Shown here one piece after another: positions 1 through 64,000 of a DNA stretch of 64,000 nt; position 1 is the first letter of the stretch, and the number at the start of each line of letters is the position of its first letter. The stretch lies in assembly GCA_009729775.1 (NCBI GenBank), contig GCA_009729775.1_4081.1; one strand, given 5' to 3'. This DNA comes from Escherichia coli (GTDB lineage: Bacteria; Pseudomonadota; Gammaproteobacteria; Enterobacterales; Enterobacteriaceae). The translations under genes and the position numbers were made by a program. The notes beneath the pieces were generated by a model. That model was not told where the DNA came from. It ran no database searches and was given only the letters and a program-made list of their open reading frames with translations.

Positions 1-416
1 GGTGTATAGAATTGCCATGTATTGTGATCTGGCTCATAGTTAGGGTCTAGTACAAAAACCGTACCATCCTGACCATAAACTTCCCCATCCTCTAATAGCT
101 CACGGAAGAAATCTTCTCCAGTAGTTGGGTCTTCGTATGCATTATAAAAACGAAAAACAACATTCTCAACATCAGTTCGGGTAGTACCATCGTCTTCATC
201 ATATTCCACCAAACGGTCCTGATGAAATACTAGGTCAATAGAACCAATGCGAGGTTTATTATGTGGAGTTTTGATTTCTTGCTGGGAATTCAAATCAATA
301 CGTTCAGTACTGATGAATACTCCACTAGGGGTAATTTCAATACCAGACACATTTTCTGGTGAATAGTAAGCGTCACACATGTCATCAATGTGCATGTGCT
401 CATGATACACTTCCAT
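1..416 (-). CDS. partial CDS, hypothetical protein (C-terminus lies beyond window start)
   Basis: ATG at 414-416 on minus strand opens a frame (MEVYHEHMHIDDMCDAYYSPENVSGIEI...) with no stop in the ~120 nt I translated by hand; absent from ORF track presumably because no stop in window. Confidence 0.3.
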   Translation of the reverse strand, partial: MEVYHEHMHIDDMCDAYYSPENVSGIEITPSGVFISTERIDLNSQQEIKTPHNKPRIGSIDLVFHQDRLVEYDEDDGTTRTDVENVVFRFYNAYEDPTTGEDFFRELLEDGEVYGQDGTVFVLDPNYEPDHNTWQFYT

Positions 417-457
417 TTCAGGATTCTGCAACAACAGTGCTGCTAAGTCTTTTGCTT

Positions 458-850
458 TCAATCTTCAATCTCCATAGAATTATCATCATCATAATCATCA
501 CTGGTGTACTTAGTTTTTACCTCAATACCATTCTCATGTAGGTATGTGATAAAACCATTACCATAAACGAATTGATTATAATATGTATTTTCTTCTACAT
601 GTGCATCATAATCATCTTCATAATATGTGGGTATTGTAACATCATGACCTACACTTTGCAAGTACTGGAACAATTCTTTCAGTACTACTTCGATATCACC
701 TTCTTCTGTACCATAACAATAAGCAGGTTCACCGTGAGTGAATTTGAAACCTTTACAGGAAACTGTATAAATGTCACTCATTTGTATACCACAATCATCA
801 CATTCATGTATAGAACAATGCTGGTGGAATTTAATCTTTTTGATTTGCAT
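458..850 (-). CDS. hypothetical protein (130 aa, acidic)
   Basis: ORF track; same strand and packing as neighbours. Confidence 0.55.
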   Translation of the reverse strand: MQIKKIKFHQHCSIHECDDCGIQMSDIYTVSCKGFKFTHGEPAYCYGTEEGDIEVVLKELFQYLQSVGHDVTIPTYYEDDYDAHVEENTYYNQFVYGNGFITYLHENGIEVKTKYTSDDYDDDNSMEIED

Positions 851-1463
851 TTAGAAATTCACCAATTTTGGTAGTTGATGCTTTAACATTGAATTCAGAA
901 TCAGGAAAATCTTTAGAAAATGATTCATTTTGTTCTTGTGAAAGTTCTTTTTTCGGTGGAAATAACATTTTGGCTAAATTTTTACCACATTCAATTGCTT
1001 CATCATATGACATATTTTCCCATGTTTCATGCCAAGTATTAGGATCATATTCTGTCAGTACTGAAATGAAATCAATATCATCAGATGTATAACAAACAGC
1101 ATGTTGATTAGAGAATTGTGTTGATTGATTTTTACCTAATAAAACAATTGGCTTTTCATAAGGAATGTTAAATACCAACCCATATTCTAAGCTAAGAACA
1201 GTTTGAATATGTGAACCCTCCAATTTTGGAGTAATAGTACCATCCTTAAAGAAAATTTGCACATGACCCAAGAGGGGGGTTTCGTATGGTGTAAGTACAT
1301 TTTCAGAAACTGATGTAGGTTTTACCGTTGTGAAAATACCAGATGGTGTAACCATTAATTTATTATCAAAATTCTGATAATGCAAGTCACTCTCTGCATC
1401 ATAATGATAAATTTCTAGATTTGGTTGAGATAGTAGTAATTTTGCTAACTCATGCGATTTCAT
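831..1463 (-). CDS. hypothetical protein (210 aa)
   Basis: ORF track; ATG at 1461-1463 preceded by GGAG RBS. Confidence 0.65.
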   Translation of the reverse strand: MKSHELAKLLLSQPNLEIYHYDAESDLHYQNFDNKLMVTPSGIFTTVKPTSVSENVLTPYETPLLGHVQIFFKDGTITPKLEGSHIQTVLSLEYGLVFNIPYEKPIVLLGKNQSTQFSNQHAVCYTSDDIDFISVLTEYDPNTWHETWENMSYDEAIECGKNLAKMLFPPKKELSQEQNESFSKDFPDSEFNVKASTTKIGEFLNANQKD

Positions 1464-1474
1464 ATTATTTCTCC

Positions 1475-1504
1475 AAAAGAAAAGGAGAGTCGCTATGACT
1501 CTCC
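1475..1504 (-). terminator. intrinsic terminator-like hairpin (stem GGAGAGTC/GACTCTCC) followed by U-rich run on minus strand
   Basis: 8-bp perfect stem 1484-1491/1497-1504, A-run 1475-1483 on plus = U-run after hairpin on minus; lies between stop of 1512..1952 and RBS of 831..1463. Confidence 0.5.
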
Positions 1505-1511
1505 ATATAGT

Positions 1512-1952
1512 TTATTGTAAAACTTTAAGTTTGTAAAGTACTCCTTCAACAAAACTCATAATATCTTCTAATGTGTTTACACTGCCGTAATCACCCGATT
1601 CTTCAAGCATATCATGAATTGCTCTGCATTGCTCAACATATTCTTCAAGAATTGGTACACAATCTTCAATTGGTGTAAAACGATAACTATTACCAGTCCC
1701 AACTTGCAAAGCACCACGATTATTCATGATACCTTCAACAAATGCGTCTACATATTCTGGTAATTCTTTATATAGTTCATCTAATTGTAAATGCTTTGTA
1801 TAAAAATGACATTGTAAGTGCCAGTTATGTGCAGCAGAACTTAAAAACAAACTATTTTCAATAAAAGTTAATAGTACTTCATCATATGAATTATCTTCTT
1901 CAGTACTTCCGATAAAGTCCATTACGTGTCGTAAATCATTAATATCTTCCAT
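1512..1952 (-). CDS. hypothetical protein (146 aa)
   Basis: ORF track. Confidence 0.6.
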   Translation of the reverse strand: MEDINDLRHVMDFIGSTEEDNSYDEVLLTFIENSLFLSSAAHNWHLQCHFYTKHLQLDELYKELPEYVDAFVEGIMNNRGALQVGTGNSYRFTPIEDCVPILEEYVEQCRAIHDMLEESGDYGSVNTLEDIMSFVEGVLYKLKVLQ

Positions 1953-1984
1953 AATATCTCTCCTTAGAGTTATTCTCTTATTAT

Positions 1985-2413
1985 TTAGTTAATAATAAAG
2001 GTAATTTCAGGATTCATTTCCGAAACTGCATTGCGTTTACTTCTATCCCATAGTATTCTGTTATTATACAAAGAAGAATCACATACGACAAGTAAGCAAT
2101 TTCTTAATCTACTTACAGTACTTTGATTATTTAAATCAGTTTCTGAGATAAAAAATACATTTTCAGGAACTACTAAAGGAATAGATTTATCAAAAAACAA
2201 AACTACAATAGGTCTTGTTGTATGAACTGATTTAACAAAATCCAAAATACTATTATAAAAATTAGTTTCTTTAGTAATTACTGACGGATCTTTAATTCTT
2301 TTCAAATATTGCTGTGGTAATTGATGTTCGTCTTTTATCTGAAACTCAAAATATTCTTTGAATAACATTTGTGTTAATTCAGATTTATCGGATATTTTCG
2401 TTGTGTTACTCAT
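1985..2413 (-). CDS. hypothetical protein (142 aa)
   Basis: ORF track. Confidence 0.6.
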   Translation of the reverse strand: MSNTTKISDKSELTQMLFKEYFEFQIKDEHQLPQQYLKRIKDPSVITKETNFYNSILDFVKSVHTTRPIVVLFFDKSIPLVVPENVFFISETDLNNQSTVSRLRNCLLVVCDSSLYNNRILWDRSKRNAVSEMNPEITFIIN

Positions 2414-2496
2414 TCACTTCGTTCTCTCGTAACTCAAGAAGTCACTGCGTTTACTTCGTAAACTAGTTCCTTCTGAAAATGATAATGTACTTTAAA

Positions 2497-3068
2497 AACT
2501 TGACGGGATTTGTTGAGGACTATTACATCCCCCCGCAGGGGAATGAAGGTAATAAAAAAGAGACAATTAAGTCTCTCTTGACGATGATGGCATCGGATAT
2601 TATCGAATTGCGAATTTCTCAAATTTTGGACGGATCTTTCTTGTACCAAAATTTAGAGAGCGAAAGCGGGTTGCTCGGTTTCTCTCTATCGCAGTCATAT
2701 GCAACGGTCGCTGGTCTTTTCATCAACAGCACTCAGTACTAACTCTATTCGATCAAAGTAGTACTTGTTCTCAAATTTTGGACGCAACTTTCTTGTAAAA
2801 ATTGCGTCCGCTATCCTTGAACTCCCTTAGCAAATCTGGTAAGGTGCGAACCTTATACATCTATCTAGGAACTCTCTGTATGCTTATCGGAGTTCTTTAT
2901 ACAGCCGTGTCGCCGTGATTCGTGGTCTTACATCGTGTTTGTTTAAATGCCAGTACTCTAACAGGTTTCTTCTGCTGTTCGCTACAACGGTAAAGCTCAT
3001 CTATCCTTTACATTTTCAAGAGAAGTAGGTTCTCAGTGTCCATTTTTCAATGTCCGTTGTCATTTTCT
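2497..3068 (-). ncRNA. candidate large structured noncoding RNA, copy A (paralog of 58627..59162); identity unknown
   Basis: ~690 nt gap without credible ORF in an otherwise gene-dense genome; local GC ~50% vs ~33% background; blocks conserved with copy B (CCCCGCAGGGG, GAAAGCGGGTTGCTC.GTTTCTCTCTATCGC, GCAACGGTCG..GGTCTT, TTTGGACGCAACT, GGTAAGGTGCGA.CCTTATA, AGGAACTCTCT...GGAGTTCTTTATACAGCCG, TGCTGTTCG); conserved stems with variable loops; TGATATAAT extended -10 on minus strand at 3075-3083; strand and ends approximate. Confidence 0.45.
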
Positions 3069-3074
3069 ATATAC

Positions 3075-3103
3075 ATTATATCATTGGAACATATAATGTC
3101 CCA
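3075..3103 (-). promoter_or_regulatory. extended -10 promoter (TGaTATAAT) with upstream imperfect palindrome TGGGACAT-N3-ATGTTCCA, reading into ncRNA copy A
   Basis: plus-strand attatatca at 3075-3083 = TGATATAAT on minus; palindrome 3085-3103 resembles the one at 28306-28326. Confidence 0.4.
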
Positions 3104-3580
3104 TTACATGTATACTTTTTTTAAATCCTTAGAACAACGATCAAAAATTGTGTTTATGAATTCAACATCTTCGATAATATTCGAATCGTTAGCAACATTT
3201 TCATTTCTTGTCGTGTTCCTATATGTGTGTTCAGGATGATTGTATACCACCTTGACTACATTATTTAGGTCTATAAAATTTGACGTTTTTTGTGTATAAG
3301 AAGCCTGAAGCTTGATGAGTTTACCATCATTCTCAAGATTGGTTTTATGAATTAGTTCTTCAATGCCAGTTAAATGGCTATAGCTATCTTTTTCTTTTAC
3401 AAAAGTAATAGTAACAAGAACTGCTTTCTCATCTCCCATATCGGAAATGTTTTTTACAGCACTGATAATTTCTAAGTTTGAAAAATCTAATTCTTTAAGC
3501 ATTTTACAAATATTTCCACAAAGTTCGATAAGTGATAATTTCTTCTCTGGTAACAGAAACTTCATTGCACTTAACACCAT
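3104..3580 (-). CDS. hypothetical protein (up to 158 aa; true start probably internal)
   Basis: ORF track; 5' end overlaps 3504..3860 by 77 nt so a downstream start is likely. Confidence 0.5.
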   Translation of the reverse strand: MVLSAMKFLLPEKKLSLIELCGNICKMLKELDFSNLEIISAVKNISDMGDEKAVLVTITFVKEKDSYSHLTGIEELIHKTNLENDGKLIKLQASYTQKTSNFIDLNNVVKVVYNHPEHTYRNTTRNENVANDSNIIEDVEFINTIFDRCSKDLKKVYM

Positions 3581-3860
3581 CAGTTTCAGTACTGAATGGT
3601 TGTACTGGTCTATCTTCTGTTAAACCTCGTTCATAAGTACAATGATAAAACTTATTTGTGCTCATGTCAAGAAATACGAGATCAAATTCTTCAGTCCACC
3701 TTCTGTTCCCTTTGCTTTCATTGTAGATGATTTTATATTTTACATCTGGTTTAAAAGTTTCAGTACTGTCATCCCATGCACCATAGTCAGTATATTCATC
3801 ATTTTCATCTAACTCTGCTAGATGCCACATTAATTGTGGTAAAAAGATTTTAGATTTCAT
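3504..3860 (-). CDS. hypothetical protein (118 aa)
   Basis: ORF track; ATG 3858-3860 preceded by GGAG RBS. Confidence 0.6.
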   Translation of the reverse strand: MKSKIFLPQLMWHLAELDENDEYTDYGAWDDSTETFKPDVKYKIIYNESKGNRRWTEEFDLVFLDMSTNKFYHCTYERGLTEDRPVQPFSTETDGVKCNEVSVTREEIITYRTLWKYL

Positions 3861-3871
3861 TTATTTTCTCC

Positions 3872-3899
3872 AAAAAAAAGGACTTGAATACTCAAGTCC
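3872..3899 (-). terminator. intrinsic terminator-like hairpin (GGACTTGA/TCAAGTCC) plus U8 on minus strand
   Basis: perfect 8-bp stem, A8 run on plus 3872-3879; immediately downstream of stop of 3913..4524. Confidence 0.5.
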
Positions 3900-3912
3900 C
3901 TATAATATCATA

Positions 3913-4524
3913 TCAATCATGTTTATTCAATTTCTTCTGTTCTTTTTTCAAAGCTTTCATATGACGACCAAACTCTCGAACATGCCATAGATGATCAGTT
4001 TCCCATAATTCTTGACGTAACCTACGTTCTTCTAGTAGTTTCGACTTGTCAATGTTATTTTTCTTTTTTTGTACATTAAAGAAATTATTCATATGTTCTT
4101 GGAGAAGATTACGACCTTTAACTTTCTCAAGAAACTCATCAACTGTTTCAGTTTTATTCGAACGTAGTTGATTACATCTGGAGCACATAGTATTAAAGTT
4201 TGACTCTAAATCAGGTCCACCCTTAGATGCCAGATGATTATGGTCAACTGTCATTAAAACTTCATAAAGACCACATACAGCATATACATTTAAATGTGGT
4301 TTACCATATACTGGATCAGAACATAATGAACGTTCAATGCGTACTTCAGTAGCTTCAATCCCACATGCCACGCATTTTGGATTCTTAATAAATGTAAGAA
4401 CTTTTTGTGGGAAATATCGAAAAGTAATACCATTTAAAGTGTAGCGTTTCATCTTAGTACTTCGTTGATTTAATTCGTCAAGAAGTGATAATTTGGTCGT
4501 ATAGTAAACATGATATTTGTTCAT
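3913..4524 (-). CDS. HNH endonuclease (homing-endonuclease-like), ~203 aa
   Basis: motif CVACG...TVDHNHLASKGGPDLESNFNTMCSRCNQLRS (HNH with flanking Cys pairs); start moved to ATG 4522-4524 (AAGGA RBS) to avoid 44-nt overlap. Confidence 0.7.
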   Translation of the reverse strand: MNKYHVYYTTKLSLLDELNQRSTKMKRYTLNGITFRYFPQKVLTFIKNPKCVACGIEATEVRIERSLCSDPVYGKPHLNVYAVCGLYEVLMTVDHNHLASKGGPDLESNFNTMCSRCNQLRSNKTETVDEFLEKVKGRNLLQEHMNNFFNVQKKKNNIDKSKLLEERRLRQELWETDHLWHVREFGRHMKALKKEQKKLNKHD

Positions 4525-4525
4525 T

Positions 4526-4834
4526 TTATTCCTTGATATTGATTTTAATATCTTTACCTTGTAAATCACGAATAGTTTTAATTAATGCATCATGTTTTAA
4601 AGCACATTCGTTGTATACTGCATCCCAACGAGTAAGTACTTTAAGAATTTCTGCACCATCATAACCTTTAAAACCATTTTTGTCAATCATAATTTTTTGT
4701 GGTAGAGGTGTATCATCATCACATCTTTCTAACAGAATTTCTTGTTTAATTGGTGCAGGGGATTGTAGTTTTACTTGTTCTGCACATCCACTTATAATTA
4801 AAAAAGAAATAAACGGAACTAATAATTTTTTCAT
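4526..4834 (-). CDS. putative o-spanin (outer-membrane lipoprotein, Rz1-like), 102 aa
   Basis: N-terminal signal with lipobox LIISGC; directly follows and overlaps the i-spanin-like gene. Confidence 0.5.
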   Translation of the reverse strand: MKKLLVPFISFLIISGCAEQVKLQSPAPIKQEILLERCDDDTPLPQKIMIDKNGFKGYDGAEILKVLTRWDAVYNECALKHDALIKTIRDLQGKDIKINIKE

Positions 4835-5205
4835 TTGAATTTATTCCTCGCAGCTTGAGAATTTTGTTTTAGTTCATTCAGTACTTTTACACCATCTTCA
4901 TCTAAACATACATTCTTATAAACTTCACGTTCTACAATAAAAGGAACTTTTGTTTCAATAACTTTAGCATTATCTTCCATGATTTTTTTAGTTTCAAGGT
5001 AATTTTTTGCATTTTCTTGTTGCATTTTATCTAAGGCGGTATCAACTTTTTTAGCTATTTGTTGCTCTATGCTTTGTTGATAGCCACTGTAATAAGTATT
5101 AGCTTCCCAGCCAGCATAAGCTGAACCGCCAATCAATAATACAAAAGAAATTGGTTTCCAAAATGGAATAAGAATTTTTGAAACAATTATTTCTAACATA
5201 CTCAT
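4831..5205 (-). CDS. putative i-spanin (Rz-like), 124 aa
   Basis: single N-terminal TM helix (WKPISFVLLIGGSAYAGW) followed by charged helical region; ATGA-type overlap with lipoprotein gene. Confidence 0.5.
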   Translation of the reverse strand: MSMLEIIVSKILIPFWKPISFVLLIGGSAYAGWEANTYYSGYQQSIEQQIAKKVDTALDKMQQENAKNYLETKKIMEDNAKVIETKVPFIVEREVYKNVCLDEDGVKVLNELKQNSQAARNKFK

Positions 5206-5258
5206 AATAATATCTCCTATAGTTGATGATATTATTTAGAGTATATAATTGTATAGAT

Positions 5259-5678
5259 TTACAACATTTTTTGAATATGTTCTGCTAGTTCATACAGCTT
5301 AGTTTCATTATTCTCGAACTTTTCATCAACTTGAACATTGAATTTTTCTTCTAGTTCCATTACCATTTCAATCCAATCAAGCCAATCAAAATGGAATTTT
5401 TCTTCGACTTCCAATTTAGTAAGATTGAAGTTCGCTGATACATCATTCTCTGATGTATCACAATAACGAGTAGTGATGAATTTGACAATTTCTTTTTCAA
5501 CATCGTTTAATTCACGAGTTTGATATTCGGGCTGAAGATACCACCACTCTCCCTTATTAATAGATTCCAATTCTTGTTTGATTTCATGCATTACTTTATA
5601 ACGGTCAGTACTTTTATGAATAGAATTGACTTCTTGATTCAATACATGTAGTGCATTTTTAATACGTTCATTTAACAT
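5259..5678 (-). CDS. hypothetical protein (139 aa)
   Basis: ORF track; AAGGTG RBS upstream of ATG 5676-5678. Confidence 0.6.
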   Translation of the reverse strand: MLNERIKNALHVLNQEVNSIHKSTDRYKVMHEIKQELESINKGEWWYLQPEYQTRELNDVEKEIVKFITTRYCDTSENDVSANFNLTKLEVEEKFHFDWLDWIEMVMELEEKFNVQVDEKFENNETKLYELAEHIQKML

Positions 5679-5689
5679 TTTATCACCTT

Positions 5690-5722
5690 ATAAAAAAAGA
5701 GAACTCCATATGAAGTTCTCTA
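5690..5722 (-). terminator. intrinsic terminator-like hairpin (AGAGAACT/AGTTCTCT) plus U7, overlapping the transcription start of the promoter at 5723-5751
   Basis: stem-loop 5697-5722, A7 on plus 5690-5696; downstream of stop of 5753..8542. Confidence 0.5.
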
Positions 5723-5751
5723 ATTATACATAATTACTTTTTCTATGTCAA
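5723..5751 (-). promoter_or_regulatory. sigma70-type promoter, consensus TTGACA-17-TATAAT, for 5259..5678
   Basis: minus-strand TTGACA (plus 5746-5751) and TATAAT (plus 5723-5728) with 17-nt spacer. Confidence 0.55.
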
Positions 5752-5752
5752 G

Positions 5753-8542
5753 TTATAAATCACGGAAACGATTTGGTGTGTTTAAACGATACATTGAGTA
5801 CAATCCCAATCCACGCATAATCTCACCTGCCCAGAAACCAAAAAACATACCATTATCAGTACCTTCTCTGACTGCTGGACTCCATGAACCATTCATTGGA
5901 GAACCTGGACTTACAATAACATAGTTCTTTTGAAGTTCGAGAACTAAGTTATCAGCGAGTGTTGTTAGACCTTCTATTTTACATCCAGCCAATCCAGCAG
6001 CACAAGCCCCAGCTAACCACAACCCACACATATGACCTGTAAAGTCCCAATCTGGACCTTCAACTGTGCCATCTTTATTGAAGATTGTTGGTGAACGACC
6101 ATCATTATCTTTTTGAAATTGAATTAAAAAGTGAATCCAATTCTCACAAAATTCAACAAGATCTGCTGGTGGTTCAATTCCTCTCTCTGCGAGTTCTTGC
6201 CATGCTCTGGCAGCCCCAAAGAACGCACGTGGTTCATACCCACTCCATGCTTGATCACCCCAATGTAGCATAGTAAATGTATCTGGTTCACCATATTTTA
6301 AGTTATCCCAGCGGTTCCAAACATATGCTTGTGCACATGGACCAACAGTACCGAATTGTTGAGTAAACCATGTTTGAGAATCTTTCATAAAGCTTAACAT
6401 GTTGCCTAAACGTGTGTTATCAACTGGTTGGTCTTTAAAACAATATATCACTGGATACTGATAACCAGGATAAGGCAAACCACGCCAACCTGAATACTGA
6501 TTCGCATACGGGTCAGTGATGTTAGAAAATGGTATTGTTCCTGGAGTGTAATGCAATGAGTTTAACAAATAATCTTTGATTACACAATCCCCTAACTGTG
6601 CAGTATAAGGTGATTCACCTGCAATTGTTATTGAAAATGTCATGGTATAGTCATCACCGTCAGCATCCGTATATAATTCTGGAATGTCATTAATACAATA
6701 CCAATCAATTATTGCAGCAACGCCATCTACTGGGGTTGTATCAGGTAAAATAGTAATATCTTCTAGCTCACTATAAACTGGTGCATCTGGTCTTGGGTCA
6801 GAACTTGGATGATTTGGCTGATACCCAGATAAACGTAATGTATCAGAACTTAGTGTGATAGTAGTCCATTCCCCGTGTGTTGCAGGAATCATCCACCACC
6901 ATCTCCAACCATTATCATCTATAATTCGTATATTATAATCATCTTCATATGAACGATATGTGAAAGATTTAACTTCAGACTTATTTGTTGCTAATAACCA
7001 AAATCCAATAACAGCACCATCATCTTCACCACAAACCAACTGATTAATTGTATCGCGTCTTGTGATTAATATATCAGTACTATATAACATTTCGGACGTA
7101 GCTGCACCATAAGGAACAACAATTCTACTATCAGCAATTATATAAGGGGAACCATCTGCTTTCTTTTCTCTAACAAATGCACTTAACGGTGTTAATGAAT
7201 GTGTGATATTTTGGTCTTTACTTTCTGGTAAGCCGCAACGATAACGAACAACATCATGGTCATTTTTTGTTTTTGACAATTCCAGTACTGGTTTAAATGA
7301 TAACGGTTTACCATCATCGCACACGCCACCATAGTCAACTAGCAATTTTGAATCAGCATTTACCCTGAACCAAATAGCTTGTTGCTCCATAGTACTCTGT
7401 GCACTTTGGTCTTGTCTGATAGTAATGTATCCTAACGAATTTCTACCAAACTTAGCAATAGCATCACTTGGATAAAAATATTCATAGGAAATACCATCAG
7501 TGAATGGTGTGGTTACAATTGTACTTTGTCTGAAAAATTTATCTCTGGAGTCGATATCACCATAAGCATAGCATGTGAGTAGTGAACATTTCCAACCCAA
7601 ATAATGTTTTCTTTCTTTAGTTATTTTATATAACAAATACGAAGCATCACTAAACCATAATTCTGCATCTGATGCGTTATCAGCAAATTCTAAATCAATT
7701 GGAACATGAAGTGGGCGGTTGTGTTGCATTTCATTTCGTTGAATTATTACACCACCATATTCTACTGGTTGACGATTAGCAAAATTTAATTTATATACAC
7801 CATTAATTGTTGTATTCTTTAATTGAACAGTTCCTTTTTCAGATTCGTCAAAACCTTCTGCTAAAATATTACCATCCCAGTCGATTTTTCTACCCATGAA
7901 ATCAATAATCCAGTCAACATCATATTGTTCACCTGGTGTATCCCAATCAACACTACCATCTGGTAATAAAGCTTTTACTGACGCATTTATTTGGTTCCAT
8001 GCTAAAGCACCTTTGAATGCAAATGTCACTTTATCCAAGAACTGACCATAATATGGTGCACCATGTGGTATTTTGCATTGACCATTAGTAAATGTAAATT
8101 CTACTCCCTTGAAACCACCATGTGTGGGCCAGCCATCATCAGCTAAAGGCCAGTTAGCCAATATAGGTTCTTTTGCATTAACTATCCAGTTACATTGTAG
8201 CGGTGTAGGTGGATCTGGTAATTCACGTCCAGCATAAAAGTACTGATGATATGCGTCCCAATACCACTTTGCCTTATCTAAAAACAATGGATCATTTGTA
8301 GCCAGATATGCATAAATGTATCCTAAAATTAATAGACTTTGACCTTCTGTTGTCCCGTCACCGTTTGGTTGACCTTCCATTGCAGAATAGTTAATAAAAT
8401 GGCGGTTGTTCGCCAAAACACCCTGATTGTTCACCACATAATGCTGTACTGTTGGATCTATAGTATCACCAGTATTTCTTTCAATAAATTTGTGATGCCC
8501 ATAAAGAAGTTGTACAATATTATCAATATTATTGTTTAACAT
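5753..8542 (-). CDS. large protein (929 aa), possibly tail-associated with glycosidase-like C-terminal region
   Basis: long ORF ending the tail-fiber-containing transcription unit; Trp/Gly-rich, C-terminal segment reminiscent of alpha/alpha-toroid glycoside hydrolases (weak, by eye). Confidence 0.65.
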   Translation of the reverse strand: MLNNNIDNIVQLLYGHHKFIERNTGDTIDPTVQHYVVNNQGVLANNRHFINYSAMEGQPNGDGTTEGQSLLILGYIYAYLATNDPLFLDKAKWYWDAYHQYFYAGRELPDPPTPLQCNWIVNAKEPILANWPLADDGWPTHGGFKGVEFTFTNGQCKIPHGAPYYGQFLDKVTFAFKGALAWNQINASVKALLPDGSVDWDTPGEQYDVDWIIDFMGRKIDWDGNILAEGFDESEKGTVQLKNTTINGVYKLNFANRQPVEYGGVIIQRNEMQHNRPLHVPIDLEFADNASDAELWFSDASYLLYKITKERKHYLGWKCSLLTCYAYGDIDSRDKFFRQSTIVTTPFTDGISYEYFYPSDAIAKFGRNSLGYITIRQDQSAQSTMEQQAIWFRVNADSKLLVDYGGVCDDGKPLSFKPVLELSKTKNDHDVVRYRCGLPESKDQNITHSLTPLSAFVREKKADGSPYIIADSRIVVPYGAATSEMLYSTDILITRRDTINQLVCGEDDGAVIGFWLLATNKSEVKSFTYRSYEDDYNIRIIDDNGWRWWWMIPATHGEWTTITLSSDTLRLSGYQPNHPSSDPRPDAPVYSELEDITILPDTTPVDGVAAIIDWYCINDIPELYTDADGDDYTMTFSITIAGESPYTAQLGDCVIKDYLLNSLHYTPGTIPFSNITDPYANQYSGWRGLPYPGYQYPVIYCFKDQPVDNTRLGNMLSFMKDSQTWFTQQFGTVGPCAQAYVWNRWDNLKYGEPDTFTMLHWGDQAWSGYEPRAFFGAARAWQELAERGIEPPADLVEFCENWIHFLIQFQKDNDGRSPTIFNKDGTVEGPDWDFTGHMCGLWLAGACAAGLAGCKIEGLTTLADNLVLELQKNYVIVSPGSPMNGSWSPAVREGTDNGMFFGFWAGEIMRGLGLYSMYRLNTPNRFRDL

Positions 8543-8543
8543 A

Positions 8544-9080
8544 TCATACTCCTGCTCTAATTAATGCACCGTACCATGTAACTCCTTTATCATATGTTTC
8601 TAATGAAATAATATCTTTTTCACCAATTTCATAAGAAAGAACAACTGGTCTATTATATGACCATTTAACATTTGAACCCCAATTAACGAGGTTAGACCCT
8701 GTTTGCTGAGTTAATAGGATAGTAATTGAATAAACTTCAGTAGGAGCAGAACCAATAGCAATAGTGGTATTTCTATCAGATAAATTAATATTAAAAACTG
8801 TATTACCTGATAGGGGATTAATTAAAATATTATTAGAACTCAATACATTATATAACTTGTTACTAGCACTATCATACAATGTTACCCATTCTGTTTCATG
8901 ATTCTCATTAGTAGCTTTAGCTTTTATTTTTACATTATTTTCGGAAGAAGTCATTCCAGTCCAGCCAGAAATAATAAAAGAACTGTTTTTATTTGTTCCA
9001 AATGATGCAATTACCGAATCACTAAGAGAACTATCTTCACCGTCAATAGATCCGAGTACTGACAATGTTAAAACCATCAT
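8544..9080 (-). CDS. hypothetical protein (178 aa), Ser/Thr/Asn-rich, possibly structural
   Basis: ORF track; composition. Confidence 0.55.
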   Translation of the reverse strand: MMVLTLSVLGSIDGEDSSLSDSVIASFGTNKNSSFIISGWTGMTSSENNVKIKAKATNENHETEWVTLYDSASNKLYNVLSSNNILINPLSGNTVFNINLSDRNTTIAIGSAPTEVYSITILLTQQTGSNLVNWGSNVKWSYNRPVVLSYEIGEKDIISLETYDKGVTWYGALIRAGV

Positions 9081-9243
9081 TTTTAATGTCTACGCCAGTT
9101 GCACCTGAAAAATTATTTTGAAATTTAATAACTCCGGTAGTGTGGATATCTGTGAAAATTTGTTGTGCCATACTTAATCCTTGCGTTAATTTATATTGAG
9201 TATTTATCGAGTATAATGGCATTTTTAGTACCATTATACTCAT
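9043..9243 (-). CDS. hypothetical small protein (66 aa); may be N-terminal part of 8544..9080 via frameshift
   Basis: ORF track; overlaps downstream ORF by 38 nt in another frame. Confidence 0.3.
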   Translation of the reverse strand: MSIMVLKMPLYSINTQYKLTQGLSMAQQIFTDIHTTGVIKFQNNFSGATGVDIKNDGFNIVSTRIY

Positions 9244-9248
9244 GTATA

Positions 9249-10481
9249 TTACTTATACCATTGCATTTCTCTGATATCAATGATAATTTTTGATGCTAAT
9301 TTAATGTTTGGTTTTTTGGGAAGTACTGATTTCTTATATAGAACATCACGAATGTATTGTACTTTATCATCGAAATATTCTAATACTTCTTCATACTTCC
9401 ACTTACCATTACGAATATCCATCAACATTTGTGCATCAGGTCGTTTAACTTGAATAATTCCACTCTGTAATGCTTCTTCTGCACTATTCAAAAGTCTAAT
9501 TGTGTGCATAGCATGTTTGCAATCGAATCCGTGTTGTGATTCTAAAATAGCACGTTTGGCATTACGATTTTCTTTCCATTTATGATAACTTTTCCTATTC
9601 TCACTATTTTCCTGATATTCTTTTTCGTTAAATTTTACAATTAGTTCTGGTTTGGTTTTCAACTCTTCAGTACTACGCTCTTTAGAAAAATAACGCAATG
9701 AACCATCACCATTGATAGTACTTTCATTCGGATTTTTAATAATCGCAAAAATGTTTTCTCCGTAATGAATTAGTTCATAGCCATTATTAAAATTCAATAA
9801 ATTGAAATCACGATCTAGAATTTTATCAGTAGTGTAGTTATGCACTAATCTTACAAAATGATATTGCTTTAATGGATTTTTCGAAACTAACTGCAATGAC
9901 GTATCACGCATATATTTTTCAAAATCAATCTTTTTAGCATTAAATGGATGTAAGTTCGATGTATCTAAACGTTCAACAAGATATTGTGGAAATGAATCAT
10001 ACATCCACGCAAGAACCTCATCGACTGGGTGTTCTTCTAAAATCTCATTTAATCGTTTTTCAGCAATACGCTCTTTATCCATCCAACCGTGATGATTTGT
10101 CATACGCTTAATCTGATTATATGCATATCCAGTGTATGAAAATGCAATCTTGGAACTAAGAAGTTTTTGGTTAAATGAACGAAGATAGTCATAAATTTCA
10201 GTACTTTCAACAATGTGTTCAGGTTCAACCCAAAGTGATTCAAGAATATTAGGGTTAGCTTCAGTGTATAATTTTAAATACTGATTCAACTCATAGAATT
10301 TAGTATCTTCTTCGCTTTTATCAGCTACCTCTTTGACCTTATAGAAGGGTGTAAGAATAAATTCTTTATTAGCAAGAAAAATACCACGATAATCAGTATC
10401 ACTTTCAGGTGTACTGGTTCCGTAGGCTTGTGACCCAGCCAAGTGTTTCACTATTGTTTGTTCAATATATTGGTTATTCAT
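9249..10481 (-). CDS. Pol-beta-superfamily nucleotidyltransferase (410 aa)
   Basis: N-terminal motif AGSQAYGTSTPESDTDYRGIF = GS-x9-SDxD nucleotidyltransferase signature; rest unassigned. Confidence 0.6.
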   Translation of the reverse strand: MNNQYIEQTIVKHLAGSQAYGTSTPESDTDYRGIFLANKEFILTPFYKVKEVADKSEEDTKFYELNQYLKLYTEANPNILESLWVEPEHIVESTEIYDYLRSFNQKLLSSKIAFSYTGYAYNQIKRMTNHHGWMDKERIAEKRLNEILEEHPVDEVLAWMYDSFPQYLVERLDTSNLHPFNAKKIDFEKYMRDTSLQLVSKNPLKQYHFVRLVHNYTTDKILDRDFNLLNFNNGYELIHYGENIFAIIKNPNESTINGDGSLRYFSKERSTEELKTKPELIVKFNEKEYQENSENRKSYHKWKENRNAKRAILESQHGFDCKHAMHTIRLLNSAEEALQSGIIQVKRPDAQMLMDIRNGKWKYEEVLEYFDDKVQYIRDVLYKKSVLPKKPNIKLASKIIIDIREMQWYK

Positions 10482-10879
10482 AGATAAATTGTTAACTCCT
10501 TTAAGAAACCATTATAATAACGATTAAAGTCATGTTCTAATGTTTTATAATCATCAAAACTAAAACCTAAATTGATAATTGTATCTTCTTGAAAGAAAGT
10601 TTCTTCATTCATACATTCAATAGGTTCGTAATTAATTCCACCTTTGAAAACTTTTGTAAAAAACATTCCATCATTATTAATTTCAACATACATAAAATTA
10701 TTTTCTGGATCACGAGGACAGACGATATTCAGTGAACTATTTCCACTTGTATTGTACTCATAAGAAATTATATCAAAAGAATCAATACCATAACACTTAG
10801 ATTTTTCTTTATCGCCAAATACTTTTCTATCTGTACTCATATTGCGTATAGTGCTATAGATATCATCAACTGTAGTCAT
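10478..10879 (-). CDS. hypothetical protein (133 aa)
   Basis: ORF track; ATGA overlap with neighbours. Confidence 0.55.
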   Translation of the reverse strand: MTTVDDIYSTIRNMSTDRKVFGDKEKSKCYGIDSFDIISYEYNTSGNSSLNIVCPRDPENNFMYVEINNDGMFFTKVFKGGINYEPIECMNEETFFQEDTIINLGFSFDDYKTLEHDFNRYYNGFLKELTIYL

Positions 10880-10881
10880 AG

Positions 10882-11391
10882 TTAACCACCATACTTTGAC
10901 TTGTATGTTTCAAGTGATAAAGATATACGATTTTGCTTTTTAATTCTTTCATCAATATCCTTTGAATTCTTCACACTTCGGTATACGTCAGCTAATAAAT
11001 TATAATCTTCTTTATTTGAGCTATGCTGTGTCCAACCTATGTCTGTTTTAATACGAACACTTGCTTTATTTGACGAGTAAAAGAAACTGAAACCATTTGA
11101 CCCATCAAAAATATCAAAAGTATCTACCCAATCACCATAAGGAAAACTCATTGGGACTGACTCGTGGTCGATTGTGATATCCGATAAATTTTTTGAACAG
11201 TACTTCGCAAAGTGATAAACGATTGGATCACATTTTGATAATTCGTATTTGTATTCAATGATAGTTTTTCTATTAGCATCATTGATAGCATATTCTTTTA
11301 TCAATGGACTTTTTTTGATGATAAGAGTCCATAGAAACGATTCTAATCCGGTTTCATCAACTTTTTGTTTCTTTTTGAAAAATGAAATCAT
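10882..11391 (-). CDS. hypothetical protein, tandem paralog 3 of 3 (169 aa)
   Basis: shares KSPLIK...DANRK.IIEYKYELSK core with the two upstream ORFs. Confidence 0.6.
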   Translation of the reverse strand: MISFFKKKQKVDETGLESFLWTLIIKKSPLIKEYAINDANRKTIIEYKYELSKCDPIVYHFAKYCSKNLSDITIDHESVPMSFPYGDWVDTFDIFDGSNGFSFFYSSNKASVRIKTDIGWTQHSSNKEDYNLLADVYRSVKNSKDIDERIKKQNRISLSLETYKSKYGG

Positions 11392-11909
11392 TTATATAAA
11401 CCCTTAATTTTCTGTCTATTATGTATATCATTTTGCTGGATTTTCAATTTAGTAAGGTTGTTTCTTACACCTTCAACTCCACGCATTATTTGTAACATAA
11501 TTAGTGATTCGTCATATGTTAGTACATTGCTATTATTATCGATATATACTTTCACTCCACTTTCAAGATAATCATTTTCTTTGGAGTTAAAGTTTCTAAT
11601 AACAAACTTAACGCCATTTGATGTATCACTGAAAACATATCGTTCCGCACCGTAGAATGTTTTTCCACGAAATAAACCGCCGTCTTCCCACTTCCAACGA
11701 CTAGATTCATAATCATTAACGTAATCAATGATTAAAGAAAGTAAAGGATGTTTGCTCAATTTATATTTTGCATCTAACAGGATACGTCTATCATTATCTG
11801 TGGTAATAATATCCTTTAGTGAGTAGCTTTTAGATATAATTTTAAAGATAATTTCATGCCAAATTAAAGTACTGTTTTGTTTTCCAACTGATCCAAAAAA
11901 CATATCCAT
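11388..11909 (-). CDS. hypothetical protein, tandem paralog 2 of 3 (173 aa)
   Basis: shares KSYSLK...DNDRR.LLDAKYKLSK core. Confidence 0.6.
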   Translation of the reverse strand: MDMFFGSVGKQNSTLIWHEIIFKIISKSYSLKDIITTDNDRRILLDAKYKLSKHPLLSLIIDYVNDYESSRWKWEDGGLFRGKTFYGAERYVFSDTSNGVKFVIRNFNSKENDYLESGVKVYIDNNSNVLTYDESLIMLQIMRGVEGVRNNLTKLKIQQNDIHNRQKIKGLYK

Positions 11910-11915
11910 TCCTCA

Positions 11916-12482
11916 TTAGTATAAATCAGTAATGTCTTTGTATGCATTAATCTGTTTTTGTTGTAATGAAAGTTCATTGAGTTTAGTTACCATTTTATCT
12001 ACACCAACACGTGTATAGAAAATAATAAATGAATCTAAATTGCCTAGAGTAATTCTTGAACTGAAATTTGAAAGTTTTCTTGCATAAACATAAATTTCTT
12101 CTTCACTTGGTAAACGTTTCTCAATCGGCCAGCTTTCCACACCATTCGGCTCATAATCGATTTCAAATTCAACTCCCATCACTGTGTCTTGAATGCGATC
12201 CGTATATGAACCACCGTAAAAATACTCTCTTGGTTTGGATCTCCAACGAGGACTAAATGGGTCAGTTGCGTATTCTTTTACAAATTTGTAAAAGGACATT
12301 TTACTGAGCATATACTTCATCTCAATTAGTGCTTTGCGGTCATCATCAGTTTTAAACTCTGCTTTTAGCGATGGACTTTTACACAGTAACTTAACTAAAT
12401 TGTTGTACATCTTTAATGTACGTTGTTCTTTCATTTCTTTGATTTTGTGACGTTTTGGTGGTGGTAATAAAGATTTGACCAT
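11916..12482 (-). CDS. hypothetical protein, tandem paralog 1 of 3 (188 aa)
   Basis: shares KSPSLK...DDDRKALIEMKYMLSK core; AGGAGG RBS; promoter upstream. Confidence 0.6.
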   Translation of the reverse strand: MVKSLLPPPKRHKIKEMKEQRTLKMYNNLVKLLCKSPSLKAEFKTDDDRKALIEMKYMLSKMSFYKFVKEYATDPFSPRWRSKPREYFYGGSYTDRIQDTVMGVEFEIDYEPNGVESWPIEKRLPSEEEIYVYARKLSNFSSRITLGNLDSFIIFYTRVGVDKMVTKLNELSLQQKQINAYKDITDLY

Positions 12483-12504
12483 AATTTCCTCCTATTTTTA
12501 TTCA

Positions 12505-12532
12505 ATTATACACATAAAAGAAAAGCCCGTCA
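12505..12532 (-). promoter_or_regulatory. sigma70-type promoter TTGACG-16-TATAAT; -35 lies inside the preceding terminator stem
   Basis: minus-strand TTGACG (plus 12527-12532) and TATAAT (plus 12505-12510). Confidence 0.5.
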
Positions 12533-12542
12533 ATAGACGAGC
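12515..12542 (-). terminator. terminator-like hairpin downstream of tail-fiber-like gene
   Basis: 7-bp stem (one mismatch) 12525-12531/12536-12542 followed on minus by U-rich run. Confidence 0.45.
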
Positions 12543-12549
12543 TTTAAAT

Positions 12550-15279
12550 TTATTTCCAACGTGTGCCTGGACCTGATGGTACACCAGTACTGGCAGGTAT
12601 CGCTGAACCACGTTTCGTTGTACTTGGACGATATGTCAAAAAACGAGTTACTTTTTCTGTATCAATTGAATTTATTCCTGAAGTTCCAGTAACTATCTTA
12701 CCAATGTAAGTGCTAGTTAAAGATTCATCAATTGTTTCAGTACTAATAACATATGACGCTTTCTTAGTATTCCTGTTCATTTGTATATACAAATAGAACG
12801 TAGTATTAGCTGGATTACTTTTTACAGTACTTAAATCAACACTTTGTATAGGTAGTCTGTCGAAAATTCCACCTAAAAACACCGGAACTTCACGTGTAAA
12901 GTACACTGAGAATCCTTGTGCAACGTCTTGTGATACTACCACAATCTTTTCTTTAACGCTACCATTTCCGCTAATTAAACCATCCATTTCAGCAGATGTT
13001 GTACCAAAAACGCTGAATACAGATTTGGTTTGATAGTCAGAATCTTGAAAATTGTAATATCCAAAACCAACACCAGGAATAACACCATGTTGATATGCTG
13101 CACCAAGTTGGATGTAACTAGATGATAAAAAACGATTTGATGTTATGACACCATCTACTGTTTTAGCTATCATCATCTTAAATTGTGCATTACCTGGTTG
13201 TGAAAATTGATGTACGGCATCAACACCAATGTAACCAAATCCTGAATATTTTGCAACTGTTAGACCAGTACAACGTTTCATATATGCTTCAGTAATAATT
13301 CCTGTAACAGAACTCAGTGTTTCATATCTAGTACTCACCAATGTAGCTGAAGTTATGTTAGTTCCAGATAATACAACATCAACTTCGGCATAGATTGCAT
13401 AACCTTGGTTATTGTTAAGATTATATGCTGAAACTACTGCGATGGATTTAGAAAAAGTATTATCAGGTACATAATATAATACAATTTGTCCAGATAGTGT
13501 ACCAACAATGCCAGAGTTTCCTATATTAGCAAAAATATCTTGTTTTAATGATTCTAATACCGTTGGTTCTATTGTATATGTTTCATCAAATTCTAAAGTA
13601 TCTGGATTTAATAATCCACCACTTGTTTTATATACACCTTCAATGAATGATGTTCCATAGCATCTAACACTACCATCGGTATCAACAAGAGAAATCATAG
13701 CAGTGTATGTAAAATCATCGCCTATTTGTTTACGATTAGATTGTGGTGCAAAACCATTTAATGTAGTATTATGTTGAACTGAGTTATATTGATATGTTGG
13801 TTGTGAACCTATTTCAGAAAAAACAGTATTATTATAATTATATGTTACATCATCATACGTACCAGAACATGCTAATAATATTTTTCTATTATCGATGAAA
13901 CGTACACCTAAAAGGTTTGCACCAACAGCACTACCAAAAACTGGTAAAACGTTTGCATTTATAACATTACTTGCGGATCTAGTACTGGCAACCCATGAAT
14001 CAAACGGTGTACCACTAACCTTATATCGTTGTAGACCATAAAATTCAGTTGAACTCCATCTAAATTTAGATGCAAATACCAAACCATCTTTAGTTTGACA
14101 TAAACCACCTGCGTTTCCTAATACGCCAGCAGCAGTTGTCCCGGTGAAGTTGACCATATCAATTTCAAAAGGGTTAGAAACTTGAAATCCATTATTATAT
14201 GAAACAGTCGCAGGTGCACGAGCACTACCATCTAGGGACATAGATTTTGAGTTTATATTATAAACAAAACTTATGCCAGTACCATAAACTGTTGAAATAT
14301 ACAAAGGTGTAACCATTCGATGTGTTGGATATAAAGTTACACGTATTTTTGATAAATCAGGACTAACGTTGGCTTGTATATTAAAGTCTGTATAATCTGA
14401 AAATTCTACACGTGATACGGGTGATGTAACTTCGAATAATGAATCCGAGCTAGTACCAACACTATATAATTTATCGAACACTCTTATGTTATTAGATGCA
14501 GAATAACTTGTGTTTCGAACAGTTTGTCCTGATAACCCAGTAACTTTTGTTAATGATGCCATTGAGCTTGCTTTCACATCACTTAGCTCTACTGTGTAAA
14601 TGGAAAGTGCTAATCCCAAATTAGAAACACTCTTATCTTTACACCAAATATAAACCTTTGTCCCAACAATATGTGTATATATTGGCATATCATTACCAAA
14701 AGAAGTACTTGGTACTTTAGCATGAATATGTGATATTTCGTTAAATGTACCATTGGTTATAGTGAAAATATAATTATCTTCAGTACTTAAACACCCAAGC
14801 ATTTCATAACCATTAGAGCCAATAAAGTACTTAATATTTTCAGTACTACTCATAATTGAAGGTTTATACATTGAATTGGTTGAAATAACACTTTCTTGTG
14901 AAATCATAGTTATATTTCTGATTTCTCGTATAAATGAATAATAAAAACCTTTAGTACTACCATTGGTTCCGCTACGCAGAACAACGGCGGTTCCATCATC
15001 TTCAATAATTGTTGGCTGAACTACTTGGTCACTTGACATAGGTGTAGCACCTTCATACGACCCACTTACGTTTAATGGTAAGTAATCCATTTCTCCTATA
15101 CGTGATATAGGCAACATATCTAAAATACTTTGAACTTCAGAACGCTTATATATTGGATATTGAACAATTCCAGTATTGGCATTCGGTGAGGTTCCATTAA
15201 AAGTACGCATAGCGTACCTTTGTCCAATTGCCAAGTTCCCAAGGATCTCGGCACTTCCTATAATTCGTTTTGATGACAT
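12550..15279 (-). CDS. tail-fiber-like protein, paralog B (~909 aa)
   Basis: start moved to ATG 15277-15279 (AAGGA RBS); N-terminal module LPIS.IGEMDYLP..VSG...GTAVVLRSGTNGS and C-terminal module shared with 15895..18591. Confidence 0.65.
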   Translation of the reverse strand: MSSKRIIGSAEILGNLAIGQRYAMRTFNGTSPNANTGIVQYPIYKRSEVQSILDMLPISRIGEMDYLPLNVSGSYEGATPMSSDQVVQPTIIEDDGTAVVLRSGTNGSTKGFYYSFIREIRNITMISQESVISTNSMYKPSIMSSTENIKYFIGSNGYEMLGCLSTEDNYIFTITNGTFNEISHIHAKVPSTSFGNDMPIYTHIVGTKVYIWCKDKSVSNLGLALSIYTVELSDVKASSMASLTKVTGLSGQTVRNTSYSASNNIRVFDKLYSVGTSSDSLFEVTSPVSRVEFSDYTDFNIQANVSPDLSKIRVTLYPTHRMVTPLYISTVYGTGISFVYNINSKSMSLDGSARAPATVSYNNGFQVSNPFEIDMVNFTGTTAAGVLGNAGGLCQTKDGLVFASKFRWSSTEFYGLQRYKVSGTPFDSWVASTRSASNVINANVLPVFGSAVGANLLGVRFIDNRKILLACSGTYDDVTYNYNNTVFSEIGSQPTYQYNSVQHNTTLNGFAPQSNRKQIGDDFTYTAMISLVDTDGSVRCYGTSFIEGVYKTSGGLLNPDTLEFDETYTIEPTVLESLKQDIFANIGNSGIVGTLSGQIVLYYVPDNTFSKSIAVVSAYNLNNNQGYAIYAEVDVVLSGTNITSATLVSTRYETLSSVTGIITEAYMKRCTGLTVAKYSGFGYIGVDAVHQFSQPGNAQFKMMIAKTVDGVITSNRFLSSSYIQLGAAYQHGVIPGVGFGYYNFQDSDYQTKSVFSVFGTTSAEMDGLISGNGSVKEKIVVVSQDVAQGFSVYFTREVPVFLGGIFDRLPIQSVDLSTVKSNPANTTFYLYIQMNRNTKKASYVISTETIDESLTSTYIGKIVTGTSGINSIDTEKVTRFLTYRPSTTKRGSAIPASTGVPSGPGTRWK

Positions 15280-15295
15280 CTTTCTTTTCCTTAAT

Positions 15296-15883
15296 TTACC
15301 AACCAATTGTACCAGTTTCTGATGGTTTTCCAGTACTGACTGGGAATGAAGAACCTTTTTGTGTAACACTAGGTCTATATGTACTAAATCTGGATACTTT
15401 ATTAATGTTTATATTTGTAATACCACTTGTACCAACGGTCAGTGTTCCAATAAACATTATAATTTCAGATTCTTGTATTTGTGTTGGTGATATTTTATAA
15501 ATTGGTTCACCGAGAACTAACGTTGCATATACGTATTGTGTTTGTGTTCCAGATGAAACTGTTGAAGCAAAAATAGAAACTGCTGGAAATTTATAAAGAT
15601 AACCACCAATAAATGATGGTATCTGTCTATTAAATGTAAGACTATATCCAGATGAAGTGATATTTAGACTTGCATCATCATACAATTCACCGTATTGTGT
15701 GAGGGGTAATCCATTTACAATAAAATTAACTTCATCTTTAGTAATAGAGGGGAATGTACATTCCCCATTTGAATTTGTTGGGTAATAAGTCATATTATTA
15801 CCTAATACACCAAGTCCAGTACTTTTACCTTGTACTGTAACTTGTTGCATTGCCTTAAGGTCTGCTCTTATTTTATATGCCAT
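15296..15883 (-). CDS. small protein (195 aa) sharing the tail-fiber C-terminal module
   Basis: C-terminus ...RFSTYRPSVTQKGSSFPVSTGKPSETGTIGW matches C-termini of both large paralogs. Confidence 0.6.
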   Translation of the reverse strand: MAYKIRADLKAMQQVTVQGKSTGLGVLGNNMTYYPTNSNGECTFPSITKDEVNFIVNGLPLTQYGELYDDASLNITSSGYSLTFNRQIPSFIGGYLYKFPAVSIFASTVSSGTQTQYVYATLVLGEPIYKISPTQIQESEIIMFIGTLTVGTSGITNININKVSRFSTYRPSVTQKGSSFPVSTGKPSETGTIGW

Positions 15884-15894
15884 TATGTAATCCT

Positions 15895-18591
15895 TTACCA
15901 GTTTATGGTTCCTGTTTGTGATGGTAGACCGTAGCTAACTGGGAACGATGAACCTGCTGATTCAAGTGAAGCACCAAATATATCTAAACGGGAACGTTTT
16001 TGTATATTAATTGTTTCGATTTGAATTGCATTAGTTTGAATAGTACCTATCCAAAAAATATTATATGCAGTTGTTCCTGTTTCAGAAATAACATCAGTAG
16101 TTATGTAATAGTTTGCCAATCCTTGTTCCAATTTAACATATACATAGAATGTTGTATTTGCTGGATTAGACTTAATAGTTCTCAAATCAATATTTGAAAC
16201 TGGTAGTGAAAATGACTTACCTGAAAGAATAACAGGTGTTTCCTCAGTAAAATAAACAATAAATCCTTGTGCAACGTCCTGTGACACTAAGTTAATTGGG
16301 CTACCTTGAGCAGTCCAGTTATTATAGTCTGTAATCGTTGTCCCATATTTTTTGAATGTCATTTTATTTGAGTAATCCATTGGCTCCAAAATTCCAAAAC
16401 CAATACCAGGTAATGCTGCGGGTTGACTTCCTTGTTCATAACTGGCATGAGATCCAGTAATAATAAAACTTGTAAATTGTGCAGTTGATTTAGTTACATA
16501 TGCTCTAAATTGATGAGTTGCAGTATTACCTATTGTTGGATGTGTTAATGGGTCAGAACCACCAATGAAGTAGAATGAACCACCATCATATATTGTCAAA
16601 CCAACAGAAGAAGATGCAATCGAACCATTCCCATTTGGTGTAAAGTTATCACCATATGTATTTTCAAGTACTAAACGCTTGAATGTAATAGATGTAATAT
16701 TACCAACTCTAGTATTAACATTAACTTCAGCAATTCTAATATAGTTTCTATAATCATTAGTAACTGTACTCAACATAACGAAAGCAGGAATGTCTGTTTG
16801 TTGCGGAACAAATAGTGTCATATCACGGTATGCTTGTGCTGATAAATTCCAATCACTTAGAACTTTCGCATATTCAGCATTTCTAAAATTATCAAGTACT
16901 GATTGTGTTACACTTATAATACCTGTACCATTTAAGTTTTTATCATAGGATAAAGATTGTGAATAACGTTGTCCAACCATAAAAATACCACCATTGGTTG
17001 TGACAGTTGACCCAGAAATACTACTAATAAAAATTCTATTATTTGCATTATCATCAACATTAGCACGTTCAACTGTAGGTTCATAACCTTGTATTGTTCC
17101 TAAAGATAATGATTTAAATGTAAAATTAGGAGTACTTTTATGAACTGCATATGATGGTCTAAATCCACCACTACCCGAAGCACGTGAATATTGTTTAGTA
17201 CTGTTATCTGGTAGTAATTCCACACCATTAATAAATGAGCCTACGGCTGAACCAAATGATGGACGAACTATTCCACCTTTGAAATCAGTTGATAGTACTG
17301 CACGGACATTCAGCATACTATAAACTATTTGAATAGGAAACTTAGCTTTTTGCATAAGTAATGGTTCTGCTAAGTTTGGACATGCAGTACAAAATGCTTC
17401 ACCAGAATTTAAATAAAAATAAGAACTGTAAATATTCCTTGCATTTGCATGGTTATACAATGGATCGTTATTTAAAACGTTACCAGTAGGAACTAATGCT
17501 GAACCAGTATCCGTTATAACTAATGGTGCTTGGTATGAACCAATATCATTACCCGCATCTAATGTACATTGTTTAGTACTCATATTGAATACAAAACTGT
17601 AACTATGTTGTGGTCGTGTATTATAAGTTGCCATTGTAAACCAAGCATCACCATTCATTCTAAAGCGGAAATTCTGTGTACCTGGCTGCTGTGCAACATA
17701 TAAATCGATTGATGTCATGTAAATCCCAATACCACGTAGATTTTTTGGAACATACACATAAGGTTTATCAGCGATATTCGTTGATGTTACCTGATTAGTT
17801 ATAACCATATTATTTTGTGCAGAATAAGTTGTATTATAAAATGTTTTAGTAGTCCATCCAGTAATACGAGTTGCTGTATAAGTGCCATTACTGATATTAT
17901 AAACAACTTTAACTACAACTAATTGTAATTGGTTATTTGCATTAAGTACGTTGAAAACATATATAGAACCATCTTCTGCCATCATAGCATATTCAATACC
18001 ACCTTCAGGTGATATATCTGCTTGGTTAACGAAAAAACCAGTATGCAATTTATCATCTAATGTACCATTGGTAATTGATATAAACAAACCATTAGTACTG
18101 TTAGAAGTGTCAATATATCTACCGAGTAAAATATTTGGATCAGTATTGTATAAACCAATCGCAACTCGATTTGAACCAAAAAATCCAGGCTTGTATTGAC
18201 GACTTGTGTTAATTGTACGGCTCATGTCATCAACTGATAATGCGTTAGCTAAATATGAATAAAATAATCCCTCAACACTACCGTTTGTCCCACTACGTAA
18301 AAGCACTAGTGTACCATCGTTTTCTAATAAAATTTTATTTCTACGTTGTGTCTGGTTTTCTGATGCACCATTGAAATCTCCAGAAACACCCGCAGGTAGA
18401 TAGTTTTGTGAACCATAATGGGAGATTGGCATCATACTTACTATATCTAGTACTTCATCTCTTGAATAAGTATCTAGCTCCATATTGCCATTAGCATCAA
18501 ATACTTGATCATTGATACCTTGTATTGTTCTTTTACCATTAACTGTCACATTATGTGTGACATCCAAGCCACCATATATTTTCTTTGACAT
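15895..18591 (-). CDS. tail-fiber-like protein, paralog A (898 aa)
   Basis: long Gly/Ser/Thr/Asn-rich ORF; shared N- and C-terminal modules with 12550..15279; T4-type late promoter upstream. Confidence 0.65.
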   Translation of the reverse strand: MSKKIYGGLDVTHNVTVNGKRTIQGINDQVFDANGNMELDTYSRDEVLDIVSMMPISHYGSQNYLPAGVSGDFNGASENQTQRRNKILLENDGTLVLLRSGTNGSVEGLFYSYLANALSVDDMSRTINTSRQYKPGFFGSNRVAIGLYNTDPNILLGRYIDTSNSTNGLFISITNGTLDDKLHTGFFVNQADISPEGGIEYAMMAEDGSIYVFNVLNANNQLQLVVVKVVYNISNGTYTATRITGWTTKTFYNTTYSAQNNMVITNQVTSTNIADKPYVYVPKNLRGIGIYMTSIDLYVAQQPGTQNFRFRMNGDAWFTMATYNTRPQHSYSFVFNMSTKQCTLDAGNDIGSYQAPLVITDTGSALVPTGNVLNNDPLYNHANARNIYSSYFYLNSGEAFCTACPNLAEPLLMQKAKFPIQIVYSMLNVRAVLSTDFKGGIVRPSFGSAVGSFINGVELLPDNSTKQYSRASGSGGFRPSYAVHKSTPNFTFKSLSLGTIQGYEPTVERANVDDNANNRIFISSISGSTVTTNGGIFMVGQRYSQSLSYDKNLNGTGIISVTQSVLDNFRNAEYAKVLSDWNLSAQAYRDMTLFVPQQTDIPAFVMLSTVTNDYRNYIRIAEVNVNTRVGNITSITFKRLVLENTYGDNFTPNGNGSIASSSVGLTIYDGGSFYFIGGSDPLTHPTIGNTATHQFRAYVTKSTAQFTSFIITGSHASYEQGSQPAALPGIGFGILEPMDYSNKMTFKKYGTTITDYNNWTAQGSPINLVSQDVAQGFIVYFTEETPVILSGKSFSLPVSNIDLRTIKSNPANTTFYVYVKLEQGLANYYITTDVISETGTTAYNIFWIGTIQTNAIQIETINIQKRSRLDIFGASLESAGSSFPVSYGLPSQTGTINW

Positions 18592-18625
18592 TATATATCC
18601 CTTATAAATTAGATATTAGTTAATG

Positions 18626-18633
18626 TATTTATA
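18626..18633 (-). promoter_or_regulatory. T4-type late promoter box TATAAATA upstream of tail-fiber-like gene
   Basis: exact TATAAATA on minus strand ~35 nt upstream of ATG 18589-18591; the octamer alone is expected by chance in AT-rich DNA. Confidence 0.35.
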
Positions 18634-18641
18634 TACATAAC

Positions 18642-18663
18642 AAAAAAGCACCCAACGGGTGCT
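18642..18663 (-). terminator. intrinsic terminator downstream of nrdG
   Basis: stem AGCACCC/GGGTGCT with U-run on minus strand (A-run 18642-18646 on plus). Confidence 0.55.
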
Positions 18664-18667
18664 TATG

Positions 18668-19138
18668 TTAAAAATCTTTATTTTTATATAGTATTCTTTG
18701 ATTATTTGAACCACGGAAAGGTAATTTTAAATTCTTTTCGGACTCGATAAACTTACCATCAACTAATACATCTAAGTACTGAAGTATATCTTTAGCATGA
18801 TTTTTCATAATCTCATCTAAAGTATACCCACTCCAGCACCAAATAGTTTTACTAGGATAAGTTTCTTTAACTACTTTGCATAGATTTAAAACTTCATCTA
18901 TATTCTTTTTCATTAATGGATCGCCGCCTAGAAGTGACAAACCACTAACATATGGTTTTTTTAGTTCCTGTAGTATAATCTCAACTGTTTCAGTACTGAA
19001 CAATTGACCACTTCTGTAATCCCATGCTTCTTCATTGAAGCAACCATCACATCCGTGCGAACACCCACTAACAAATAAAGAGCAGCGAACGCCCTCTCCA
19101 TTTACTAAATCATCCTTGATTATCGTCTGGTAATTCAT
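18668..19138 (-). CDS. nrdG: anaerobic ribonucleotide reductase activating protein (radical SAM)
   Basis: 156 aa; motif VSGCSHGCDGCFN; adjacent to nrdD. Confidence 0.85.
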   Translation of the reverse strand: MNYQTIIKDDLVNGEGVRCSLFVSGCSHGCDGCFNEEAWDYRSGQLFSTETVEIILQELKKPYVSGLSLLGGDPLMKKNIDEVLNLCKVVKETYPSKTIWCWSGYTLDEIMKNHAKDILQYLDVLVDGKFIESEKNLKLPFRGSNNQRILYKNKDF

Positions 19139-19442
19139 CTAATATTGCACTCACTATTTCGACAAGAACATCGCCGTGACATGATTTTGGTTTACAGAAA
19201 CAACCAAGGCGTTTCCCTGCGAGTTCAAGTAATTCATCAATCTTAACTTCTCCACAAGAAATACGTTCAATAATGTATTCTCTGAATTTTTCAATTGATT
19301 CTTCTCTTGTACTAACAATGAACTCGGCTTTGGTTTGTTTATCTTTAATATGGGTAAATGGGTTTCCCCATTTAGACCCACGTCCAATATACACATCATA
19401 CGGTTCTTTGTATTTGTTAACCACAATTGGCTTTAAATCCAT
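19110..19442 (-). CDS. conserved small protein (110 aa) with GNP and C-x-C...C-H motifs (DUF4326-like, from memory)
   Basis: YIGRGSKWGNPF...LGCFCKPKSCHGDVL; located between nrdD and nrdG. Confidence 0.5.
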   Translation of the reverse strand: MDLKPIVVNKYKEPYDVYIGRGSKWGNPFTHIKDKQTKAEFIVSTREESIEKFREYIIERISCGEVKIDELLELAGKRLGCFCKPKSCHGDVLVEIVSAILDELPDDNQG

Positions 19443-19450
19443 AATTTACC

Positions 19451-21256
19451 TTATTTGTGCTGAATACGCTCACAACACTCTTGTTGTTTGCCTTTATTGA
19501 ATCCACGCGAAGAAGGATTACCCAAGTAACCAGAAACACGACGAATCACTGAGATTGTCTTCTCATTACGATTATCACATACCGGACAGTGGAAACCATG
19601 TTTATCTACACTGAACTCACCCTGGAAGCCACATTCATAACAATGGTCAACTGGTTGGTTAATACCAAAATATGGTATCTTCGTGTAAGCATAGTTAACT
19701 AATGTTTCAAGTGCTTGAATGTTGTTTGCTAAGTTTGGAGATTCAACATAACTGATGTTTCCACCGTTACTTAGGTAAGCAAAGCCTTCTTCATAACTCC
19801 ATTTATCAAATGGAGAACTTTCTACCCATACTGGTTGATGGAAGGAATTTGTGATGTAATCACGTTTTAGTACTGAAGGATATTTTGCTTCAATACAACG
19901 TGCAAATTTATAACAAAGTGACTCTGCTGGCGTTCCATATAGACTAAAAGCTATATTACTCTCTTTTTTGAACTCATCGCATTTTACTTTCATATAATTC
20001 AGTACTGACATACAAAACTCCTTACTGATAGAACCAGTGAGGATTTCTGAACATTCAACAAGTCCAACATAACCAATACTAATACTAGCATAACCATTGT
20101 AAAATAGCTTGTCAATGGTTTCTTCTGCACCTAAACGTGCTAATGCACCTTCCATGAACAAAATTGGATTTTGCTTTGCTTTAGTGCCTTTTAAACGCTC
20201 TACGCGGTTCATCTGAGCACGATATGCAATATTCATATGCTCGTCTATCTTATCAAAAAACTCTCCGTCAGAAGTACTCTCAAGAGCAATTAGAGGTAAA
20301 TTGATAGAAACCACACCTAAATTGAAACGACCGTTGTATTGTTCATTTCCATTTGAATCTTCCCATTTTCCTAAGAATGAACGACAGCCCATCGGTGTTA
20401 CAGCAGTACTACTACTTCCAGTCACTTTGTGATTTAATGGTACTGAAACAAAGTCAGGGTAGATTCGTTTTGATGCACAACGCATAGCTAACTGTTTAAG
20501 GTCATAATTACTATCGTTGGTATTCATGTTTATACCATCTTGTAAAAAGAAAATTACTTTAGGAAACACTGGAGTAATCTTATCTTTACCTAAACCATTC
20601 TCATGGACTTTTAAGTACTGTTCAGTGATTAATTTGCCAAATTTAGAAGTGTTAAGACCTAAACTAAGAGAAATAAATGCAGCTTGACCATTAGTACTAA
20701 TCATTGAATTAGTTTGGTAAAGTAATGTTTGGCAGCCATCATACACTTCTTTACGTAGTTCTTCTTCAATGAATTCATCACTTAGATTATATTTCTTTTG
20801 TTTTTCTAACAGCTTATCCCATGACTTTTGAACGTAAGGTTCTAATCCGACATCAATGTGAGCCAAAGATTGACCACCATACTGGGAACTGGCAACAGCT
20901 TGGACAATTTGTGTCAGTACTGTGCAAGCTACACTGAAACTTTTTGGTTCTTCAATTTTAGCACAACCAATAGTGAAGCCGTTTTTAAGCATATCAGGAT
21001 AGTTAACCAAGCAACAATTGGTCAATGGGCTAATATAGTAATCTAAATCATGAATATGACCATATCCATCATTATGCCATTGCATTAACTCGGTGGGAAT
21101 AACATCTTGTGAATAATGCTTAGATAGAATACCTGCTAGTAAATCTCTATGTGTATTGACGCATTTTGCATCTTTATTAGCGTTTTCATTAGTAAGATCA
21201 GTATTACTCTGATTTAGGAAATTTGTTACATCGGTATATAATTTATCTAATTGCAT
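19451..21256 (-). CDS. nrdD: anaerobic ribonucleoside-triphosphate reductase, class III
   Basis: strong resemblance to T4 NrdD as I recall it (LTNENANKD, NCCL, C-terminal glycyl-radical region RRVSGYLG and CPVC Zn site); start moved to ATG 21254-21256 with AAGGA RBS (ORF track start 21319). Confidence 0.9.
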   Translation of the reverse strand: MQLDKLYTDVTNFLNQSNTDLTNENANKDAKCVNTHRDLLAGILSKHYSQDVIPTELMQWHNDGYGHIHDLDYYISPLTNCCLVNYPDMLKNGFTIGCAKIEEPKSFSVACTVLTQIVQAVASSQYGGQSLAHIDVGLEPYVQKSWDKLLEKQKKYNLSDEFIEEELRKEVYDGCQTLLYQTNSMISTNGQAAFISLSLGLNTSKFGKLITEQYLKVHENGLGKDKITPVFPKVIFFLQDGINMNTNDSNYDLKQLAMRCASKRIYPDFVSVPLNHKVTGSSSTAVTPMGCRSFLGKWEDSNGNEQYNGRFNLGVVSINLPLIALESTSDGEFFDKIDEHMNIAYRAQMNRVERLKGTKAKQNPILFMEGALARLGAEETIDKLFYNGYASISIGYVGLVECSEILTGSISKEFCMSVLNYMKVKCDEFKKESNIAFSLYGTPAESLCYKFARCIEAKYPSVLKRDYITNSFHQPVWVESSPFDKWSYEEGFAYLSNGGNISYVESPNLANNIQALETLVNYAYTKIPYFGINQPVDHCYECGFQGEFSVDKHGFHCPVCDNRNEKTISVIRRVSGYLGNPSSRGFNKGKQQECCERIQHK

Positions 21257-21393
21257 TGTACATTCCTTGTATTTTGAAATCATCTGGGGGTGAAGATATT
21301 TAATATCACCAGACAACATTATAGCGTCAGAACAGGTTATTTCTCTTGACCTATATCAAGGAAAAGTCACATTGGTTTTTATTTGCACAAATA

Positions 21394-21415
21394 GAAAAAG
21401 CACCACTAGGGTGCT
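21394..21415 (-). terminator. intrinsic terminator-like hairpin (AGCACC/GGTGCT) plus U-run
   Basis: hairpin 21399-21415 with A-run 21394-21398 on plus. Confidence 0.5.
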
Positions 21416-21532
21416 TTAAAGTACTGCTAATATAACAACTGCCCAAATTAACAGTAATACATTGGTTGGGGCTGAAAAAATCATATATGCAGCAATTGCA
21501 CTACAACCTATGACAAGTTTAGCTAGTCTCAT
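21416..21532 (-). CDS. small hydrophobic peptide (38 aa), not in ORF track
   Basis: hand translation MRLAKLVIGCSAIAAYMIFSAPTNVLLLIWAVVILAVL; terminator directly after stop. Confidence 0.3.
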   Translation of the reverse strand: MRLAKLVIGCSAIAAYMIFSAPTNVLLLIWAVVILAVL

Positions 21533-21704
21533 CTGGACTCCATGTAATAGTCACTGTGAACGTCCCTTCCTGAAAACCAAACTCATCTTGTGGGATTTGT
21601 TCAGCTAATGGGTTAAATCTTGAATCGAAGGCTTCATGCACATCTCGCTGAATATCATAGAGACTTTCACCATCGTATTCTTTTTTAAAGATTTCATTCT
21701 GCAT
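21519..21704 (-). CDS. hypothetical small protein (61 aa)
   Basis: ORF track; overlaps 21694..22104 by 11 nt in another frame. Confidence 0.4.
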   Translation of the reverse strand: MQNEIFKKEYDGESLYDIQRDVHEAFDSRFNPLAEQIPQDEFGFQEGTFTVTITWSPDETS

Positions 21705-22104
21705 TGATACGTAACGACCCTCGTATTATGTCTGGATAGCCATCAAATAGTTCAATAAGTTGGTTTAACGCATAAGAACTGAAGAATGGATTATTCTTTG
21801 CAATTTCTATTCGTTTTTCAATATCCATTAATATAATCTCTGGTCTACTGAAATTACCTTTACGTCTATATGTTAGTAAACGCTCTTTGTGTCCGTTGAA
21901 CTGAAATTCAAAATATGTTGATGATGTATAATCACTTCCATCAGGAATCGGAATTGAGAAATCAACATTGTACTTATAACCAAATGCAAAAAAATAACCA
22001 CCATCTTCGAACGGTATAGTTGTATCATTTAGGTGGAAATCTATTTCATCTCCTAATATATCAAATATCTTGGTACTTAGAGACATAAAATCATCGGCTA
22101 ACAT
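21694..22104 (-). CDS. hypothetical protein (136 aa)
   Basis: ORF track. Confidence 0.5.
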   Translation of the reverse strand: MLADDFMSLSTKIFDILGDEIDFHLNDTTIPFEDGGYFFAFGYKYNVDFSIPIPDGSDYTSSTYFEFQFNGHKERLLTYRRKGNFSRPEIILMDIEKRIEIAKNNPFFSSYALNQLIELFDGYPDIIRGSLRINAE

Positions 22105-22114
22105 TTTTTTTACC

Positions 22115-22333
22115 TTATTTTATAACTCGACAGTAGTACTGAATAATGTAAGGAAATAATGGATTATTCACGTATGTAGCGAAATTAGCTATTGTAACTT
22201 TTTTATAGTACGAATTATGAATTGTTATAAGAGTGTGGGGATCTATTGATTCTCTATTAGAGAGTTCAACATAACGCCCACACTTCATATAAGCCTTACC
22301 ATAATAATCGTAAATTATGTCATATTTTTCCAT
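22115..22333 (-). CDS. hypothetical protein (72 aa)
   Basis: ORF track. Confidence 0.5.
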   Translation of the reverse strand: MEKYDIIYDYYGKAYMKCGRYVELSNRESIDPHTLITIHNSYYKKVTIANFATYVNNPLFPYIIQYYCRVIK

Positions 22334-22693
22334 TTATTCTGGATCTTTGTTTTTATCAACTGTGTTGTTTTTATTCAAATCAATTTGTAAAGCCATTGCA
22401 GCTTCAGCATTTTCTTCATGTGTGCCATTGAATTTATACCCATTCTTAATGAGATTCACTGTGTAGTACTTATTGTAAAGAAATGCCCACACGACCATTG
22501 CAATTGTACCCACAATCCAAAATGACACTGCGTTGAGGATGAAGTAAATTACAAATGCACCGATGAACGTAATAAAGTCACCACGAAACAATGCAGGGAA
22601 CGGTCCAAAGAATAATGTTGTCCATGAGAATCCAAAGAAACCATCTTTGCGTTGTCCTACATTTTCATTTTTTAAAGAAATAGTTTTAGCCAT
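22334..22693 (-). CDS. membrane protein (119 aa)
   Basis: two or three hydrophobic helices (FFGFSWTTLFFGPFPALF..., ILNAVSFWIVGTIAMVVWAFL). Confidence 0.55.
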   Translation of the reverse strand: MAKTISLKNENVGQRKDGFFGFSWTTLFFGPFPALFRGDFITFIGAFVIYFILNAVSFWIVGTIAMVVWAFLYNKYYTVNLIKNGYKFNGTHEENAEAAMALQIDLNKNNTVDKNKDPE

Positions 22694-22702
22694 TTTAATC
22701 TC

Positions 22703-22927
22703 CTACTTATTATTTGGGTTTGGTATACAGTACACATATACTAGATTACTAAAGTGTTCAGTACTGGAATATTTTGCTAACTCAGTAATGTGAAAGTTCT
22801 TGTCATAAAACCTTCCACTATTGAATGTTGTTATTTGGCAACAATGTATAGGTCTGAAAATATAATAATAAAATATATCATTTTCAACTACAACAGTATG
22901 GTTTGTATAACGCTCGATTTTCTTCAT
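22703..22927 (-). CDS. hypothetical protein (74 aa)
   Basis: ORF track. Confidence 0.45.
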   Translation of the reverse strand: MKKIERYTNHTVVVENDIFYYYIFRPIHCCQITTFNSGRFYDKNFHITELAKYSSTEHFSNLVYVYCIPNPNNK

Positions 22928-23292
22928 GTGTGGATAATTTCCTTAACCCCGTATTCCATAATTGCTAATGTGCAAATTTCACATGGTTTAGCAGGTACAG
23001 GAATACCATCTTTACTTATCCGTGCAATCAGTAAAGTATGAACATCAGCACGTGCAGCTAATAAGCAAGAAATTTCAGCATGGAGAAATTCACCTTGTGG
23101 ACGTCCAGCACGAATTGCAAAACCTTTCTGTACTGGATGTGTCTGTGTATAAGAATTTGTGCGTGTTGCCAGTACTCGACCTTTTTTATCCAGTGCACGA
23201 GCAATCACACGATACCGCTTGTAGTTCCCTACTTGCTCAATAGGTGGCATCCGGCGTAATTCTTCAACAAGTTTCTCCAATTTACTATTCAT
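22924..23292 (-). CDS. small CDA-fold zinc deaminase (TadA/cytidine-deaminase-like), 122 aa
   Basis: HAEISCLLAA ... PCEICTLAI = H(A/C)E...PCxxC zinc-binding signature; Arg-rich; gene GC ~42% vs ~33% background (hand count). Confidence 0.65.
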   Translation of the reverse strand: MNSKLEKLVEELRRMPPIEQVGNYKRYRVIARALDKKGRVLATRTNSYTQTHPVQKGFAIRAGRPQGEFLHAEISCLLAARADVHTLLIARISKDGIPVPAKPCEICTLAIMEYGVKEIIHT

Positions 23293-23915
23293 AAGTCTAA
23301 GTCTATACCCTTTTCAAGTGATTTTTCTAGAACCCAAAGTTTACATTCTTCACTCTCCAAATGTATCTTTGCCTCTTGCTGTTCTTCTATTGTACAAGAC
23401 TTTATGAATGCACGCAAGGCTTGGATTGTATTTTTTAAATTTTTTATGTCATCGATAATTTTTTCTTTGGTTTCTTCATCGATTACACATGAACTCCAAC
23501 TGTGTCGTTCCTCCCAAACTGTTTTAGTGGGATTATAAATTGATGATGTCGAAATAGCTACATGGATCTTATTAAATTCATCGTCCGCTTCTTGTTGGGT
23601 GTAATCACCATATGTTCTTAGCACATTTTTGTATAATTCATCAATGGCCTCTTCATACGTATCACCACCACAATCCAATTGATAATCATGTGCTTGTACC
23701 CATTCGTCGTCTTGCTCAATATACATTGGTGAAAGAAATTCTACCCAAAATTGAGTCTTTGTATTCAATGCTTTGAAATCTTCAATTCGATTTGTCATTG
23801 GACACACATCATGAGGTTCTATATCAATCCTAGCTGGAACCATATCTTTGTTTATGAATTTAGGATGACCCAAAATCCACCAGTACTTTTCCGATGTAGT
23901 CATAGTAATCTCCAA
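23289..23915 (-). CDS. hypothetical protein (208 aa)
   Basis: ORF track. Confidence 0.6.
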   Translation of the reverse strand: MEITMTTSEKYWWILGHPKFINKDMVPARIDIEPHDVCPMTNRIEDFKALNTKTQFWVEFLSPMYIEQDDEWVQAHDYQLDCGGDTYEEAIDELYKNVLRTYGDYTQQEADDEFNKIHVAISTSSIYNPTKTVWEERHSWSSCVIDEETKEKIIDDIKNLKNTIQALRAFIKSCTIEEQQEAKIHLESEECKLWVLEKSLEKGIDLDL

Positions 23916-23949
23916 TTAAAAAGTACTGCACACGATGGCAGTACTGATG

Positions 23950-24309
23950 TTAAACGTAACGTTTCTTTTTATAATCATACCCTACTGCTTTGTAAAAGTC
24001 AAACAAAGAAGCATGTTCAAATGTAGGTAATAGATCATATGGGTGCTGATAGTTCGCAATACCAACAATAGCCATCATTGATTCAGCAGTTCTTACGTTC
24101 TCACTATCCCATTCATCTAAACGCCAAAGTGAGCAAAGTACCTCTCGTTCATGTTGCTTACCCAGAAAGAATCCAGCTTCACGGTCACGAAATGCACCTA
24201 CACTGACAGTACTTTTGTACCAGTCTTTTTCACCATATAATGGCATACGGATAATATGTTTTTCTTTAGCTTCTCCAAAGCGATGAAGAAATGCTACATA
24301 ATCACTCAT
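23950..24309 (-). CDS. hypothetical protein (119 aa)
   Basis: ORF track; ATG 24307-24309. Confidence 0.55.
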   Translation of the reverse strand: MSDYVAFLHRFGEAKEKHIIRMPLYGEKDWYKSTVSVGAFRDREAGFFLGKQHEREVLCSLWRLDEWDSENVRTAESMMAIVGIANYQHPYDLLPTFEHASLFDFYKAVGYDYKKKRYV

Positions 24310-24476
24310 AATTTATAACCCATTACAGGTTTGGTATGATCCGGTTCGTAAGACTTTTCAGTACTGAACCCTCTGAAATTACCACGACCTGGATTCGGGC
24401 AAGCCATTCCTTGTACTGAATGCTTACCCTTATCTTTGCCACAATTTTTACATTTGTAGTCAATTACTTCTTTCAT
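24306..24476 (-). CDS. small zinc-ribbon-like protein (56 aa), not in ORF track
   Basis: hand translation MKEVIDYKCKNCGKDKGKHSVQGMACPNPGRG...; ATGA overlaps with both neighbours. Confidence 0.4.
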   Translation of the reverse strand: MKEVIDYKCKNCGKDKGKHSVQGMACPNPGRGNFRGFSTEKSYEPDHTKPVMGYKL

Positions 24477-24721
24477 TGTGCATCCTTCGGAACAGTATTA
24501 AGACGTTTGCGATTCACAATCTTCCTGCACATGAGGTTAAGATCTTGCCCATGACGCATAGTATGACATGCGTATAGTGTTCCTTGATGATTTAGTTTTG
24601 TTAAACCTTGACGGATGATTTCAGCATCCATCTCATCAACTTTAGGAGCACAACCACAGAGAATAATGGATACAAATATTGTTAATGTAATGAATATATT
24701 TTTCATGATATTTTTTCTCAT
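24473..24721 (-). CDS. small lipoprotein (82 aa)
   Basis: signal peptide with lipobox ILCGC. Confidence 0.5.
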   Translation of the reverse strand: MRKNIMKNIFITLTIFVSIILCGCAPKVDEMDAEIIRQGLTKLNHQGTLYACHTMRHGQDLNLMCRKIVNRKRLNTVPKDAQ

Positions 24722-25098
24722 TTAGTAAAACACGAATTATTACTGATAAGTTCATCAAGTACGTTTTGTACTTCGATAGAATTAATATCAACTTTGTAAT
24801 AATTATAGTTTTTAACTCTAAAATGTTCTTTTGATATATCAACTTTAAATTCAATAATATCAAGATTACCAATAAAATCAGACTTATCAGTTCTTAAATC
24901 CAAAATACCTAATTCCGGTTTTTGTGGTTTACATAAAATCAAACCAAATTTATTTTCTTCAAATGCCTGATTAAACATATCATAATAATCACTAATAACA
25001 AATCTAATATTATCAGTGCTTAACTTTCCTGATTTTCCTTTTTTATAAACAGAAACAATGTTTAGTTCAAAGGTTTTACCAAAGCGTGTGATTTTCAT
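24718..25098 (-). CDS. hypothetical protein (126 aa)
   Basis: ORF track. Confidence 0.55.
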   Translation of the reverse strand: MKITRFGKTFELNIVSVYKKGKSGKLSTDNIRFVISDYYDMFNQAFEENKFGLILCKPQKPELGILDLRTDKSDFIGNLDIIEFKVDISKEHFRVKNYNYYKVDINSIEVQNVLDELISNNSCFTK

Positions 25099-26066
25099 TT
25101 TGGGCTATAACCACTTTTAATTTTAGAAATTACTTTCTTCTCGAAGAACTTACGTGCTTCTTCAATAGTTTCGAATTCTTCACCATCTGTAGTACTAGTT
25201 TTACCAATAGAACCGTACTCAATAATTACTTCACACACTGGAGCATTCAATTCAATATTATAGAATTTGTTTGAAGAATCGTGAACATATTCCAAATGTA
25301 CATTATCAGGAATGTTCTGTACATAATCATAGTTCTTGAAGATAATATCAATCATATTTTCTTCGCCGCGATCAGGAAATATTTCAGTATTATTGAGTAC
25401 TAAACGCTGTGCAGCACGGAACATATCAAAATATTGTTCGCCTTTTTTCAGTTCTTTTGTATCAGAACAGAAATGACCATAATATTCTACATAATCATTC
25501 CAAGGATAAATTCCTTCATCAGCAGTTTCAGACACGTAAGTTTCATCTTGTGGAACTTTAAAACCACGAGTTTTTGGATGAGAAATTAAGCACAGTGAAA
25601 TATTATGACCGATATCTGAATCATCAGTAATACTACCACCAACCATATGAACAACATTTTTAATACTTTCAAAATCTACATCTTCAATTTCATGATACAT
25701 TAAATGTTCTTCAATATTACTTACTAGTAATGAATTACCATTTCCGGCATCGAATTCAAAAATGAAAAGTTCTACACAATCTTCTTCTTTCATTTCAATA
25801 GTATCACTGAGTTTAATATACTCATTTTTTAATTGTTCAATATTTTCATGAGAACCAAAACTATAACGTGAACTGATATAACTACTACCGTCCAACCATC
25901 CCATATCCCAAGGTTCTTCTGACATGTATTCTGAGCTATAGAAATCAGTCAAATCATCTCTCTGAGTACAAACCGTAAGAGAACGAACATTACTAAGACC
26001 TTGAACTTCAAGATTCAGCACTGTAGTATTGCCAATTTTTTGTTCAGAAATAATTTTAGTTTTCAT
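25095..26066 (-). CDS. protein with C-terminal WGR-like domain (323 aa)
   Basis: C-terminus NKFYNIELNAPVCEVIIEYGSIGKTSTTDGEEFETIEEARKFFEKKVISKIKSGY resembles the WGR motif pattern; N-terminal 260 aa unassigned. Confidence 0.55.
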   Translation of the reverse strand: MKTKIISEQKIGNTTVLNLEVQGLSNVRSLTVCTQRDDLTDFYSSEYMSEEPWDMGWLDGSSYISSRYSFGSHENIEQLKNEYIKLSDTIEMKEEDCVELFIFEFDAGNGNSLLVSNIEEHLMYHEIEDVDFESIKNVVHMVGGSITDDSDIGHNISLCLISHPKTRGFKVPQDETYVSETADEGIYPWNDYVEYYGHFCSDTKELKKGEQYFDMFRAAQRLVLNNTEIFPDRGEENMIDIIFKNYDYVQNIPDNVHLEYVHDSSNKFYNIELNAPVCEVIIEYGSIGKTSTTDGEEFETIEEARKFFEKKVISKIKSGYSPK

Positions 26067-26283
26067 TTAAAATACCTATTGAATTGATTTACGCCATTTG
26101 GCTAGTTTAACATTCATGTAAGTAAGGAACTCACGTTCCATCTCTTCTGAACTCATATTATCGCATTACAAAGCGAACATGTCAAGTGCACAAATGCAAA
26201 GATCTACAGCTTCACCTTTGACACCATCTTTACCTGCTTCTTTATATGATAACCCATCACGGATGTTCATATTTCATATCATC

Positions 26284-26934
26284 CTACTTTTTCGATTGGA
26301 ACAATGCAATCTGTACGCGTGTGATGAACTCACGCTCTACTTCTTCAGCACTGTGTCCTTCATATTGTGTCTTGAAAAGTTCCATTGCTTTTAGGGCCAT
26401 CTGTACAGAAATGTCTGTAATACTTTCAGTACTGGTGCTTTCAAATACGTTTTTGATGGTTAGTTCACCATCACAAACATCATCAACTACAACTGGGGTA
26501 TTGTTTTGTTCATCAATGTAACGTAAAGCTTTGTACTCTGCTTTTGTTAGATTTTCATACCAACGTGGGTGGTGGAACAAATCATGCATTGTAACTTTTG
26601 CTGCTTCCATGAGAAGTAATAGCTCTTCATTTCTGCGAATATGTTTTTCTTCACCTTTATGATTTTTGTAAGTATATGCACAACGCATAATGGCTAATCG
26701 AACTTCACCTGCTTTGGTGATAGTGTATGAATGTATTGCATTATCATAATCACTTTCCCATTTCTGACCAGCATATTCGTACCAAAGTTCATTAGTTTCC
26801 CATTTAATGAAATCAAATTCTAACAAACTGTCAATCAACTTAGCCAAATTACCACTGTACTCACGGCTAATGATATTGAAACCACCATTGTACTTTGCAA
26901 GGTACAGAATCTTTTCTTGAGTTACATTTTTCAT
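26284..26934 (-). CDS. hypothetical protein (216 aa)
   Basis: ORF track. Confidence 0.6.
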   Translation of the reverse strand: MKNVTQEKILYLAKYNGGFNIISREYSGNLAKLIDSLLEFDFIKWETNELWYEYAGQKWESDYDNAIHSYTITKAGEVRLAIMRCAYTYKNHKGEEKHIRRNEELLLLMEAAKVTMHDLFHHPRWYENLTKAEYKALRYIDEQNNTPVVVDDVCDGELTIKNVFESTSTESITDISVQMALKAMELFKTQYEGHSAEEVEREFITRVQIALFQSKK

Positions 26935-27272
26935 TACATGTAATCCTTGATGTATTTTAGCAGTTTAGATTTCTCTTCGGTACTTAATGATTTCTTGTTC
27001 ATTAAGTGTTTCATTTCTTGACGTTCAATTTCTTCACATCTTTTAGATTCAGCTTCAATTCGTGTATTATATTCTTCGTCAGTTTCTTCTCTGGTCCAAA
27101 TTACATTGTATCCATGAAAACCGCCGTAACCACTGTCTGGTGAAAGACTAATGTGACCGTTATATTCAGCACGATACTTATTAAGAGTGTCAATAAAGGT
27201 ATCAATGCCACACGGTTCAATTTCAATATAACCAATCACTACAGTAACGTCAATTTTGTTCATAAAGTTCAC
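26934..27272 (-). CDS. hypothetical protein (112 aa)
   Basis: ORF track. Confidence 0.55.
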   Translation of the reverse strand: MNFMNKIDVTVVIGYIEIEPCGIDTFIDTLNKYRAEYNGHISLSPDSGYGGFHGYNVIWTREETDEEYNTRIEAESKRCEEIERQEMKHLMNKKSLSTEEKSKLLKYIKDYM

Positions 27273-27290
27273 CTATAAAATTAGGGAGCA

Positions 27291-27848
27291 TTAGCTCCCT
27301 TTGTATTGATGTTTATGTTTTGTACTGTATTTCCAGCCAGTACTATGTCTTGTTCTGATATCGTCCCAATACGATGGTAATGAACGCATCTTACGTCTTC
27401 CACGTATATCAGGTTCCCCCTCATCCTTCAGTACTGCACAAGCCATACGACGCTCTTGTTGAGTCTTAGGACGCTTGTATCGGGAGTGGTTATGTTTGTA
27501 CATATACGAACGCTTATGACGCCATTCCGTATCACGAGCTTTACGTTTATGTTCCCAGTACTCATTATAGAGTATCATGTATTCACCCATAAGTAAATCA
27601 GGAGATACAAGTAATCCTTTTTCAGTACAAAGATAATAACCCACAAACTTTTCTGGAAACATTTCGTAATAGAAACGGTTCTTCCAAAATGTTTCACGAT
27701 TCTTTTTGTTGAATTCTGCTAAATCAAATTTCATCTTACTGTGGAAACGATCTATCCCTTGATGGTCAGCAATGTATTGAAGTAGATCGTCTACAATCTC
27801 AACTTTACCAGAATCGTGATACAACGTAAATGTTTGGTCAAAAAACAT
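27291..27848 (-). CDS. hypothetical protein with strongly basic C-terminus (185 aa)
   Basis: ORF track; K/R/H-rich tail. Confidence 0.55.
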   Translation of the reverse strand: MFFDQTFTLYHDSGKVEIVDDLLQYIADHQGIDRFHSKMKFDLAEFNKKNRETFWKNRFYYEMFPEKFVGYYLCTEKGLLVSPDLLMGEYMILYNEYWEHKRKARDTEWRHKRSYMYKHNHSRYKRPKTQQERRMACAVLKDEGEPDIRGRRKMRSLPSYWDDIRTRHSTGWKYSTKHKHQYKGS

Positions 27849-27944
27849 ATGAAATCTCCTTTAAGTTAAAATAACCTAATGGAAAGTCATTCTTCCTTTA
27901 ATACATGTTCTCATGATTTGTTCCTTTTGTCAAGATATAGATAT

Positions 27945-27970
27945 AAAAAATCCCTGCCAAAAGACAGGGA
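27945..27970 (-). terminator. intrinsic terminator (TCCCTG/CAGGGA) plus U6 ending the 33.5-28.0 kb transcription unit
   Basis: perfect 6-bp stem, 8-nt loop, A6 on plus 27945-27950. Confidence 0.5.
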
Positions 27971-27990
27971 CGAAAAACTGAAATAACACA

Positions 27991-28055
27991 TGGAGTTCTT
28001 TTTAATTTAATAAAAAGTATTATTATTCTTATAAAAGTATTTATTAAGAACTCCA
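27991..28055. repeat. 10-bp perfect inverted repeat (TGGAGTTCTT / AAGAACTCCA) separated by ~45 nt of AT-rich DNA
   Basis: seen directly in the sequence between gene 28075..28263 and the terminator. Confidence 0.4.
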
Positions 28056-28074
28056 CAATATTGCTTCAAATGAA

Positions 28075-28263
28075 TCAAAAACCTTTCTGAGCTACTAGTT
28101 CACGGTACTGTGCACGAGTTAGTACACCTTGCTTGCGTAGAGCTTGTAGACCGGATAGGGTTTCACTCTTACGTTGTTCGTACATACGTTGTTCTTTGGA
28201 TTGAATAACTTTCTCTTTCTTAACTTTTGCTACTGGTTCTTGTTTCTTAGGTTGTTTAGCCAT
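28075..28263 (-). CDS. small basic protein with SHOCT-like C-terminal motif (62 aa)
   Basis: AAGGAG RBS; MAKQPKKQEPVAKVKKEK... then LSGLQALRKQGVLTRAQYRELVAQ; own promoter/operator upstream; GC ~40%. Confidence 0.55.
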   Translation of the reverse strand: MAKQPKKQEPVAKVKKEKVIQSKEQRMYEQRKSETLSGLQALRKQGVLTRAQYRELVAQKGF

Positions 28264-28294
28264 TTTATATCTCCTTCTGTATTATGATAACAAC

Positions 28295-28326
28295 ATTATA
28301 TCATGTATGGGACATAATGTCCCATA
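28295..28326 (-). promoter_or_regulatory. extended -10 promoter (TGaTATAAT) overlapped upstream by a 21-bp palindrome TATGGGACA-N3-TGTCCCATA (candidate operator)
   Basis: plus attatatca 28295-28303; palindrome 28306-28326; RBS and ATG of 28075..28263 follow. Confidence 0.5.
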
Positions 28327-28331
28327 CAATA

Positions 28332-29771
28332 TTACATATTTTCTTCAGCAAATTCAGCCAGTGGTGAACGAACAACACCTTCTAGTTCGATGACACGACA
28401 ACCTGCCCAGTCTTTAAACTTCTCAGTTACATATGTCAAACCACTGTTAACAGGACTAATAAACTTACTGTCAATCTGACTCAAGTTACCCATAATTACT
28501 ACTTTACAGTTTAACCCTGCTCGTGTCAAGATGGTTTTTGCTTGTGCAGGTGTAATGTTTTGGAATTCATCAACTACTAGAATAGTGTTGGTGAATGAAC
28601 GTCCACGTACAAAGTTTAGTGCTTTAAATTGAATAACATTACGTTTCATAATCTCTTCAATACTACCTTGTGGATTGGCATCATCTTTATGAAGAAACTC
28701 TAACGCATCAATCGCGGCTCCACAGAATGGAATCACTTTTTCTGCTTCTGAACCTGGCAAGAAACCAATATCTTCAAACTGTGAGTCTTGAGTTTTAGAG
28801 AAGATGATTCGGTCGTATTTACGTTTTTCCAGTACTAATTCTAATGCAGTAGCAATTGTAATTAGTGTTTTACCAGTACCAGCAGAACCTAGCAGTACTG
28901 TTAGATGTACATCAGGATCGAGAATACTGTTGATGGCGAGTGCTTGTTGGATATTCTTTGCTTTAATATCCCATACTTTAGCACGTAAAGCCACTGATTG
29001 TCCAATGTCTTGGAATACCAAAATATCTTCTGGTGTTAGTGTTCCATCATCTTCCTCAATTGCTGATTGTCCTTCGTACACAAATAATACGTCAGCATCA
29101 TCATATAGATAATCACCGATGCATAGATTTTGTGGAAGCAGATGTTCAATCAAGCTTTTAGAAATGTAATGATACAAACGACGACCAACTTGTTCGGATT
29201 GAATATTAGTATTGGTTAAGTTGCTGTATACTTCCCAAAAATTGATTTCCAGATGGTGTTGACCAATGTGAATCAAATCACTATCACCAATAACAATATC
29301 ATGGCGATAATCTTGTACCTCGACACCATAACTTAGTGCTTTGATACGCATGTTGATATCACGAGTTACCAGTACTGATTCTGTTGCTAAAGCTACCAGA
29401 ATGATTTTATCATCAGGTACAGTACTTTTGAGAAGGGTTTGAACTTTCTCTTCTGTACCTTTAGTACGAATTAGTGCCTCAGCTTCTTCGTTTGTAATAA
29501 CAAACAATTTGCTATCAGGATTCATATTGGTATGAACATCAGCAATATTAACACCAGTACTACTAATCTCGTCATGTGATGCATCTGCAATAATTGCTTC
29601 AATGTTACGAATAGCAACACGAGCATCGCGTGAAACATCTACATTACGACTCTTAATCGAATCTAATTCTTCCAGTACTGTAAATGGTAGAATGATTGCA
29701 GCACCATCAAAAGCAATAGATGCATTAGGGTCAGATAGTAGTACGTTTGTGTCAATTGTATATTTTTTCAT
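28332..29771 (-). CDS. phoH: PhoH2-type protein: N-terminal PIN domain fused to PhoH-like ATPase (479 aa)
   Basis: PIN signature (YTIDTNVLL, ILPFTVLEELD); Walker A VLLGSAGTGKT and PhoH-like C-terminal half. Confidence 0.85.
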   Translation of the reverse strand: MKKYTIDTNVLLSDPNASIAFDGAAIILPFTVLEELDSIKSRNVDVSRDARVAIRNIEAIIADASHDEISSTGVNIADVHTNMNPDSKLFVITNEEAEALIRTKGTEEKVQTLLKSTVPDDKIILVALATESVLVTRDINMRIKALSYGVEVQDYRHDIVIGDSDLIHIGQHHLEINFWEVYSNLTNTNIQSEQVGRRLYHYISKSLIEHLLPQNLCIGDYLYDDADVLFVYEGQSAIEEDDGTLTPEDILVFQDIGQSVALRAKVWDIKAKNIQQALAINSILDPDVHLTVLLGSAGTGKTLITIATALELVLEKRKYDRIIFSKTQDSQFEDIGFLPGSEAEKVIPFCGAAIDALEFLHKDDANPQGSIEEIMKRNVIQFKALNFVRGRSFTNTILVVDEFQNITPAQAKTILTRAGLNCKVVIMGNLSQIDSKFISPVNSGLTYVTEKFKDWAGCRVIELEGVVRSPLAEFAEENM

Positions 29772-29831
29772 AAAACATCCTTGAGTTATGAGTACATCCT
29801 TGTACTCGACTAATGTTATTGACTCGGATTA

Positions 29832-30134
29832 TTACATATTTGGTTCGTATTCAACATAGCAACGTGAACCTCGAACCTTTTCTTCCCAGCACTCCTGGTA
29901 AACAAGTTGACCAATTGAAACTGGTTCTCTTGATAGTCCATTACGTACTTCACCACTTTGGGTTTTATACATGAATGAACATTTGGACTCGCTACATTGT
30001 CCTAAACTAACAACTTCTGCGGTATTGTAGTGAATGTTGGTACGCTTAGTGTTCTCGTGATACTGTCCGAACCAAAGAACTCCTGCACCTAACAGAACAG
30101 TACAAATAAGACTTTTGATGTGTGTTTGAATCAT
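29832..30134 (-). CDS. small secreted or membrane-anchored Cys-containing protein (100 aa)
   Basis: N-terminal hydrophobic segment LICTVLLGAGVLWF; five Cys. Confidence 0.5.
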   Translation of the reverse strand: MIQTHIKSLICTVLLGAGVLWFGQYHENTKRTNIHYNTAEVVSLGQCSESKCSFMYKTQSGEVRNGLSREPVSIGQLVYQECWEEKVRGSRCYVEYEPNM

Positions 30135-30451
30135 AATGCGTTAAATCCATTGTTTAAGTATGTTTCAATATTAATTTTACCAACAGGATTACTACTGTGA
30201 ACAAAGTACTCAAACGGTTCTTTAATATTATTATCAAACATATAATCAATAAGAAACTTAGCAAAAGAATATCCAGTCTTTTCGTCTTCGCTCACATCAC
30301 CCAAGTCATGGTCGAATGATACAAATGCTGGAATTCCATTTTCAATAACATATTCACATGCACTTTTAAAGTCACGACATACCACCATATCTTGGTTTGG
30401 ATAATATAGATTTGCATCACGAATATCATCCAAAAACATTGCGTAAGACAT
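30131..30451 (-). CDS. hypothetical protein (106 aa)
   Basis: ORF track; ATGA overlap. Confidence 0.55.
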   Translation of the reverse strand: MSYAMFLDDIRDANLYYPNQDMVVCRDFKSACEYVIENGIPAFVSFDHDLGDVSEDEKTGYSFAKFLIDYMFDNNIKEPFEYFVHSSNPVGKINIETYLNNGFNAL

Positions 30452-30460
30452 GTTAAACTC

Positions 30461-31012
30461 CTATAGATAACTAATTAGTAAGTTTTCTTTTTGAATCAGA
30501 TACTCCAATTCTTGTTTTGCTGTACCGATGAAGTTCTGTGTCATAAGATTATTATATCCCGCTTCTCGATTTTGTCCCTTAGAATAACGAGAAATATGAC
30601 ATAAATTTACACCAGCAACTTCAGCACTCGCATGTTTAGCATTAGTGTATCCATCTCTAATGTGTTTCAACTCGTCATAGCTTACTTCATAGCTAAAACT
30701 ATGACTGTTTGCACCTGGGTAAATTTCAAAAGTTTTGAGTGGTCGAAGATGGGAAACAAAAATATTGTAATCCATTTCTTCTTGAACTTCACGACGCAAC
30801 GCATCTTCTAGTGAGATATCAGTACTTTCAACTGTTCCACCACATCCTCCTAGAAGTCCATCCCAACGTAATTGTAGTAATACCAGATTTACTTCTGGTA
30901 TATCATTTAACTCATAGTTTTTGTAAGGGTTGCATTTTCTTGCAAAGAAATAGCAAAATACAAAATTTGCACGTGAGCCATATTCACCAAAGGGAACTTC
31001 TTTAACACTCAT
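30461..31012 (-). CDS. Nudix-family hydrolase (183 aa)
   Basis: Nudix-box-like GGCGGTVESTDISLEDALRREVQEEMD (REVQEE core; spacing slightly atypical); start overlaps Sir2-like stop (ATGA). Confidence 0.6.
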   Translation of the reverse strand: MSVKEVPFGEYGSRANFVFCYFFARKCNPYKNYELNDIPEVNLVLLQLRWDGLLGGCGGTVESTDISLEDALRREVQEEMDYNIFVSHLRPLKTFEIYPGANSHSFSYEVSYDELKHIRDGYTNAKHASAEVAGVNLCHISRYSKGQNREAGYNNLMTQNFIGTAKQELEYLIQKENLLISYL

Positions 31013-31767
31013 TTCATACGTTCCTTAATTATAGTCTCTAGATGTGGTATTGCTTTGGTTGCTGGCTTGATAACTTTTTCATTAAACAAAAAATCATTAT
31101 CATTTTTACGAATGTTAACATTAACACTATAACATGGTAATGCTGCTGCTAATCTCGACCATACCAGTACTGTATCGCTACTACCAATTACAATAACTGT
31201 ATCATTTTCATTAAGAGATTTCAACACATTATTTCGTTCTTCGTAAATTGGTAAGCGTATACCATCAACATAACGATGATATTCTCCAATCATTACTACA
31301 TTTGGTTTAGCAAAAACATCATGTTTTGGTATGTATGGTTCGTATCCGCAGTTAATAACATTATAATCATCAGAATTGATACTATAATTTTCAATAACTT
31401 CACACAAGTTTCCATGAAGTTTAAGCTCATGACCACCAATACGAGTATAAAGATCGTCCATGTTAGAAGTCATATGAAGGAAGCAATCACCATATTGATC
31501 TTCTAACGATTTTATAAAATAATGCATTGCATTTGGTTCGCATTGTCCCAATTTTACACGTAATGTATTATAGAAAGAATGAACAACATGATATTTTGTA
31601 GTTAAACTAGCAATGTTACATACATCATTAATTTTAAATGTATCCCACAAACCATCATCAAATCGAAAAGGTTCCATCCCACTTTCAACGGAAAGTCCTG
31701 CACCTGATATAATCAGTAATCGTTTTTTACCTTCATTGCTTATAAATTTTTCTGATATCATATTCAA
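31009..31767 (-). CDS. Sir2-family (sirtuin-like, NAD-binding) protein lacking the Zn-ribbon (252 aa)
   Basis: ISGAGLSVESGMEPFR (GAGIS..SGIP.FR), TSNMDDLY (TQNID.LH-like), LHGN, VIVIGSS; no Cys4 module. Confidence 0.8.
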   Translation of the reverse strand: MNMISEKFISNEGKKRLLIISGAGLSVESGMEPFRFDDGLWDTFKINDVCNIASLTTKYHVVHSFYNTLRVKLGQCEPNAMHYFIKSLEDQYGDCFLHMTSNMDDLYTRIGGHELKLHGNLCEVIENYSINSDDYNVINCGYEPYIPKHDVFAKPNVVMIGEYHRYVDGIRLPIYEERNNVLKSLNENDTVIVIGSSDTVLVWSRLAAALPCYSVNVNIRKNDNDFLFNEKVIKPATKAIPHLETIIKERMK

Positions 31768-31770
31768 TCC

Positions 31771-31965
31771 TTATAAAAAACCAATTAAATATATTGATAA
31801 TAACAGAATGATTCCAATATGATAGGCATACATAAAATTATTATCTTTGTGATAACCATTGGATTTCAAGTCCCTGTATAAGCATTTAGCATTGTTATAA
31901 ATTACAACAATAAAAAAAACTATAAAAAAACTCAAAACCCATTCATAAATTGTGTATGCCATCAT
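31771..31965 (-). CDS. small membrane protein (64 aa, 2 TM)
   Basis: two hydrophobic helices; between HslV-like and Sir2-like genes. Confidence 0.45.
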   Translation of the reverse strand: MMAYTIYEWVLSFFIVFFIVVIYNNAKCLYRDLKSNGYHKDNNFMYAYHIGIILLLSIYLIGFL

Positions 31966-31989
31966 CTATTCTCTTATAATTATATAATT

Positions 31990-32586
31990 TTAATACTTTA
32001 AAACATCAAACTCGGCACTTACACTAGTTACATTATCACTGACAATTTTAAAAATTGATTTGATGCGTTCATGTAGTGGCACTTTTGATTCATTTTCAAC
32101 TTCAATATATGCTTGCATTGCTGCAATAGCATGATATGTTCCGCTACCTACGGCGGTGATTCGTGTTTTCGGTTGAAGAACTGAAAAATCTTCTTGAACT
32201 TCATAAATTGTATGATTGTGAAGAATGATGAACTGTCCACCACCTACTTCTTGTGAAGGATCACGAGAACCCCATTCCTCTTTGAACATTTGACGAATAA
32301 TAGGAATAACTTTCAGTACTAAGTACTGTGGAAACGTCTCATTTGCATCTTGCTGTGGTAGATTCAAACTGTAAGTAAGAAGTTGACCCATACGGAATGA
32401 TGTGGTGTAACCAATCGCCATAATTTCTTTTGTACGGGTCAAACCAGCATCATCATTGATTTTAATGAATTCTTTCTCAAATACTTTAGGCTCAGTTTGA
32501 ACGGACTTTGTGAACCCGTTACTTCCCAGTTTGTCCCCTGCAATAAAAGAAGTTACACCATCAGTGTGTGCAATGATACATGTCAT
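31990..32586 (-). CDS. HslV/proteasome-beta-like Ntn-hydrolase peptidase (~198 aa)
   Basis: start set to ATG 32584-32586 giving N-terminus M-TCIIAHTDGVTSFIAGD (cf. HslV TTIVSVRRNGHVVIAGDG, Thr1 nucleophile after Met removal) and RITAVGSGTYHAIAAMQA (cf. HslV LIAIGSGGPYAQAAARA); comparison with HslV from memory. Confidence 0.6.
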   Translation of the reverse strand: MTCIIAHTDGVTSFIAGDKLGSNGFTKSVQTEPKVFEKEFIKINDDAGLTRTKEIMAIGYTTSFRMGQLLTYSLNLPQQDANETFPQYLVLKVIPIIRQMFKEEWGSRDPSQEVGGGQFIILHNHTIYEVQEDFSVLQPKTRITAVGSGTYHAIAAMQAYIEVENESKVPLHERIKSIFKIVSDNVTSVSAEFDVLKY

Positions 32587-32843
32587 AAAATAGCTCCAAT
32601 TGCAAATAAAGTTGTATATAAAATATAAATCAATGTACCTAATAACATTAGACACACCAAATATGATGTTGCCAGAACATAATAAATTATTGCTTCAAAC
32701 TTTGAATTGAACTTCATTGTTGTGTTATCAATAAAGCCATTTTTGTAATCTTTGTAAATGAAAACTGTTAGGAAAAGTACAGTAATATACATCACTACTG
32801 TAGCATAAAAAATAATAGATGTCAAATTTTGGATGTTTGTCAT
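32583..32843 (-). CDS. small membrane protein (86 aa, ~3 TM)
   Basis: hydrophobic helices; stop overlaps the HslV-like start (ATGA). Confidence 0.5.
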   Translation of the reverse strand: MTNIQNLTSIIFYATVVMYITVLFLTVFIYKDYKNGFIDNTTMKFNSKFEAIIYYVLATSYLVCLMLLGTLIYILYTTLFAIGAIL

Positions 32844-32913
32844 AGTTATATAATCTCAATATAATTAATAACAAAGGAAGTACATCATAATCATCCTGTT
32901 ATTTTAATTATTT

Positions 32914-33522
32914 TTATTGTTTGACTGAACCGTAAAAAACCAGTTCTGGTTTTGTTAATATTACAACATCTTCACCACGCGAACGGCTAACTTTATATAG
33001 AACGTCTGGTGGAATTCCATTTGCAGAATATAGTGTAAATAGAAAACCTACTTTAGTTGCCATTTCTTCAGTAAAAGTTGATAGCTGCCTAACTGATACA
33101 AAAGAATTATCACCGTCTTTAACATTACTTTTAATAGAAATGTTATGAAGTCCCAGTACTGAGCGATTTATCATGTATCGCTTTTCAAAAGCTACACTGA
33201 AGAATACCACAGTACATGCTGAGTTGCAATACCTAGAAACAATTAAATTTATACCATTGTCTCTAACGAAGTTTGCCATTTTAATCCCAGCATCAAAATC
33301 ACCACCTGGCGATGTGATGGTAATGGTATCATAGTGTTCTTTATCATACAACTCCATCATACGCTTTAGTGACCCATCCGTAATATCTGAGATGAAATAT
33401 ACATTACGTGTTTCAGGATTGTACTTTATCACATTTTTACTTTCAACACCAGCACTGGCTGGAAAATTTATCAACATCAGAAGCATTACTGCTTGTACTA
33501 CCTCAAGCCATAGTCTTTTCAT
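32914..33522 (-). CDS. secreted ClpP/S49-fold serine peptidase-like protein (202 aa)
   Basis: signal peptide MKRLWLEVVQAVMLLMLINFPASAG; core ITSPGGDFDAGIKMANFV...CNSACTVVF...VLGLHNIS resembles the ClpP/SppA/NfeD pattern. Confidence 0.55.
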   Translation of the reverse strand: MKRLWLEVVQAVMLLMLINFPASAGVESKNVIKYNPETRNVYFISDITDGSLKRMMELYDKEHYDTITITSPGGDFDAGIKMANFVRDNGINLIVSRYCNSACTVVFFSVAFEKRYMINRSVLGLHNISIKSNVKDGDNSFVSVRQLSTFTEEMATKVGFLFTLYSANGIPPDVLYKVSRSRGEDVVILTKPELVFYGSVKQ

Positions 33523-33555
33523 AACAAATCCTTAATTTTGGTTAGGAAGATATAA

Positions 33556-33585
33556 ATAATATAGTACTTAAACACTTAAGTCAAA
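33556..33585 (-). promoter_or_regulatory. sigma70-like promoter TTGACT-17-TATTAT for the 33.5-28.0 kb operon
   Basis: minus-strand TTGACT (plus 33579-33584) and TATTAT (plus 33556-33561); AAGGA RBS before ATG 33520-33522. Confidence 0.4.
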
Positions 33586-33703
33586 CTTTTTCTGTACTTA
33601 ACTCAAATTTCCCTCATCTGATAATCCCCTTAGTACAATCACTGTGAAGATTCTATCACAAACCCATACCAAATGTAAAGCTTTTTTATAAGGAGTGCCC
33701 TTA

Positions 33704-33835
33704 ATGGGGGAACCAATCGCAGGACAAGACCAATTTCCATTCACTTTAGGTGGATATTTAGTTGACGGTGTAAATATAAAAGGTACAACAATCTGTAAAA
33801 GTAGTTGTTTATTAATAAGAGGAAATAAAATATGA
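33704..33835 (+). CDS. small upstream ORF (43 aa) translationally coupled to 33832..34209, not in ORF track
   Basis: AAGGAG RBS 8 nt before ATG 33704; stop TGA overlaps the downstream ATG (ATGA). Confidence 0.4.
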   Translation: MGEPIAGQDQFPFTLGGYLVDGVNIKGTTICKSSCLLIRGNKI

Positions 33836-34209
33836 AAGCTATAGCAGCACAAGGTAAATTACCATTCAATATCGGCGGCTTTTGTGTAACCGCCGCTAAT
33901 ATAAACGGTGAATTGAAATATAACTTGAACATCTTTAATCAACGTTCTAGTTGTGTTTACGATCTTATCGACACTGATTTTAATGTTTATCGTTTTGTAA
34001 CTATAACAAGTTTTGATAAAGATAAAATCAGATTAGATGCAACTAAAACTGCACTAGAGATTGCACCAACTTTAGCAAAAAATACTTTTTGTATTAAGAT
34101 TGATGATAGTGCATTTGCCGAATCATTCCAGTTTCATAAAATTAAATTGAGTACTGGAGAAATGAAATATCACCCTTGGGATTTGTATTATTGTAACATC
34201 CCTGGTTAA
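33832..34209 (+). CDS. hypothetical protein (125 aa); the only clear plus-strand gene
   Basis: GAGGAAA RBS; bounded by a bidirectional terminator. Confidence 0.6.
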   Translation: MKAIAAQGKLPFNIGGFCVTAANINGELKYNLNIFNQRSSCVYDLIDTDFNVYRFVTITSFDKDKIRLDATKTALEIAPTLAKNTFCIKIDDSAFAESFQFHKIKLSTGEMKYHPWDLYYCNIPG

Positions 34210-34210
34210 C

Positions 34211-34240
34211 AAAAAAGGAGCCTTCTGGCTCCTTTTTTTA
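34211..34240. terminator. bidirectional intrinsic terminator (AGGAGCC/GGCTCCT flanked by A6 and U7)
   Basis: perfect 7-bp stem with 4-nt loop between convergent genes. Confidence 0.55.
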
Positions 34241-34492
34241 TTCTACAGTATTAAGCTTCTGACAAATCATGTCAGCTTCTACTCGGTCTTTATAATAAAT
34301 GGTAAATCCAAATCTACTTGTTACCCTTTTCTCACTACGGTGTATACAGTTTACAATATAGTACTTATTATTTTGTGCAGAAAAACGCACTTCATAGTTT
34401 CGTTGAGAAATGTCATTATCATCAATAACAAACATTACTGTTATAAAAAATAATACTAATATTGATAGTAATCCAACAATCATAAATGTCAT
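34238..34492 (-). CDS. small membrane protein (84 aa)
   Basis: N-terminal TM helix IVGLLSILVLFFITVMFVI. Confidence 0.55.
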   Translation of the reverse strand: MTFMIVGLLSILVLFFITVMFVIDDNDISQRNYEVRFSAQNNKYYIVNCIHRSEKRVTSRFGFTIYYKDRVEADMICQKLNTVE

Positions 34493-34980
34493 TGATTCAT
34501 ACCCTTGTCATAAATGCAGTTAACAATAATCCCAGCATCTTCCAGTACTTTAATCGCTTCAGGTGGTGTTCGTGGATAACTTTTGTGATAAATTACACGG
34601 GTAATCCCACTACCTGCGATTAACTTAGAACAAGTATAGCATGGTTGTAGAGTTGTGTAAAGAGTTGCTCCTTGGCGTTCAGTAGGAGAACTATACAGTA
34701 AAGCGTTCATCTCTGCATGGATCTCATGAATATTACTCCACTCATGATGTTCATGTTTTGCTGCATCATCAACCCAGTCTTGAAAACGACCATCGTTCAC
34801 TAAATGTTGATTTACATCACAACAGTTTGGCTGCTTAGATGGCGTTCCATTGTATCCAGTACTCAATACTCTATTATTTTTAACAATAACACAACCAACT
34901 TTTTGTGAAATACATTTACTTTCCTCAGCAACTACTTCTGCTATCTTCAACCAAGTCGTATGTTTCATTATAAGCTCCAA
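34489..34980 (-). CDS. cd: deoxycytidylate (dCMP) deaminase
   Basis: HAEMNALL ... PCYTCSKLIAGSGI zinc signature; 163 aa. Confidence 0.8.
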   Translation of the reverse strand: MELIMKHTTWLKIAEVVAEESKCISQKVGCVIVKNNRVLSTGYNGTPSKQPNCCDVNQHLVNDGRFQDWVDDAAKHEHHEWSNIHEIHAEMNALLYSSPTERQGATLYTTLQPCYTCSKLIAGSGITRVIYHKSYPRTPPEAIKVLEDAGIIVNCIYDKGMNQ

Positions 34981-35449
34981 TACTTAACAATGCGTTTTTA
35001 CACAAATCATGAATTTTCATAACTCGAATATAGTTTAACACATCTGTTTCATTAATTTCAAATGGTTTATCTGCATATGTAGACCATGTTTGATTTAATT
35101 CAATCACAAATGTAATTTTGTCTGTATCCATAATATTATCACAAAATCTACGAAAATCTTGCTCTTCATCGGAAAGTCTGAAATTTAAATCATTTTTTAA
35201 ACCATTAACAGTGAAGCAAATACCAGTACTGTAACCGATGCAAATATCTTCAATATCATATAATCCATAAATTAATTTAGAGATAAAAGTGCTATATTTG
35301 TTTCTATGATAATAGTTTAATATTTCTTGTTTAATATTAATTTCAATATCAGTAGTTTTTTGTAATGTAAGTTTAATTAATTCTAATGTCTTGATTATGT
35401 TATCTAACCAGATATTAGTATCATCTATACTTAGGTGTGTGTATTTCAT
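34925..35449 (-). CDS. hypothetical protein (174 aa)
   Basis: ORF track. Confidence 0.55.
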   Translation of the reverse strand: MKYTHLSIDDTNIWLDNIIKTLELIKLTLQKTTDIEINIKQEILNYYHRNKYSTFISKLIYGLYDIEDICIGYSTGICFTVNGLKNDLNFRLSDEEQDFRRFCDNIMDTDKITFVIELNQTWSTYADKPFEINETDVLNYIRVMKIHDLCKNALLSIGAYNETYDLVEDSRSSC

Positions 35450-35975
35450 TATGTCCCTCTAGATTCCAATCATCAACGAGTTTAGAACAAACTTCCATAT
35501 GATTATAGTACTTTTCATTCAATACATAAGGTTTATTATGATATTGACGTACATCAGTGAATATATCATAATTTCTATATATGAATGACATATTTTTGTG
35601 CATGAATTCTATAGTTTTCCAAATCTTTTCTATATCATATAAAATTGTTTTTAATGATAAACCTGTAAGCTTTGAAATTCTTTCAACTTTAAAACCGGAT
35701 AATATCATAGTATTATTGTGTTTAGTCAAATAACTATATCCAATTGAACTATGTATCATTTCTACACTATCAACTTGTGTTATTGTTTTTAAAAATGACT
35801 TTAAATTTCTATTAAACCAATACCACTTTTTGTTTTTATTATAACATGAATACCATTTCTTCAATATATCAATTGCTTCAGAATTAATTTTCAAAGCAAA
35901 CTCATCAATTAAAAACATATGATGATAAAAAATATCACTTTGTTCTTCAGTTAAATTATATTGCTGCATATTCAC
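35421..35975 (-). CDS. hypothetical protein (184 aa)
   Basis: ORF track. Confidence 0.55.
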   Translation of the reverse strand: MNMQQYNLTEEQSDIFYHHMFLIDEFALKINSEAIDILKKWYSCYNKNKKWYWFNRNLKSFLKTITQVDSVEMIHSSIGYSYLTKHNNTMILSGFKVERISKLTGLSLKTILYDIEKIWKTIEFMHKNMSFIYRNYDIFTDVRQYHNKPYVLNEKYYNHMEVCSKLVDDWNLEGHNEIHTPKYR

Positions 35976-36054
35976 CTACCCTAGTAACAATGATTCCTTG
36001 GGTATTTAGCTTATATAGATCATTTTTTGATCGATGAAAATTGATATACAGCAA

Positions 36055-36082
36055 TAAAAAGAGGAATCCAGTACTGGATTCC
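36055..36082 (-). terminator. terminator-like palindrome GGAATCCAGTACTGGATTCC plus U-rich run
   Basis: 20-bp perfect palindrome downstream of stop of 36094..36540. Confidence 0.45.
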
Positions 36083-36093
36083 TATTTGTAATA

Positions 36094-36540
36094 TTATTTT
36101 TGATATGGGGTGTACTGATATTTTTCACAATCAGAAACAGTTAGGACACCTTCGTCATAACCATATTGAAGAACGAGGTCGAAAGCTTTATCAACCATAG
36201 CCACAACATCTTTATAACGAACAATTTTATGCGATTGATTCTCAACAGCTTTCATAATACCCATTAGTAGCCAACGTCCTTCATCTGTATGAAGTTTAGC
36301 AAAACGAGGTCGTTTAGTAGCTGCCATAATATCAGTCCATTCAGCTTTAAAAATGTGTGGACGTTTTGGAATATCATATAGTGTAGTAGGGAAAGTTACA
36401 TTATTTTTCTTCATTGCTTCTGCTTGGGCTGCACGATAACCCTGACGATATAATGGATGCTGCATTTTTAGTTGTTCAGCACTTAGAACTACTTTTGCTT
36501 TGTATGCGTCATAACCATCTTTATATTGTGCATTAGACAT
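36094..36540 (-). CDS. hypothetical protein (148 aa)
   Basis: ORF track. Confidence 0.6.
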   Translation of the reverse strand: MSNAQYKDGYDAYKAKVVLSAEQLKMQHPLYRQGYRAAQAEAMKKNNVTFPTTLYDIPKRPHIFKAEWTDIMAATKRPRFAKLHTDEGRWLLMGIMKAVENQSHKIVRYKDVVAMVDKAFDLVLQYGYDEGVLTVSDCEKYQYTPYQK

Positions 36541-36541
36541 A

Positions 36542-36859
36542 TTATTCTTTTACCTCATCAGTTTGAATGTATTTTTTATCAGAGAATGTACCGTGTTCTT
36601 TACGCATAGCTTCTGCATGTTGAACCGCATCAACTGGATTAATGTTCTTTTTAATTAGTACTTCTTTCATTAATTCAAGTACAATTGCAAAACCATTCAG
36701 TACACGCTCAGATTCATCCACGTTTTTTAATTCAAGTGCTACTGCACTAATTTGATCGAACGCAACATTAATAAAATCGGAATCTTCTAATACATTTGCA
36801 ACTTCAGTATTATTACGCACTAGTACTTTCATATAATCTCCACAAAGATGATGCCCCAT
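36542..36859 (-). CDS. hypothetical protein (105 aa)
   Basis: ORF track. Confidence 0.55.
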   Translation of the reverse strand: MGHHLCGDYMKVLVRNNTEVANVLEDSDFINVAFDQISAVALELKNVDESERVLNGFAIVLELMKEVLIKKNINPVDAVQHAEAMRKEHGTFSDKKYIQTDEVKE

Positions 36860-36880
36860 ATTGAGGCATCAAAAACCATC

Positions 36881-37576
36881 TTACACCCACTCTTCCACGC
36901 CACCGCGACGCTTAACTAAGTACTTACCTTCTTCATTGCGTGGCCCAAGAATAATACCATCGATGAAACCATGTTCACCATATTCAAGAGCTTCTTCTGC
37001 ATTTAGCCACAAATCACGGTCTGCATCTTTAAGTAGTTGTTCGTGTGTTACACCAACTGCTTCTGCAATTTCTTTAGTCAATAGAGTGTTTAGGGCATCA
37101 GAATGTTTAAGTGAAATCTTCTGGTCAGTAATTAGACCTTGTGTACCAGAACTTACTTGGTGACACATGAAATAAGAACGCTTACCACCTAAACGGAAAC
37201 CTTTAGTGCCAATTACAGATTGTGTATAGCAACCCATTGATGCTGCATAGCCCATTACTACTGTGCGAATTGGCGAAATACAAGACTTGGCAACATCTGC
37301 AATACCCAAACCTGCGTGTACTGAACCACCAGGAGAACTAATGTAAAATGTAATAGGGGAATCACCTTGTGAATCTAGCCAAACCAATTGTTGTTTGATG
37401 ATATGTGCCATTTGATCATTAAAGTCAGTATCAAGGAAAATGATACGGTCTTGCATCATTCGAGATGCTAGATCATATGTACGCTCTGACCCATTAACTT
37501 TTTCAACTACATAAGGAATAGAAATGTTACGTACTTCACCACCAGCATAACCACCAAAATTGAATTGTTCAACCAT
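36881..37576 (-). CDS. clpP: ClpP-like ATP-dependent protease proteolytic subunit (231 aa)
   Basis: YISSPGGSVHAGLGI ... MGYAASMGCY (Ser) ... YFMCHQVSSGTQG (His); not in a morphogenesis context. Confidence 0.8.
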   Translation of the reverse strand: MVEQFNFGGYAGGEVRNISIPYVVEKVNGSERTYDLASRMMQDRIIFLDTDFNDQMAHIIKQQLVWLDSQGDSPITFYISSPGGSVHAGLGIADVAKSCISPIRTVVMGYAASMGCYTQSVIGTKGFRLGGKRSYFMCHQVSSGTQGLITDQKISLKHSDALNTLLTKEIAEAVGVTHEQLLKDADRDLWLNAEEALEYGEHGFIDGIILGPRNEEGKYLVKRRGGVEEWV

Positions 37577-37640
37577 TATTAATTTCCTCTATTGTTTCAA
37601 TGTTGTGAGTATTATATCACTAAGATTTAAAATGTCCAAA

Positions 37641-38081
37641 CTATTTTACTGGAATATTTGAAAAGAAATCAGTCATCCAATACGCCGTCTCTTTGTTGAA
37701 TAATACTGGATCAAACTTAAGTAACTCAACATGACTTGTATCATACACGCTTGTATCGGTAATGTCAAACAAAGTTTTAGTACTGAATAGTGGATTACTC
37801 ACTAGAAAGTAGTAATCAGCAGTAGTGCTAATGTCATCATAAAACACACCGTCATACCATCCATCATCATATACATAAACAGAATCGTCATGAAGATAGT
37901 AAACTTCTATATGTAAACTCAAGTTCTTCATGGTTTCAATCATTTTTGCCGTATGAGGATTTAACTTATTGACATTTTCAAACACATAAGAGTGTTTTTT
38001 ATTCATATCAACAAATGAAAATATTCGTACTGAACGTATATTCATATTACTCCAAATAAACAAGTGAATTAATGAAATCAT
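37641..38081 (-). CDS. hypothetical protein (146 aa)
   Basis: ORF track. Confidence 0.55.
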   Translation of the reverse strand: MISLIHLFIWSNMNIRSVRIFSFVDMNKKHSYVFENVNKLNPHTAKMIETMKNLSLHIEVYYLHDDSVYVYDDGWYDGVFYDDISTTADYYFLVSNPLFSTKTLFDITDTSVYDTSHVELLKFDPVLFNKETAYWMTDFFSNIPVK

Positions 38082-38430
38082 ATTTCAATTTATCATCAAC
38101 ATAATTCAAATCAACTTTAATCATCGGAGCATGGGAACGTATAGACAGTGTTTCCATAAAGTACTGATTAAGTTTGTATGTATGGAAAAGATGAATATCT
38201 CGTTTCAACACCACCATTACTTCCCCGAACAGATCACAGAGTTCAACTTCAGTGTTAGTAGGGTCAAACCCATAACGATTCTTTAATGTACGTGGTTCTT
38301 TATTTCGATAATAATGCACAGCTTTATTACTATTCACTAACAAGTGATGATATGCATTACTATAAACTGAGCAAATAACTCGGCTTGGATAATTGGTATA
38401 TTCTGGTAGTTCAAAATAAATTAATGACAC
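38047..38430 (-). CDS. hypothetical protein (127 aa)
   Basis: ORF track. Confidence 0.5.
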   Translation of the reverse strand: MSLIYFELPEYTNYPSRVICSVYSNAYHHLLVNSNKAVHYYRNKEPRTLKNRYGFDPTNTEVELCDLFGEVMVVLKRDIHLFHTYKLNQYFMETLSIRSHAPMIKVDLNYVDDKLKYDFINSLVYLE

Positions 38431-38442
38431 AATATCCTCTCA

Positions 38443-39246
38443 TTAAATTTCAAATACAAATTTAGGATTGTAATCAAAATTCTCACAAGCTCCACTGTAT
38501 GATTCATAGCCTCGTGGATTACAAATGATACGTGTCTTACCAATGTGGTAGTCAAAGCTACTATGAACATGACCATGAATCCAAACATCAGCACCCAAAT
38601 CTTCAATGTACTGATCCATATCGGAACAGTAACAACCATTCAGTGAATCATTTTTATATTTTGGTGAAACACTTTGATAACTTGGTGCGTGATGGGTAAC
38701 CACGATGACCTTGAAATCATTATCATGCATAAAGCGAACTGTGTCAATAGAATTTTTGATAAATTGTTTATCTTTGTGATGCATAAACTCAGTATCATCT
38801 GGTGTCAGTTTCTTACGCCAAGGCTCTGATGTTGTTCCATGACGGATATGTTTGTAATCGTTCATCTTCAGACGAGCATCAAACTTCGTTAAAGAATTAC
38901 CTTTATCGAAGTCTGTCCACAGAGTACTACCAACAAGCAGTACTCCATCCAGCCATACAAATTTGTTTTGCAAAAAGATGAAATTTGGAATCTCATCTTG
39001 CATATCAGACAGTACTTTATGCGTTTTGTGGATATTGGAACCATAGTATTCGTGATTACCGGGAACCAGTACTACATTCTTAAACTGCTTACATAGTGAT
39101 TCGATGCCAGTACGGTAACGACTGCGTTTAACTTCATCGAAGTCCCCAGCAATAATCAGTACTACATCACTGTAATCACCGCTATGGAGGTAATCAGTTC
39201 CACCGTGTACGTCAGATGTTACAACAAATTTCATAATTACCCCCAA
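38443..39246 (-). CDS. calcineurin-like metallophosphoesterase (267 aa)
   Basis: TSDVHGG, GDF, GNHEYY, VTHHAP, GHVH motifs. Confidence 0.7.
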   Translation of the reverse strand: MGVIMKFVVTSDVHGGTDYLHSGDYSDVVLIIAGDFDEVKRSRYRTGIESLCKQFKNVVLVPGNHEYYGSNIHKTHKVLSDMQDEIPNFIFLQNKFVWLDGVLLVGSTLWTDFDKGNSLTKFDARLKMNDYKHIRHGTTSEPWRKKLTPDDTEFMHHKDKQFIKNSIDTVRFMHDNDFKVIVVTHHAPSYQSVSPKYKNDSLNGCYCSDMDQYIEDLGADVWIHGHVHSSFDYHIGKTRIICNPRGYESYSGACENFDYNPKFVFEI

Positions 39247-39253
39247 TAAATGG

Positions 39254-40672
39254 TTAACCTAATGCGTCAATAATACTGTTTGAGAATACTTCAACTGCAC
39301 TCTCACGAATTTCTAAGATACGAGTATAATCATCACAAGTGTTTTTGTCAAATCTAAATTCAATAAACACTGGTAAGAACAGTGATGGCTCACCAGTACG
39401 CTTGTCGAATACAATGTCATTACACTCAACTGTAACCACTTTACCAATAAGTTCTTGCATTCTTTCCCAAATGGTTTTAAATGTCCATTCAGCATCTTTC
39501 TCTTTGATACCAGTACCCACATTAACTTTCAATGAACCACAAGCACTTTCCAGTTGTAAAGAACCTAGGCTTCCTTTACGTTTACCTTCACCTTCATTGA
39601 AACCAACAATACGTAAGTCCAGTTGCATTTTCAATTTCATTTTCAACTGCTTCGGAGAAGTGTGAGATTTCCAGATGCCATCTTCACATTTCAGTACTGA
39701 ACCCTCTTCACCTTCGTTCATTAGTTCACTATTGTACTCAAATGCTTCTTTGATGTTTAGAACTTTACGGAATCCAACCATACGAACAAAATCACTATTG
39801 AGTTCGTTAATTGCATCTACTAAGATCTCGCGACGTTCTTTACGTTTTACATCCCATACGCCTTCACAAAATGCATCATATGGAACAACATCCCATAGAA
39901 CGAATACAGTACGCATTGCTTCATTCTGACTGATGCTATCTTTTCCAGCTTTCTGAATTATACCGTTGCCAGTAGTGCGTGGGAGAATTGTTTCCCCATC
40001 ATTGTCCAGTACTACACCTTCACCCATAAAGACTACACCACTACTAAAACGTTCATCTTTACTTTGGATGATGTGAGCAAGACCTGCCATCTCACCATCT
40101 CGACAACCCAGGAAGTCGTATAGTTTACCATTACGGGATGTAGAAGTTAATGAACCATTAATGACAACGTGGTTCAAGTACTGACCATCCATTTTCACTT
40201 CTGATATAGCATAACCATAATCTTTGAAGTTAATGTTCTTTGCAGTCTTTTTGTCAATCAAAGAACAACGCATATATGGTTCGTCTTTGATGAATCCTTT
40301 ACCAAACACATCATTGCAGTTTTTCTCCTGAATACCACAATCAAGGTTCTTCGTGAGCATTTTACGAAGAACTTCCTGGTCATCTTCTGATACAGAACCC
40401 AGTACTGAAGCAATGAAATCACGCCCAGCATTTCCTGTCACGCCACGCTTGTAAATGCATTCTAGCTTATCAATTGCTTCATCTAACGTCATATGTTGAT
40501 ATACGTCATCAGCGTCAGGGAGCTTCTTATAGCCACTTACGATAGAAGGGTCTAGAGTATATTTCAGTACTTTTTGTAAAGTTACATTATCTTTATTTTG
40601 TTCAAGAATAGCTTTTTTGCCTAGTGTACTGCTAGTATTTTTAATGCTTTCAAGAATTGCTAAAATGCTCAT
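39254..40672 (-). CDS. ATP-dependent DNA ligase (472 aa)
   Basis: nucleotidyltransferase motif I EVKMDG (lysine adenylation site); size and architecture like T4 gp30; AAGGA RBS. Confidence 0.85.
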   Translation of the reverse strand: MSILAILESIKNTSSTLGKKAILEQNKDNVTLQKVLKYTLDPSIVSGYKKLPDADDVYQHMTLDEAIDKLECIYKRGVTGNAGRDFIASVLGSVSEDDQEVLRKMLTKNLDCGIQEKNCNDVFGKGFIKDEPYMRCSLIDKKTAKNINFKDYGYAISEVKMDGQYLNHVVINGSLTSTSRNGKLYDFLGCRDGEMAGLAHIIQSKDERFSSGVVFMGEGVVLDNDGETILPRTTGNGIIQKAGKDSISQNEAMRTVFVLWDVVPYDAFCEGVWDVKRKERREILVDAINELNSDFVRMVGFRKVLNIKEAFEYNSELMNEGEEGSVLKCEDGIWKSHTSPKQLKMKLKMQLDLRIVGFNEGEGKRKGSLGSLQLESACGSLKVNVGTGIKEKDAEWTFKTIWERMQELIGKVVTVECNDIVFDKRTGEPSLFLPVFIEFRFDKNTCDDYTRILEIRESAVEVFSNSIIDALG

Positions 40673-40683
40673 TGTATATTCCT

Positions 40684-41886
40684 TTATAGATAATACTTTC
40701 CAATATAAAGTGGATTACTAATTGATAGTTGAACGTGACATGGTTTGTCTTGGTAGTAACGAGTGCTTGATGTTTTGCGTTCATTTGGTGGGAAGAATGG
40801 GGAACGATAGCCATTCCATGTACTAAATGATGAGTGTTCATTAATATCAACATCCATTACCATAATCCCATTATCATCAATTTGAACCGGATATGCACTA
40901 AAGCGTTCAAATTTATCATTATAATGGATATTATAATCTCCACTACGCCCATAATAACTACGCGTTGTATTATTACTTACACCAAAAAATACGCGATATG
41001 TTTGTTCATTATCTTTAGTCATAAATGGTACGTTCTCATTGAAACGTCCATTATTCATAAGATCATCAACATTTATTTCTTCGTATTTAATTTTAAGGTC
41101 TTTTGCTTTAAATGATTTATTGTGTACCAGTACTGGAATGTTAGATTCACCTAATGGGTTATGTCTGTTTGTTCTATAGCTTTGCCAAAATTCATTAGCA
41201 AGTTTAATTTCTTCATCTGCCGTAGTCTTCTTATTCAAGAGTGCACGAGGTTCCAGATTGTAATTATCCAAACGTTGATTCAATGCATAAGTTCCACGAG
41301 TACTGTTAAAAAGTAAATGATAAACTGAACTCTTATCGGGATATGCAAATTCCTTAGTTTTCTTTATACAAATTGCATGTACTTTACCGCAGTAATAGTA
41401 ATCTTCTTTAAGATAAGTGAAACCATCACCAACTTTAAGACCTGCTACAGTTTCTTTTTGTTGTTCTTTTTTATTTTCTTTTTCAACTAACTTAGCAAAC
41501 GTTTTTGTTTTACCATTAATTAATTCTAAGTTATTGTTGAAAAACATTGGGTCTACAAAAACACCTTTGATTATATCGTTATTGATAATTAAATCATTCA
41601 TGTTTTTTGCACTAATCATAAATTCAAATCCTTCTGGGTGACGGATTGTGAAATATGTTTCTCGTGCATGAGTTGTTAATTTATCAACTACACAAAATCC
41701 CGTAGTTGGAACGTTGTCAATATATAACGATGGAAGATTGTTCTTCTTTGCCCAGTACTCTGCTCTCTCTTTCTTTGTTTCAAACGCTTTTGTATGTGAT
41801 TTTGTTGCATCGATAATAAAACCATCAACTTGGTTGTGGTTTACATAGGAACGTGCAACAAATAACTTCTCTGGAAAATCCATCAA
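40684..41886 (-). CDS. hypothetical protein (400 aa)
   Basis: ORF track. Confidence 0.6.
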   Translation of the reverse strand: MMDFPEKLFVARSYVNHNQVDGFIIDATKSHTKAFETKKERAEYWAKKNNLPSLYIDNVPTTGFCVVDKLTTHARETYFTIRHPEGFEFMISAKNMNDLIINNDIIKGVFVDPMFFNNNLELINGKTKTFAKLVEKENKKEQQKETVAGLKVGDGFTYLKEDYYYCGKVHAICIKKTKEFAYPDKSSVYHLLFNSTRGTYALNQRLDNYNLEPRALLNKKTTADEEIKLANEFWQSYRTNRHNPLGESNIPVLVHNKSFKAKDLKIKYEEINVDDLMNNGRFNENVPFMTKDNEQTYRVFFGVSNNTTRSYYGRSGDYNIHYNDKFERFSAYPVQIDDNGIMVMDVDINEHSSFSTWNGYRSPFFPPNERKTSSTRYYQDKPCHVQLSISNPLYIGKYYL

Positions 41887-42302
41887 ATAGTCCTCATTGT
41901 ACTGATTGCTTTTAATGTGTCAAACAATGCACCATATTTTACTTGCATTAGTTGATCACCAGCAGGAAGATTCATACGCATAACAGCCATGTCTTCAATC
42001 ATTTCAGACGTACACAGTACTGCTACACAGGTAATAGCATCATTCAATCCAGCTTCATTGAATTTGGCAAACGGAACTTTTCCCTGTTTGCTGAGGTTGT
42101 TATAATAAGAATTTAACTTATCATGTCCACCAGCATTTAGTACTACAATAGTTTCGTGTTCATTGTACCATTCATCAATAATAGTACTGAAAGCAGTACC
42201 TTCATATTCTTTAATTAGTTTAACACCAGCATGGAATGCTTGAATACCAGCTTGGACACCCTGGCAGTACATATTGGTTAAGCAATATAATTTCATTTCC
42301 AT
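41883..42302 (-). CDS. hypothetical protein (139 aa)
   Basis: ORF track. Confidence 0.55.
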   Translation of the reverse strand: MEMKLYCLTNMYCQGVQAGIQAFHAGVKLIKEYEGTAFSTIIDEWYNEHETIVVLNAGGHDKLNSYYNNLSKQGKVPFAKFNEAGLNDAITCVAVLCTSEMIEDMAVMRMNLPAGDQLMQVKYGALFDTLKAISTMRTI

Positions 42303-42520
42303 ACCTCTTGTTTTTCTACGTAGCCTTTCCCATCACAGTGTGGACAAGCATAAAAGCTGCGGTAATCTTCTGACGGTACTTGTTGTGTTCCATTACATGT
42401 AGGACATACTTTACGTGCACCCGAAATAATACGTTCATGGTGTTCAGCTTGTTTAGCTGAATCAAAAATACGACCATCTTCAGTTTGGTATTTTTCTACC
42501 ATAACTTGAATTACTTTCAT
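42293..42520 (-). CDS. small zinc-ribbon protein (75 aa)
   Basis: CPTC ... CPHC. Confidence 0.5.
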   Translation of the reverse strand: MKVIQVMVEKYQTEDGRIFDSAKQAEHHERIISGARKVCPTCNGTQQVPSEDYRSFYACPHCDGKGYVEKQEVWK

Positions 42521-42530
42521 TTCTATTTCC

Positions 42531-42800
42531 TTATAAAAATGTTAAATCTTCAGTACTTAATTGTGATAATTTACCATCATATTCAATTTCAACATATACA
42601 TTTTGGTCATAAACAGCAACTACACGTTTAATAACTCCAACCTTCACGACATTCTTTTTGTAGTTGAACTCAACTGAACAACCAATAAGTTTATTTGATA
42701 GAATCTCACGTATTTGATTTGCATGATCTTTTAGGATAGAATTAATAGATTTTTTCATAATATATCTATCATTCAAATATTTTTTAACTACATCATGCAT
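42531..42800 (-). CDS. small protein, member of dispersed paralog family (89 aa)
   Basis: core L.....KLIGCSVEF like other ~85-100 aa ORFs. Confidence 0.5.
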   Translation of the reverse strand: MHDVVKKYLNDRYIMKKSINSILKDHANQIREILSNKLIGCSVEFNYKKNVVKVGVIKRVVAVYDQNVYVEIEYDGKLSQLSTEDLTFL

Positions 42801-42805
42801 AATTA

Positions 42806-43564
42806 TTACCTTTTGAAACGATTGAATGAGTACTCATCTTTTTCTTTACGTAAGTATCTCATTCCACCACTTTGTGGAGTAGCGAGAGTTAAGTCACCCG
42901 TCAAGAACTGACTATCAATCCATATGCGATTTCCGTAAATGAGTGGGTCTGTAACTGCTGTATGTCCACTAAAGACACAATGCACTCCATCTAACTTAGG
43001 TGCATAATATGTATTATTAGTTCTACAATAATCGAATGTTTTTCTATCCCACAAGCACTTATCAATTATATCAGCACTAAGTGATTTTGTCCCATTGACA
43101 AATCGTTCCCATGTTGTATATTCCAACGGAACTCCAGCATGAACTAACCCAATCTTCAATCCTCGGTGATTGATTTGGATAATCATAGGGAGATCCTTTA
43201 AGTACTGACGAAAGAATTGAATGCCTGTTCCCCCAACTTCATCAAGGAATTTATCACCACCATTACTTATCCAACAGTGATACCAATCTCGAAGTGTTTC
43301 CGAATCAACGCACATCATCTCATGATTACCAGCAATCATGTAACGATTTTCTCCGAACAAAAATTCAAAAAGGAGCTTTGAATTTTGTTCTCCACGGTCG
43401 ATAATATCACCTACACTGAAAACATAATCATTGTGTGTAATACCAAATTCTTTCACTGTAGCATCCCATAGTTTACCATTACCATGCAAATCACCTACAA
43501 TGTATAAATCTTTATCATCAGGTACGGTTACTTCTAAGAAGTGTTTCATTATTACTCCAACCAT
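42806..43564 (-). CDS. Ser/Thr protein phosphatase, lambda-PPase-like metallophosphatase (252 aa)
   Basis: GDLHGN, GDIIDRG, GNHE motifs; true start probably the internal MKHF. Confidence 0.75.
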   Translation of the reverse strand: MVGVIMKHFLEVTVPDDKDLYIVGDLHGNGKLWDATVKEFGITHNDYVFSVGDIIDRGEQNSKLLFEFLFGENRYMIAGNHEMMCVDSETLRDWYHCWISNGGDKFLDEVGGTGIQFFRQYLKDLPMIIQINHRGLKIGLVHAGVPLEYTTWERFVNGTKSLSADIIDKCLWDRKTFDYCRTNNTYYAPKLDGVHCVFSGHTAVTDPLIYGNRIWIDSQFLTGDLTLATPQSGGMRYLRKEKDEYSFNRFKR

Positions 43565-43803
43565 ATAATATTAGTGTGTTTAGTAACTTGTGTTCCAGCA
43601 AAAGAACCATCTTTAAGATAAGTATTAATTTTAAAACGCCATTCACCCCCACTAATATACATATCAGTAATAATATACTTTCCATACCCTCTGGAGTTTA
43701 TTAATCGTACTTCTTGACCAATATATTTTGGCTTCAGATCATTTATAAAATCATCAGCCAAAGACATAAGATATCGCAAATGTGATAAGTCGGTGTTGAA
43801 CAT
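43552..43803 (-). CDS. small protein, paralog family (83 aa)
   Basis: KPKYIGQEVRLI core. Confidence 0.5.
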   Translation of the reverse strand: MFNTDLSHLRYLMSLADDFINDLKPKYIGQEVRLINSRGYGKYIITDMYISGGEWRFKINTYLKDGSFAGTQVTKHTNIIWLE

Positions 43804-44018
43804 TATTTCTTTCTCTTATATTTGTTAATAATATCTTGGGTAAGTGAAATAAAAATATATACTAACGTTACAGGCCAAATAATAGCCATCAGTGCTGCTG
43901 TTTGGAGATTCATGATAATCATGATTTCATCTTTAAAACAACCCCAATTAAGTACTAGAAAGTTGGTTATAAATGTAACAAATGCTACAAAACCATATAT
44001 TGCAAAAAATGTTATCAT
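43803..44018 (-). CDS. small membrane protein (71 aa)
   Basis: two hydrophobic helices. Confidence 0.45.
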   Translation of the reverse strand: MITFFAIYGFVAFVTFITNFLVLNWGCFKDEIMIIMNLQTAALMAIIWPVTLVYIFISLTQDIINKYKRKK

Positions 44019-44020
44019 AA

Positions 44021-44350
44021 TTATTCCTCATCATCCACTAAAACAAGATAATCCAAACTTAACTCGGTATCTATGTAACAATCACAATTCAAGTACTCAA
44101 TTTCAGCACCTATAGTTCTCCCATTCTTAAATATCTCAATGATTTTCATTCTAGTATTGGGATTAATGTGTTCAATGTCGTATTCGTATTCAGGGTCAAT
44201 ATACTCACTTGTCATACGTTTGATGTATTGTTCCGAATATCGTACAGTTTTACCTATAAGATCATTACTCAACGTCTGATAAAAATCATCTTGAATTTTG
44301 AATAATGACCTATAAAAAATATTATGTTGAATTAGTGGTTTCATTGACAT
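44021..44350 (-). CDS. small protein, paralog family (109 aa)
   Basis: SNDLIGKTVRYS core. Confidence 0.5.
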   Translation of the reverse strand: MSMKPLIQHNIFYRSLFKIQDDFYQTLSNDLIGKTVRYSEQYIKRMTSEYIDPEYEYDIEHINPNTRMKIIEIFKNGRTIGAEIEYLNCDCYIDTELSLDYLVLVDDEE

Positions 44351-44979
44351 TAATCACAACTTCCAGACGATGAACTTGAATCAGAACTAGAGCTATCATA
44401 GGAACAAGAATCAGAGGAAGAACTGCTGTGACGGCTATAATCACTGTAATCATCATTGTTGTAGATTGGTGATGTTACGATTGCTGCTGCGGTCGCTGCC
44501 GTTGCAATTTGTGCAGTATGGTCATGAACACCTAGTTGTGGTTCATCCTTAGATTTACCTTTGTTCTTACCTTTAGTGTAACGAGCTTTCTTTGCAGTTT
44601 TAGTATTTTTCTGTACTTTAGGAGCTTTTGGTTTCACATCTTCAACTACTGGAACTACATTCACTACAACTTTAGGATCAGTTTCTTCAAGTGTATTATA
44701 CACTTTAACTTGCATTTGAACTTCAACTTCTTTAACTTCTTCTTTAACTTCTGGAATAACTGTTTCTGGTGCTGGAGTGATTTTATCAAGTTCTTTAGTA
44801 ATAAAGAAGCTTGTATTTTTCTCACCTAGCATAACAAGAAGACCAATGGCAATCACTGGACTTAGTACTGTACCAAGTACTACATAACCTAGAACACTTC
44901 TGTTATAGTTATATGCAAGCATACCAGAAATAATAATACCGATTACATATGCACTGCTAAGAATAATTGGGGTTAACAT
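44350..44979 (-). CDS. membrane protein with low-complexity linker and Ser/Cys-rich C-terminus (209 aa)
   Basis: two N-terminal TM helices; PKV/KEV-rich repeats; C-terminus SSSSSDSCSYDSSSSDSSSSSGSCD. Confidence 0.55.
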   Translation of the reverse strand: MLTPIILSSAYVIGIIISGMLAYNYNRSVLGYVVLGTVLSPVIAIGLLVMLGEKNTSFFITKELDKITPAPETVIPEVKEEVKEVEVQMQVKVYNTLEETDPKVVVNVVPVVEDVKPKAPKVQKNTKTAKKARYTKGKNKGKSKDEPQLGVHDHTAQIATAATAAAIVTSPIYNNDDYSDYSRHSSSSSDSCSYDSSSSDSSSSSGSCD

Positions 44980-45283
44980 ATTCTACTCCTTTGTATATAA
45001 ATTTACTAACTTCTTCGATGTATAAAGACGTTCCTGAACGTTCATTTAGAACTAACCAAGCACCAAAACCACATCGAATCTCGGATATATGAAACTCTTC
45101 TACACTATAATTTGAATACGCGTTAAATGGACATATTTCATCAGATATACTTACCACATAGTTATTATTAATTGAATCTAACACCTGGGTATTGTATAAA
45201 TTATTAGTACTGAAAATCTGCATTAACGAGCTAGAAAGCATCTCGGTTGTCTTTTCTAATATTGTTAAAAACGAACCATTCAC
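44957..45283 (-). CDS. hypothetical protein (108 aa)
   Basis: ORF track; promoter-like TGATATAAT upstream. Confidence 0.5.
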   Translation of the reverse strand: MNGSFLTILEKTTEMLSSSLMQIFSTNNLYNTQVLDSINNNYVVSISDEICPFNAYSNYSVEEFHISEIRCGFGAWLVLNERSGTSLYIEEVSKFIYKGVEYVNPNYS

Positions 45284-45314
45284 TTCAACTTCTCCCTATT
45301 GGTGATGTAATCAA

Positions 45315-45323
45315 ATTATATCA
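45315..45323 (-). promoter_or_regulatory. extended -10 element TGATATAAT
   Basis: ~32 nt upstream of ATG of 44957..45283. Confidence 0.35.
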
Positions 45324-45340
45324 CCGAATTCTGATACGTC

Positions 45341-45646
45341 TCATGATATTCGCATTTCATCTATATATAATGAACATGATTCAGAATTATCGTCTAAACT
45401 TAAACCTAAATCGACCATTAAACCACAATGCGTTCCCCAGAATTTTTTTATGTATAGTTTTTTGCTACTATTACCTAAATCATAAACATATTCATTTTTA
45501 AACATACTTTTTAATTCTTCACATATACATTTTACTATCTTCATTAATTGATTATGATATTCGTATGGTATCCCATCAAGTTCGTTAATTATTAATGCAA
45601 AACCATTATCATAGTACTTTAGCTTATTGAATGTTTGTATATCCAT
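45341..45646 (-). CDS. hypothetical protein (101 aa)
   Basis: ORF track. Confidence 0.5.
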   Translation of the reverse strand: MDIQTFNKLKYYDNGFALIINELDGIPYEYHNQLMKIVKCICEELKSMFKNEYVYDLGNSSKKLYIKKFWGTHCGLMVDLGLSLDDNSESCSLYIDEMRIS

Positions 45647-45943
45647 TTAATATATAATCTCACTAGCTTCTATTGTGTAGACACCATCATCAGTCATTAA
45701 TCTTACTGCAACTTTAATATTACTAGACATTCGTGTAACTATCAATCCAATAATTATACCATTCTTTAAAGTACCATTATGGTATCTAACTTTTACTTCA
45801 GTTTTATTATCAATTAAGTATCTTCTAATTATGTGTATTTCATTTCTGAATAATTCTAAAAAAGCTTCACTATTTTCTTTATCTGACCCGTCTGAACACC
45901 AGTACAATAAATTTACTTGTTCAAATAATTTTTTTATATTCAT
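45647..45943 (-). CDS. hypothetical protein (98 aa)
   Basis: ORF track. Confidence 0.5.
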   Translation of the reverse strand: MNIKKLFEQVNLLYWCSDGSDKENSEAFLELFRNEIHIIRRYLIDNKTEVKVRYHNGTLKNGIIIGLIVTRMSSNIKVAVRLMTDDGVYTIEASEIIY

Positions 45944-46299
45944 AAAAATCTCACAGATTTAATATTACTGGTTACATGATTTACCCAAGTGTTATCGAAC
46001 TTGTAAACAATTGTATTAAGTGATTTATGAAAATTAACCTCGCACACTAATGCCTTGGAACCATTGATTGTACAGACCGTGGATGGTAAGTTGTTTGCTA
46101 ATATCTCTTTTTCATCTAAACAAAGTGAACTAATACAATCATAATAGAGAGGTTCAAGAACTTTTTCAGTACTGAGAAATTCAAAAGAAAGATCATCTAT
46201 TAGTTTTATGTAATCGAATAAATTATGATAATATTCATTCATTGTAGATCCTTTTAAATTTAGCATTATTAGAATATGTATATGAATGACCAAAATCAT
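45940..46299 (-). CDS. hypothetical protein (119 aa)
   Basis: ORF track. Confidence 0.5.
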   Translation of the reverse strand: MILVIHIHILIMLNLKGSTMNEYYHNLFDYIKLIDDLSFEFLSTEKVLEPLYYDCISSLCLDEKEILANNLPSTVCTINGSKALVCEVNFHKSLNTIVYKFDNTWVNHVTSNIKSVRFL

Positions 46300-46489
46300 T
46301 TACACCATGTACATTTAGTACACCGTCACTGAAATAAATTCGATCAATAGTGAGTTCACGTTTATAATCCCAATCATCATACCAGCACAGAACACGAATA
46401 CCTTTGTACTTTGTAGTTAAATCATTTTCTAATATAGTCAAGTAATCAATATGACTTTTGAATATCTCTAAGTCCTGCTCAAACATCAT
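46235..46489 (-). CDS. small protein, paralog family (84 aa)
   Basis: TTKYKGIRVLCW core. Confidence 0.5.
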   Translation of the reverse strand: MMFEQDLEIFKSHIDYLTILENDLTTKYKGIRVLCWYDDWDYKRELTIDRIYFSDGVLNVHGVNDFGHSYTYSNNAKFKRIYNE

Positions 46490-46746
46490 TGTTCCTCGTA
46501 TAATTCTATATCATCAACTCCAACTTGGCGAATTGCAGTACTTCTGTTGAATGTATTTTTTTCAAACAAACATACTGTTAAACGTATTTCACACTTCAAT
46601 GCACTGTAATAAATCATATCAATAACACCATATGTTTCATACATTTCTACGTATACATTTCGACCTAAATACTTTTCTTCTAAATCAGTAATTAGACTAT
46701 TGATAAGATTACCTATCTGTGTTATATCTGTGTGAAATTTATCCAT
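46486..46746 (-). CDS. small protein, paralog family (86 aa)
   Basis: EEKYLGRNVYVE core. Confidence 0.5.
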   Translation of the reverse strand: MDKFHTDITQIGNLINSLITDLEEKYLGRNVYVEMYETYGVIDMIYYSALKCEIRLTVCLFEKNTFNRSTAIRQVGVDDIELYEEQ

Positions 46747-46991
46747 TATAATAAACCTCTCACATAAAACATTGATGAAAATAGATAATCATTAGTACTT
46801 GTGTTTAGTTGTTTAGAAAAGTTATATTTTTTATCTTTATTTTCGTATAAAGACAATCTATAGAACATTTCTATATTTTCTAAGTATTCTTTTTGTAACA
46901 ACATCTGTGTTTTTACATTCATTATAATATACCTTAAAAGAAAAAGGGACCAACATATGATCCCTTTTGTATTAGAAATTTCCTTCTGCAA
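46746..46991 (-). CDS. hypothetical small protein (start uncertain; track start is TTG inside pseT 3' end)
   Basis: ORF track; probable true start at internal ATG (MNVKTQ...). Confidence 0.35.
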   Translation of the reverse strand: MQKEISNTKGIICWSLFLLRYIIMNVKTQMLLQKEYLENIEMFYRLSLYENKDKKYNFSKQLNTSTNDYLFSSMFYVRGLL

Positions 46992-47904
46992 CTTGCATTA
47001 CTTTCAAGCCAAGTAGCTTACGCCACATGAATACAACTTGATCGCGGTCATCATAAACCTTTTTAACATCGTAATGATCAACCACATTTTTCATGTACAG
47101 GTCGAATTTTACAACATCATCGGGACGTTTATCATCTATGTCTCGCATAAACAATGCATCGTAAGGAATACCCCAATTCTTAAGCCACTGTTCGGTATCA
47201 GCACGACACCCTTCAGTACGCCCACTCATGACGATAATCTTGCGTTTATGAAAAACTGCTTCAGCGATAATAGACAAAATAACTTCTTCATCTGGTGTAT
47301 CCTGAAGAACAGTACTTTCATCGTAAGGATTACGACCCCATTTATGAGCAAGAGTACCGTCAATATCAACGATAACAGCAGCTTCTCGTGAATTACCATA
47401 GTAACCAATGTGCATGGCCTTACTATAATAGTACGTATCTGCCATAGTGTCAATGATATTATCTTGTACTGAACGCTCACGCATGAGGTTACGTTTCTTA
47501 CAAAGTTTTACGAACTCTTTAATCTTAAAGAAAACATGAACATCTGCACCACGATCTTCATTCGGTACAAAATCTTCGTAGAAGTTCTTTTCTTTGTAGT
47601 CGTATTCATTATCTTTAGCCCAACGTTTCCATTCATCACGGAAATGTTGTTTAAGGTTCGTATCGGACACAATGATGTTCCAACCATTCTCTGCTGCTGA
47701 ATTTGCTGCACTGAACTGCATTTTAGTTACGTACTGCTCATTAGCGTCGTTGAATTTGTATGCATCATGTGACCCTGCCATTGATTCTCGAATGTCATCA
47801 CGGTTAATGTTGATAGTCTTCGATTTGGCATTTTTAATTTCTTGAACTGCCCATGTGGTTTTACCACAACCAGGCAACCCAACTGTTAGTGTAATAGTTG
47901 GCAT
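46972..47904 (-). CDS. pseT: polynucleotide 5'-kinase / 3'-phosphatase
   Basis: Walker A GLPGCGKTT; HAD phosphatase motif VIVDIDGTLA; overall resemblance to T4 PseT (from memory) including C-terminal QVAEGNF; AAGGAG RBS. Confidence 0.9.
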   Translation of the reverse strand: MPTITLTVGLPGCGKTTWAVQEIKNAKSKTININRDDIRESMAGSHDAYKFNDANEQYVTKMQFSAANSAAENGWNIIVSDTNLKQHFRDEWKRWAKDNEYDYKEKNFYEDFVPNEDRGADVHVFFKIKEFVKLCKKRNLMRERSVQDNIIDTMADTYYYSKAMHIGYYGNSREAAVIVDIDGTLAHKWGRNPYDESTVLQDTPDEEVILSIIAEAVFHKRKIIVMSGRTEGCRADTEQWLKNWGIPYDALFMRDIDDKRPDDVVKFDLYMKNVVDHYDVKKVYDDRDQVVFMWRKLLGLKVMQVAEGNF

Positions 47905-47916
47905 TATTACTCCTTG

Positions 47917-48231
47917 TTACTCAATGAATTCTACATCTTCGAGTTTGTGCCATCCTCTTGAAAGGTTTCTTGTTCCGTTATTGTATTCAGTGTATACAAA
48001 GCATTCACCATTTACTAAATTACCAATAGCAGTACGCGATACTTTAACATCAAGAATTATAGTACTGAACCATTCTCTGATTGTATGATCCCAGCATTTA
48101 ACTTTACATCCAATCAATGTTTTCTTAAAATCGAAAACGTAATCTTCGACCATTGATTCGACAGATTCTATTAGTTCCTTTTCAATGTACTTTAACTTTT
48201 CGATCCTCTCAAATGCAAGTTCTTTATTCAT
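47917..48231 (-). CDS. small protein, paralog family (104 aa)
   Basis: KKTLIGCKVKCW core. Confidence 0.5.
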   Translation of the reverse strand: MNKELAFERIEKLKYIEKELIESVESMVEDYVFDFKKTLIGCKVKCWDHTIREWFSTIILDVKVSRTAIGNLVNGECFVYTEYNNGTRNLSRGWHKLEDVEFIE

Positions 48232-48237
48232 ATGTCC

Positions 48238-48492
48238 TCAATTATCTAGAACATCCACTATCAAACAAGCTTCAATAACGAAACAATCATCTAATTCAAA
48301 GAGTAATTGATAGTCATCAGAAAACTTCACTTTAGTAATGTAAGCACTTTCAATTCCACCACTATGATAAGAACTATATAAAATACATTTACCTGTATAT
48401 TCCTTACGGATACGACTAAATTCTTCATATAAATGAGTAATAAACGTATCCGCAGTTTTGTTGTAGTATTTTAGGTCACTTACTGTGCTCAT
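48238..48492 (-). CDS. small protein, paralog family (84 aa)
   Basis: RKEYTGKCILYS core. Confidence 0.5.
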   Translation of the reverse strand: MSTVSDLKYYNKTADTFITHLYEEFSRIRKEYTGKCILYSSYHSGGIESAYITKVKFSDDYQLLFELDDCFVIEACLIVDVLDN

Positions 48493-48706
48493 TAACTTTT
48501 CCTACTCCAAATCGTTTGGAGATTTTCACAAGTACAGATTCATCACAACGAATACTAGCTGTATCATTGGATGAACTGTACTTTAATGGGGTCCACTGTA
48601 ATTGAGATTCTTCTAGGAACTTGATACATCTGAAGTAATCTTTCAGAGAAAGAAATTTAACTACTGACATATCCTGAACAATACTATGCTGAACTTCAAC
48701 TTTCAT
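48476..48706 (-). CDS. hypothetical protein (76 aa)
   Basis: ORF track. Confidence 0.45.
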   Translation of the reverse strand: MKVEVQHSIVQDMSVVKFLSLKDYFRCIKFLEESQLQWTPLKYSSSNDTASIRCDESVLVKISKRFGVGKVNEHSK

Positions 48707-48715
48707 ATGAACTCC

Positions 48716-48973
48716 TTATAGTGGATCAAATTTATTTTCACGTTTCGATGTATAGCGAGTTACATCATGTATTCTCGGCTTAACACCTTTTGGTTTCCTT
48801 TTCTTCTTGTATTCAGTACTACTACATCCGAAGGTATTCTCGATTCGTTTCTTACTTATCTTCACACCTTTCATTGAGCGTTTGTGCTGTAATTCATCGA
48901 TTTCTTCTTGTATTTTCCTGAACTCAGTCGGAGAAAGGGAACCGTCATTTTTATACTTAGGTTTAGCCATCAC
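48716..48973 (-). CDS. small basic protein (85 aa)
   Basis: K/R-rich. Confidence 0.5.
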   Translation of the reverse strand: MMAKPKYKNDGSLSPTEFRKIQEEIDELQHKRSMKGVKISKKRIENTFGCSSTEYKKKRKPKGVKPRIHDVTRYTSKRENKFDPL

Positions 48974-49000
48974 TTCTCCTTGTGCTTAGGCTAGATAGTA

Positions 49001-50143
49001 CTAAAAATCCTTTAGTACAATTTTCATGTATTTTATAAGAGTCTCTTTGTAATCAACTTTCTTATTGTTATACATTGCAAAGGCCAAGCCCTGACGATTC
49101 AGTTCATTAGTTAAACACTCCTGAACCTTCATTGCGAATTCCTTTCGCTCCAAGTGCTTGTGTTCCTTGACGAAGCTTTCTACTTCATCTTGTAATGCAT
49201 TATAGCACGAAAATACCAATTGTTCCATTCTTAATATCTTTTGCATAGCATATTCATCAGTACTGAACAATTGTTTTAAATCATCACTAGAACCATTTAA
49301 TACTGCTTCATATAAATGAGAATCAATAATAATACTATCTTTTGTAAGATGTAATGAACTGTACCAGTCAGTCTTTATTTTACACATTGTCCCATTATTT
49401 AGGATGCACACAAAACCCTCAATATCAAGCATTTTATGAACTTCCTCCACGCTTTCACGGAAGGTATTTCGTACCGGAAAAGTGTGATGAATATCTTTTC
49501 CAGTCATATTAGTACTGTACTGTGCAAGACATGGAAACTTATCACGTAGTGCTTTACCACATAGCAACTCACCACTCACACGATGACGAACGTTCAGTAC
49601 AAACAGTTGTTCTACCTGATATGGTAATACAATTCGGTACTCTGGGCTTGTATACTCCATATTAACTGTGTAACCTAAACGTTCCGCTTCGTCGATGTAC
49701 TGATACAAATTCTGGTTCTCGTTAATAAGTCGAGTACTGTTAATCGCATGGTCAGAGTACAATGCAGTATGTGATTTACAACGAATCTCACCATCATTAT
49801 CACGGTAAGTACTGATTACTGAACCATCCAACTTAGGCATCACTACTGCAATGTCATTACATGTGGTGTTGGCAGGGAACATTGTAGCAGGATTCTCATA
49901 AGCATTAAAGAACTTTTTCATAGTACGGGCAGCACAACGAATCATTTCACCTTCTTCATCAATTTCCCACATAGATCCACGGGTTTCTAATGCATTGGGT
50001 TGCATGAAATCAGTATATGATGCTAGTCGGTAACTGAATACACGATACGTGCCACCAGCAGGACTTTTATGATCTACATAAAAGAACGCATCGTTTGTAT
50101 TACATAAGTGCATTAAATCTTCATATATTTGCAAAAGGGTCAT
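49001..50143 (-). CDS. rnlA: RNA ligase 1 (T4 Rnl1-like)
   Basis: N-terminus and KxDG adenylation motif (MPKLDGS) closely parallel T4 RnlA as I recall it; 380 aa; AGAGGT RBS. Confidence 0.9.
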   Translation of the reverse strand: MTLLQIYEDLMHLCNTNDAFFYVDHKSPAGGTYRVFSYRLASYTDFMQPNALETRGSMWEIDEEGEMIRCAARTMKKFFNAYENPATMFPANTTCNDIAVVMPKLDGSVISTYRDNDGEIRCKSHTALYSDHAINSTRLINENQNLYQYIDEAERLGYTVNMEYTSPEYRIVLPYQVEQLFVLNVRHRVSGELLCGKALRDKFPCLAQYSTNMTGKDIHHTFPVRNTFRESVEEVHKMLDIEGFVCILNNGTMCKIKTDWYSSLHLTKDSIIIDSHLYEAVLNGSSDDLKQLFSTDEYAMQKILRMEQLVFSCYNALQDEVESFVKEHKHLERKEFAMKVQECLTNELNRQGLAFAMYNNKKVDYKETLIKYMKIVLKDF

Positions 50144-50448
50144 TTTATTACCTCTATATCTACATCAGTTCCATAATATGATATTAATCCATCATCAGAT
50201 TCACACTGAATAGACAACTCAGATTCATAGTATGTTACTTTATTCACTGTTAGTACGTGTTCTTCAATTTTTCCAGAAAAATAATTCATTTCACGCACAC
50301 GAACTTTAGTTCCTTTAGGTAGTTCATCTGAGATTTTTTGAACAAGTTCATAAGCAGCCTGTTCAAGTGTGTACAGTAATTGTAATCTATCTTGAATATT
50401 CATATTATTTCCACCAACTTGTATCACGTCCATTAGACAAAGATTCAT
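50140..50448 (-). CDS. small protein, paralog-family-like (102 aa)
   Basis: ELPKGTKVRVRE core. Confidence 0.5.
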   Translation of the reverse strand: MNLCLMDVIQVGGNNMNIQDRLQLLYTLEQAAYELVQKISDELPKGTKVRVREMNYFSGKIEEHVLTVNKVTYYESELSIQCESDDGLISYYGTDVDIEVIK

Positions 50449-51094
50449 TGTACTGATGCCTAAAATTAGTTTTTGGATTATTGTTCATAGTACTAATAAA
50501 ATCAAATTTAACATTCTCTTGAATATATTTTTTAACACTATCTTTAAATTTAATAGTACTGAAGTCTAAATCTAGATGTTCATACAATACCGGATGACAA
50601 AACTCATGTGTACGCAACGATGGCATAGTATCCTTAATGTATTGCACAGTGTTAATCATTGCATTGTATTCAGGCATAGCACGCATCATCATTAGCTGAA
50701 AGTGTTCTTCCTCTGACATTGACTCATCCAAATCAATAACGACTTCATCATTTTTAGAGTCATAAACTTTAATGGTACTCTTGGTTGGATCAAGCATCGC
50801 CCACTCTGGATACAGGCATGTTTTCCAAAAAGGATTATTGCACTGAAACATACTAATGAGATTTTGATCTTTATCAAAAATAGCAAATCCAAGATCCGAA
50901 CTTGGTTGTACTTCACATACACAAATATCGTAAGACGAGTCTTCAGTACTGAGTGAACCAACTACATTTGATATATGTGAATATGGAGTTTCTCTTGACT
51001 CCAACTGAAATGTACTTTCAATTCGATTGATTTGTGGATGTAATGTAATTACACCCCTTAGTACATATAAAATTCTATCTAAATCTTTAATCAA
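50405..51094 (-). CDS. hypothetical protein (229 aa)
   Basis: ORF track. Confidence 0.55.
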   Translation of the reverse strand: MIKDLDRILYVLRGVITLHPQINRIESTFQLESRETPYSHISNVVGSLSTEDSSYDICVCEVQPSSDLGFAIFDKDQNLISMFQCNNPFWKTCLYPEWAMLDPTKSTIKVYDSKNDEVVIDLDESMSEEEHFQLMMMRAMPEYNAMINTVQYIKDTMPSLRTHEFCHPVLYEHLDLDFSTIKFKDSVKKYIQENVKFDFISTMNNNPKTNFRHQYNESLSNGRDTSWWK

Positions 51095-51669
51095 AATTCT
51101 ATCCCCGTATCGGTTAATTTCGTTCCGTCCATGTACTTAACAGTTATTTCAATGCGTCGATCAGTACTCAATTTTTGAAGATCATTGTAGTACAATTTAA
51201 ATTCTTCAAAGAACTCAAGTGGTGGAATATCGTATAAAGTACTAATCTGGAAGTGCTCAGGTAATCCAAATTCCAATATATCAATCTTAGGCATAAGTCC
51301 ATCGGCTGCTGCACCTTCTGGAGTACTGCTGTCTGCTACATAAAACATAGAATTACCATGACGCTGGATAACGAATATGCAATCATCTTCACTTACATAA
51401 ATCATATTTCCAAGGTATGGATCGTTATCACACCAATTATCATGGACGAGTTGTTCAACTTGAAGTAAATCTTTTATAATTCCCTGACCACTATCGTCAA
51501 CTAGAATATGTAAACCAGAACAATCTTTGCTCAACCAGCGGTATCTTGCATCACATCCTGATTCCATAAATGGATATTTTGAAAAATCCATATCAGTACC
51601 ATTATAAAACCAATCGTACCACTCGTTACGCATAGTAATCAGCTTAGTACTTAATTCTAATACATTCAT
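51091..51669 (-). CDS. hypothetical protein (192 aa)
   Basis: ORF track. Confidence 0.55.
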   Translation of the reverse strand: MNVLELSTKLITMRNEWYDWFYNGTDMDFSKYPFMESGCDARYRWLSKDCSGLHILVDDSGQGIIKDLLQVEQLVHDNWCDNDPYLGNMIYVSEDDCIFVIQRHGNSMFYVADSSTPEGAAADGLMPKIDILEFGLPEHFQISTLYDIPPLEFFEEFKLYYNDLQKLSTDRRIEITVKYMDGTKLTDTGIEF

Positions 51670-51676
51670 TTTAGTT

Positions 51677-51979
51677 TTATCCTCTTAATTTAATAGTACT
51701 GGCTGGATATTCTACCAAAGTATTATCAGGTAATCCTATACAGTAATAAGGGAAATACCCCATCTTTATATTAATACCAATTAAAATTCCTGTTTTATAT
51801 GAAGTATTAATTCCATAGTAATCGTCTATATCAACAGCAAGTCCATATAATGATATGTTACAATCCTTGATATATCGGTCAAACATTTTATACATTGCAG
51901 AATATAAAGTTCCATTGGATTGTCTCACCAAATCAGCCAACATTTTGATAGTACTGTTAATTAAATCTATACTGAACAT
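51677..51979 (-). CDS. hypothetical protein (100 aa)
   Basis: ORF track. Confidence 0.5.
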   Translation of the reverse strand: MFSIDLINSTIKMLADLVRQSNGTLYSAMYKMFDRYIKDCNISLYGLAVDIDDYYGINTSYKTGILIGINIKMGYFPYYCIGLPDNTLVEYPASTIKLRG

Positions 51980-51992
51980 CTTTGTACCTGCG

Positions 51993-52016
51993 AAAAAAGA
52001 CCAGCAAACGCTGGCC
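51993..52016 (-). terminator. terminator-like hairpin plus U6
   Basis: stem CCAGC/GCTGG; A6 on plus 51993-51998; downstream of stop of 52024..52305. Confidence 0.45.
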
Positions 52017-52023
52017 TAAGAAT

Positions 52024-52305
52024 TTAAATTATTTCATAAAGACAATATACACCATCAACACCAGCATCAGGAAAATCAACATAGAAATTCACACTAACAG
52101 TGTCGTAATCTATATCAGTGATTCGTCCGGTTTTACCTACACTTTTTACAAATATATCAGTACCAAGATACACAAACTCAAATTCGTCAGCATACTCTTT
52201 TATGATATCTGCGAACCAACAACCACACCTAGGTTCTGTGTTAATAATTTCAAGATATAATGTAATATATTGTTCGTATGTCCATGTGTGTAGATAAAAA
52301 TCCAT
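52024..52305 (-). CDS. hypothetical protein (93 aa)
   Basis: ORF track. Confidence 0.5.
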   Translation of the reverse strand: MDFYLHTWTYEQYITLYLEIINTEPRCGCWFADIIKEYADEFEFVYLGTDIFVKSVGKTGRITDIDYDTVSVNFYVDFPDAGVDGVYCLYEII

Positions 52306-52315
52306 AGCAGTTTCC

Positions 52316-53053
52316 TTAGAAATATATCATACCCATCAATTCAGAATCGGCGGGGCGAGTATAACCTTGCTTCTTAACTTTAAAATAGAATGATTCATGC
52401 TCTTCTAAATTATAACGTTTTTTCAAGCAACGAGTGTATGTCTGACAATTTGGGTGAACCCATTCATAAATGTGAATGCCATTTTCGTCATAACCATTTA
52501 TACTACAACGATTTCCTTCATGCTTCATAAAGTTTTTACTTTTTTCAGTAAATTCTTTCACTGTAGTTGTATATGGAGATTTGTATTCAAAAGGAACTTC
52601 AGTCATACGAAAATAATAGTATTCTTCGTCTTCATCATATCCCAAGAGCACTGTGTTAGTTTCACGTACATTGTAATGATTCTTACTTTTTAATTCATTT
52701 TCGTATATATCTTTCAGTACTTCTGCAAAAACTTCATCGCTTGATGCATTAGGATTAGATACACCTGATACTCGGCGTTCAATAATAAAATCAGTGAATT
52801 TGCGGTCTTCGGCAATATCTTCGTTCATATAAAGACTAACAAACTTATCCTTATATGTCTTTACACTATATTGCTTACTTTGTACTTCACTATAAACATC
52901 TGCTAACATATTCTCCTGACCACACTGCACACCACTTACAGAATAAGCACATGCATGTTCAGCCATTACTGATGTTAACATTTGGAAATTTGCCATGTTT
53001 AATTCATTCGCCATCTCTGTAGCGAAACGGATACGGTCAAGCATTTCACACAC
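52316..53053 (-). CDS. hypothetical protein (245 aa)
   Basis: ORF track. Confidence 0.55.
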   Translation of the reverse strand: MCEMLDRIRFATEMANELNMANFQMLTSVMAEHACAYSVSGVQCGQENMLADVYSEVQSKQYSVKTYKDKFVSLYMNEDIAEDRKFTDFIIERRVSGVSNPNASSDEVFAEVLKDIYENELKSKNHYNVRETNTVLLGYDEDEEYYYFRMTEVPFEYKSPYTTTVKEFTEKSKNFMKHEGNRCSINGYDENGIHIYEWVHPNCQTYTRCLKKRYNLEEHESFYFKVKKQGYTRPADSELMGMIYF

Positions 53054-53102
53054 TCCTTGTGTTAATTATTGTTCCTTACCCATTATTATATCATGAATTA
53101 AA

Positions 53103-53399
53103 CTATTGTCCCTGTTTATAGCAATAAAGATTCTCTAATTTAAAGTCCACTAGGTCACATTCAGAACGTACTCGATTCTTGTTCCAGAATAAAATACGAA
53201 TCCTTTCATAATCACGATAAACACTAATAATGCTTCGGTGCTTGGATTTGTAGTACTCCTGTACTATCCCCAGATACACAGTCCTCAATAAAGACTTAGT
53301 TGGATAGGGCATATTCTGTGCTGACGTGATATTGTAAATCATCTTCATTGTTTCAGCAATAAGTACTTCATTTGTTCTCATTGTAATCCTTACATACAC
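53103..53399 (-). CDS. hypothetical protein (98 aa; track start is GTG, ATG at 53379-53381 more likely)
   Basis: ORF track plus hand check of start codon. Confidence 0.5.
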   Translation of the reverse strand: MYVRITMRTNEVLIAETMKMIYNITSAQNMPYPTKSLLRTVYLGIVQEYYKSKHRSIISVYRDYERIRILFWNKNRVRSECDLVDFKLENLYCYKQGQ

Positions 53400-53544
53400 T
53401 ATGCAAAGTAAACCCTAAACCAACACCGACAAATGGAAATAGTAAATTGATATACCAAGTATTAATTGATGAAAGGAAACAAATCCCACATACTGTCAGT
53501 ACTGCCAATGAAAAAAGACTCCAGATAAAAAATACTGTTCTCAT
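53368..53544 (-). CDS. small hydrophobic membrane protein (58 aa), not in ORF track
   Basis: hand translation MRTVFFIWSLFSLAVLTVCGICFLSSINTWYINLLFPFVGVGLGFTLHSVCKDYNENK; ATGA overlap with stop of 53541..53831. Confidence 0.35.
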   Translation of the reverse strand: MRTVFFIWSLFSLAVLTVCGICFLSSINTWYINLLFPFVGVGLGFTLHSVCKDYNENK

Positions 53545-53831
53545 AAAAATGTTACCTCATCAAATGAAAAGTTTAAGTACGTTGTTGAATCTTGGTCTAA
53601 ACTATGAATAGTAATATGACCATTGAAATAAAAAGAAACATCAACTATTTGAAGTTTTGGGTATTTTCTAGTACTGAAATACCTTCCTACTACTAAGTCA
53701 GAAAACATATTTCTGTATTCTTGTGTTACGTTTTTGTATAGGTTATGTAGAGCACTTTCTTGTGAATCGAAAGTAATGGAATAATCTTTCACCAATATAG
53801 CATATGTTTTCTGCATTAAAATGATATTCAT
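53541..53831 (-). CDS. small protein, tandem paralog array member 1 (96 aa)
   Basis: N-terminal QKTYAILVKDY and SDLVVGRYF core shared with array. Confidence 0.5.
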   Translation of the reverse strand: MNIILMQKTYAILVKDYSITFDSQESALHNLYKNVTQEYRNMFSDLVVGRYFSTRKYPKLQIVDVSFYFNGHITIHSLDQDSTTYLNFSFDEVTFL

Positions 53832-54214
53832 AAATCTCCTAATACCTCAAAAATTACTGATATTGGGTATAATGGGTTACCAGTTGAAGTAATACATACA
53901 ATTAGTACGTTTTTTCCTGGTCCCACATCCGTTATAGTGAAATTAATATTATTAATATTCAGTGATTTACCAATATAATGCTCTTTCAATAATTCAACAA
54001 AATAATCCAGTACTGGATTATCTGCACTATATGATAACTCAGTACTTGATATCATTTTATATGTATGAACTATTAGTTCAGCTTTAGTCATGAACACGCT
54101 CACAATTAAGGCAATAAATGCACTCAATGTCAGGTCGCCATGATTTATCAAAATCTTTGTGCTGTTCTTCGGTGTATTCTGCATCATCATTAATAGGGAA
54201 GAAATCACCAGCAC
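53828..54214 (-). CDS. small protein, paralog family (track 128 aa; likely ~75 aa from ATG 54053-54055)
   Basis: KEHYIGKSLNI core; 5' part of track ORF overlaps the zinc-ribbon ORF. Confidence 0.45.
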   Translation of the reverse strand: MLVISSLLMMMQNTPKNSTKILINHGDLTLSAFIALIVSVFMTKAELIVHTYKMISSTELSYSADNPVLDYFVELLKEHYIGKSLNINNINFTITDVGPGKNVLIVCITSTGNPLYPISVIFEVLGDL

Positions 54215-54284
54215 CAGTCGCCCAGTCTGAATCTAAACGGAAACGAGCTAATTGAGTACTGTTACAATATGGACACTTATTCAA
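54084..54284 (-). CDS. small zinc-ribbon protein (66 aa, TTG start)
   Basis: CPYC ... CLNC; AAGGA RBS 8 nt upstream of TTG. Confidence 0.4.
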   Translation of the reverse strand: MNKCPYCNSTQLARFRLDSDWATGAGDFFPINDDAEYTEEQHKDFDKSWRPDIECIYCLNCERVHD

Positions 54285-54561
54285 AATTTATTCCTTCTAA
54301 CTGATATACGTTTAATGAAAATGACCCACTATTATTATCGCATCTGAAACACAGTGTTAAAGAACCATTAAAACTAACTACATCCGTACAGATACATTTT
54401 TCACCATTGGATATGATAGATTTTCCTATATATAAATCTCTTACTATAGTACGGTAATGTTGCCATAAAAAATAATACACACTTTCATAGTACTCATCTT
54501 TTACATATGATAAGTATAAGAATTTATAAAATACTTGTATTTCCTTTAAGTTGTTTTTCAT
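54277..54561 (-). CDS. small protein, tandem paralog array member (94 aa)
   Basis: EIQVFYKFLYLSY N-terminus; RDLYIGKSI core. Confidence 0.5.
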   Translation of the reverse strand: MKNNLKEIQVFYKFLYLSYVKDEYYESVYYFLWQHYRTIVRDLYIGKSIISNGEKCICTDVVSFNGSLTLCFRCDNNSGSFSLNVYQLEGINFE

Positions 54562-54835
54562 TCTCCAACTCCAGTAAATTTACACCAATCCAATCAACAT
54601 CACTATCAGTACTTAATTCCAATCGTAGCTTACCGCTATGACTAACAATATCGCGGAATTTGTATATTTTATTATCACGAACTATACACAAATCATGGTA
54701 ATATTCATGTAATTCATCCAAAAACTTTATCCATACCGAACGATAGATTTCACCGTAGAGATATTCTCCAGCATCAACCGTAGCGTATTGGATATACAAA
54801 AATTTATATGTGAATTGTATATCATTTAATAACAT
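54524..54835 (-). CDS. small protein, tandem paralog array member (103 aa)
   Basis: LNDIQFTYKFLYIQY N-terminus; 20-nt identity with next paralog at 5' end. Confidence 0.5.
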   Translation of the reverse strand: MLLNDIQFTYKFLYIQYATVDAGEYLYGEIYRSVWIKFLDELHEYYHDLCIVRDNKIYKFRDIVSHSGKLRLELSTDSDVDWIGVNLLELENEKQLKGNTSIL

Positions 54836-54845
54836 ATGTAACCTC

Positions 54846-55157
54846 TTATAAATTCACCAACTTCACAACTTTAATCTCGATAAATCCCCTATCGGTTATT
54901 TCAAGAAATTCAACATGGATAATCCCATTGTATGATTTAACTCCAGAGAACTCGAATATATCATTTCCGTCGATAAAAGTACTGTAATTCTTTTTTATAT
55001 ATTCACCTACTGAATCTAAGTACTCAATATATAAATCAATAAATGGTTGTTCTTTGTATGGGTTATGTGAACCTATTTTGTTACTAACAAGGTATACATC
55101 ATACAAATCATATAGGATCTTATAAGTGAATTGTATATCATTTAAATTTAATCCCAA
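54846..55157 (-). CDS. small protein, tandem paralog array member (103 aa)
   Basis: LNDIQFTYKILYDLY N-terminus. Confidence 0.5.
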   Translation of the reverse strand: MGLNLNDIQFTYKILYDLYDVYLVSNKIGSHNPYKEQPFIDLYIEYLDSVGEYIKKNYSTFIDGNDIFEFSGVKSYNGIIHVEFLEITDRGFIEIKVVKLVNL

Positions 55158-55414
55158 GGGAATATCTCCAACGGAATACTGGTAAATCCAAAATCAGTGT
55201 AGTACTGAACCTCAACTTTACCATCACGTCTAATGATTATATCAGAAAATTCTGCATGGTCATCACCAATAATAACAGTACTGAATTTTTTTTTAATCTT
55301 ACCACGAATCGTATGAATCATTTCAGTGCATGTGTCTTCTAGACTAGGGCTATCATTGTCGTGTGCTAAATCTCGAATAATCTTGTATGTTAGTAGGAAA
55401 TCTTTATAATTCAT
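55148..55414 (-). CDS. small protein, tandem paralog array member (88 aa)
   Basis: KDFLLTYKIIRDL N-terminus. Confidence 0.5.
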   Translation of the reverse strand: MNYKDFLLTYKIIRDLAHDNDSPSLEDTCTEMIHTIRGKIKKKFSTVIIGDDHAEFSDIIIRRDGKVEVQYYTDFGFTSIPLEIFPWD

Positions 55415-55686
55415 ATGTCCACCAAATCTATACTATATCTTTCATTAGTATTACTATCTATAAATGATAGTACTAATTTACCACCAAAACTATTAACTTG
55501 TTCTATCTTCTGTTTTTTACCACGAATGATTATCTCACTATTAACAAAATATTCACGTATCATTATTAAGTGATTAATCCAGATAGTATGAGTGAATGTG
55601 TTTTCTCGTATTGTATTGAGATATCTTCCATTGTGATGTAAATCAAACAAAACACTGTATGTATATTGTAGAACTTTATAATTCAT
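55411..55686 (-). CDS. small protein, tandem paralog array member (91 aa)
   Basis: KVLQYTYSVLFDL N-terminus. Confidence 0.5.
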   Translation of the reverse strand: MNYKVLQYTYSVLFDLHHNGRYLNTIRENTFTHTIWINHLIMIREYFVNSEIIIRGKKQKIEQVNSFGGKLVLSFIDSNTNERYSIDLVDI

Positions 55687-55698
55687 ATATCCCCTTAC

Positions 55699-55726
55699 AA
55701 AAATAGCCCGAACTTATGTCGGGCTA
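55699..55726 (-). terminator. intrinsic terminator (TAGCCCGA/TCGGGCTA) plus U5
   Basis: perfect 8-bp stem; A-run 55699-55703 on plus; downstream of stop of 55733..56419. Confidence 0.55.
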
Positions 55727-55732
55727 TGTACA

Positions 55733-56419
55733 TTATTCATCGTCGTCATCGTCATCTAGATCGATATAGATACTATCATCACCATCATCAAAGTACTCCA
55801 CAATAACTCCTGGAATATTAAGGGCAGTAAACATTGCATCATATTTCTCATCAGATGGAATCAAAACAAATTCATCAATGTTTTGAACTTCTGGCATTTT
55901 ATCTTCGGGGATACCCATATCAACAAGTGACTGAATAATCTTTTCTTTGAATTCTAAAAACTTCTCTTCAGATTCAAAATCCATAATAAGCTGTGCAACA
56001 TATCCTTCATCGTTACCGAATGAAATTGACATTTGTGCATCAGTGCCGACATAGCACCAAACACGTTTACCTGTGTGCTGCTCAATAAAGTTTTGAATCT
56101 GTAACACAATGTCATGGCGAGAACTGTTAGCAATGTTGTTAAGATTTTCTACACCAGCATTAATTCCAGTACTGTCATTTGTTTCTTCAAATTCACCATA
56201 ATCACCCAATACATACTGTACACCTTCATGATGTAATGCATATGCATAGTCAAGGTCAGCGAGTGAATCGCACTTTCCACGGATCGGACGTAGGGAAAGA
56301 CCTAAGCGAAGATAACGGAAGTATGTATTAGTATTTGTATTTGTCAACGTAATGCTCCTTAACAATATAAAAGTAGTTGCTGTTATTGTCAAAAAAGATA
56401 ACCATCCCTTTATAGACAT
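55733..56419 (-). CDS. hypothetical protein with poly-Asp C-terminal tail (start uncertain)
   Basis: ORF track; C-terminus IDLDDDDDDE; N-terminal ~30 codons overlap 56328..56627. Confidence 0.5.
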   Translation of the reverse strand: MSIKGWLSFLTITATTFILLRSITLTNTNTNTYFRYLRLGLSLRPIRGKCDSLADLDYAYALHHEGVQYVLGDYGEFEETNDSTGINAGVENLNNIANSSRHDIVLQIQNFIEQHTGKRVWCYVGTDAQMSISFGNDEGYVAQLIMDFESEEKFLEFKEKIIQSLVDMGIPEDKMPEVQNIDEFVLIPSDEKYDAMFTALNIPGVIVEYFDDGDDSIYIDLDDDDDDE

Positions 56420-56627
56420 TTACACCAATTTTGATTTCACATATGTTATTTGATTTACTCGCTTCAGTCAATAACATTTTGTGCTCTTTACTGAAAGTGT
56501 GGAACAGTGGTTTGACATGCCACATTTCGATACCATCCAGTACTGAAAATTTTTCACTAAATTTAATCATTGATTCTTGTAAAAAATATCCTGTAAGATT
56601 TATTTCATCACACATGCAAGTTTCCAA
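56328..56627 (-). CDS. hypothetical protein (99 aa)
   Basis: ORF track. Confidence 0.45.
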   Translation of the reverse strand: METCMCDEINLTGYFLQESMIKFSEKFSVLDGIEMWHVKPLFHTFSKEHKMLLTEASKSNNICEIKIGVNVYKGMVIFFDNNSNYFYIVKEHYVDKYKY

Positions 56628-56901
56628 GAAAATTAATCACATCTGCATGTGATAATGTATCATTACCTTCTAGTACATTAATGATAAACGGCACTTGGCG
56701 ATATAGTTCAGCCAAGAATTGTACCTCATCAGATGTGTAAGAATATCCCATAGGAACAACCTGTGCAGTCCAGTTTCCTAGAGTTTTGTTAGCAATAATT
56801 GCAACTACAGTATTACCTTTGTATTCAACATGGATGGAACGAAATCCTGATTGCTCATTTTGATCCCAAAGTACTGGATTGGTTTTGAACAGTACTGACA
56901 T
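56608..56901 (-). CDS. hypothetical protein (97 aa)
   Basis: ORF track. Confidence 0.5.
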   Translation of the reverse strand: MSVLFKTNPVLWDQNEQSGFRSIHVEYKGNTVVAIIANKTLGNWTAQVVPMGYSYTSDEVQFLAELYRQVPFIINVLEGNDTLSHADVINFLGNLHV

Positions 56902-56903
56902 AA

Positions 56904-57437
56904 TTATTTCCTCATGTATTTTATAACGTCTTCAAATAATTGTATTTTTAAGTCCTCGTCATTTCCAGGTAAAAACTCACGAAAACTAGCAAAATCTTCA
57001 TTTTTTGCGAAGTTACGCATTTGTGTTGAGCTATATTGACTTACATTACGGTCAATACCTGCCTGAATTGCTTTTATACTACAAAAATTATACAACTTAC
57101 CATTGTACATGTCAAGAGTTTTTTGAAAAGAATCAATACGGTCAGAACCACAAATGAAAAGAACATCTAAGTACTTTCCATCCAGTTCTCTCATTATATC
57201 AAATAGATTGTCTTCTGTGTAGATGTTCTCTTGCACTGAAGGATAGAATCCCTCTGTATAATACATTTTTAGTTCAGGTGGGAGTGGGTTTTTTATATTG
57301 TCAGTACTGGTGCTTAGATATATTTTTAAATCAGCATTGTACTGTTCTTGTAATGTTTTGGCCTTTTCAAAAACTAAACCATGTCCACGATGTACAGGAT
57401 TAATACGACCAAACGTTAATACACATGTTTCTTTCAT
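56904..57437 (-). CDS. HxGH-motif nucleotidyltransferase, NMN/NaMN adenylyltransferase-like (177 aa)
   Basis: FGRINPVHRGH (cytidylyltransferase-fold H-x-G-H) and downstream SSTQMR (cf. ISSTxIR); substrate not determinable. Confidence 0.55.
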   Translation of the reverse strand: MKETCVLTFGRINPVHRGHGLVFEKAKTLQEQYNADLKIYLSTSTDNIKNPLPPELKMYYTEGFYPSVQENIYTEDNLFDIMRELDGKYLDVLFICGSDRIDSFQKTLDMYNGKLYNFCSIKAIQAGIDRNVSQYSSTQMRNFAKNEDFASFREFLPGNDEDLKIQLFEDVIKYMRK

Positions 57438-57955
57438 AAATTCTTCATCACCAACCCAAGAGATTTAAGATAATTGATTTTAGCAGTGGTTAAGTACTTA
57501 TCCAGTACTATCAGACACGAAGGAAATGGTGCTGAATCTGTTTTCTTATCGGGTTCTTCTGGTATACCAAATCGTAATCTTCCCTTAATAAAACAAATAC
57601 AATCACATATTTTAGCAGCATAATCCTGAAAAGCAATTGTGTCGGTTCTTGAGGGTACAAGAATAACTACAGTTGCCCCGTTATTATATGCATCTACTGC
57701 TTTAGATAACCAAGTTTTCAAGTCACTGTATGGTGGATTCAACCAAACTATATTATTTCCCCAATCCTGTGATAGTGAATCATCTTCTGGAGTGAAAAAA
57801 TTATCACACAATGCAGTCTCATCTACACAAGCAGCATCAAGTGTAAATCCCCATAACTCATCCAAATCTTCAAAGAAATCTTTGGGAGTTGTCCAGTTAT
57901 CTTTTCCAGTACTGAAATGTACTGAATGTTTTTTCGAAGCATCCTTCTTCGACAT
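57434..57955 (-). CDS. phage-type DNA N6-adenine methyltransferase (173 aa)
   Basis: NPPY catalytic motif (WLNPPYSD); size typical of small phage Dam-like MTases. Confidence 0.6.
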   Translation of the reverse strand: MSKKDASKKHSVHFSTGKDNWTTPKDFFEDLDELWGFTLDAACVDETALCDNFFTPEDDSLSQDWGNNIVWLNPPYSDLKTWLSKAVDAYNNGATVVILVPSRTDTIAFQDYAAKICDCICFIKGRLRFGIPEEPDKKTDSAPFPSCLIVLDKYLTTAKINYLKSLGLVMKNL

Positions 57956-57971
57956 TATATAATTCCTTTTG

Positions 57972-58592
57972 TTAGAGACAGTTGTGTACTATCTTATCAA
58001 AAGTACTACTGTCAATGTTATATTCATATAAAAATTTAAAATGTGAACCGTAACGCATCATCAGATTAAACTCTTCTTCAGTATTGAACTTGTAATCATG
58101 AATAGTCTCAGGGGTACATTTTAAACCCAAGAACTCTATAATTTCAGATGTTACATCATATCCTGAATTGAAGTATTTAACCCAAACACATTTTCCTTGT
58201 GGGTTGTATTTTCTATATTCTCCTTCTAGTTCTCCTTTAATAATATGAGCCTTAACACTTATTGAATTATTACTATATCTTTCTTCAAAATAATTACCAT
58301 ACTGGGCTTTTGATATTGTTGGTTTTTGAGTAGGAAGTAATTTAACTGAAGTCACTTCAATTCCATTTTGTAATTCCTTTATATAAGAAATGCATCCTTT
58401 TTCTTTAATAACCACATATCCAGTAAAGATATCTTCGTCTTGTGATTGATTAATGCAATCATCAAAATTCAAAGTTTTATAAGTAACAGTTTTTTCTTTT
58501 CTAATAAATGCCATCATTATTCCTATGGAAACATCAATGAATATACGTGACGTTGATTGCATCAACATCAGTAGAATTATCATGCTACGCAT
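57972..58592 (-). CDS. hypothetical protein (206 aa; start probably internal)
   Basis: ORF track. Confidence 0.5.
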   Translation of the reverse strand: MRSMIILLMLMQSTSRIFIDVSIGIMMAFIRKEKTVTYKTLNFDDCINQSQDEDIFTGYVVIKEKGCISYIKELQNGIEVTSVKLLPTQKPTISKAQYGNYFEERYSNNSISVKAHIIKGELEGEYRKYNPQGKCVWVKYFNSGYDVTSEIIEFLGLKCTPETIHDYKFNTEEEFNLMMRYGSHFKFLYEYNIDSSTFDKIVHNCL

Positions 58593-58626
58593 GTCTAATT
58601 CTACAAGTACTATTTTCTTTTAATTA

Positions 58627-59162
58627 ATATTGACGGGGTTTGCTTGAGCATATTTCATCCCCCCGCAGGGGAAAGAACAAAAAAATTTGACGCTGGTGGC
58701 CTTCACATAGTTCATATCACGAATTCTCTTACGAGACGAAAGCGGGTTGCTCTGTTTCTCTCTATCGCGGTTCTTGTAGCAACGGTCGTCGGTCTTAAAC
58801 ATCCCGACACATAATACAAATACCATATGACCAGTACTTGTATTTGATTTCACAAAATTTGGACGCAACTATATTGTATAATTCCGACCGCATATTTCTT
58901 ATGAAATCTCCCTTAGATAATTGGTAAGGTGCGATCCTTATATGTCTATCGAGGAACTCTCTTTATCCTATTGGAGTTCTTTATACAGCCGCATTGCCGT
59001 GAGTGGTTCAAACTATGCCATCATCTAACGGGTTTCATCTGCTGTTCGTACTGAAAGGACTACTCATCTACCCTCTACATTTTCGAGTGGATTAGGCTTT
59101 TAATCATTTCCTTATGGGAACCTTTCAGGATTAAAAAAGGTGACTAACATATTATGTTGTCA
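58627..59162 (-). ncRNA. candidate large structured noncoding RNA, copy B (paralog of 2497..3068); identity unknown
   Basis: ~600 nt without credible ORF; GC-enriched; same conserved blocks and stems as copy A; TGATATAAT on minus strand at 59169-59177 immediately upstream; strand and ends approximate. Confidence 0.45.
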
Positions 59163-59166
59163 CCTT
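59131..59166 (-). terminator. strong hairpin (AAGGTGACTAACAT/ATGTTGTCACCTT) plus U6; overlaps the transcription start of the promoter at 59169-59177
   Basis: ~13-bp stem with A6 on plus 59133-59138; downstream of stop of 59195..60082. Confidence 0.5.
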
Positions 59167-59168
59167 AT

Positions 59169-59177
59169 ATTATATCA
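59169..59177 (-). promoter_or_regulatory. extended -10 promoter element TGATATAAT reading into ncRNA copy B
   Basis: plus attatatca 59169-59177. Confidence 0.4.
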
Positions 59178-59194
59178 TTAACTTATCATTTGTC

Positions 59195-60082
59195 TCAGTT
59201 ATATTCGGTTTTTTCTGTGAAATTTGTTAGTATATCAACACTAAAACTTCGAATAACCTCAATCTTGCTTGGCATGAAACGGTGTTTATTTTTAATATAC
59301 AACTCATCATCTTCAATAAAAGATGTAAAAATGAATGCCATATCTTCACGTGGAATTTGTAAAATATCACACATTTCATTTGCCGATGCTACTGGTGAAT
59401 CATTATAGTACTGAGAGTATGCACTAGATTGGCGACCGATTATAATAGAATTTCTGATTAGAAAATTACTACAGTACTGAAAATCTTTGTAGTACTTTTC
59501 AATAATGTACGGCATAAGTGCTTCTTTCACGTCTTCATAACCATTAGTACTATCAATTGCTATACAGTAATCTTCACGTTCTTTTTTCTCATGATGGTAA
59601 TCATAAACATACTCAAAGAATGAATTTTTATTTAATGAATCATTTAAACCAACTGACCCACTATAGTATGATTTTCTATCATTCATTCGATCATCTGGGC
59701 ATGATGCATACATAGAAGTGTCATGTGATGATGTACCAATATAAATTTTCTTAGTAATATGATTATACGCTATGTAATCATAATCTTGAACTCCAGTCAG
59801 CATTAACTGGAACATTAAATCATCAGGAACATCAATTAACGGGTACTCAAACTTCGAATATCTACTGCGGCAGAAGTTCTTTTCAAATGCTCGGTATGCG
59901 ATAAAATCTTTTAGATTTTTACAAGATTCATGTTCATGAGCACTACTGCTACGTACATTGACATTAGTCGATGTGCAATATCCATCCGAATCTTCGGTGA
60001 AGTTACCAGCATAATCCTTATTGTAGTCAACGATTAGATAAAGTTTCATACATCTCCAGACAAAAAAAGGACGAGATAACAA
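59195..60082 (-). CDS. hypothetical protein (295 aa)
   Basis: ORF track. Confidence 0.55.
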   Translation of the reverse strand: MLSRPFFVWRCMKLYLIVDYNKDYAGNFTEDSDGYCTSTNVNVRSSSAHEHESCKNLKDFIAYRAFEKNFCRSRYSKFEYPLIDVPDDLMFQLMLTGVQDYDYIAYNHITKKIYIGTSSHDTSMYASCPDDRMNDRKSYYSGSVGLNDSLNKNSFFEYVYDYHHEKKEREDYCIAIDSTNGYEDVKEALMPYIIEKYYKDFQYCSNFLIRNSIIIGRQSSAYSQYYNDSPVASANEMCDILQIPREDMAFIFTSFIEDDELYIKNKHRFMPSKIEVIRSFSVDILTNFTEKTEYN

Positions 60083-60092
60083 ATCCCGTCCT
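60062..60092 (-). terminator. terminator-like hairpin (AGGACG/CGTCCT, 13-nt loop) plus U7
   Basis: A7 on plus 60062-60068; downstream of stop of 60101..60406. Confidence 0.4.
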
Positions 60093-60100
60093 TTGGTTTA

Positions 60101-60406
60101 TTAGTGACTTGCCCAGCAGTAAACAGGACGTAGATTTTCCATTGGATTTACTTCAGGCTTCAGTACTGTTACACGTACTTCATATGGAGTTCCATCTGCG
60201 TGATGGAATGTTTCATAATGAATACTTTCAATAAATGTTTCGTATTCTTCTTGTGAACGTGAACGTACTGATGATGAATATTTCTTTTTAGAATCTGCTT
60301 TAAGTGTAACACTAACTAGTTCTGATTCCTCACCTTCTTCAAGTTTGTTGAAATCGAACTCTGGTACACCTTCAAACATATCAAATTTCATTCCATTTTC
60401 TTCCAT
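60101..60406 (-). CDS. hypothetical protein (101 aa)
   Basis: ORF track; AAAGGA RBS. Confidence 0.55.
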   Translation of the reverse strand: MEENGMKFDMFEGVPEFDFNKLEEGEESELVSVTLKADSKKKYSSSVRSRSQEEYETFIESIHYETFHHADGTPYEVRVTVLKPEVNPMENLRPVYCWASH

Positions 60407-60455
60407 TTTTAAATTCCTTTTATATAATGTTAATTAGATATTTTTAATAAGCAGA

Positions 60456-60842
60456 TTAGATTGTGTCATACTGTAGTGTTCCGTGACGGAATTTTTCAAG
60501 TCGTGCTAGAACTTCTTTTCGTTCAACAATTTCTGGAACATCTTCTTGTAGTTGATCACAAACTTCAACAATGAAGTCCCAATCACTCTCACAACTTTGT
60601 CGTACCGCCTCAATTGTTTTCCAATCAGTACTGATATCACCATCAGCATTTTGATATACAGGCCAAACTTTTCCATAATCAGCAATGGATTTGTCATTTA
60701 GAATACGAATGGCATTGAAAATCTGACCAGTACTGAAGTGTTTTGTATTCTTCATATCTTCTAAACAGCATAGCTTTGGCTCACCTTTTACTTCAATGAG
60801 TAAAACACCACCAATTGCTTTTAGGACTGAACTTGTATTCAT
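60456..60842 (-). CDS. hypothetical protein (128 aa)
   Basis: ORF track. Confidence 0.55.
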   Translation of the reverse strand: MNTSSVLKAIGGVLLIEVKGEPKLCCLEDMKNTKHFSTGQIFNAIRILNDKSIADYGKVWPVYQNADGDISTDWKTIEAVRQSCESDWDFIVEVCDQLQEDVPEIVERKEVLARLEKFRHGTLQYDTI

Positions 60843-60913
60843 CTATATCTCCGTTATCAAAAAAAGATGTGAACATTATATCACAAGAATCTAATATGTT
60901 CACATTATTTTCA

Positions 60914-61207
60914 TTAGATTTTAATAATATTGTACCAGTTATCAAAATCCTCAATTGCTAGAATGAACATATTTTCATCATTGAAATCTAAAATATGTTC
61001 ATTGTATAGGTAACTAATGTACTTGTTTTTGCATAGTCTAGCATTCATTAGTAACATTTCTACTGCACGTTCATAAGAACAAGGAACAAGGTATAACTTA
61101 GTACCATCTTGGTGAATAATTTCCTCAGCACCATGTGGTATAAAACGTTCTGCTGTATGTGGAATATACGGCTTAGTTTTAAAAATAATTTTGAATTTAG
61201 TATCCAT
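60914..61207 (-). CDS. hypothetical protein (97 aa)
   Basis: ORF track. Confidence 0.5.
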   Translation of the reverse strand: MDTKFKIIFKTKPYIPHTAERFIPHGAEEIIHQDGTKLYLVPCSYERAVEMLLMNARLCKNKYISYLYNEHILDFNDENMFILAIEDFDNWYNIIKI

Positions 61208-61223
61208 ACCAAATCCTCCAGAT

Positions 61224-62078
61224 TTATAATGTTTCTTTTATGTTATGTAACATAGTATTAACTATGCACATCTTACCACCTAACTTGTAGTAATATTCTA
61301 ACTTATTAATAATATTACTTTTTAATATATCAAATATTTGATATTCATTTGGATCGAAACTAAGTTCGAATTGGAATGTATATAAATTGTTAAAGAGGTG
61401 AACTAATGATGCATCTGGTGATTCCATTGTAACTGTATATTTTTCACGATAACCAGTACTAATCACTACTTCGGATATATCACCTTTCATGTATATGTCA
61501 ATATTGTACATCATTGGTCTGCCCGTGGCAATATCTTTCATGCGAAAGAATGCAGTACTACGATATACAATGCCTTCTGAAACCTGTTCTTGTATAGTGA
61601 TATTTGAAACTTCACTCTCTTGGAATTTGGACTCGAATGAATGAGTGTAATTTGTTTTTTCATTATCCGTGTGCATAGTACATGTGTATTTTCCAAAATC
61701 ATCTCTAGATGTATATGATTTATCACTGCTAGTTTTATAGAACGAAACACCATTGATATGTTGTTCTTTATACATCATCGTGTCATGGGATTTGTAGTAT
61801 GAACAATTAGGTGTTGAAAGAGATTCAAACTTGTTCACGTCATGACAGTAAGAAATAGAAGAATCGCTATACATTACTACATCACGAATTGCAACTTCTT
61901 TTGTAAAACCTTTTTTGACGGAAATTTGAAAGTCATTGTATGGGAAGATTGTATATCCATCGTATGCATTTGATGTACTGATACCAAATGGTGTAGTAGA
62001 ATTCAGAAATTCGTTGATATGTTCAAGTACTGAATACTTTTTAAAATTAAGAAAATCTGAAATGTCTAACATATACAA
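61224..62078 (-). CDS. hypothetical protein (284 aa)
   Basis: ORF track. Confidence 0.55.
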   Translation of the reverse strand: MYMLDISDFLNFKKYSVLEHINEFLNSTTPFGISTSNAYDGYTIFPYNDFQISVKKGFTKEVAIRDVVMYSDSSISYCHDVNKFESLSTPNCSYYKSHDTMMYKEQHINGVSFYKTSSDKSYTSRDDFGKYTCTMHTDNEKTNYTHSFESKFQESEVSNITIQEQVSEGIVYRSTAFFRMKDIATGRPMMYNIDIYMKGDISEVVISTGYREKYTVTMESPDASLVHLFNNLYTFQFELSFDPNEYQIFDILKSNIINKLEYYYKLGGKMCIVNTMLHNIKETL

Positions 62079-62101
62079 TCCTCATAAATTTAGACAAAAA
62101 A

Positions 62102-62233
62102 TTAGTCGAGAATAAATCTCGACTTGTGTTTTACTTTACCATTTTTCATTTCTTTTTTACGATCCACATGTGTCTGAGGCTTGTTAAACTCATTCATGTG
62201 TTTCTGTACGAAATTGTTTACTTTCTTAGCCAT
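62102..62233 (-). CDS. small basic protein (43 aa), not in ORF track
   Basis: hand translation MAKKVNNFVQKHMNEFNKPQTHVDRKKEMKNGKVKHKSRFILD; starts 3 nt after stop of 62236..62709; hairpin plus U-run at its 3' end. Confidence 0.3.
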   Translation of the reverse strand: MAKKVNNFVQKHMNEFNKPQTHVDRKKEMKNGKVKHKSRFILD

Positions 62234-62235
62234 AC

Positions 62236-62709
62236 TTACTCCAAACTGGGATCTTTAACTGTTAGACTTTCTATGTCACTCGCATAAAGAACTACATTGG
62301 ATTGATTTTCAGACACTTTAAAGTCGTGATAACTGTCTTTGACGATAAAATTATCTAATATAAACCCTTTACTACAGCACATCATAATTTTATCATCTTT
62401 GATTGTGTAGGTGTTTTTCTTTTTACGTACTTCAGATTGTGGCGTAATACTATCGTTATTACGAATAACACAATCAATATATTGTTCATTTGTACTCATA
62501 GGCATACCCATGATAAACGAGTTTTCAGTACTGATTGTTAGTATAAAAACGTTAGTATTTGGGTTGTGAAAAAAATCATGCATTGTCTTGCTACACAAAA
62601 ATAGACATTGAATAATGTCCTTCACATTAAACATTATATCATGAACTTTGAATGCGTCCAACTCTAAAATGTCATCAATTTTCCCATTTTCAACAGTTTT
62701 AATCTCCAT
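62236..62709 (-). CDS. hypothetical protein (157 aa)
   Basis: ORF track. Confidence 0.55.
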   Translation of the reverse strand: MEIKTVENGKIDDILELDAFKVHDIMFNVKDIIQCLFLCSKTMHDFFHNPNTNVFILTISTENSFIMGMPMSTNEQYIDCVIRNNDSITPQSEVRKKKNTYTIKDDKIMMCCSKGFILDNFIVKDSYHDFKVSENQSNVVLYASDIESLTVKDPSLE

Positions 62710-62751
62710 GATCTATCCTTGATCTTCTAATGCACTCCATGTGCGTTTTTA

Positions 62752-63249
62752 TTAAGTCACTGCATTATACTTCTCTATAGCATTAGTAATATTTAATATA
62801 GCTTCAGGAACCATTTCTTTATTGTATTCACGTTTTAAATTTTCCATTTTCTTAATAATTTCCAAGAAAAATGGCAAAATACATGAAGTATCTGTAAAAT
62901 TACATGAGTACAAAGTACTCATTTGAAATAATTCACCTGAATCAATATTAAGAGATTTGTATTCCTTAACAATGTTTTCGTTTGTATTGAAAATATGAAA
63001 TACTGTTCCCATGTGATGAAGATATACACCATTCTCATTTTGAATATGGCATGGTGTGATTACAATAGCAGTGTTGTCAATATTATTTACTATTGATAAA
63101 CGTAGACTATGTAAACCTAAAATAACAGTACAATCACTTGAACTGCTTTGAATTTGGTCAGCAGTTTGTGTAACACTTGTAATATTTTCCCCATCAAGAC
63201 AACTCTTGATTTTATCAAATGAATTTTTCATTGATTTAGTTAGATACAT
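62752..63249 (-). CDS. hypothetical protein (165 aa)
   Basis: ORF track. Confidence 0.55.
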   Translation of the reverse strand: MYLTKSMKNSFDKIKSCLDGENITSVTQTADQIQSSSSDCTVILGLHSLRLSIVNNIDNTAIVITPCHIQNENGVYLHHMGTVFHIFNTNENIVKEYKSLNIDSGELFQMSTLYSCNFTDTSCILPFFLEIIKKMENLKREYNKEMVPEAILNITNAIEKYNAVT

Positions 63250-63653
63250 TTATGAACACCTTCGAAATATTTGATTAATGATTTTATCATATCGCTACTA
63301 ATGCCATGTAAGTCAACACCTAAACACTCGTATTGAAAAAAATCAATATCCTCCAGTGTGTTTAGATCAATTTCCACCTTATCATGACCCAACGAATTCA
63401 TAATAACGTTTTTATCATTAATTGTCAAGAAAGTTTTTTTATTTGAACCTAAAAAGATTTTTACATGTTTTTTTGGCATTACATCATAAGATAAAGATTG
63501 TGAACCATAAATGTATATGCCTTCCATTGAACCAATATCTATAAAATATAGACGAATCCCTTTGTGGTATTTTGACTCCTTAGTCATCGCCTCTATTAGT
63601 TCATCTGTGGTTGTTAACCTTGTTTCTTTCTTCTCTAAATTGCTCAAATGCAT
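63240..63653 (-). CDS. hypothetical protein (137 aa)
   Basis: ORF track. Confidence 0.5.
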   Translation of the reverse strand: MHLSNLEKKETRLTTTDELIEAMTKESKYHKGIRLYFIDIGSMEGIYIYGSQSLSYDVMPKKHVKIFLGSNKKTFLTINDKNVIMNSLGHDKVEIDLNTLEDIDFFQYECLGVDLHGISSDMIKSLIKYFEGVHKCI

Positions 63654-64000
63654 AAAATAATACCTTGATCATTTGTAATGTTTCTGACATTACATCAGCA
63701 GAAAATTGAACATCAGTGTATTTTACCATAGTACTTTGAGTAAAGAAAGTAGCTTCAATATCTTCAAGGTCAAATGGCTCATCAAATAAATTAGTACTGA
63801 ACATATCAGTTTTTTTCTTATAAGTCAACATAAACTTAGCACTGTATCTCAATACAATTTCATCTTTACTTACTAAAATTCGTGCAATGTTCTGTCTACC
63901 CAGTGTTGTAATGTTAACATTAAACGTATTCTTTCGTGCCTCAACAATATCAACGAAATAACCATCACCTTGGTAAACGTTATGACGAACTTCTAATCCT
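63601..64000 (-). CDS. partial CDS, hypothetical protein (N-terminus lies beyond window end)
   Basis: frame of the 83-aa track ORF stays open upstream through 63853-64000 (hand translation, no stop); the track start at 63852 is just the first TTG. Confidence 0.5.
   Translation of the reverse strand, partial: GLEVRHNVYQGDGYFVDIVEARKNTFNVNITTLGRQNIARILVSKDEIVLRYSAKFMLTYKKKTDMFSTNLFDEPFDLEDIEATFFTQSTMVKYTDVQFSADVMSETLQMIKVLFYAFEQFREERNKVNNHR

Follow-up and report, generated by a model that had tools for sequence, protein, structure and literature searches.

A conserved sirtuin, Nudix, cREC and PIN-PhoH gene core in the jumbo phage 121Q as a candidate NAD+-consuming RNA-end-processing pathway

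What might a phage gain from a run of ten co-oriented genes that combines two peptidases, a sirtuin, a Nudix hydrolase and a PIN-PhoH protein, and do these genes form a single module? The genes lie in a 64-kb stretch of DNA (the window), the whole of which is matched at 99.4% identity by Escherichia phage 121Q, an Asteriusvirus and Rak2-like jumbo phage (RefSeq record NC_025447). A first-pass annotation described them as accessory genes, neither morphogenetic nor replicative, lying between a sigma70-like promoter and a terminator and linked by ATGA-type coupling. Our results agree with this outline: the gene content is accessory in character, promoter and terminator were both located, all ten minus-strand open reading frames were found where they had been placed, and the intergenic gaps (70, -4, 24, 9, -4, 9, -4, 60 and 68 nt) include three ATGA overlaps, at g474/g475, Sir2/Nudix and cREC/gp479. 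The shared orientation is itself unremarkable, since the matching 121Q record annotates nearly all genes in the window on one strand. In order of transcription, the features are:

33556-33584, minus strand: sigma70-like promoter TTGACT-17-TATTAT upstream of gp473, 10/12 matches
32914-33522, minus strand: gp473, serine peptidase of ClpP fold whose N-terminus forms a hydrophobic helix (signal or anchor); a variable neighbour
32583-32843, minus strand: gp474, small membrane protein with several passes, overlapping gp475 at an ATGA
31990-32586, minus strand: gp475, HslV/BPH/proteasome-beta-like Ntn peptidase; variable neighbour
31771-31965, minus strand: 64-aa two-pass membrane open reading frame with two hydrophobic segments
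31009-31761, minus strand: gp476, CobB-like (class III-like) sirtuin without Zn-ribbon cysteines; the conserved core starts with this gene
30461-31012, minus strand: gp477, Nudix hydrolase resembling Nudt16, overlapping Sir2 at an ATGA
30131-30451, minus strand: gp478, cREC (cyclic-phosphate-processing receiver-like) domain protein (PF20274, 1.8e-22)
29832-30134, minus strand: gp479, protein of about 100 aa, hydrophobic near its N-terminus and with four invariant cysteines; overlaps cREC at an ATGA
28332-29771, minus strand: gp480, PIN-PhoH (PhoH2-type) predicted RNA helicase/RNase (PIN_4, 8e-20; PhoH, 7e-44)
28295-28323, minus strand: internal promoter (GGGACA-17-TATAAT, with TG) that is overlapped by the palindrome GTATGGGACATTATGTCCCATAC
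28075-28263, minus strand: gp481, basic protein of 62 aa with a promoter of its own (16 K+R vs 6 D+E)
27950-28069, minus strand: operon end, where a long hairpin (arms GGAGTTCTT/AAGAACTCC plus flanks) precedes an intrinsic terminator

Promoter-like matches are frequent in this region (50, compared with 39 +/- 6 in shuffles), so the TTGACT-17-TATTAT match by itself means little. Its -35 TTGAC is identical in 121Q, Turkey3 and EJP2, with the rest of the spacer 65% identical, and a divergent gene pair also lies upstream of it. At the other end, the intrinsic terminator (27971-27950; 9-bp stem and T-run) is the best in the region and is preceded by the second long hairpin; together the two fold at -36.2 kcal/mol (z = -5.8), and the operon-end region is 93% identical to Turkey3, where the stem is intact and the terminator fully conserved. 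The proposed internal operator-promoter before the last small gene was likewise recovered: the palindrome, then TGATATAAT, lies upstream of g481 and is kept in Turkey3, and RaK2 has a terminator and a TTGACA/TATAAT promoter at this site. The product of that gene is basic as described, but its SHOCT-like label is sub-threshold (0.013; 15.6 bits vs a cutoff of 27); its homologs come after PhoH in most Rak2-like lineages sampled. A single host-type promoter appears to drive transcription of the five-gene core together with four lineage-variable upstream genes.

A synteny comparison of 11 Rak2-like loci from at least six genera shows that the ten genes are not a single conserved module. Instead, Sir2-Nudix-cREC-gp479-PIN-PhoH is invariant in every sampled lineage, and these five tightly spaced genes, two of whose junctions are ATGA overlaps, stay contiguous while the genes upstream are reshuffled. 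The ClpP-like, HslV-like and two membrane-protein genes depend on the lineage. Among the Rak2-like loci sampled, gp473 was found only in 121Q, Turkey3, EJP2, Hallingskeid and RaK2, whereas gp474, which has hydrophobic segments at residues 6-32 and 49-86 and returned no match in family searches, is restricted to 121Q and Turkey3. The gp475 gene is present in 121Q, Turkey3, EJP2, Munch and UViG L006 and is absent from RaK2, GAP32, BF and Hallingskeid. The 64-aa membrane open reading frame has an intact Turkey3 homolog (48% identity; tblastn 1.8e-17); it is absent from the 121Q RefSeq annotation, in which the matching 223-nt stretch of NC_025447 is unannotated.

The two peptidases are recognizable by fold. 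Previously called a secreted ClpP/S49-fold peptidase, gp473 has weak sequence matches (Pfam CLP_protease 0.0069, below cutoff; NCBIfam ClpP 2.8e-5), and the top Foldseek matches of its AF2 model (pLDDT 79.9) are all ClpP (best 2.7e-8). S71-P-G-G, S101 and H126 are invariant and line up with the oxyanion loop, Ser and His of ClpP. The ClpP fold stands, while secretion is left with a single cue, the N-terminal hydrophobic helix with its ASA-G motif. The HslV/proteasome-like Ntn assignment of gp475 was upheld: it matches phrog_1040 (1.5e-24), a profile of 73 homologs matches HslV in the PDB at 6e-10 with the alignment running from Thr1, M1-T2, D18 and K34 are invariant, and the AF2 model (pLDDT 92.9) matches HslV at 2e-10 in Foldseek and BPH with a TM of 0.73. 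A start for this gene at GTG 32655 was rejected in favor of ATG 32586 (Met-Thr...).

What adjoins the core elsewhere lends indirect support to the anti-defence role first suggested, under which the locus would be an anti-defence island. Sir2, Nudix and cREC would target immune signals derived from NAD+ or made of cyclic nucleotides, or the by-products of such signals, or else ADP-ribosylate a host defence protein, while PIN-PhoH would remove host defence RNAs. Candidate signals would be gcADPR, cADPR isomers, ADPR-cyclic phosphate and cyclic oligonucleotides. NARP2 (NatV-NadV, NAD+-salvage), which experimentally defeats Thoeris and DSR2 (bioRxiv 10.1101/2024.02.11.579819), is found immediately upstream of the core in every sister lineage sampled but Turkey3, which shares the 121Q layout. 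An Acb1-family 2H phosphodiesterase (PF23474, 5.7e-16) also adjoins the core upstream in most of them; NARP2 and the usual Acb1-like gene separate Sir2 from the ClpP-like gene in loci that have one, and EJP2 has the peptidases, NARP2 and the Acb1-like gene all together. On other phage contigs, distant HslV-like homologs neighbor Gad1/Gad2, Acb1, NARP1/2, NADAR, ARH and YAcAr genes, and cREC and Nudix are predicted degraders of cADPr-type signals too (PMC7824862). However, this argument is one of neighborhood, and the adjacency data are drawn from collinear relatives. Both NARP2 and the Acb1-like gene are missing from the 121Q block; this type of phage appears to have lost them and nonetheless keeps the core, so the core does not depend on either. 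None of the ten proteins searched matches a known anti-defence family, and NAD+ use by a sirtuin gives no obvious help against NAD+ depletion. Although the NAD-metabolising folds of Sir2 and Nudix were correctly recognized, their tie to NAD-depletion defences is weaker than was implied, since gp476 is CobB-like and matches none of PADLOC's defence SIR2 models. We consider a counter-defence role doubtful, if still a serious contender.

The sirtuin itself raises a different possibility, that gp476 is a true CobB-type lysine deacylase or a protein ADP-ribosyltransferase reprogramming host or phage proteins early, with Nudix and cREC clearing O-acyl-ADP-ribose or ADP-ribose. Present in all Rak2-like lineages sampled, gp476 matches Sir2 (PF02146, 3.7e-20); its GAG motif, N100, D103 and H116 are invariant and all NAD-binding and catalytic residues are kept. 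Its best matches are CobB/SIRT5-type deacylases (nearest in the PDB, CobB 6rxj/1s5p at ~1e-22), and the host-type promoter would suggest early expression. However, as first proposed, gp476 lacks the Zn-ribbon cysteines, which in canonical sirtuins give the peptide-binding cleft its shape; no conserved cysteine was found in the small-domain region of the alignment. The match to NCBIfam CobB (4.5e-24) also scores 85 bits, far under the equivalog cutoff of 320. Sirtuins produce O-acetyl-ADP-ribose, and the Nudix call for gp477 is secure (PF22327 Nudt16-like, 8.3e-19; NUDIX, 7e-7), with an invariant Nudix box (R74-E75..E78-E79) in a family known from 75 phage records, nearly all Rak2-like. Its PDB match is to X29/NUDT16 (2e-12), which are RNA-decapping enzymes. 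NUDT16 cleaves conjugated ADP-ribose at its pyrophosphate bond (PMC8883491), consistent with such clearance, but protein deacylation leaves unexplained the repeated linkage to RNA ligase, PNK, HAD-SAK, cREC and PIN-PhoH, and we think it unlikely.

This linkage extends through the rest of the core and beyond the Rak2-like phages. Of the two small proteins first noted after the Nudix gene, that at 30131-30451 proved to be the cREC domain, with acidic DD and DxD residues invariant even in the rV5 cREC. The other, gp479, remains a small protein with no match in Pfam; its 9 orthologs all keep C47, C52, C82, C92 and the motifs GQC and GQxVY, its position is constant in all lineages sampled, and its family has 20 representatives among 1.84 billion proteins. 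The PIN-PhoH call for gp480 also held, with matches to NCBIfam PhoH2 (2.6e-44, below cutoff) and PDB 3b85 (2e-22), invariant PIN acidic residues, Walker A GSAGTGKT and Walker B VDEFQ, and orthologs 68-95% identical. In rV5-like phages the order is Rnl1-cREC-Sir2, beside PNK and a phosphoesterase, and in T5-like phages Sir2 adjoins a HAD 'Swiss-army-knife RNA repair' domain. In these unrelated phages, members of this sirtuin clade are linked to RNA-end enzymes independently.

It could instead be that there is no functional unit, and that ten early accessory genes are merely adjacent in a long co-directional block whose order is kept by descent. Flanking g481, g482 and dCMP deaminase are likewise syntenic across genera, the peptidase and membrane-protein genes vary, and the T5-like Seafire scatters Sir2, PhoH and HslV-like genes over 24 kb among nucleotide-metabolism genes. 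Much of the core order, seen within one collinear phage clade, may indeed reflect inheritance rather than selection. Nonetheless, cREC is joined to the Nudix C-terminus in GAP32, BF, SNUABM_12 and fHe-Yen9-04 (four phages, three genera), rV5-like phages independently place Sir2 next to cREC, and the overlapping junctions and contiguity of the core amid upstream reshuffling also argue against mere adjacency, which we regard as quite improbable.

The combination had been thought undescribed, but the 121Q RefSeq record already gives names to the individual genes and the core was published by Iyer et al. 2022 (Viruses 14:1977, PMC9503650) as a predicted NAD+-dependent RNA-repair neighborhood, a prediction also found in PMC7824862. 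The published neighborhood has a 2H enzyme and lacks the Cys4 protein, whereas the 121Q core is the opposite on both counts. A literature search found no experiments on any phage sirtuin, cREC or gp477-type Nudix.

Under RNA-end processing, the sirtuin would spend NAD+ on ADP-ribosylating a phosphate of damaged RNA, predicted to be the 2'-phosphate remaining once a 2',3'-cyclic end is opened, and the adduct would be resolved by a ribose 2''-OH activated by the catalytic His, as in Tpt1/KptA. cREC would open a cyclic phosphate, that of RNA ends or that of the by-product of adduct resolution, the Nudix would split the ADP-ribose pyrophosphate to AMP and phosphoribose, and PIN-PhoH would unwind or trim RNA. 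T4-type Pnkp and Rnl1, encoded 13-19 kb from the block in the same window, could seal; the two peptidases would stand outside the pathway. Several points weigh against this scheme, among them the inheritance of gene order noted above. T4-type Pnkp removes 2',3'-cyclic phosphates and leaves no 2'-phosphate, so there is no obvious need for a Tpt1-like step, and PIN nucleases are metal-dependent and make no cyclic ends, which makes a PIN role in repair less evident. The best sirtuin matches are protein deacylases, the 2H partner is missing in 121Q, and elsewhere that partner belongs to the Acb1 anti-CBASS family, pointing to signal degradation over RNA repair. In favor of the scheme, the two-step chemistry of Tpt1 (PMC11417386) may by analogy parallel that of sirtuins.

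RNA-end processing is favored by an invariant core beside variable peptidases, by the Nudix-cREC fusions, by the rV5-like and T5-like links, by the catalytic residues kept in sirtuin, Nudix, cREC, PIN and Walker A/B, by the decapping enzymes that are the nearest solved Nudix relatives, and by Pnkp and Rnl1 in the window. In summary, 121Q carries in this block its own copy of a conserved core of five genes whose catalytic motifs are intact, and an NAD+-consuming RNA-end-processing pathway, after Iyer et al. 2022, is tentatively the likeliest single mechanism for it.

Within the minus-strand block at 27945-33585, five genes form a constant core among the Rak2-like jumbo phages, whereas the peptidase and transmembrane (TM) genes upstream of them come and go. 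The first-pass annotation had proposed all ten genes of the block as one operon, a candidate accessory (host-takeover or anti-defense) module. In 11 Rak2-like loci from at least six genera (121Q, Turkey3, EJP2, Munch, a UViG, Hallingskeid, RaK2, GAP32, Serratia BF, Erwinia SNUABM_12 and Yersinia fHe-Yen9-04), the genes for the sirtuin (Sir2, gp476), the Nudix protein (gp477), the cREC protein (gp478), gp479 and the PIN-PhoH protein (gp480) were always kept, contiguous and in the same order. The ClpP-like gene (gp473) was present in five lineages, the HslV-like gene (gp475) in five, and the two TM genes only in 121Q and Turkey3. A scan of IMG/VR with the Nudix alignment gave 5 loci, too few for statistics, and GenBank phage records were used in its place. 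Along its entire length, the 5.7-kb region itself matches Escherichia phage 121Q (NC_025447, genus Asteriusvirus), a Rak2-like jumbo phage of 348 kb, at 99.4% identity, and about twenty more jumbo phages of E. coli and Salmonella share it at ~95% identity. In the RefSeq record of 121Q, the products are named "protease (ClpP-like)" (473), "peptidase HslV family" (475), "Sir2" (476), "nudix hydrolase" (477), "membrane protein" (479) and "PhoH-like" (480).

The anatomy first described for the block, and its fold assignments, largely stood. All ten minus-strand ORFs were found, spaced by 70, -4, 24, 9, -4, 9, -4, 60 and 68 nt, and the three -4 junctions are ATGA overlaps. Co-orientation is unremarkable, since the annotated 121Q record that matches the window places nearly all of its genes on one strand. 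The sigma70-like promoter (TTGACT-17-TATTAT, minus strand, 33584-33556) is present and faces a divergent gene pair, although consensus matches are common in this AT-rich DNA (50 found versus 39 ± 6 expected); its -35 element does not vary among 3 phages that share only 65% identity in the rest of the spacer. The terminator (27971-27950) is the strongest of the region and is fully kept in Turkey3, where the whole g481-g482 spacer is 93% identical, above the 81% that megablast gives for the entire block against this phage. Together with the long hairpin that precedes it, it has a folding z-score of -5.8. The palindrome and extended -10 proposed as an operator-promoter before g481, the gene for a small basic protein, are real and conserved, and RaK2 has a terminator and a promoter at the equivalent position, so g481 is best regarded as a separate transcription unit. 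The SHOCT-like label given to gp481 did not survive (PF09851, 15.6 bits against a gathering cutoff of 27; E = 0.013). Two features of the block are as follows:

27979-28069, minus strand: long hairpin directly upstream of the terminator, with arms that include GGAGTTCTT and AAGAACTCC and an AT-rich loop

31771-31965, minus strand: 64-aa ORF for a two-pass membrane protein, placed between the HslV-like gene and Sir2 and absent from the 121Q RefSeq annotation

The membrane ORF has an intact homolog in phage Turkey3 (48% identity).

The sirtuin gp476, a single-domain protein of 250 aa, belongs to PF02146 (73.1 bits against a gathering cutoff of 24). All 4 diverged orthologs compared keep its G20-A21-G22 (GAGxS NAD-binding motif), N100, D103 and catalytic H116. 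A canonical Zn ribbon would place four cysteines (CxxC...CxxC) after the catalytic His and before the FGE loop; the small-domain region of gp476 has no Cys invariant across orthologs, and only two non-conserved ones in 121Q, which bears out the earlier description of the protein as lacking the ribbon. No match at E ≤ 0.01 was obtained to the PADLOC SIR2 effector models (ThsA, DSR1/2 and the SIR2-HerA and SIR2-pAgo class). Judged by its sequence, gp476 is thus a CobB-like sirtuin and not a defense-type one. It shares NAD-binding motifs, catalytic His, length and best similarity with CobB and the class III sirtuins (PDB 6rxj, 1s5p), but it has lost the Zn-ribbon cysteines and scores far below CobB equivalog cutoffs (NCBIfam NF040867, 85 bits against 320). 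One reading of the block is that gp476 deacylates proteins and that the by-products are cleared. We consider this doubtful. The genomic context of gp476 consists of RNA and ADP-ribose enzymes rather than the acyl-CoA synthetase regulation associated with CobB.

The other core proteins also retain predicted catalytic signatures, as the sequences of all five show. The Nudix assignment of gp477 was confirmed as Nudt16-like (PF22327, 68.5 bits against a cutoff of 27), with an invariant REx2EE Nudix box (R74, E75, E78, E79). Its closest relatives in the PDB are the RNA-decapping enzymes X29/NUDT16 (2e-12), and NUDT16 also cleaves conjugated ADP-ribose (PMC8883491). One of the two "small proteins" first listed downstream of it, the 106-aa product of 30131-30451, proved to be a cREC domain (gp478; PF20274, 1.8e-22, 80.3 bits against a cutoff of 27), whose acidic DD and DxD motifs are invariant. 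Nudix and cREC form one polypeptide in four phages (GAP32, BF, SNUABM_12 and fHe-Yen9-04), and cREC adjoins Sir2 and Rnl1 in rV5. The cREC domain was defined by Iyer et al. 2021 (PMC7824862), who called the PIN-PhoH protein of jumbo phages "enigmatic"; as of 2022 the family was described as experimentally uncharacterized (PMC9503650). The second small protein belongs to a very small family:

29832-30134, minus strand: gp479 (~100 aa), an invariant member of the core with four invariant cysteines, which may form periplasmic disulfides or a cytosolic metal site

An exhaustive search of 1.84 billion proteins gave 20 representatives of the gp479 family, and a word-index homolog search gave 4 near-identical proteins. 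We assign it no fold or function because it has no match in Pfam, NCBIfam or PADLOC; its "membrane" label derives from a brief hydrophobic segment in which no 19-mer attains 1.6 on the KD scale. The PIN-PhoH assignment of gp480 held, with PIN_4 at residues 4-156 and PhoH at 269-473, both well above Pfam cutoffs, and with the PIN acidic residues and PhoH Walker A/B motifs invariant. It shares its two-domain order, intact PIN acidic residues and Walker motifs with PhoH2 of mycobacteria and other bacteria, but differs in its long PIN-PhoH linker, its phage origin, the lack of an evident antitoxin-like partner and its score against the PhoH2 equivalog (NCBIfam NF053827, 151.9 bits against a cutoff of 680). 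PADLOC matches for PhoH to Nhi and AbiO were dismissed as trivial P-loop similarity.

The core is already known, both as a published computational prediction and in an annotated genome. The combination had been presented as undescribed; section 3.7.3 of Iyer, Burroughs, Anantharaman and Aravind 2022 (Viruses 14:1977; PMC9503650) already sets out a type-1 sirtuin neighborhood of jumbo phages, with Serratia phage BF as prototype, comprising sirtuin, 2H, Nudix, cREC and PIN, with Nudix and cREC sometimes fused. The 121Q block belongs to the same phage clade, with orthologous proteins in the same gene order (identities of 44-63% for Sir2, 45-55% for Nudix, 61-66% for cREC and 68-80% for PIN-PhoH). 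It has sirtuin, Nudix, cREC and PIN contiguous, with two overlapping junctions, and is orthologous to the BF locus. It differs in having no 2H gene, in keeping Nudix and cREC as separate genes, and in adding the ClpP-like and HslV-like peptidases and two TM genes upstream. That section's account of the neighborhood does not appear to highlight gp479 or the PhoH half of the PIN protein. Two further configurations from the same paper were confirmed independently: rV5-like phages carry Rnl1-cREC-Sir2 adjoining PNK and a phosphoesterase, and in T5-like phages a HAD "Swiss-army-knife RNA repair" domain comes after Sir2. The earlier interpretation is supported in part: its gene content, operon anatomy and accessory character stood, the ten-gene unit and the novelty of the combination did not, and the block is a rediscovered, annotated and published neighborhood to which no tested function is added.

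The same section of PMC9503650 predicts NAD+-dependent RNA repair, with the sirtuin acting like KptA/Tpt1, and NAD+-consuming RNA-end processing is also the function that we tentatively favor for the core, at somewhat less than even confidence. The sirtuin would ADP-ribosylate an RNA phosphate and release ADP-ribose cyclic phosphate, cREC would linearize cyclic phosphates, the Nudix protein would degrade the ADP-ribose product, and PIN-PhoH would handle RNA. As proposed for Tpt1/KptA-like chemistry, a phosphate would receive ADP-ribose from NAD+, a 1'',2''-cyclic phosphate would then form, and Appr>p processing would proceed through cyclic-phosphodiesterase and pyrophosphatase steps (PMC11417386; PMC9503650). 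In contrast to Tpt1, which has an ART fold, gp476 has a sirtuin Rossmann fold; there is no relation in sequence or fold, and the shared chemistry is a prediction. The window also encodes two RNA repair enzymes:

46972-47904, minus strand: T4-type Pnkp (HAD_PNKP, 1.9e-43)

49001-50143, minus strand: T4 Rnl1-type RNA ligase (RNA_lig_T4_1, 4.8e-15; T4_Rnl1_C, 6.8e-17)

Together they make a complete tRNA-repair kit on the same strand, 13-19 kb from the sirtuin block. The RNA-end reading is weakened because T4-type Pnkp leaves no 2'-phosphate, because a role for PIN in repair does not fit clearly, and because gene order kept within one collinear clade is weak evidence. That the genes form no functional unit at all strikes us as improbable.

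A counter-defense module is somewhat unlikely as an account of the block, although the sister phages supply two points in its favor. NatV-NadV (NARP2), a proven counter to NAD+-depleting systems (bioRxiv 10.1101/2024.02.11.579819), lies just upstream of the core in all loci compared except the 121Q type (121Q and Turkey3). In addition, the gene that immediately precedes Sir2 in sister phages (148 aa; GAP32 gene 118, L011:7500-7946), which annotations call "RNA ligase" or 2H, scores 59 bits (5.7e-16; cutoff 27) on PF23474, the Acb1 anti-CBASS family. This match strengthens the counter-defense reading, a point that did not turn up in the passages of the literature consulted. The 2H gene is present in 9 of the 11 sister loci, the exceptions being Turkey3 and RaK2, and precedes Sir2 in all but the 121Q type and RaK2; homologs of GAP32 gene 118 occur in L003, L007, L008, L012, L013, L002 and L006; the order in sister phages is NARP2 ... 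Acb1-like - Sir2 - Nudix - cREC. Munch-like phages have an additional ORF of 122 aa, without a Pfam match, between Sir2 and Nudix (L012:8620-8988, L006:9620-9985), which breaks the Sir2/Nudix ATGA coupling seen in 121Q. Against counter-defense, 121Q appears to have neither NARP2 nor the Acb1-like gene, and a sirtuin would itself consume NAD+. Whereas both genes adjoin the core in sister genera, the 64-kb window has no homolog of the GAP32/BF 2H gene anywhere and no match to NARP2 (Nampt NadV plus Nmnat NatV), and the top 45 tblastn matches of NadV include every sister genus (51-79% identity) and no 121Q-type genome. EJP2 carries everything (peptidases, NARP2, 2H and core), so the 121Q layout looks like that of EJP2 minus NARP2 and minus 2H. 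The 121Q/Turkey3 lineage alone thus appears to have lost phage NAD+ salvage while keeping the NAD+-using sirtuin.

The peptidases lie outside the conserved core, yet their placement is not random. A 73-sequence profile of gp475 retrieves HslV (6e-10), aligned from Thr1, which supports the HslV-like Ntn assignment, though Pfam does not. Residues M1-T2, D18 and K34, the equivalents of the Thr nucleophile, Asp17 and Lys33, are invariant in the 73 sequences, and the model (pLDDT 92.9) matches HslV and BPH structures (Foldseek, HslV 2e-10). Fold and Thr1/Asp/Lys are thus shared with HslV, BPH and Anbu. Neither the block nor the window's RefSeq annotation shows a gene for an HslU/ClpX-type ATPase. 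The ClpP fold of gp473 was upheld by a model (pLDDT 79.9) that retrieves only ClpP (Foldseek, best 2.7e-8, TM ~0.6), and its invariant SPGG, Ser101 and His126 fall, in the alignment, on the oxyanion loop and the catalytic Ser and His of ClpP; the equivalent of the third residue, Asp, was not identified. Both proteins fall below family cutoffs by sequence (gp475, 18.3 bits against 157.75 for the HslV equivalog TIGR03692; gp473, Pfam 0.0069, 16.7 bits against a gathering cutoff of 20.2 for ClpP). GFP-like PDB matches of gp473 in a single-sequence search were judged spurious, and the profile and structure searches were preferred. Its N-terminal hydrophobic helix sets gp473 apart from ClpP and, with the presence of a separate enzyme for head maturation, makes a role as prohead protease unlikely:

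36881-37576, minus strand: second ClpP-related gene, "head maturation protease" (121Q gene 464), 3.4 kb from gp473

The window thus encodes two distinct ClpP-fold proteins.

The HslV-like family extends to 197 phage records, T5-like Epseptimavirus included. PhoH lies within 3 kb of an HslV-like homolog (30-40% identical) in 6 of 9 metagenomic contexts, counts that are not independent because several contigs look related. In four contigs (L020, L027, L028 and L030), a ClpP-like protein is adjacent to the HslV-like one or separated from it by one small ORF; these neighbors are mutually homologous (1e-16 to 1e-42) and show weak similarity to the gp473 profile, at the SxGG, C-x-S-x-x-T and H motifs. 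The arrangement PhoH - ClpP-like - HslV-like recurs in T5-like or other phage contigs. T5-like Salmonella phage Seafire has Sir2, PhoH, HslV-like and a NadR+PnuC pair within 24 kb, the last being the NARP3 gene combination as judged by annotation only. These contexts suggest that large virulent phages loosely and recurrently co-localize PhoH, both peptidases and NAD+ genes. Deaminase genes are also found nearby. Two dCMP/cytidine deaminase-like genes flank the block (34489-34980, minus strand, and 121Q gene 490, which maps to about 24.3-24.7 kb), and dCMP deaminase is a frequent neighbor of HslV-like genes in unrelated phage contigs, lying within about 2.5 kb of PhoH/ClpP-like/HslV-like in three of the four contigs (L027, L028 and L030), with Gad2 in L030.

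These strands can be joined in a single account that, taken whole, is unlikely. Here gp476 would be the first nucleic-acid-acting sirtuin, a Tpt1-like NAD+-dependent RNA phosphate ADP-ribosyl-transferase with cREC and the Nudt16-like Nudix protein as partners; the core, NARP2 and the Acb1-type phosphodiesterase would constitute an "NAD+ economy / counter-immunity" island of Rak2-like jumbo phages; and the 121Q lineage would have swapped NAD+ salvage for a membrane-associated ClpP-like/HslV-like pair, whose recurrence beside PhoH in T5-like phages hints at an unrecognized PhoH-protease functional link.

What phage sirtuins do is a real and testable question, although not one newly exposed by this block, and a literature search for experiments on phage sirtuins, cREC, this Nudix protein or Nudix anti-Thoeris enzymes found none. 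Given its linkage with NARP2 and Acb1 in sister phages, the locus is a sensible target in a search for new counter-defense functions, and the natural 121Q-type variant, apparently without both, offers a ready comparison. If the proposed chemistry is true, RNA phosphate ends would be a new class of sirtuin substrate, and cREC, a domain reported in up to 18% of jumbo phages (PMC9503650), would gain its first activity. The same chemistry would account for the presence of a sirtuin in almost a thousand sequenced phages (975 records).

Follow-up and report, generated by a model that had tools for sequence, protein, structure and literature searches.

The minus strand of the 64,000-nucleotide stretch analyzed here (the window), which derives from Escherichia phage 121Q, a Rak2-like jumbo phage, carries a gene for a PIN-PhoH fusion protein (phoH2, gene 480) and, downstream of it, a gene for a small basic protein (gene 481). 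The initial annotation had suggested that the two might form a toxin/antitoxin-like or RNA-processing pair. The locus raises the question of whether the small protein is a partner of PhoH2 or an independent neighbor. We consider it probable that phoH2 and gene 481 belong to two neighboring independent transcription units, Sir2-Nudix-cREC-membrane protein-PhoH2 and promoter-481-RNA-terminator.

PhoH2 and the genes upstream

The phoH2 gene (28332..29771, minus strand) encodes a protein of 479 aa with 99.9% identity to the PhoH-like protein annotated in the phage 121Q record. The assignment to the long, PIN-fused PhoH2 type was upheld by open reading frame, Pfam, PHROG and record annotation alike, including an end-to-end match of PHROG 2765 (E-value 5e-163). 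The PIN_4 RNase domain (PF13638) was detected at residues 4-156 (E-value 8e-20; 71.9 bits versus a cutoff of 21.9), with the domain as a whole (residues 1-156, including D7, E35, D120, and D138) encoded at 29304..29771. The PhoH P-loop ATPase domain (PF02562; residues 269-473, 28353..28967, E-value 7e-44) displays a Walker A (GSAGTGKT) and a Walker B (DE(F)Q) motif and was also matched by PDB entry 3b85, a 'phosphate starvation-inducible protein' (E-value 2e-22). The acidic catalytic residues of the PIN domain, which had been singled out for checking, were all four present and invariant in an alignment of 13 phage and bacterial PhoH2 sequences, as were Walker A G295-x-AG-x-GK(T) and Walker B D401-E402 (i.e., residues G295, G298, G300, K301, D401, and E402). 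Over its full length the protein is 40-44% identical to bacterial PhoH2, and among 3,689 phage records with a PhoH match, only 301 cover at least 80% of it, with the long form occurring in Rak2-like jumbo phages and some Straboviridae (Slopekvirus and Pseudotevenvirus). The 121Q PIN-PhoH protein is, in short, an ordinary and already annotated PhoH2. The mycobacterial enzyme has ATP-dependent RNA unwinding and sequence-specific RNase activity (PMC7390352), and it is by homology to such enzymes that the 121Q protein is predicted to act as an ATP-driven RNA helicase feeding its own PIN RNase.

Upstream of phoH2, tightly packed and in the same orientation (29832..31767, minus strand), Pfam and annotation identified genes for (i) a Sir2 protein (31009-31767); (ii) a Nudt16-like Nudix protein (30461-31012); (iii) a cREC_REC protein (30131-30451); and (iv) a 100-aa Cys-rich membrane protein (29832-30134). 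This block is a probable operon that is closed by phoH2. An equivalent block lies upstream of phoH2 in RaK2, Yersinia, Munch, CBB, and the L007, L008, and L018 lineages, while the upstream context differs in the Vibrio phage. Gene 479 was considered as an upstream partner of the kind formed by mycobacterial PhoAT and was rejected, as its TM-anchored, Cys-rich product has counterparts only in enterobacterial relatives, the corresponding proteins of Vibrio, XaC1, and L008 being unrelated. The Sir2/Nudt16-like Nudix/cREC cluster is, in our assessment, the better place to seek functional partners of PhoH2 in jumbo phages.

Gene 481 and its SHOCT-like family

The small open reading frame had been described as encoding a 62-aa Lys-rich protein, and this description proved accurate: it is annotated as gene 481 (28075..28263, minus strand; PHROG 24119), and its product, with 11 K and 5 R, a pI of 10.3, and a net charge of about +9.5, combines a Lys-rich N-terminal portion with a SHOCT-like helical hairpin (LQALRKQGVLTRAQYRELVAQKG). 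An AAGGAG Shine-Dalgarno site is located at 28271-28276. Compared with phage A4, to which it is 83% identical in nucleotides, the gene displays 19 synonymous and 8 non-synonymous codon changes; because of this distribution and the annotation in the record, we regard gene 481 as a real gene under purifying selection.

The SHOCT-like motif noted at the C terminus was also recovered, as a weak but family-wide feature. The single 121Q sequence matched SHOCT (PF09851) at an E-value of 0.013 (15.6 bits, below the gathering score of 27), matches at E ≤ 0.1 were found for 27 of the 43 family members (best 1.6e-4), and the family profile also retrieved true SHOCT-repeat proteins from among 1.8 billion representatives. 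AlphaFold modeling of the Yersinia homolog (pLDDT 79) predicted helices at residues 2-31 and 37-47 and strands at residues 58-66 and 73-81, with an invariant glycine between the two helices (G33 in the modeled homolog and G46 in 121Q). When the AlphaFold model of a full-length family member was searched against the PDB, no match better than an E-value of 2 was returned. Family members are 80-100 aa in length and confined to Rak2-like phages; gene 481 of 121Q lacks the C-terminal beta-hairpin of roughly 35 aa that is present in all other lineages and, judged from its sequence, encodes a truncated member of this family. Asteriusvirus lineages with a nucleotide divergence of about 17% all have the 62-aa form, in which the SHOCT-like segment is invariant.

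The region between the two genes

A consensus scan placed a promoter for gene 481 at 28295..28323 on the minus strand, comprising a GGGACA −35-like box (28318-28323), a 17-nt spacer, and the extended −10 element TG-A-TATAAT (TGATATAAT, 28295-28303; score 10/12 with the TG present). The earlier proposal that gene 481 has its own extended −10 promoter agrees with this result and with the conservation of the element across the clade: TGnTATAAT precedes the small gene in RaK2, Yersinia, Vibrio, Munch, L018, and A4 and precedes the RNA element described below in Mimasvirus, it is kept at orthologous positions in at least 10 lineages, and the same promoter was marked by the annotators of fHe-Yen9-03. 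In 121Q, the promoter belongs to a class, TGRRACR-N16/17-TGATATAAT, whose −35 form was found at 10 of the 15 minus-strand TGNTATAAT sites, six of these 10 being intergenic. We take TGnTATAAT to be the predicted −10 element of a sigma-70 extended −10 promoter.

The palindrome that had been reported upstream of gene 481 is present at 28304..28328 as a perfect inverted repeat, TGTATGGGACA-TTA-TGTCCCATACA, with 11-bp arms and a 3-nt loop. It begins 3 nt past the phoH2 stop codon, overlaps the −35 box and spacer of the gene 481 promoter, and folds as RNA into a hairpin of about −16.5 kcal/mol. This repeat is the longest short-range inverted repeat of the window, and it is kept in ph0011 with one loop change and is absent from phage A4. 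The hairpin is followed by UGAUAUAAU and has no U-tract, and the terminator scan made no call at this site; in relatives, canonical terminators occupy the same position. In 121Q, the palindrome is made up of the −35 box of the promoter class, which serves as one arm, and an inverted copy of that box. Most likely, it forms a hairpin at the 3′ end of the phoH2 mRNA, as a weak terminator or a stabilizer, and insulates the two units from each other, with 'operator', as the palindrome had been termed, being a possible interpretation.

The arrangement in relatives bears directly on the proposed pairing. A canonical intrinsic terminator lies between phoH2 and the following gene in at least eight related or analogous lineages, with a hairpin and T-run after phoH2 in RaK2, Yersinia, Vibrio, Munch, XaC1, L007, L008, and CBB, and also in the T4-like phages phiEap-3 and Banach. 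Depending on the lineage, zero to two unrelated genes (Lar-like, S77-protease-like, and others) separate phoH2 from the small gene. In Mimasvirus (CBB, GAP32, XbC2, and Kaldavass), phoH2 is about 70% identical and is kept along with the promoter, the RNA element, and a nucleotidyltransferase (NTase)-like gene, and no small gene was found anywhere in the genome. No small gene of this kind was found next to PIN-PhoH in T4-like phages or bacteria, and the closest bacterial homolog examined had no small neighbor of PhoH2. The synteny on which the pairing had been expected to stand or fall thus gave a divided answer: wherever the small gene is present in the Rak2-like clade it lies downstream of phoH2, including in the Vibrio phage with its different upstream context, yet it is separated by inserted genes or missing in several lineages, so that the lack of conservation that had been named as counting against a pair was found in part. 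The adjacency is explained by the collinearity of the whole block, since conservation extends to the gene that follows the small gene.

Two readings would give the palindrome or the small protein a regulatory role over its neighbor. The palindrome could be a true operator, at which a dimeric DNA-binding protein of the phage or host, possibly gp481, would recognize GGGACA-N3-TGTCCC and repress the gene 481 promoter. That the perfect arms are centered on the −35 box and spacer, as the strongest short inverted repeat in the 64 kb, is consistent with such a role, as are a similar imperfect inverted repeat (GGGACAT-TAT-ATGTTCC) in the promoter of the same class at 3075-3104 and the missing U-tract, which would make the hairpin a poor terminator. 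However, the window holds a single full copy, the A4 lineage has a plain TTGACA-N17-TATAAT promoter without the palindrome, terminators take its place in relatives, and no candidate repressor was identified; we consider an operator unlikely. Less likely still is that gp481 is a PhoAT/VapB-like partner that restrains or directs the PhoH2 PIN RNase, its level being set by the palindrome acting as an operator. A small interacting partner of PhoH2, PhoAT, does exist in mycobacteria, as the initial annotation had noted, and an intact PIN site is one for which restraint could be useful; the constant downstream position of the small gene, down to the Vibrio phage, would also fit. The mycobacterial layout is, however, the opposite one, with phoAT upstream of phoH2 and co-transcribed with it (PMC7390352), whereas the small gene of 121Q lies downstream, with its own promoter and as a separate unit. 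Neither the upstream, co-transcribed partner nor the strict co-occurrence of PhoAT/VapBC-type systems was observed. Also arguing against a partner are the terminators between the two genes in relatives, the one or two unrelated genes inserted in several lineages, the Mimasvirus genomes that retain phoH2 without any homolog of the small gene, the T4-like and bacterial PIN-PhoH genes without such a neighbor, and block collinearity as an account of the adjacency. We conclude that the idea of a toxin/antitoxin-like or obligate functional pair is not supported, with a looser functional link between the two genes being possible. The small neighbor should not be treated as an antitoxin-like partner, which spares co-expression experiments based on that premise.

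A structured RNA element downstream of gene 481

Toward the 3′ end of the gene 481 transcription unit lies a conserved structured non-coding RNA element (27943..28066, minus strand), identified by folding and by a covariance model. It consists of a hairpin with arms at 28046-28056 and 27990-28000, which carries the motif ACTCCATGTGTT, and of a terminator detected by scan at 27945-27969 (CCCTGTC-TTTT-GGCAGGG plus a T-run). The minimum free energy is −36 kcal/mol (z −6.05), and 121Q and A4 are about 95% identical within the element versus 83% in the flanking coding DNA. Alignment by MAFFT followed by RNAalifold recovered only the terminator, as the 5′ strand shifts register; single-sequence folds and the covariance model resolved the element as a whole. 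With the model, the element was found in the corresponding position at 17 loci, with a weak match in the window itself (25.6 bits, E-value 0.083); 95% of cells were paired and 18 of 20 pairs changed on both sides, in an alignment that was fitted to the model. The 3′ strand is conserved in sequence while the 5′ strand covaries. Searches of the window and of the RaK2, Yersinia, Munch, Vibrio, and CBB loci against Rfam 15, at gathering and permissive thresholds, gave chance-level matches only. When IMG/VR was scanned for exact copies of the 14-mer GACTCCATGTTGTT, most matches were attributable to chance and only three jumbo contigs were relevant; within the window, the element showed no significant target complementarity. 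The window contains ACTCCATGT just three times, which is near the chance expectation, and a role of this sequence as a general promoter motif or target motif was discarded.

In 29 phage records, the RNA element is directly followed by an NTase-like gene with weak Polbeta/DUF6932 matches, which in most relatives lies within about 12 nt of the terminator T-run. This gene is lost in 121Q. An alternative, antiterminator-type pairing of the element was formed by 71% of cells versus 60% in shuffles, a moderate difference that makes such a pairing no more than suggestive.

Two further readings concern the fate of gene 481 and the nature of the RNA. According to one, gene 481 of 121Q would be a decaying remnant with no function of its own; its product lacks the C-terminal beta-hairpin of about 35 aa that all other lineages have, and the NTase-like neighbor is missing from 121Q as well. 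Nevertheless, the 62-aa form is fixed across the diverged Asteriusvirus lineages, synonymous changes outnumber non-synonymous ones with the SHOCT-like segment unchanged, and promoter, Shine-Dalgarno site, and terminator are all intact, which makes decay improbable. According to the other, the RNA element would be a stand-alone small RNA transcribed from a T4-late-like ATAAATA within the hairpin, with GACUCCAUGUUGUU as a single-stranded seed before the terminator hairpin and U-tail, and gp481 would be an unrelated neighbor or the chaperone of this RNA. A motif of the ATAAATA type, the late-promoter consensus predicted for CBB and GAP32 (PMC5259590), is positioned 24-27 nt upstream of the conserved motif in Yersinia fHe-Yen9-04, Munch, Hallingskeid, and XaC1; conservation of the 3′ strand alongside a covarying 5′ strand, and the persistence of the element in Mimasvirus without the small ORF, would be expected of such an RNA. 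Counter to this, the distance in 121Q is about 40 nt, ATAAATA is common in AT-rich DNA, the window offered no significant target, and a leader or attenuator would account just as well for the close spacing of terminator T-run and NTase-like start codon. A stand-alone small RNA is accordingly unlikely, though slightly less so than an operator at the palindrome.

A broader interpretation, which we put forward tentatively and hold to be the less probable outcome, is that promoter, SHOCT-like protein, structured RNA, terminator, and (ancestrally) NTase-like gene constitute an undescribed regulatory module of Rak2-like jumbo phages. The GACUCCAUGUUGUU RNA would be a switchable attenuator or small RNA with the basic protein as its RNA-binding partner, and 121Q would have a reduced version, in which the RNA and the helical part of the protein are retained. 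The loss of the NTase-like gene counts against the downstream partnership in 121Q, where it cannot operate in that form. A family of small basic SHOCT-like proteins confined to Rak2-like phages is here tied to a covarying RNA structure without an Rfam counterpart and to an NTase-like gene. Regulation in jumbo phages is almost unknown, and the RNA element together with the small protein provides a concrete, testable candidate for RNA-based regulation.

Proposed organization of the locus

Taken as two independent units, the locus would operate as follows. The first unit would run from Sir2 through the Nudt16-like Nudix, cREC, and membrane protein genes to phoH2 and end at the stem-loop after the phoH2 stop codon. 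In the phage, PhoH2 would most likely take part in RNA turnover or processing with the upstream RNA-end/NAD-related enzymes and would need no dedicated small partner. The second unit would start at the sigma-70-type extended −10 promoter, of the class that recurs in this phage, and comprise a strong ribosome-binding site, the 62-aa SHOCT-like protein, the structured RNA, and the terminator, after which most relatives have a gene for a Pol-beta-like nucleotidyltransferase; in 121Q, this gene and the C-terminal beta-hairpin of the small protein have both been lost. The small protein is most likely a nucleic-acid-binding protein or an adaptor for the downstream RNA/nucleotidyltransferase module and could modulate the hairpin or read-through of the terminator. 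Domain content, catalytic residues, the conservation of promoter and terminator, the order and loss of genes, and the covariation of the RNA were observed here, and binding of the small protein to RNA, the enzymatic activities, and the timing of expression are predictions made from sequence. Two observations count against the separation into units: (i) the 121Q hairpin has no U-tract, overlaps the promoter, and may be an operator rather than a terminator; and (ii) A4 lacks the hairpin, so that transcription could there continue from phoH2 into gene 481.

Other features of the window

The RNA-repair pair that had been noted in the window was confirmed by the record annotation as an RNA ligase (gene 438, 48997-50139) and a polynucleotide kinase (gene 443, 46968-47900). 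No tRNA or tmRNA was detected by ARAGORN in the window, nor in the Vibrio intergenic region with the T-arm-like GGGTTCGACTCCC. The palindromic octamer CAGTACTG was 60-fold over-represented in the window, and a literature search for it returned primer sequences only. The main text of the RaK2 paper was found to contain no PhoH or promoter data. The RNA element and the over-represented octamer are the new observations of this analysis.

Comparison with known systems

The 121Q protein shares with bacterial PhoH2 (Mycobacterium tuberculosis and M. smegmatis) an N-terminal PIN_4 domain with four acidic residues and a C-terminal PhoH ATPase, and PhoH2 of marine Gammaproteobacteria is collinear with it at 40-44% identity. 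It differs from bacterial PhoH2 in being phage-encoded, at the end of a Sir2/Nudix/cREC cluster, and from the mycobacterial gene in that no PhoAT-like co-transcribed gene lies upstream. The short phage PhoH proteins (PHROG 170, about 200-260 aa; cyanophage, T5-like, and Felix-like phages) have the PhoH ATPase domain in common with it at 27-35% identity but, unlike the 121Q protein, are devoid of a PIN domain. Type II toxin-antitoxin systems of the VapBC kind likewise place a PIN nuclease beside a small basic protein with a palindrome at the promoter; in 121Q, however, the gene order is reversed and the promoters are separate, and in relatives a terminator and inserted genes intervene and an entire genus does without the small gene.

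SHOCT (PF09851), whose function is unknown and for which nucleic-acid or protein binding has been proposed (PMC3581485), likewise has a pair of short amphipathic helices that meet at a conserved glycine, in the pattern L..L...G.(I/L)T..x(F/Y), and matches between it and the gene 481 family are weak in both directions. The strongly conserved Glu in helix 2 of SHOCT (PMC3581485) is Gln throughout the gene 481 family (G-V-L-T-R-x-Q-F/Y), and in the ancestral 80-100-aa family the SHOCT-like motif is internal and followed by the beta-hairpin, so it is not C-terminal there. The RNA element resembles terminator/antiterminator leaders and 3′UTR-derived small RNAs known from bacteria and phages, in which a conserved hairpin and then an intrinsic terminator likewise lie upstream of a promoterless gene. 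It differs from known leaders in matching no Rfam family, yet in several lineages its 5′ segment can pair with the 5′ arm of the terminator, as in antiterminator leaders.

Phage PhoH2 and its upstream gene cluster

Positions 27800-30200 were found to be 99.9% identical to 121Q, a Rak2-like jumbo myovirus of Escherichia (Asteriusvirus), and PBECO4, phAPEC6, and similar phages were 98% identical to it. Genes 480 and 481, both on the minus strand, are annotated in the 121Q record as 'PhoH-like phosphate starvation-inducible' and 'hypothetical protein', respectively. Gene 480 (phoH2, 28332-29771, minus strand) encodes a 479-aa product with (i) a PIN_4 domain at residues 4-156 (Pfam E-value 8e-20); and (ii) a PhoH domain at residues 269-473 (E-value 7e-44). 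This product matched PHROG 2765 end to end, with PDB 3b85 matching its ATPase part, in agreement with the long, PIN-fused PhoH proposed by the initial annotation. When Rak2-like, T4-like, and bacterial homologs were aligned, the PIN acidic residues D7, E35, D120, and D138 were all present and invariant, as were the Walker A and Walker B residues; the loss of acidic PIN residues, named initially as a refuting finding, is therefore not observed. The closest cellular relatives were full-length PhoH2 proteins of marine Gammaproteobacteria (40-44% identity). At least 80% of the 121Q PhoH2 was covered in 301 of 3,689 phage records with a PhoH match, the carriers including Slopekvirus and Pseudotevenvirus T4-like phages. 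The long form is a minority of phage PhoH genes yet not rare, and the 121Q protein belongs to a known, already annotated kind.

Upstream of phoH2, both in the window (29832-31767, minus strand) and in most relatives, are genes for Sir2, a Nudt16-like Nudix protein, a cyclic-phosphate-processing receiver (cREC_REC), and a Cys-rich membrane protein, which together with phoH2 and in this order form a tightly packed, conserved block, the proposed first unit. The Nudix and cREC domains are fused in a 299-aa protein of CBB (positions 1729-2628 of its locus, L017), and the Nudix gene of Yersinia phage fHe-Yen9-04 is similar (about 302 aa) when compared by length only. An Acb1-like gene was detected further upstream in CBB and in relative locus L018. 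The Sir2/Nudix/cREC block suggests an RNA-end/NAD-related module; by homology, PhoH2 would unwind and cleave RNA, and the products of the upstream genes, which are RNA-end and NAD-related enzymes, are its likely partners. The RNA-repair pair reported initially was also recovered as annotated minus-strand genes about 18-22 kb from phoH2, namely polynucleotide kinase (gene 443, 46968-47900) and RNA ligase 1/tail-fibre attachment catalyst (gene 438, 48997-50139).

The palindromic octamer CAGTACTG was found in 42 copies in the 64 kb, whereas 0.66 would be expected by dinucleotide shuffling, in which no more than 4 copies arose, at a density of about one copy per 1.5 kb, coding DNA included (e.g., 28893, 29370, and 29673 within phoH2, and 36069 and 54008). 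It was often lengthened to CCAGTACTGG. Dense in the RaK2 and Hallingskeid loci and in relative loci L007 and L021, the octamer did not occur in the loci of Yersinia, Munch, and Vibrio; it might serve as a modification, binding, or packaging-type site.

Gene 481 and its protein family

Gene 481 (28075-28263, minus strand) encodes a 62-aa protein of pI 10.3 with 11 Lys and 5 Arg, and has an AAGGAG ribosome-binding site. Compared with phage A4 (83% identical DNA), it displayed 19 synonymous and 8 non-synonymous codon differences, while the C-terminal LRKQGVLTRAQYRELVAQKG was the same in both phages. The codon changes and the AAGGAG site indicate that the small basic protein described initially is the product of a real gene under selection. 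Its SHOCT-like motif was upheld at the level of the family: the single sequence was sub-threshold (Pfam E-value 0.013), yet 27 of 43 family members matched SHOCT and the family profile, when searched against 1.8 billion representative proteins, retrieved true SHOCT-repeat proteins beyond its own family. The label 'SHOCT-like' therefore appears fair, although the Glu strongly conserved in SHOCT (PMC3581485) is replaced by Gln in this family. Members came exclusively from jumbo phages of the Rak2-like kind and from metagenomic contigs similar to them (66 clusters among 5.8 billion proteins; 22 representatives among the 1.8 billion) and are usually 80-100 aa in length. The longer members add a C-terminal KG.P...Y....G.KKV...K..QW.RI, for which AlphaFold models a beta-hairpin following two helices (pLDDT 79); in Asteriusvirus, the protein is truncated to 62 aa. 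The family is uncharacterised and of moderate interest.

Promoter and palindrome between the two genes

The initial annotation placed gene 481 behind its own extended -10 promoter, and a promoter of this type, GGGACA-N17-TGATATAAT, was predicted. A TGnTATAAT element always precedes the small gene in relatives, with TTGACA-N17-TATAAT in RaK2 and A4. Of the 15 TGNTATAAT sites on the minus strand of the window, 10 belonged to the class TGRRACR-N16/17-TGATATAAT, and six of those 10 were intergenic; the class was positioned almost only on the coding strand (copies at 3075-3104, 37611-37650, 43065-43095, 45315-45350, 53085-53120, 59169-59205, and 60875-60910, minus strand). This class resembles the 'divergent RpoD-like' promoters reported for CBB and GAP32, which have a TGAAACG -35 box (PMC5259590).

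A palindrome with 11-bp arms (28304-28328) starts 3 nt past the phoH2 stop codon and folds at about -16.5 kcal/mol. It occurs once in the window, and no short inverted repeat in the 64 kb is stronger; the -35 box of the promoter class forms its left arm, and an inverted copy of that box its right arm. ph0011 retains the palindrome with a single change in the loop, and A4 lacks it. The palindrome of the initial annotation is, thus, real and unique, while the operator function assigned to it is the less favoured of two readings. An operator would be consistent with the lack of a U-tract and with an imperfect inverted repeat, GGGACAT-TAT-ATGTTCC, which resembles the palindrome and lies on another promoter of the class at 3075-3104. 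We favour a 3′ hairpin of the phoH2 message, since the palindrome starts so close to the stop codon and occupies the position at which relatives have terminators. Gene 479 and phoH2 are separated by 60 nt, within which a second hairpin without a U-tract, GAGTACA-AGGA-TGTACTC (29790-29807, minus strand), was observed.

A conserved RNA element downstream of gene 481

Just downstream of gene 481, 121Q and A4 share about 95% identity over a non-coding stretch (27943-28066, minus strand), compared with 83% in the flanking genes; the stretch is more conserved than coding DNA. On folding (z = -6), this RNA element forms a long hairpin and then a canonical terminator; its loop is AATAATAA-rich, and a motif of its 3′ strand, GACTCCATGTTGTT, is nearly invariant. 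Behind the small gene, it also occurs in Eneladusvirus, Munch-like phages, Hallingskeid, EJP2, XaC1, and metagenomic relatives, with orthologous places in relative loci L003, L005, L006, L008, L017, L018, and L139-L144; in Mimasvirus (CBB, GAP32, XbC2, and Kaldavass), the promoter, element, and terminator are kept and the small ORF is gone. A five-sequence covariance model placed the element at the orthologous site in 17 loci, with a weak score at the window (25.6 bits, E-value 0.083) and no match in RaK2, Muenster, Vibrio, or L007; no Rfam family matched it. In the alignment, which was fitted to the model, 95% of cells were paired (shuffles, 69%; slid controls, 39-58%), and both-sided change was detected in 18 of 20 pairs. 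In single-sequence folds, the 5′ strand varies yet stays paired (ATATAA/TTATAT, TCTA/TAGA, and CGAAG/CTTCG). A GGCCTT or GGGCTT 5′ segment can also pair with the 5′ arm of the terminator, which is the minimum-free-energy state in GAP32 and XbC2; with 71% of cells paired versus 60% in shuffles, support for this alternative across the alignment is only moderate.

The hairpin includes ATAAATA, the late-promoter consensus predicted for CBB, and the element may alternatively be read as a late-transcribed small RNA on this basis. As a structured element of the gene 481 module, the proposed second unit, it may be acted on by the adjacent basic SHOCT-like protein, which probably binds nucleic acid. 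The element is uncharacterised and of moderate interest. The small gene of Vibrio phage 2.275.O is followed by 690 nt of intergenic DNA (L004 3813-4501), which includes a canonical T-arm-like GTGGGTTCGACTCCCATGTG resembling the conserved motif of the element, and ARAGORN and Rfam called nothing in this region.

In records carrying the element, a 230-250-aa gene with weak Pol-beta nucleotidyltransferase and DUF6932 matches begins within about 12 nt of the terminator T-run, with no promoter of its own evident. This gene was found in 29 phage records; A4 has it, and it is absent from 121Q and RaK2. A 12-codon ORF, MRTCIKGRMTFH* (27876-27914, minus strand), with its own Shine-Dalgarno site, was observed 27 nt upstream of gene 482; its RaK2 and Muenster counterpart at the equivalent position is MKKLIRGRMTFH*, and in ph0011 codons have changed synonymously, leaving the peptide identical. 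This ORF may be a leader peptide or micro-protein.

Gene order across relatives

Across 15 lineages, the adjacency of phoH2 and the small gene held only in part. The small gene directly follows phoH2 in 121Q, RaK2, the Vibrio phage, and L007, while the two are separated by one unrelated gene in Yersinia fHe-Yen9-04 (an S77 prohead protease-like fragment) and Munch (a Lar-like restriction-alleviation protein), and by two in XaC1, L008, and L018 (two Cys-rich proteins in the latter). With inserts at L005 3223-3453, L003 3006-3440, and L018 4475-5699, this gap is an insertion hot spot. A canonical hairpin and T-run follows phoH2 in RaK2, Yersinia, Vibrio, Munch, XaC1, L007, L008, CBB, and T4-like phages. 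The four Mimasvirus phages retain phoH2 at about 70% identity, and searching them for the small protein gave no match at E ≤ 1, even when the probe was full-length; a Pseudoalteromonas phoH2 locus had no small neighbour gene.

The terminators, separate promoter, inserted genes, Mimasvirus loss, Pseudoalteromonas locus, and layout of the mycobacterial system together argue against the toxin-antitoxin-like pairing suggested initially and against any obligate phoH2/small-gene pair. The conserved order is instead explained by collinearity of a larger block. The small mycobacterial partner mentioned in the initial annotation does exist, as phoAT, but it lies upstream of phoH2 and is co-transcribed with it (PMC7390352), whereas the small gene of 121Q is positioned downstream of phoH2 behind a promoter of its own.

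Follow-up and report, generated by a model that had tools for sequence, protein, structure and literature searches.

The sirtuin gene and the Nudix gene analyzed here open a conserved jumbo-phage operon that may act in NAD-dependent RNA repair of the Tpt1/KptA kind. This reading was ranked first, with a probability of roughly 0.4; it builds on direct observations of which domains are present, of catalytic residues that are intact, of the layout and conservation of the operon, and of gene fusions. Both genes lie within a 64-kb stretch of DNA, referred to below as the window, which is ~98% identical to the Escherichia phages PBECO4 and 121Q (Asteriusvirus), where the Sir2 and Nudix counterparts are both annotated already.

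The gene pair and its five-gene block

The minus strand is the coding strand for both open reading frames, whose coordinates are those of the ORF list used for the original prediction. The first gene encodes a CobB-like sirtuin of 250 aa without a zinc ribbon (31009..31761). An in-frame TTG at 31767 gives the mechanical start of this ORF (31009..31767); translation almost certainly begins from the ATG at 31761, since an AAGGA ribosome-binding site is located 7 nt upstream, the homologues begin with MI-S, and the RefSeq start in PBECO4 is identical. The second gene encodes a NUDT16/X29-like Nudix hydrolase of 183 aa (30461..31012, minus strand).

As originally described, the stop of the Sir2 gene overlaps the start of the Nudix gene, and the sequence reads ATGA at 31009..31012 of the minus strand, with the TGA of the former over the ATG of the latter. 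The overlap is kept in 121Q. In the homologous stretch of PBECO4, 7 of the 54 adjacent gene pairs have a 4-nt overlap and 19 of the 54 overlap in some way, while in one sister lineage an ORF of 122 aa intervenes between Sir2 and Nudix. Since such overlaps are ordinary and the two genes can be separated, the overlap by itself says little. The case for functional coupling is instead made by the conserved gene order, which is kept down to ~41-46% identity in both proteins, and by gene fusions. A functional link between Sir2 and Nudix is thus supported by conserved synteny.

The pair heads a tight block of five genes in the order Sir2, NUDT16/X29-like Nudix, cREC, a 100-aa membrane protein, and PIN-PhoH. 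All 15 Rak2-like jumbo-phage loci long enough to show the whole block have this order, at Sir2 identities of 41-100%, and the Nudix and cREC genes form a single fused gene in nine of the 15, although they are two unfused genes in the window itself. The cREC gene (30131..30451, minus strand), encoding a receiver-like 'cyclic-phosphate processing' domain protein of 106 aa, begins 9 nt past the Nudix stop with an AGGAG site ahead of it. Its stop overlaps, again by ATGA, the start of the gene for the conserved predicted membrane protein (29832..30134, minus strand; PHROG 14661 'membrane protein'). The last gene of the block (28332..29771, minus strand) encodes a predicted RNA nuclease/ATPase with PIN and PhoH2-type PhoH domains (Pfam PIN_4 71.9 bits, PhoH 150.1 bits). 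The membrane protein and PIN-PhoH genes occupy the same places in all 15 complete Rak2-like loci.

Besides these partners, the neighbours of Sir2 in the window include an HslV-like peptidase gene. Ahead of the Sir2 start, a hydrophobic ORF of 64 aa (31771..31965, minus strand) ends after a gap of ~7 nt; it has a homologue only in 121Q and is read as lineage-specific filler at the place where the sister genera have an Acb1-like 2H gene. Outside the operon, the window encodes a T4-type polynucleotide kinase-phosphatase, Pnkp (46972..47904, minus strand; Pfam AAA_33 and HAD_PNKP 148.5 bits), and an RNA ligase of the T4 Rnl1 type (49001..50143, minus strand; Pfam RNA_lig_T4_1 56.5 bits, T4_Rnl1_C 62.4 bits). 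These two genes, the cREC gene just downstream of Nudix, and PIN-PhoH had escaped the original prediction. No tRNA genes were found within the 64-kb window, the promoter and terminator scans of the window gave no excess over shuffled expectation, and Pfam found no Macro domain in the five-gene block.

Identity of the sirtuin, the Nudix protein, and the supposed NMNAT

The Sir2-family assignment held throughout, and the quoted motifs GAGLSVESGMEPFR, TSNMDDLY, and VIVIGSS were all found in the translation. Pfam SIR2 (PF02146), the only Pfam match of the protein, scored 73.1 bits against a cut-off of 24 and covered profile positions 1-178 of 180, and the best PDB sequence match was CobB (6rxj/1s5p, E ~1e-22). 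With the AF2 model (pLDDT 91.2), the best 50 Foldseek matches were sirtuins only, led by E. coli CobB with a TM of 0.77-0.86. In an alignment with 26 homologues, G22, G24, S29, N102, D104, H118, and G119 were invariant, the catalytic Asn, Asp, and His among them; the acyl-pocket Tyr66 was invariant as well. By our own reading of the alignment, Leu69 stands where SIRT5/CobB have the acyl-carboxylate Arg. By sequence and structural model, the protein is a genuine, CobB-like member of the sirtuin family; GenBank annotators name it CobB or deacylase. The NCBIfam CobB equivalog models score it below their cut-offs (NF001755, 93.1 bits vs 318; NF040867, 85 bits vs 320).

The reported lack of a Cys4 zinc ribbon was borne out: from the catalytic HG to the FGE-type motif there are two Cys and no CxxC. 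An insert of ~13 residues beside the substrate cleft follows the FGE-type motif. The ribbon is retained in distant cellular homologues (P0056-P0060), and the zinc-less state is a trait of a large phage-specific clade derived from CobB-like sirtuins, with homologues in ~975 phage records, T5-like and rV5-like phages included. The comparison with prokaryotic defence-type SIR2 domains, made in the same claim, did not stand. The sirtuin matched no PADLOC family at E<=0.01, no defence SIR2 structure was among the best 50 Foldseek matches, and no defence partner or sensor (SLOG, HerA, pAgo, TIR) was fused or adjacent to it. Since PADLOC was blank and only the classical SIR2 Pfam family and CobB structures were matched, a defence-type SIR2 like that of ThsA, DSR1/2, SIR2-HerA, or SPARSA was rejected. 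Pfam and Foldseek also found no ART-fold Tpt1 domain, the protein being a sirtuin.

The Nudix-box assignment was likewise sustained. The protein matched Pfam Nudt16-like (PF22327) with 68.5 bits at a cut-off of 27 and NUDIX with 29.7 bits, and it belongs to PHROG 9999. Over residues 37-179, PDB sequence searches returned Xenopus X29 (1u20, E 2.1e-12) and human NUDT16 (5wji, E 8.8e-12). The Nudix box R74-E75-x2-E78-E79 is intact, with G55, G58, G59, E75, E78, and E79 invariant among 72 family members and R74 present in 66 of them. The second gene is therefore classed, from its sequence, as a genuine Nudix enzyme of the NUDT16/X29 type. Elsewhere, Nudt16-like domains are fused to Ham1 ITPase (P0124) or HD_4 domains; cluster look-ups for this family gave metagenomic sequences only. 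Nudt16-like genes also lie 3-6 kb or less from the zinc-less sirtuin clade in other lineages (L055, L074, L075, L091), and in Aeromonas phage LAh_6 the Nudix gene is present with no sirtuin nearby.

The gene proposed as NMNAT-like at 56904..57437 (minus strand) was not supported as an NMNAT. Its product scored below the cut-offs of both Pfam CTP_transf_like (17.2 bits vs 21) and TIGR00482 (19.9 bits vs 112), gave no match in the PDB sequence search, and had no detectable similarity to RaK2 NatV. It is a HIGH-motif nucleotidyltransferase outside the module, belonging to a cytidylyltransferase family (PHROG 3041 'cytidyltransferase') found by tblastn in 562 phage records, mainly of cyanophages; in BF, K64-1, and fHe-Yen9-04 this family coexists with the true NMNAT-Nudix, NatV. 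Neither tblastn nor phmmer found a NAMPT or NatV homologue in the 64-kb window, and the 2H/Acb1-like protein of BF has no homologue anywhere in it. Among the best 60 phage NAMPT matches, which span every other Rak2-like genus, none was from Asteriusvirus.

RNA repair and the competing readings

In the first-ranked reading, the zinc-less sirtuin would use NAD+, expel nicotinamide, and move ADP-ribose onto a phosphate of damaged RNA. The candidate acceptors are the 2′-phosphate remaining once a 2′,3′-cyclic end has been opened, or a terminal phosphate. The sirtuin would then resolve the RNA-ADP-ribose adduct via the 2″-OH of the ribose, which would amount to Tpt1/KptA chemistry on another fold. 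The NUDT16-like Nudix and the receiver-like cREC domain, suited to phosphoryl chemistry at an Asp, would work jointly, often as one polypeptide, and PIN-PhoH would deal with the RNA substrate. We infer that the substrate is an RNA phosphate and not acyl-lysine, how Nudix and cREC share the work, and the biological role, in which tRNA or other RNA cleaved by host nucleases would be mended.

Several lines of evidence point to RNA repair. One is the five-gene order in all long-enough Rak2-like loci, together with the Nudix-cREC fusion. A further one is the repeated genomic linkage of these families to RNA enzymes: in seven loci of rV5-like phages, the order phosphoesterase-Rnl1-cREC-Sir2 places a sirtuin of the zinc-less clade right after the Rnl1 RNA ligase and cREC, and in 27 loci of T5-like phages the clade lies ~3-5 kb or less from PhoH. 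Where cREC occurs apart from a sirtuin, one locus (L096) has it flanked by two RNA ligases, a kinase, and a metallophosphoesterase, and it adjoins a metallophosphoesterase in Malaciobacter. Of the six cREC contexts looked up, three on large metagenomic contigs were uninformative, and one further context, with neighbours such as RecA, GreA, and SbcC-like genes, had no link to NAD or RNA repair. The retained NAD+-binding and catalytic residues, the loss of the four zinc cysteines, and the insert by the substrate cleft are consistent with a changed acceptor substrate, while the encoded Pnkp and Rnl1 and the lack of a Macro domain in the block also fit the RNA-repair reading. Sirtuins work in two steps, an attack on C1″ being followed by 2′-OH attack to give a 1′,2′-cyclic intermediate. 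This parallels the mechanism of Tpt1, whose steps are summarized in PMC7075268. Moreover, the Nudix protein is homologous to X29/NUDT16, and human NUDT16 strips the ADP-ribose that TRPT1, the human Tpt1, puts on RNA phosphate ends (PMC6582358).

Other observations count against RNA repair, and no biochemical or genetic evidence on any phage sirtuin or cREC protein was found in the literature. T4-type Pnkp removes 2′,3′-cyclic, 3′-, and 2′-phosphates outright, so a Pnkp/Rnl1 pathway would leave no 2′-phosphate in need of a Tpt1-like step, and PIN nucleases yield 5′-P/3′-OH ends, not cyclic phosphates. The nearest characterized relatives of the sirtuin, CobB and SIRT5, are protein deacylases that provide its best sequence and structural matches, and N102, D104, H118, and Tyr66 of the acyl pocket are all invariant. 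It is accordingly possible, if on balance unlikely, that the sirtuin is a lysine deacylase of the CobB kind, in line with its GenBank names, which reprograms host or phage proteins. The Nudix enzyme with cREC would then destroy O-acyl-ADP-ribose, and nicotinamide would be recycled where NAMPT is present. O-acetyl-ADP-ribose is a known type of Nudix substrate, hydrolyzed by yeast Ysa1 and mouse NUDT5, and the NAMPT beside Sir2 in several phage lineages would relieve nicotinamide inhibition. However, the sirtuin has none of the four zinc cysteines with which characterized deacylases form their peptide-binding small domain, falls far short of the equivalog cut-offs, and has Leu69 for the acyl-carboxylate Arg, and a deacylase leaves unexplained both the recurring association with RNA ligase, cREC, and PhoH and the fusion of a cyclic-phosphate-type domain to Nudix. 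IDP/ITP-type hydrolysis is one known NUDT16 activity, and the Ham1 ITPase and HD_4 fusions of its Nudt16-like relatives point to small-nucleotide substrates, which again disfavours RNA repair. The Nudix protein might in that case be a pool sanitizer (IDP/ITP-type) or an RNA 5′-end pyrophosphohydrolase beside an unrelated sirtuin in a dense array of early genes, with no joint pathway. The commonness of 4-nt overlaps, the Nudix gene of LAh_6, and the extra ORF between the two genes in one lineage agree with this, but we consider it improbable, because the order is strictly kept over deep divergence, Nudt16-like genes occur near the sirtuin clade in the four further lineages named above, and the Nudix-cREC fusion ties Nudix to a domain that tracks with the sirtuin in rV5-like phages.

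For the sister genera, a counter-defence island is at least as good a reading of the block as RNA repair. Just upstream of the Sir2 block, 15 of 16 Rak2-like loci carry the NARP2 genes NMNAT-Nudix and NAMPT, and an Acb1-family 2H phosphodiesterase gene, the Acb1-like anti-CBASS gene of these genera, stands directly ahead of Sir2 in 14 of the 16. Working beside NARP2 and Acb1, Nudix-cREC might break down immune signals or toxic products that derive from ADP-ribose, such as cyclic ADPR isomers, ADPR-1″-phosphate from RES NADases, or ADPR cyclic phosphate, while the sirtuin would make, exchange, or consume such molecules. NARP2 was shown experimentally to be anti-defence (10.1101/2024.02.11.579819), and four or more further groups of phages (L058, L064, L091, and four ~146-kb phages) likewise have NAMPT beside a sirtuin of the zinc-less clade. 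In NARP1 operons, a Poa1p-like 'tRNA-splicing by-product' phosphatase is an anti-RES enzyme, so that enzymes with the look of RNA repair can truly be anti-defence (10.64898/2026.01.28.702374). This unit was nevertheless judged slightly less probable than a deacylase: an NAD+ consumer made by the phage is hard to square with NAD+ protection, Asteriusvirus retains all five genes with neither NARP2 nor the 2H gene at the locus or in the window, rV5-like phages pair the sirtuin and cREC with RNA ligase instead, and a sponge or signal-binding domain is absent. A more specific proposal, which we regard as the least probable of all, would make the zinc-less sirtuin and Nudix-cREC a new counter-defence pathway for NAD+ and ADP-ribose phosphates that extends NARP2, not RNA repair. 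The sirtuin would act on phosphate-linked ADP-ribose, for example in a nicotinamide-exchange half-reaction turning defence-made ADP-ribose-1″-phosphate and nicotinamide into NAD+, and Nudix-cREC would turn further (cyclic) phosphates of ADP-ribose into AMP and phosphoribosyl units feeding NAMPT.

Should the RNA-repair reading be true, this would be the first demonstration of a sirtuin working on nucleic acid, the enzyme would replace Tpt1 without being homologous to it, and the first activities would be assigned to the cREC domain and to a NUDT16 homologue of a prokaryotic virus. Should the block serve counter-defence, the NAD+-centred arms race between phage and host would gain a new branch beside NARP1, NARP2, and NARP3. 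In both cases, the clade is large and includes T5-like and rV5-like therapeutic phages, so one biochemical study would annotate many genomes.

Comparison with known systems

The closest precedent is the sirtuin 'RNA repair' neighbourhood type 1 of jumbo phages described by Iyer, Burroughs, Anand, de Souza, and Aravind (Viruses 2022; PMC9503650), for which Tpt1/KptA-like, NAD-dependent RNA repair was proposed from comparative genomics. The direction of NAD use, which the original prediction left open, is thus the subject of a published hypothesis. The window matches this type in its sirtuin clade, its Nudix, cREC, and PIN partners, and their order, and has no adjacent Macro gene. The prototype, Serratia phage BF (AQW88637.1), is a direct homologue, with 43% identity in Sir2 and 46% in Nudix. 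The window differs in having separate Nudix and cREC genes, no 2H (Acb1-like) gene, and no adjacent NAMPT/NMNAT-Nudix. Our leading reading is essentially the hypothesis of Iyer et al., with added support from the Nudix being of the NUDT16 type; neither this identity nor the NARP2 adjacency is mentioned in the passages of that paper that were consulted. As the operon is already annotated in phages of the PBECO4/121Q type and the neighbourhood is already published, the finding of the scan itself adds little.

NARP2, the Nampt and NatV pair of KVP40, lies just upstream of the same Sir2 block in the sister genera RaK2, BF, GAP32, CBB, and others, but not in the window. NARP3 (PnuC and NadR), considered as a relative of the module, is unrelated, and cREC is not the equivalent of the phage phosphatase of the aRES paper, which is a Macro domain.

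With E. coli CobB and the class III (SIRT5-like) sirtuins, the phage sirtuin shares the Rossmann core, GAGxS, T-x-N-x-D, and the catalytic HG, at 28% identity to CobB; the missing Cys4 ribbon, the ~13-residue insert, the Leu for Arg exchange, and the sub-cut-off equivalog scores set it apart. Vertebrate NUDT16 and Xenopus X29 act in U8 snoRNA decapping, as IDP hydrolases, and as ADP-ribose pyrophosphatases on modified proteins and RNA ends. The phage Nudix is homologous to them over the full length, including the unusual 'D-I-S-L-E-D/E' spacing in the Nudix box and the C-terminal helix, but its identity is ~30% or less, and its gene stands in an operon with cREC, to which it is fused in sister phages. 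With Tpt1/KptA, Cpd1 (2H), and Poa1 (Macro), the likeness is confined to the proposed reaction logic, in which NAD+ is used, nicotinamide is freed, and an ADP-ribose cyclic phosphate is made and then dismantled. There is no homology, a sirtuin standing for the ART fold, cREC for 2H, and Nudix for Macro, and the relation would be one of functional analogy. By a similar analogy, the pairing of a phage sirtuin with a NUDT16-type eraser mirrors that of TRPT1 and NUDT16 in vitro.

Organization and conservation of the Sir2 block

The sirtuin ORF lies on the minus strand at 31009..31767 when counted from its TTG codon, but the true start is likely the ATG at 31761, since an AAGGA sequence is found 7 nt upstream and this position agrees with both the starts of homologues and the start used in the RefSeq record of PBECO4. 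The Nudix ORF occupies 30461..31012 (minus), and the minus-strand sequence at 31009-31012 reads ATGA. Therefore, the Sir2 stop overlaps the Nudix start, as had been predicted from the sequence alone, and the motifs quoted in that prediction were all present in the window translation. The original prediction was right about the pair but incomplete, as it missed further partners on the same strand. A 106-aa cREC protein (30131..30451), scoring 80 bits with the Pfam family "cyclic-phosphate processing receiver domain", is preceded by an AGGAG site and starts 9 nt past the Nudix stop codon. Its own stop forms a second ATGA overlap, with the start of a gene for a 100-aa membrane protein (29832..30134), and a 479-aa protein with PIN and PhoH domains (28332..29771) begins 60 nt beyond the membrane protein gene. 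Further along this strand, a 323-aa protein (25095..26066) had a C-terminal WGR domain (41.8 bits) as its sole recognizable domain. WGR domains usually accompany PARP catalytic domains; no ART domain was detected in this protein. The 122-aa product of 22924..23292 (minus), with its translation inspected by eye, contains HAE...PCEIC, a sequence resembling the motif of zinc deaminases of the CMP/dCMP type.

The overlaps by themselves are unremarkable here: of the 54 adjacent gene pairs annotated across the corresponding 32 kb of PBECO4, 19 overlap to some extent, 7 of them by 4 nt. The decisive evidence for a five-gene unit was comparative. The Sir2/Nudix stretch of the window is approximately 98% identical to Escherichia phages SHEFM2K, PBECO4, 121Q, phAPEC6, and other Asteriusvirus jumbo phages, whose records label the genes "Sir2 (NAD-dependent deacetylase)" or "cobB" and "nudix hydrolase". 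Neighbors were mapped with profiles and phmmer in 80 viral loci encoding sirtuin relatives. The order Sir2, Nudt16-like Nudix, cREC, membrane protein, PIN-PhoH was found in all 15 Rak2-like loci that reached far enough, at Sir2 identities of 41-100%; the Rak2-like loci include 121Q, RaK2, Serratia BF, Yersinia fHe-Yen9-04, GAP32, CBB, and metagenomic relatives. Nudix and cREC form one protein of about 300 aa in nine of these 15 complete loci, and the fusion was confirmed with Pfam for phage BF and one metagenomic representative. While the operon is universal, direct Sir2/Nudix translational coupling is not, because in one lineage, the Hallingskeid-like one, a 122-aa ORF (L016:7750-8118), which overlaps Sir2 by ATGA, separates the two genes. 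The Sir2/Nudix observation is real and functionally meaningful.

The sirtuin and Nudix proteins

Classical SIR2 was the sole Pfam model matched by the sirtuin (73 bits), and the solved structures closest to it are those of E. coli CobB and SIRT5. For an AF2 model built from 26 homologues (pLDDT 91), the best 50 PDB neighbors were all sirtuin deacylases, with CobB first (TM 0.77-0.86, 28% identity); the sequence score is far under the CobB equivalog cut-offs. The residues G22, G24, S29, N102, D104, H118, and G119 are invariant in the alignment. Loss of the catalytic His/Asn, which the original prediction had named as refuting it, is therefore not seen. As predicted, the four zinc cysteines are gone from the window sirtuin. 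The "defence-type" label attached to this absence was wrong, because a PADLOC search with the sirtuin returned no match, and that identity was rejected. A zinc-less module, "HG..E(V/I)...(I/V)GY...KPN(V)(F)FGE", is common to around 70 of 81 phage sirtuins, T5-like and rV5-like included, and CxxC...CxxC is kept in a few phage sirtuins and in distant cellular homologues. Zinc-ribbon loss is a defining trait of the phage sirtuin clade. Homologues of the sirtuin occur in 975 phage records.

The Nudix protein is a member of PF22327 (68.5 bits), the small Nudt16-like family. Xenopus X29 and human NUDT16 align with it end to end (E 2e-12 to 9e-12) and have the same atypical spacing within the Nudix box; the catalytic residues of R74-E75-x2-E78-E79 are all retained and do not vary in the family. 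The family is rare: of 1.84 billion cluster representatives, 244 belong to it at E<=1e-3, and it occurs in just 75 phage records, nearly all Rak2-like. When TRPT1 or PARP10 has attached ADP-ribose to a phosphate end of an RNA, human NUDT16 is documented to remove it (PMC6582358).

Neighborhoods with RNA-repair and NAD-related genes

The cREC domain was defined by Iyer et al. (2021; PMC7824862). Rnl1-cREC-Sir2 is the gene order in rV5-like phages, and cREC adjoins a metallophosphoesterase in Malaciobacter. In locus L096 (3994-7320), where no sirtuin is encoded, the end of an Rnl2-type RNA ligase gene is overlapped by cREC, and genes for an Rnl1-type ligase, a kinase, and a metallophosphoesterase come next; the association of cREC with RNA repair is thus independent of NAD-using enzymes. 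The window encodes a T4-type Pnkp kinase-phosphatase (46972..47904, minus) and an Rnl1 RNA ligase (49001..50143, minus), which form a complete T4-type RNA repair pair on the strand of the Sir2 block, at a distance of 16-19 kb; no tRNA genes were found anywhere in the 64 kb. Between a pair comprising an ATP-dependent DNA ligase and an unknown 400-aa gene on one side and two metallophosphoesterases on the other lies a gene (41883..42302, minus) whose 139-aa product matches PTH2 (peptidyl-tRNA hydrolase 2) at 26.8 bits.

Directly upstream of the Sir2 block, 15 of 16 Rak2-like loci carry NMNAT-Nudix (NatV-like) and NAMPT genes, as in L002 and L006 (RaK2), L003 (BF), L004 (GAP32), and L014-L028; RaK2 gp037 has CTP_transf_like and NUDIX domains. 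This is the same pair as in KVP40-type NARP2, which was experimentally shown to counter NAD-depleting defences (10.1101/2024.02.11.579819). A 148-aa 2H protein annotated as "RNA ligase" immediately precedes Sir2 in 14 of 16 loci (Serratia phage BF, L003:2507-2953; GAP32; 12 other sister loci). Since it passed the Pfam threshold for the anti-CBASS phosphodiesterase Acb1 (56 bits) and PDB yielded significant sequence matches to Acb1 alone, the protein called "2H" in the published RNA-repair neighborhood may be an anti-CBASS enzyme. Among the Rak2-like loci, only the 121Q/PBECO4 lineage lacks the NMNAT-Nudix and NAMPT pair at this position. No NAMPT, NatV, or Acb1-like genes were found in the window, and the best 60 NAMPT matches contained every other Rak2-like genus (50-56% identity) and no Asteriusvirus. 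The place of the upstream genes is taken by an HslV-family peptidase-like gene (31990..32655, minus; PHROG 1040) and a 64-aa ORF, with the HslV-like and a weak ClpP-like protease gene (32914..33522, minus) directly upstream of the Sir2 block, at the position of NARP2 in sister genera. At least four further groups of phages also have NAMPT beside a sirtuin of this clade.

The gene at 56904..57437, originally called NMNAT-like and counted in an NAD toolkit, encodes a HIGH-motif nucleotidyltransferase under every curated threshold and gave no match in a PDB sequence search. It belongs to the cyanophage "cytidylyltransferase" family (562 phage records), and BF, K64-1, and fHe-Yen9-04 have such a gene as well as NatV. 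The NMNAT call is not supported, and the gene therefore provides no evidence for an NAD toolkit. Its start is overlapped by the stop of a Dam-type N6-adenine DNA methyltransferase gene (57434..57955, minus; 110.8 bits), a pairing annotated in related coliphages too.

Competing readings of the module

In a published proposal (Iyer et al. 2022; PMC9503650), a distinct phage sirtuin clade was suggested to be KptA/Tpt1-like, removing RNA 2'-phosphates, with partners that resolve cyclic phosphates or degrade ADPr>P. No experimental study of a phage sirtuin or of cREC turned up in our literature search. We tentatively regard action at RNA ends as the best-supported reading, at a probability of roughly 40%. 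The sirtuin would use NAD+ to move ADP-ribose onto an RNA phosphate, and the adduct would be resolved via the 2''-OH, parallel to normal sirtuin chemistry; Nudix-cREC would either repair the ends of RNA or break down ADP-ribose-capped RNA or ADP-ribose (cyclic) phosphate. This reading is favored by the fusions, by the placement of the Nudix protein in the NUDT16 family, by the altered acceptor side of the sirtuin, and by the recurring linkage with RNA ligase, PhoH, and cREC. It is weakened by the fact that Pnkp action leaves no 2'-phosphate, by the homology to deacylases, and by the NARP2/Acb1 neighborhood. A CobB-like protein deacylase with O-acyl-ADPR disposal is a less likely reading, and counter-defence processing of ADP-ribose signals or toxins is slightly less likely again. 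Enzymes resembling cleaners of RNA-repair by-products may in fact be counter-defence, because a Poa1p-like Macro phosphatase of NARP1 operons was shown in a recent preprint to be an anti-RES enzyme (10.64898/2026.01.28.702374).

Mere adjacency of Sir2 and a nucleotide-sanitizing Nudix enzyme is quite improbable beside the conserved five-gene order; other Nudt16-like fusions, to Ham1 ITPase or to the RelA/SpoT-type hydrolase domain HD_4 (metagenomic proteins P0124, P0159, P0190), hint at small nucleotides (IDP/ITP, alarmones) as substrates for some of the family. Cleavage of ADPR-1''-phosphate by the Nudix enzyme would yield AMP and ribose-1,5-bisphosphate, which E. coli PhnN converts to PRPP, the co-substrate of NAMPT. 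If such cleavage occurs, an NAD+ loop would be closed in sister phages with NARP2.

The Sir2/Nudix finding is not new: over 30 GenBank records already annotate the genes, and the module is in print together with a hypothesis for its mechanism. This analysis contributes the placement of the Nudix protein in the NUDT16 family, counts for synteny and fusions, the demonstration that zinc-ribbon loss defines the phage sirtuin clade as a whole, and the observation that NARP2/Acb1 genes adjoin the block in sister genera and are missing at the window locus.
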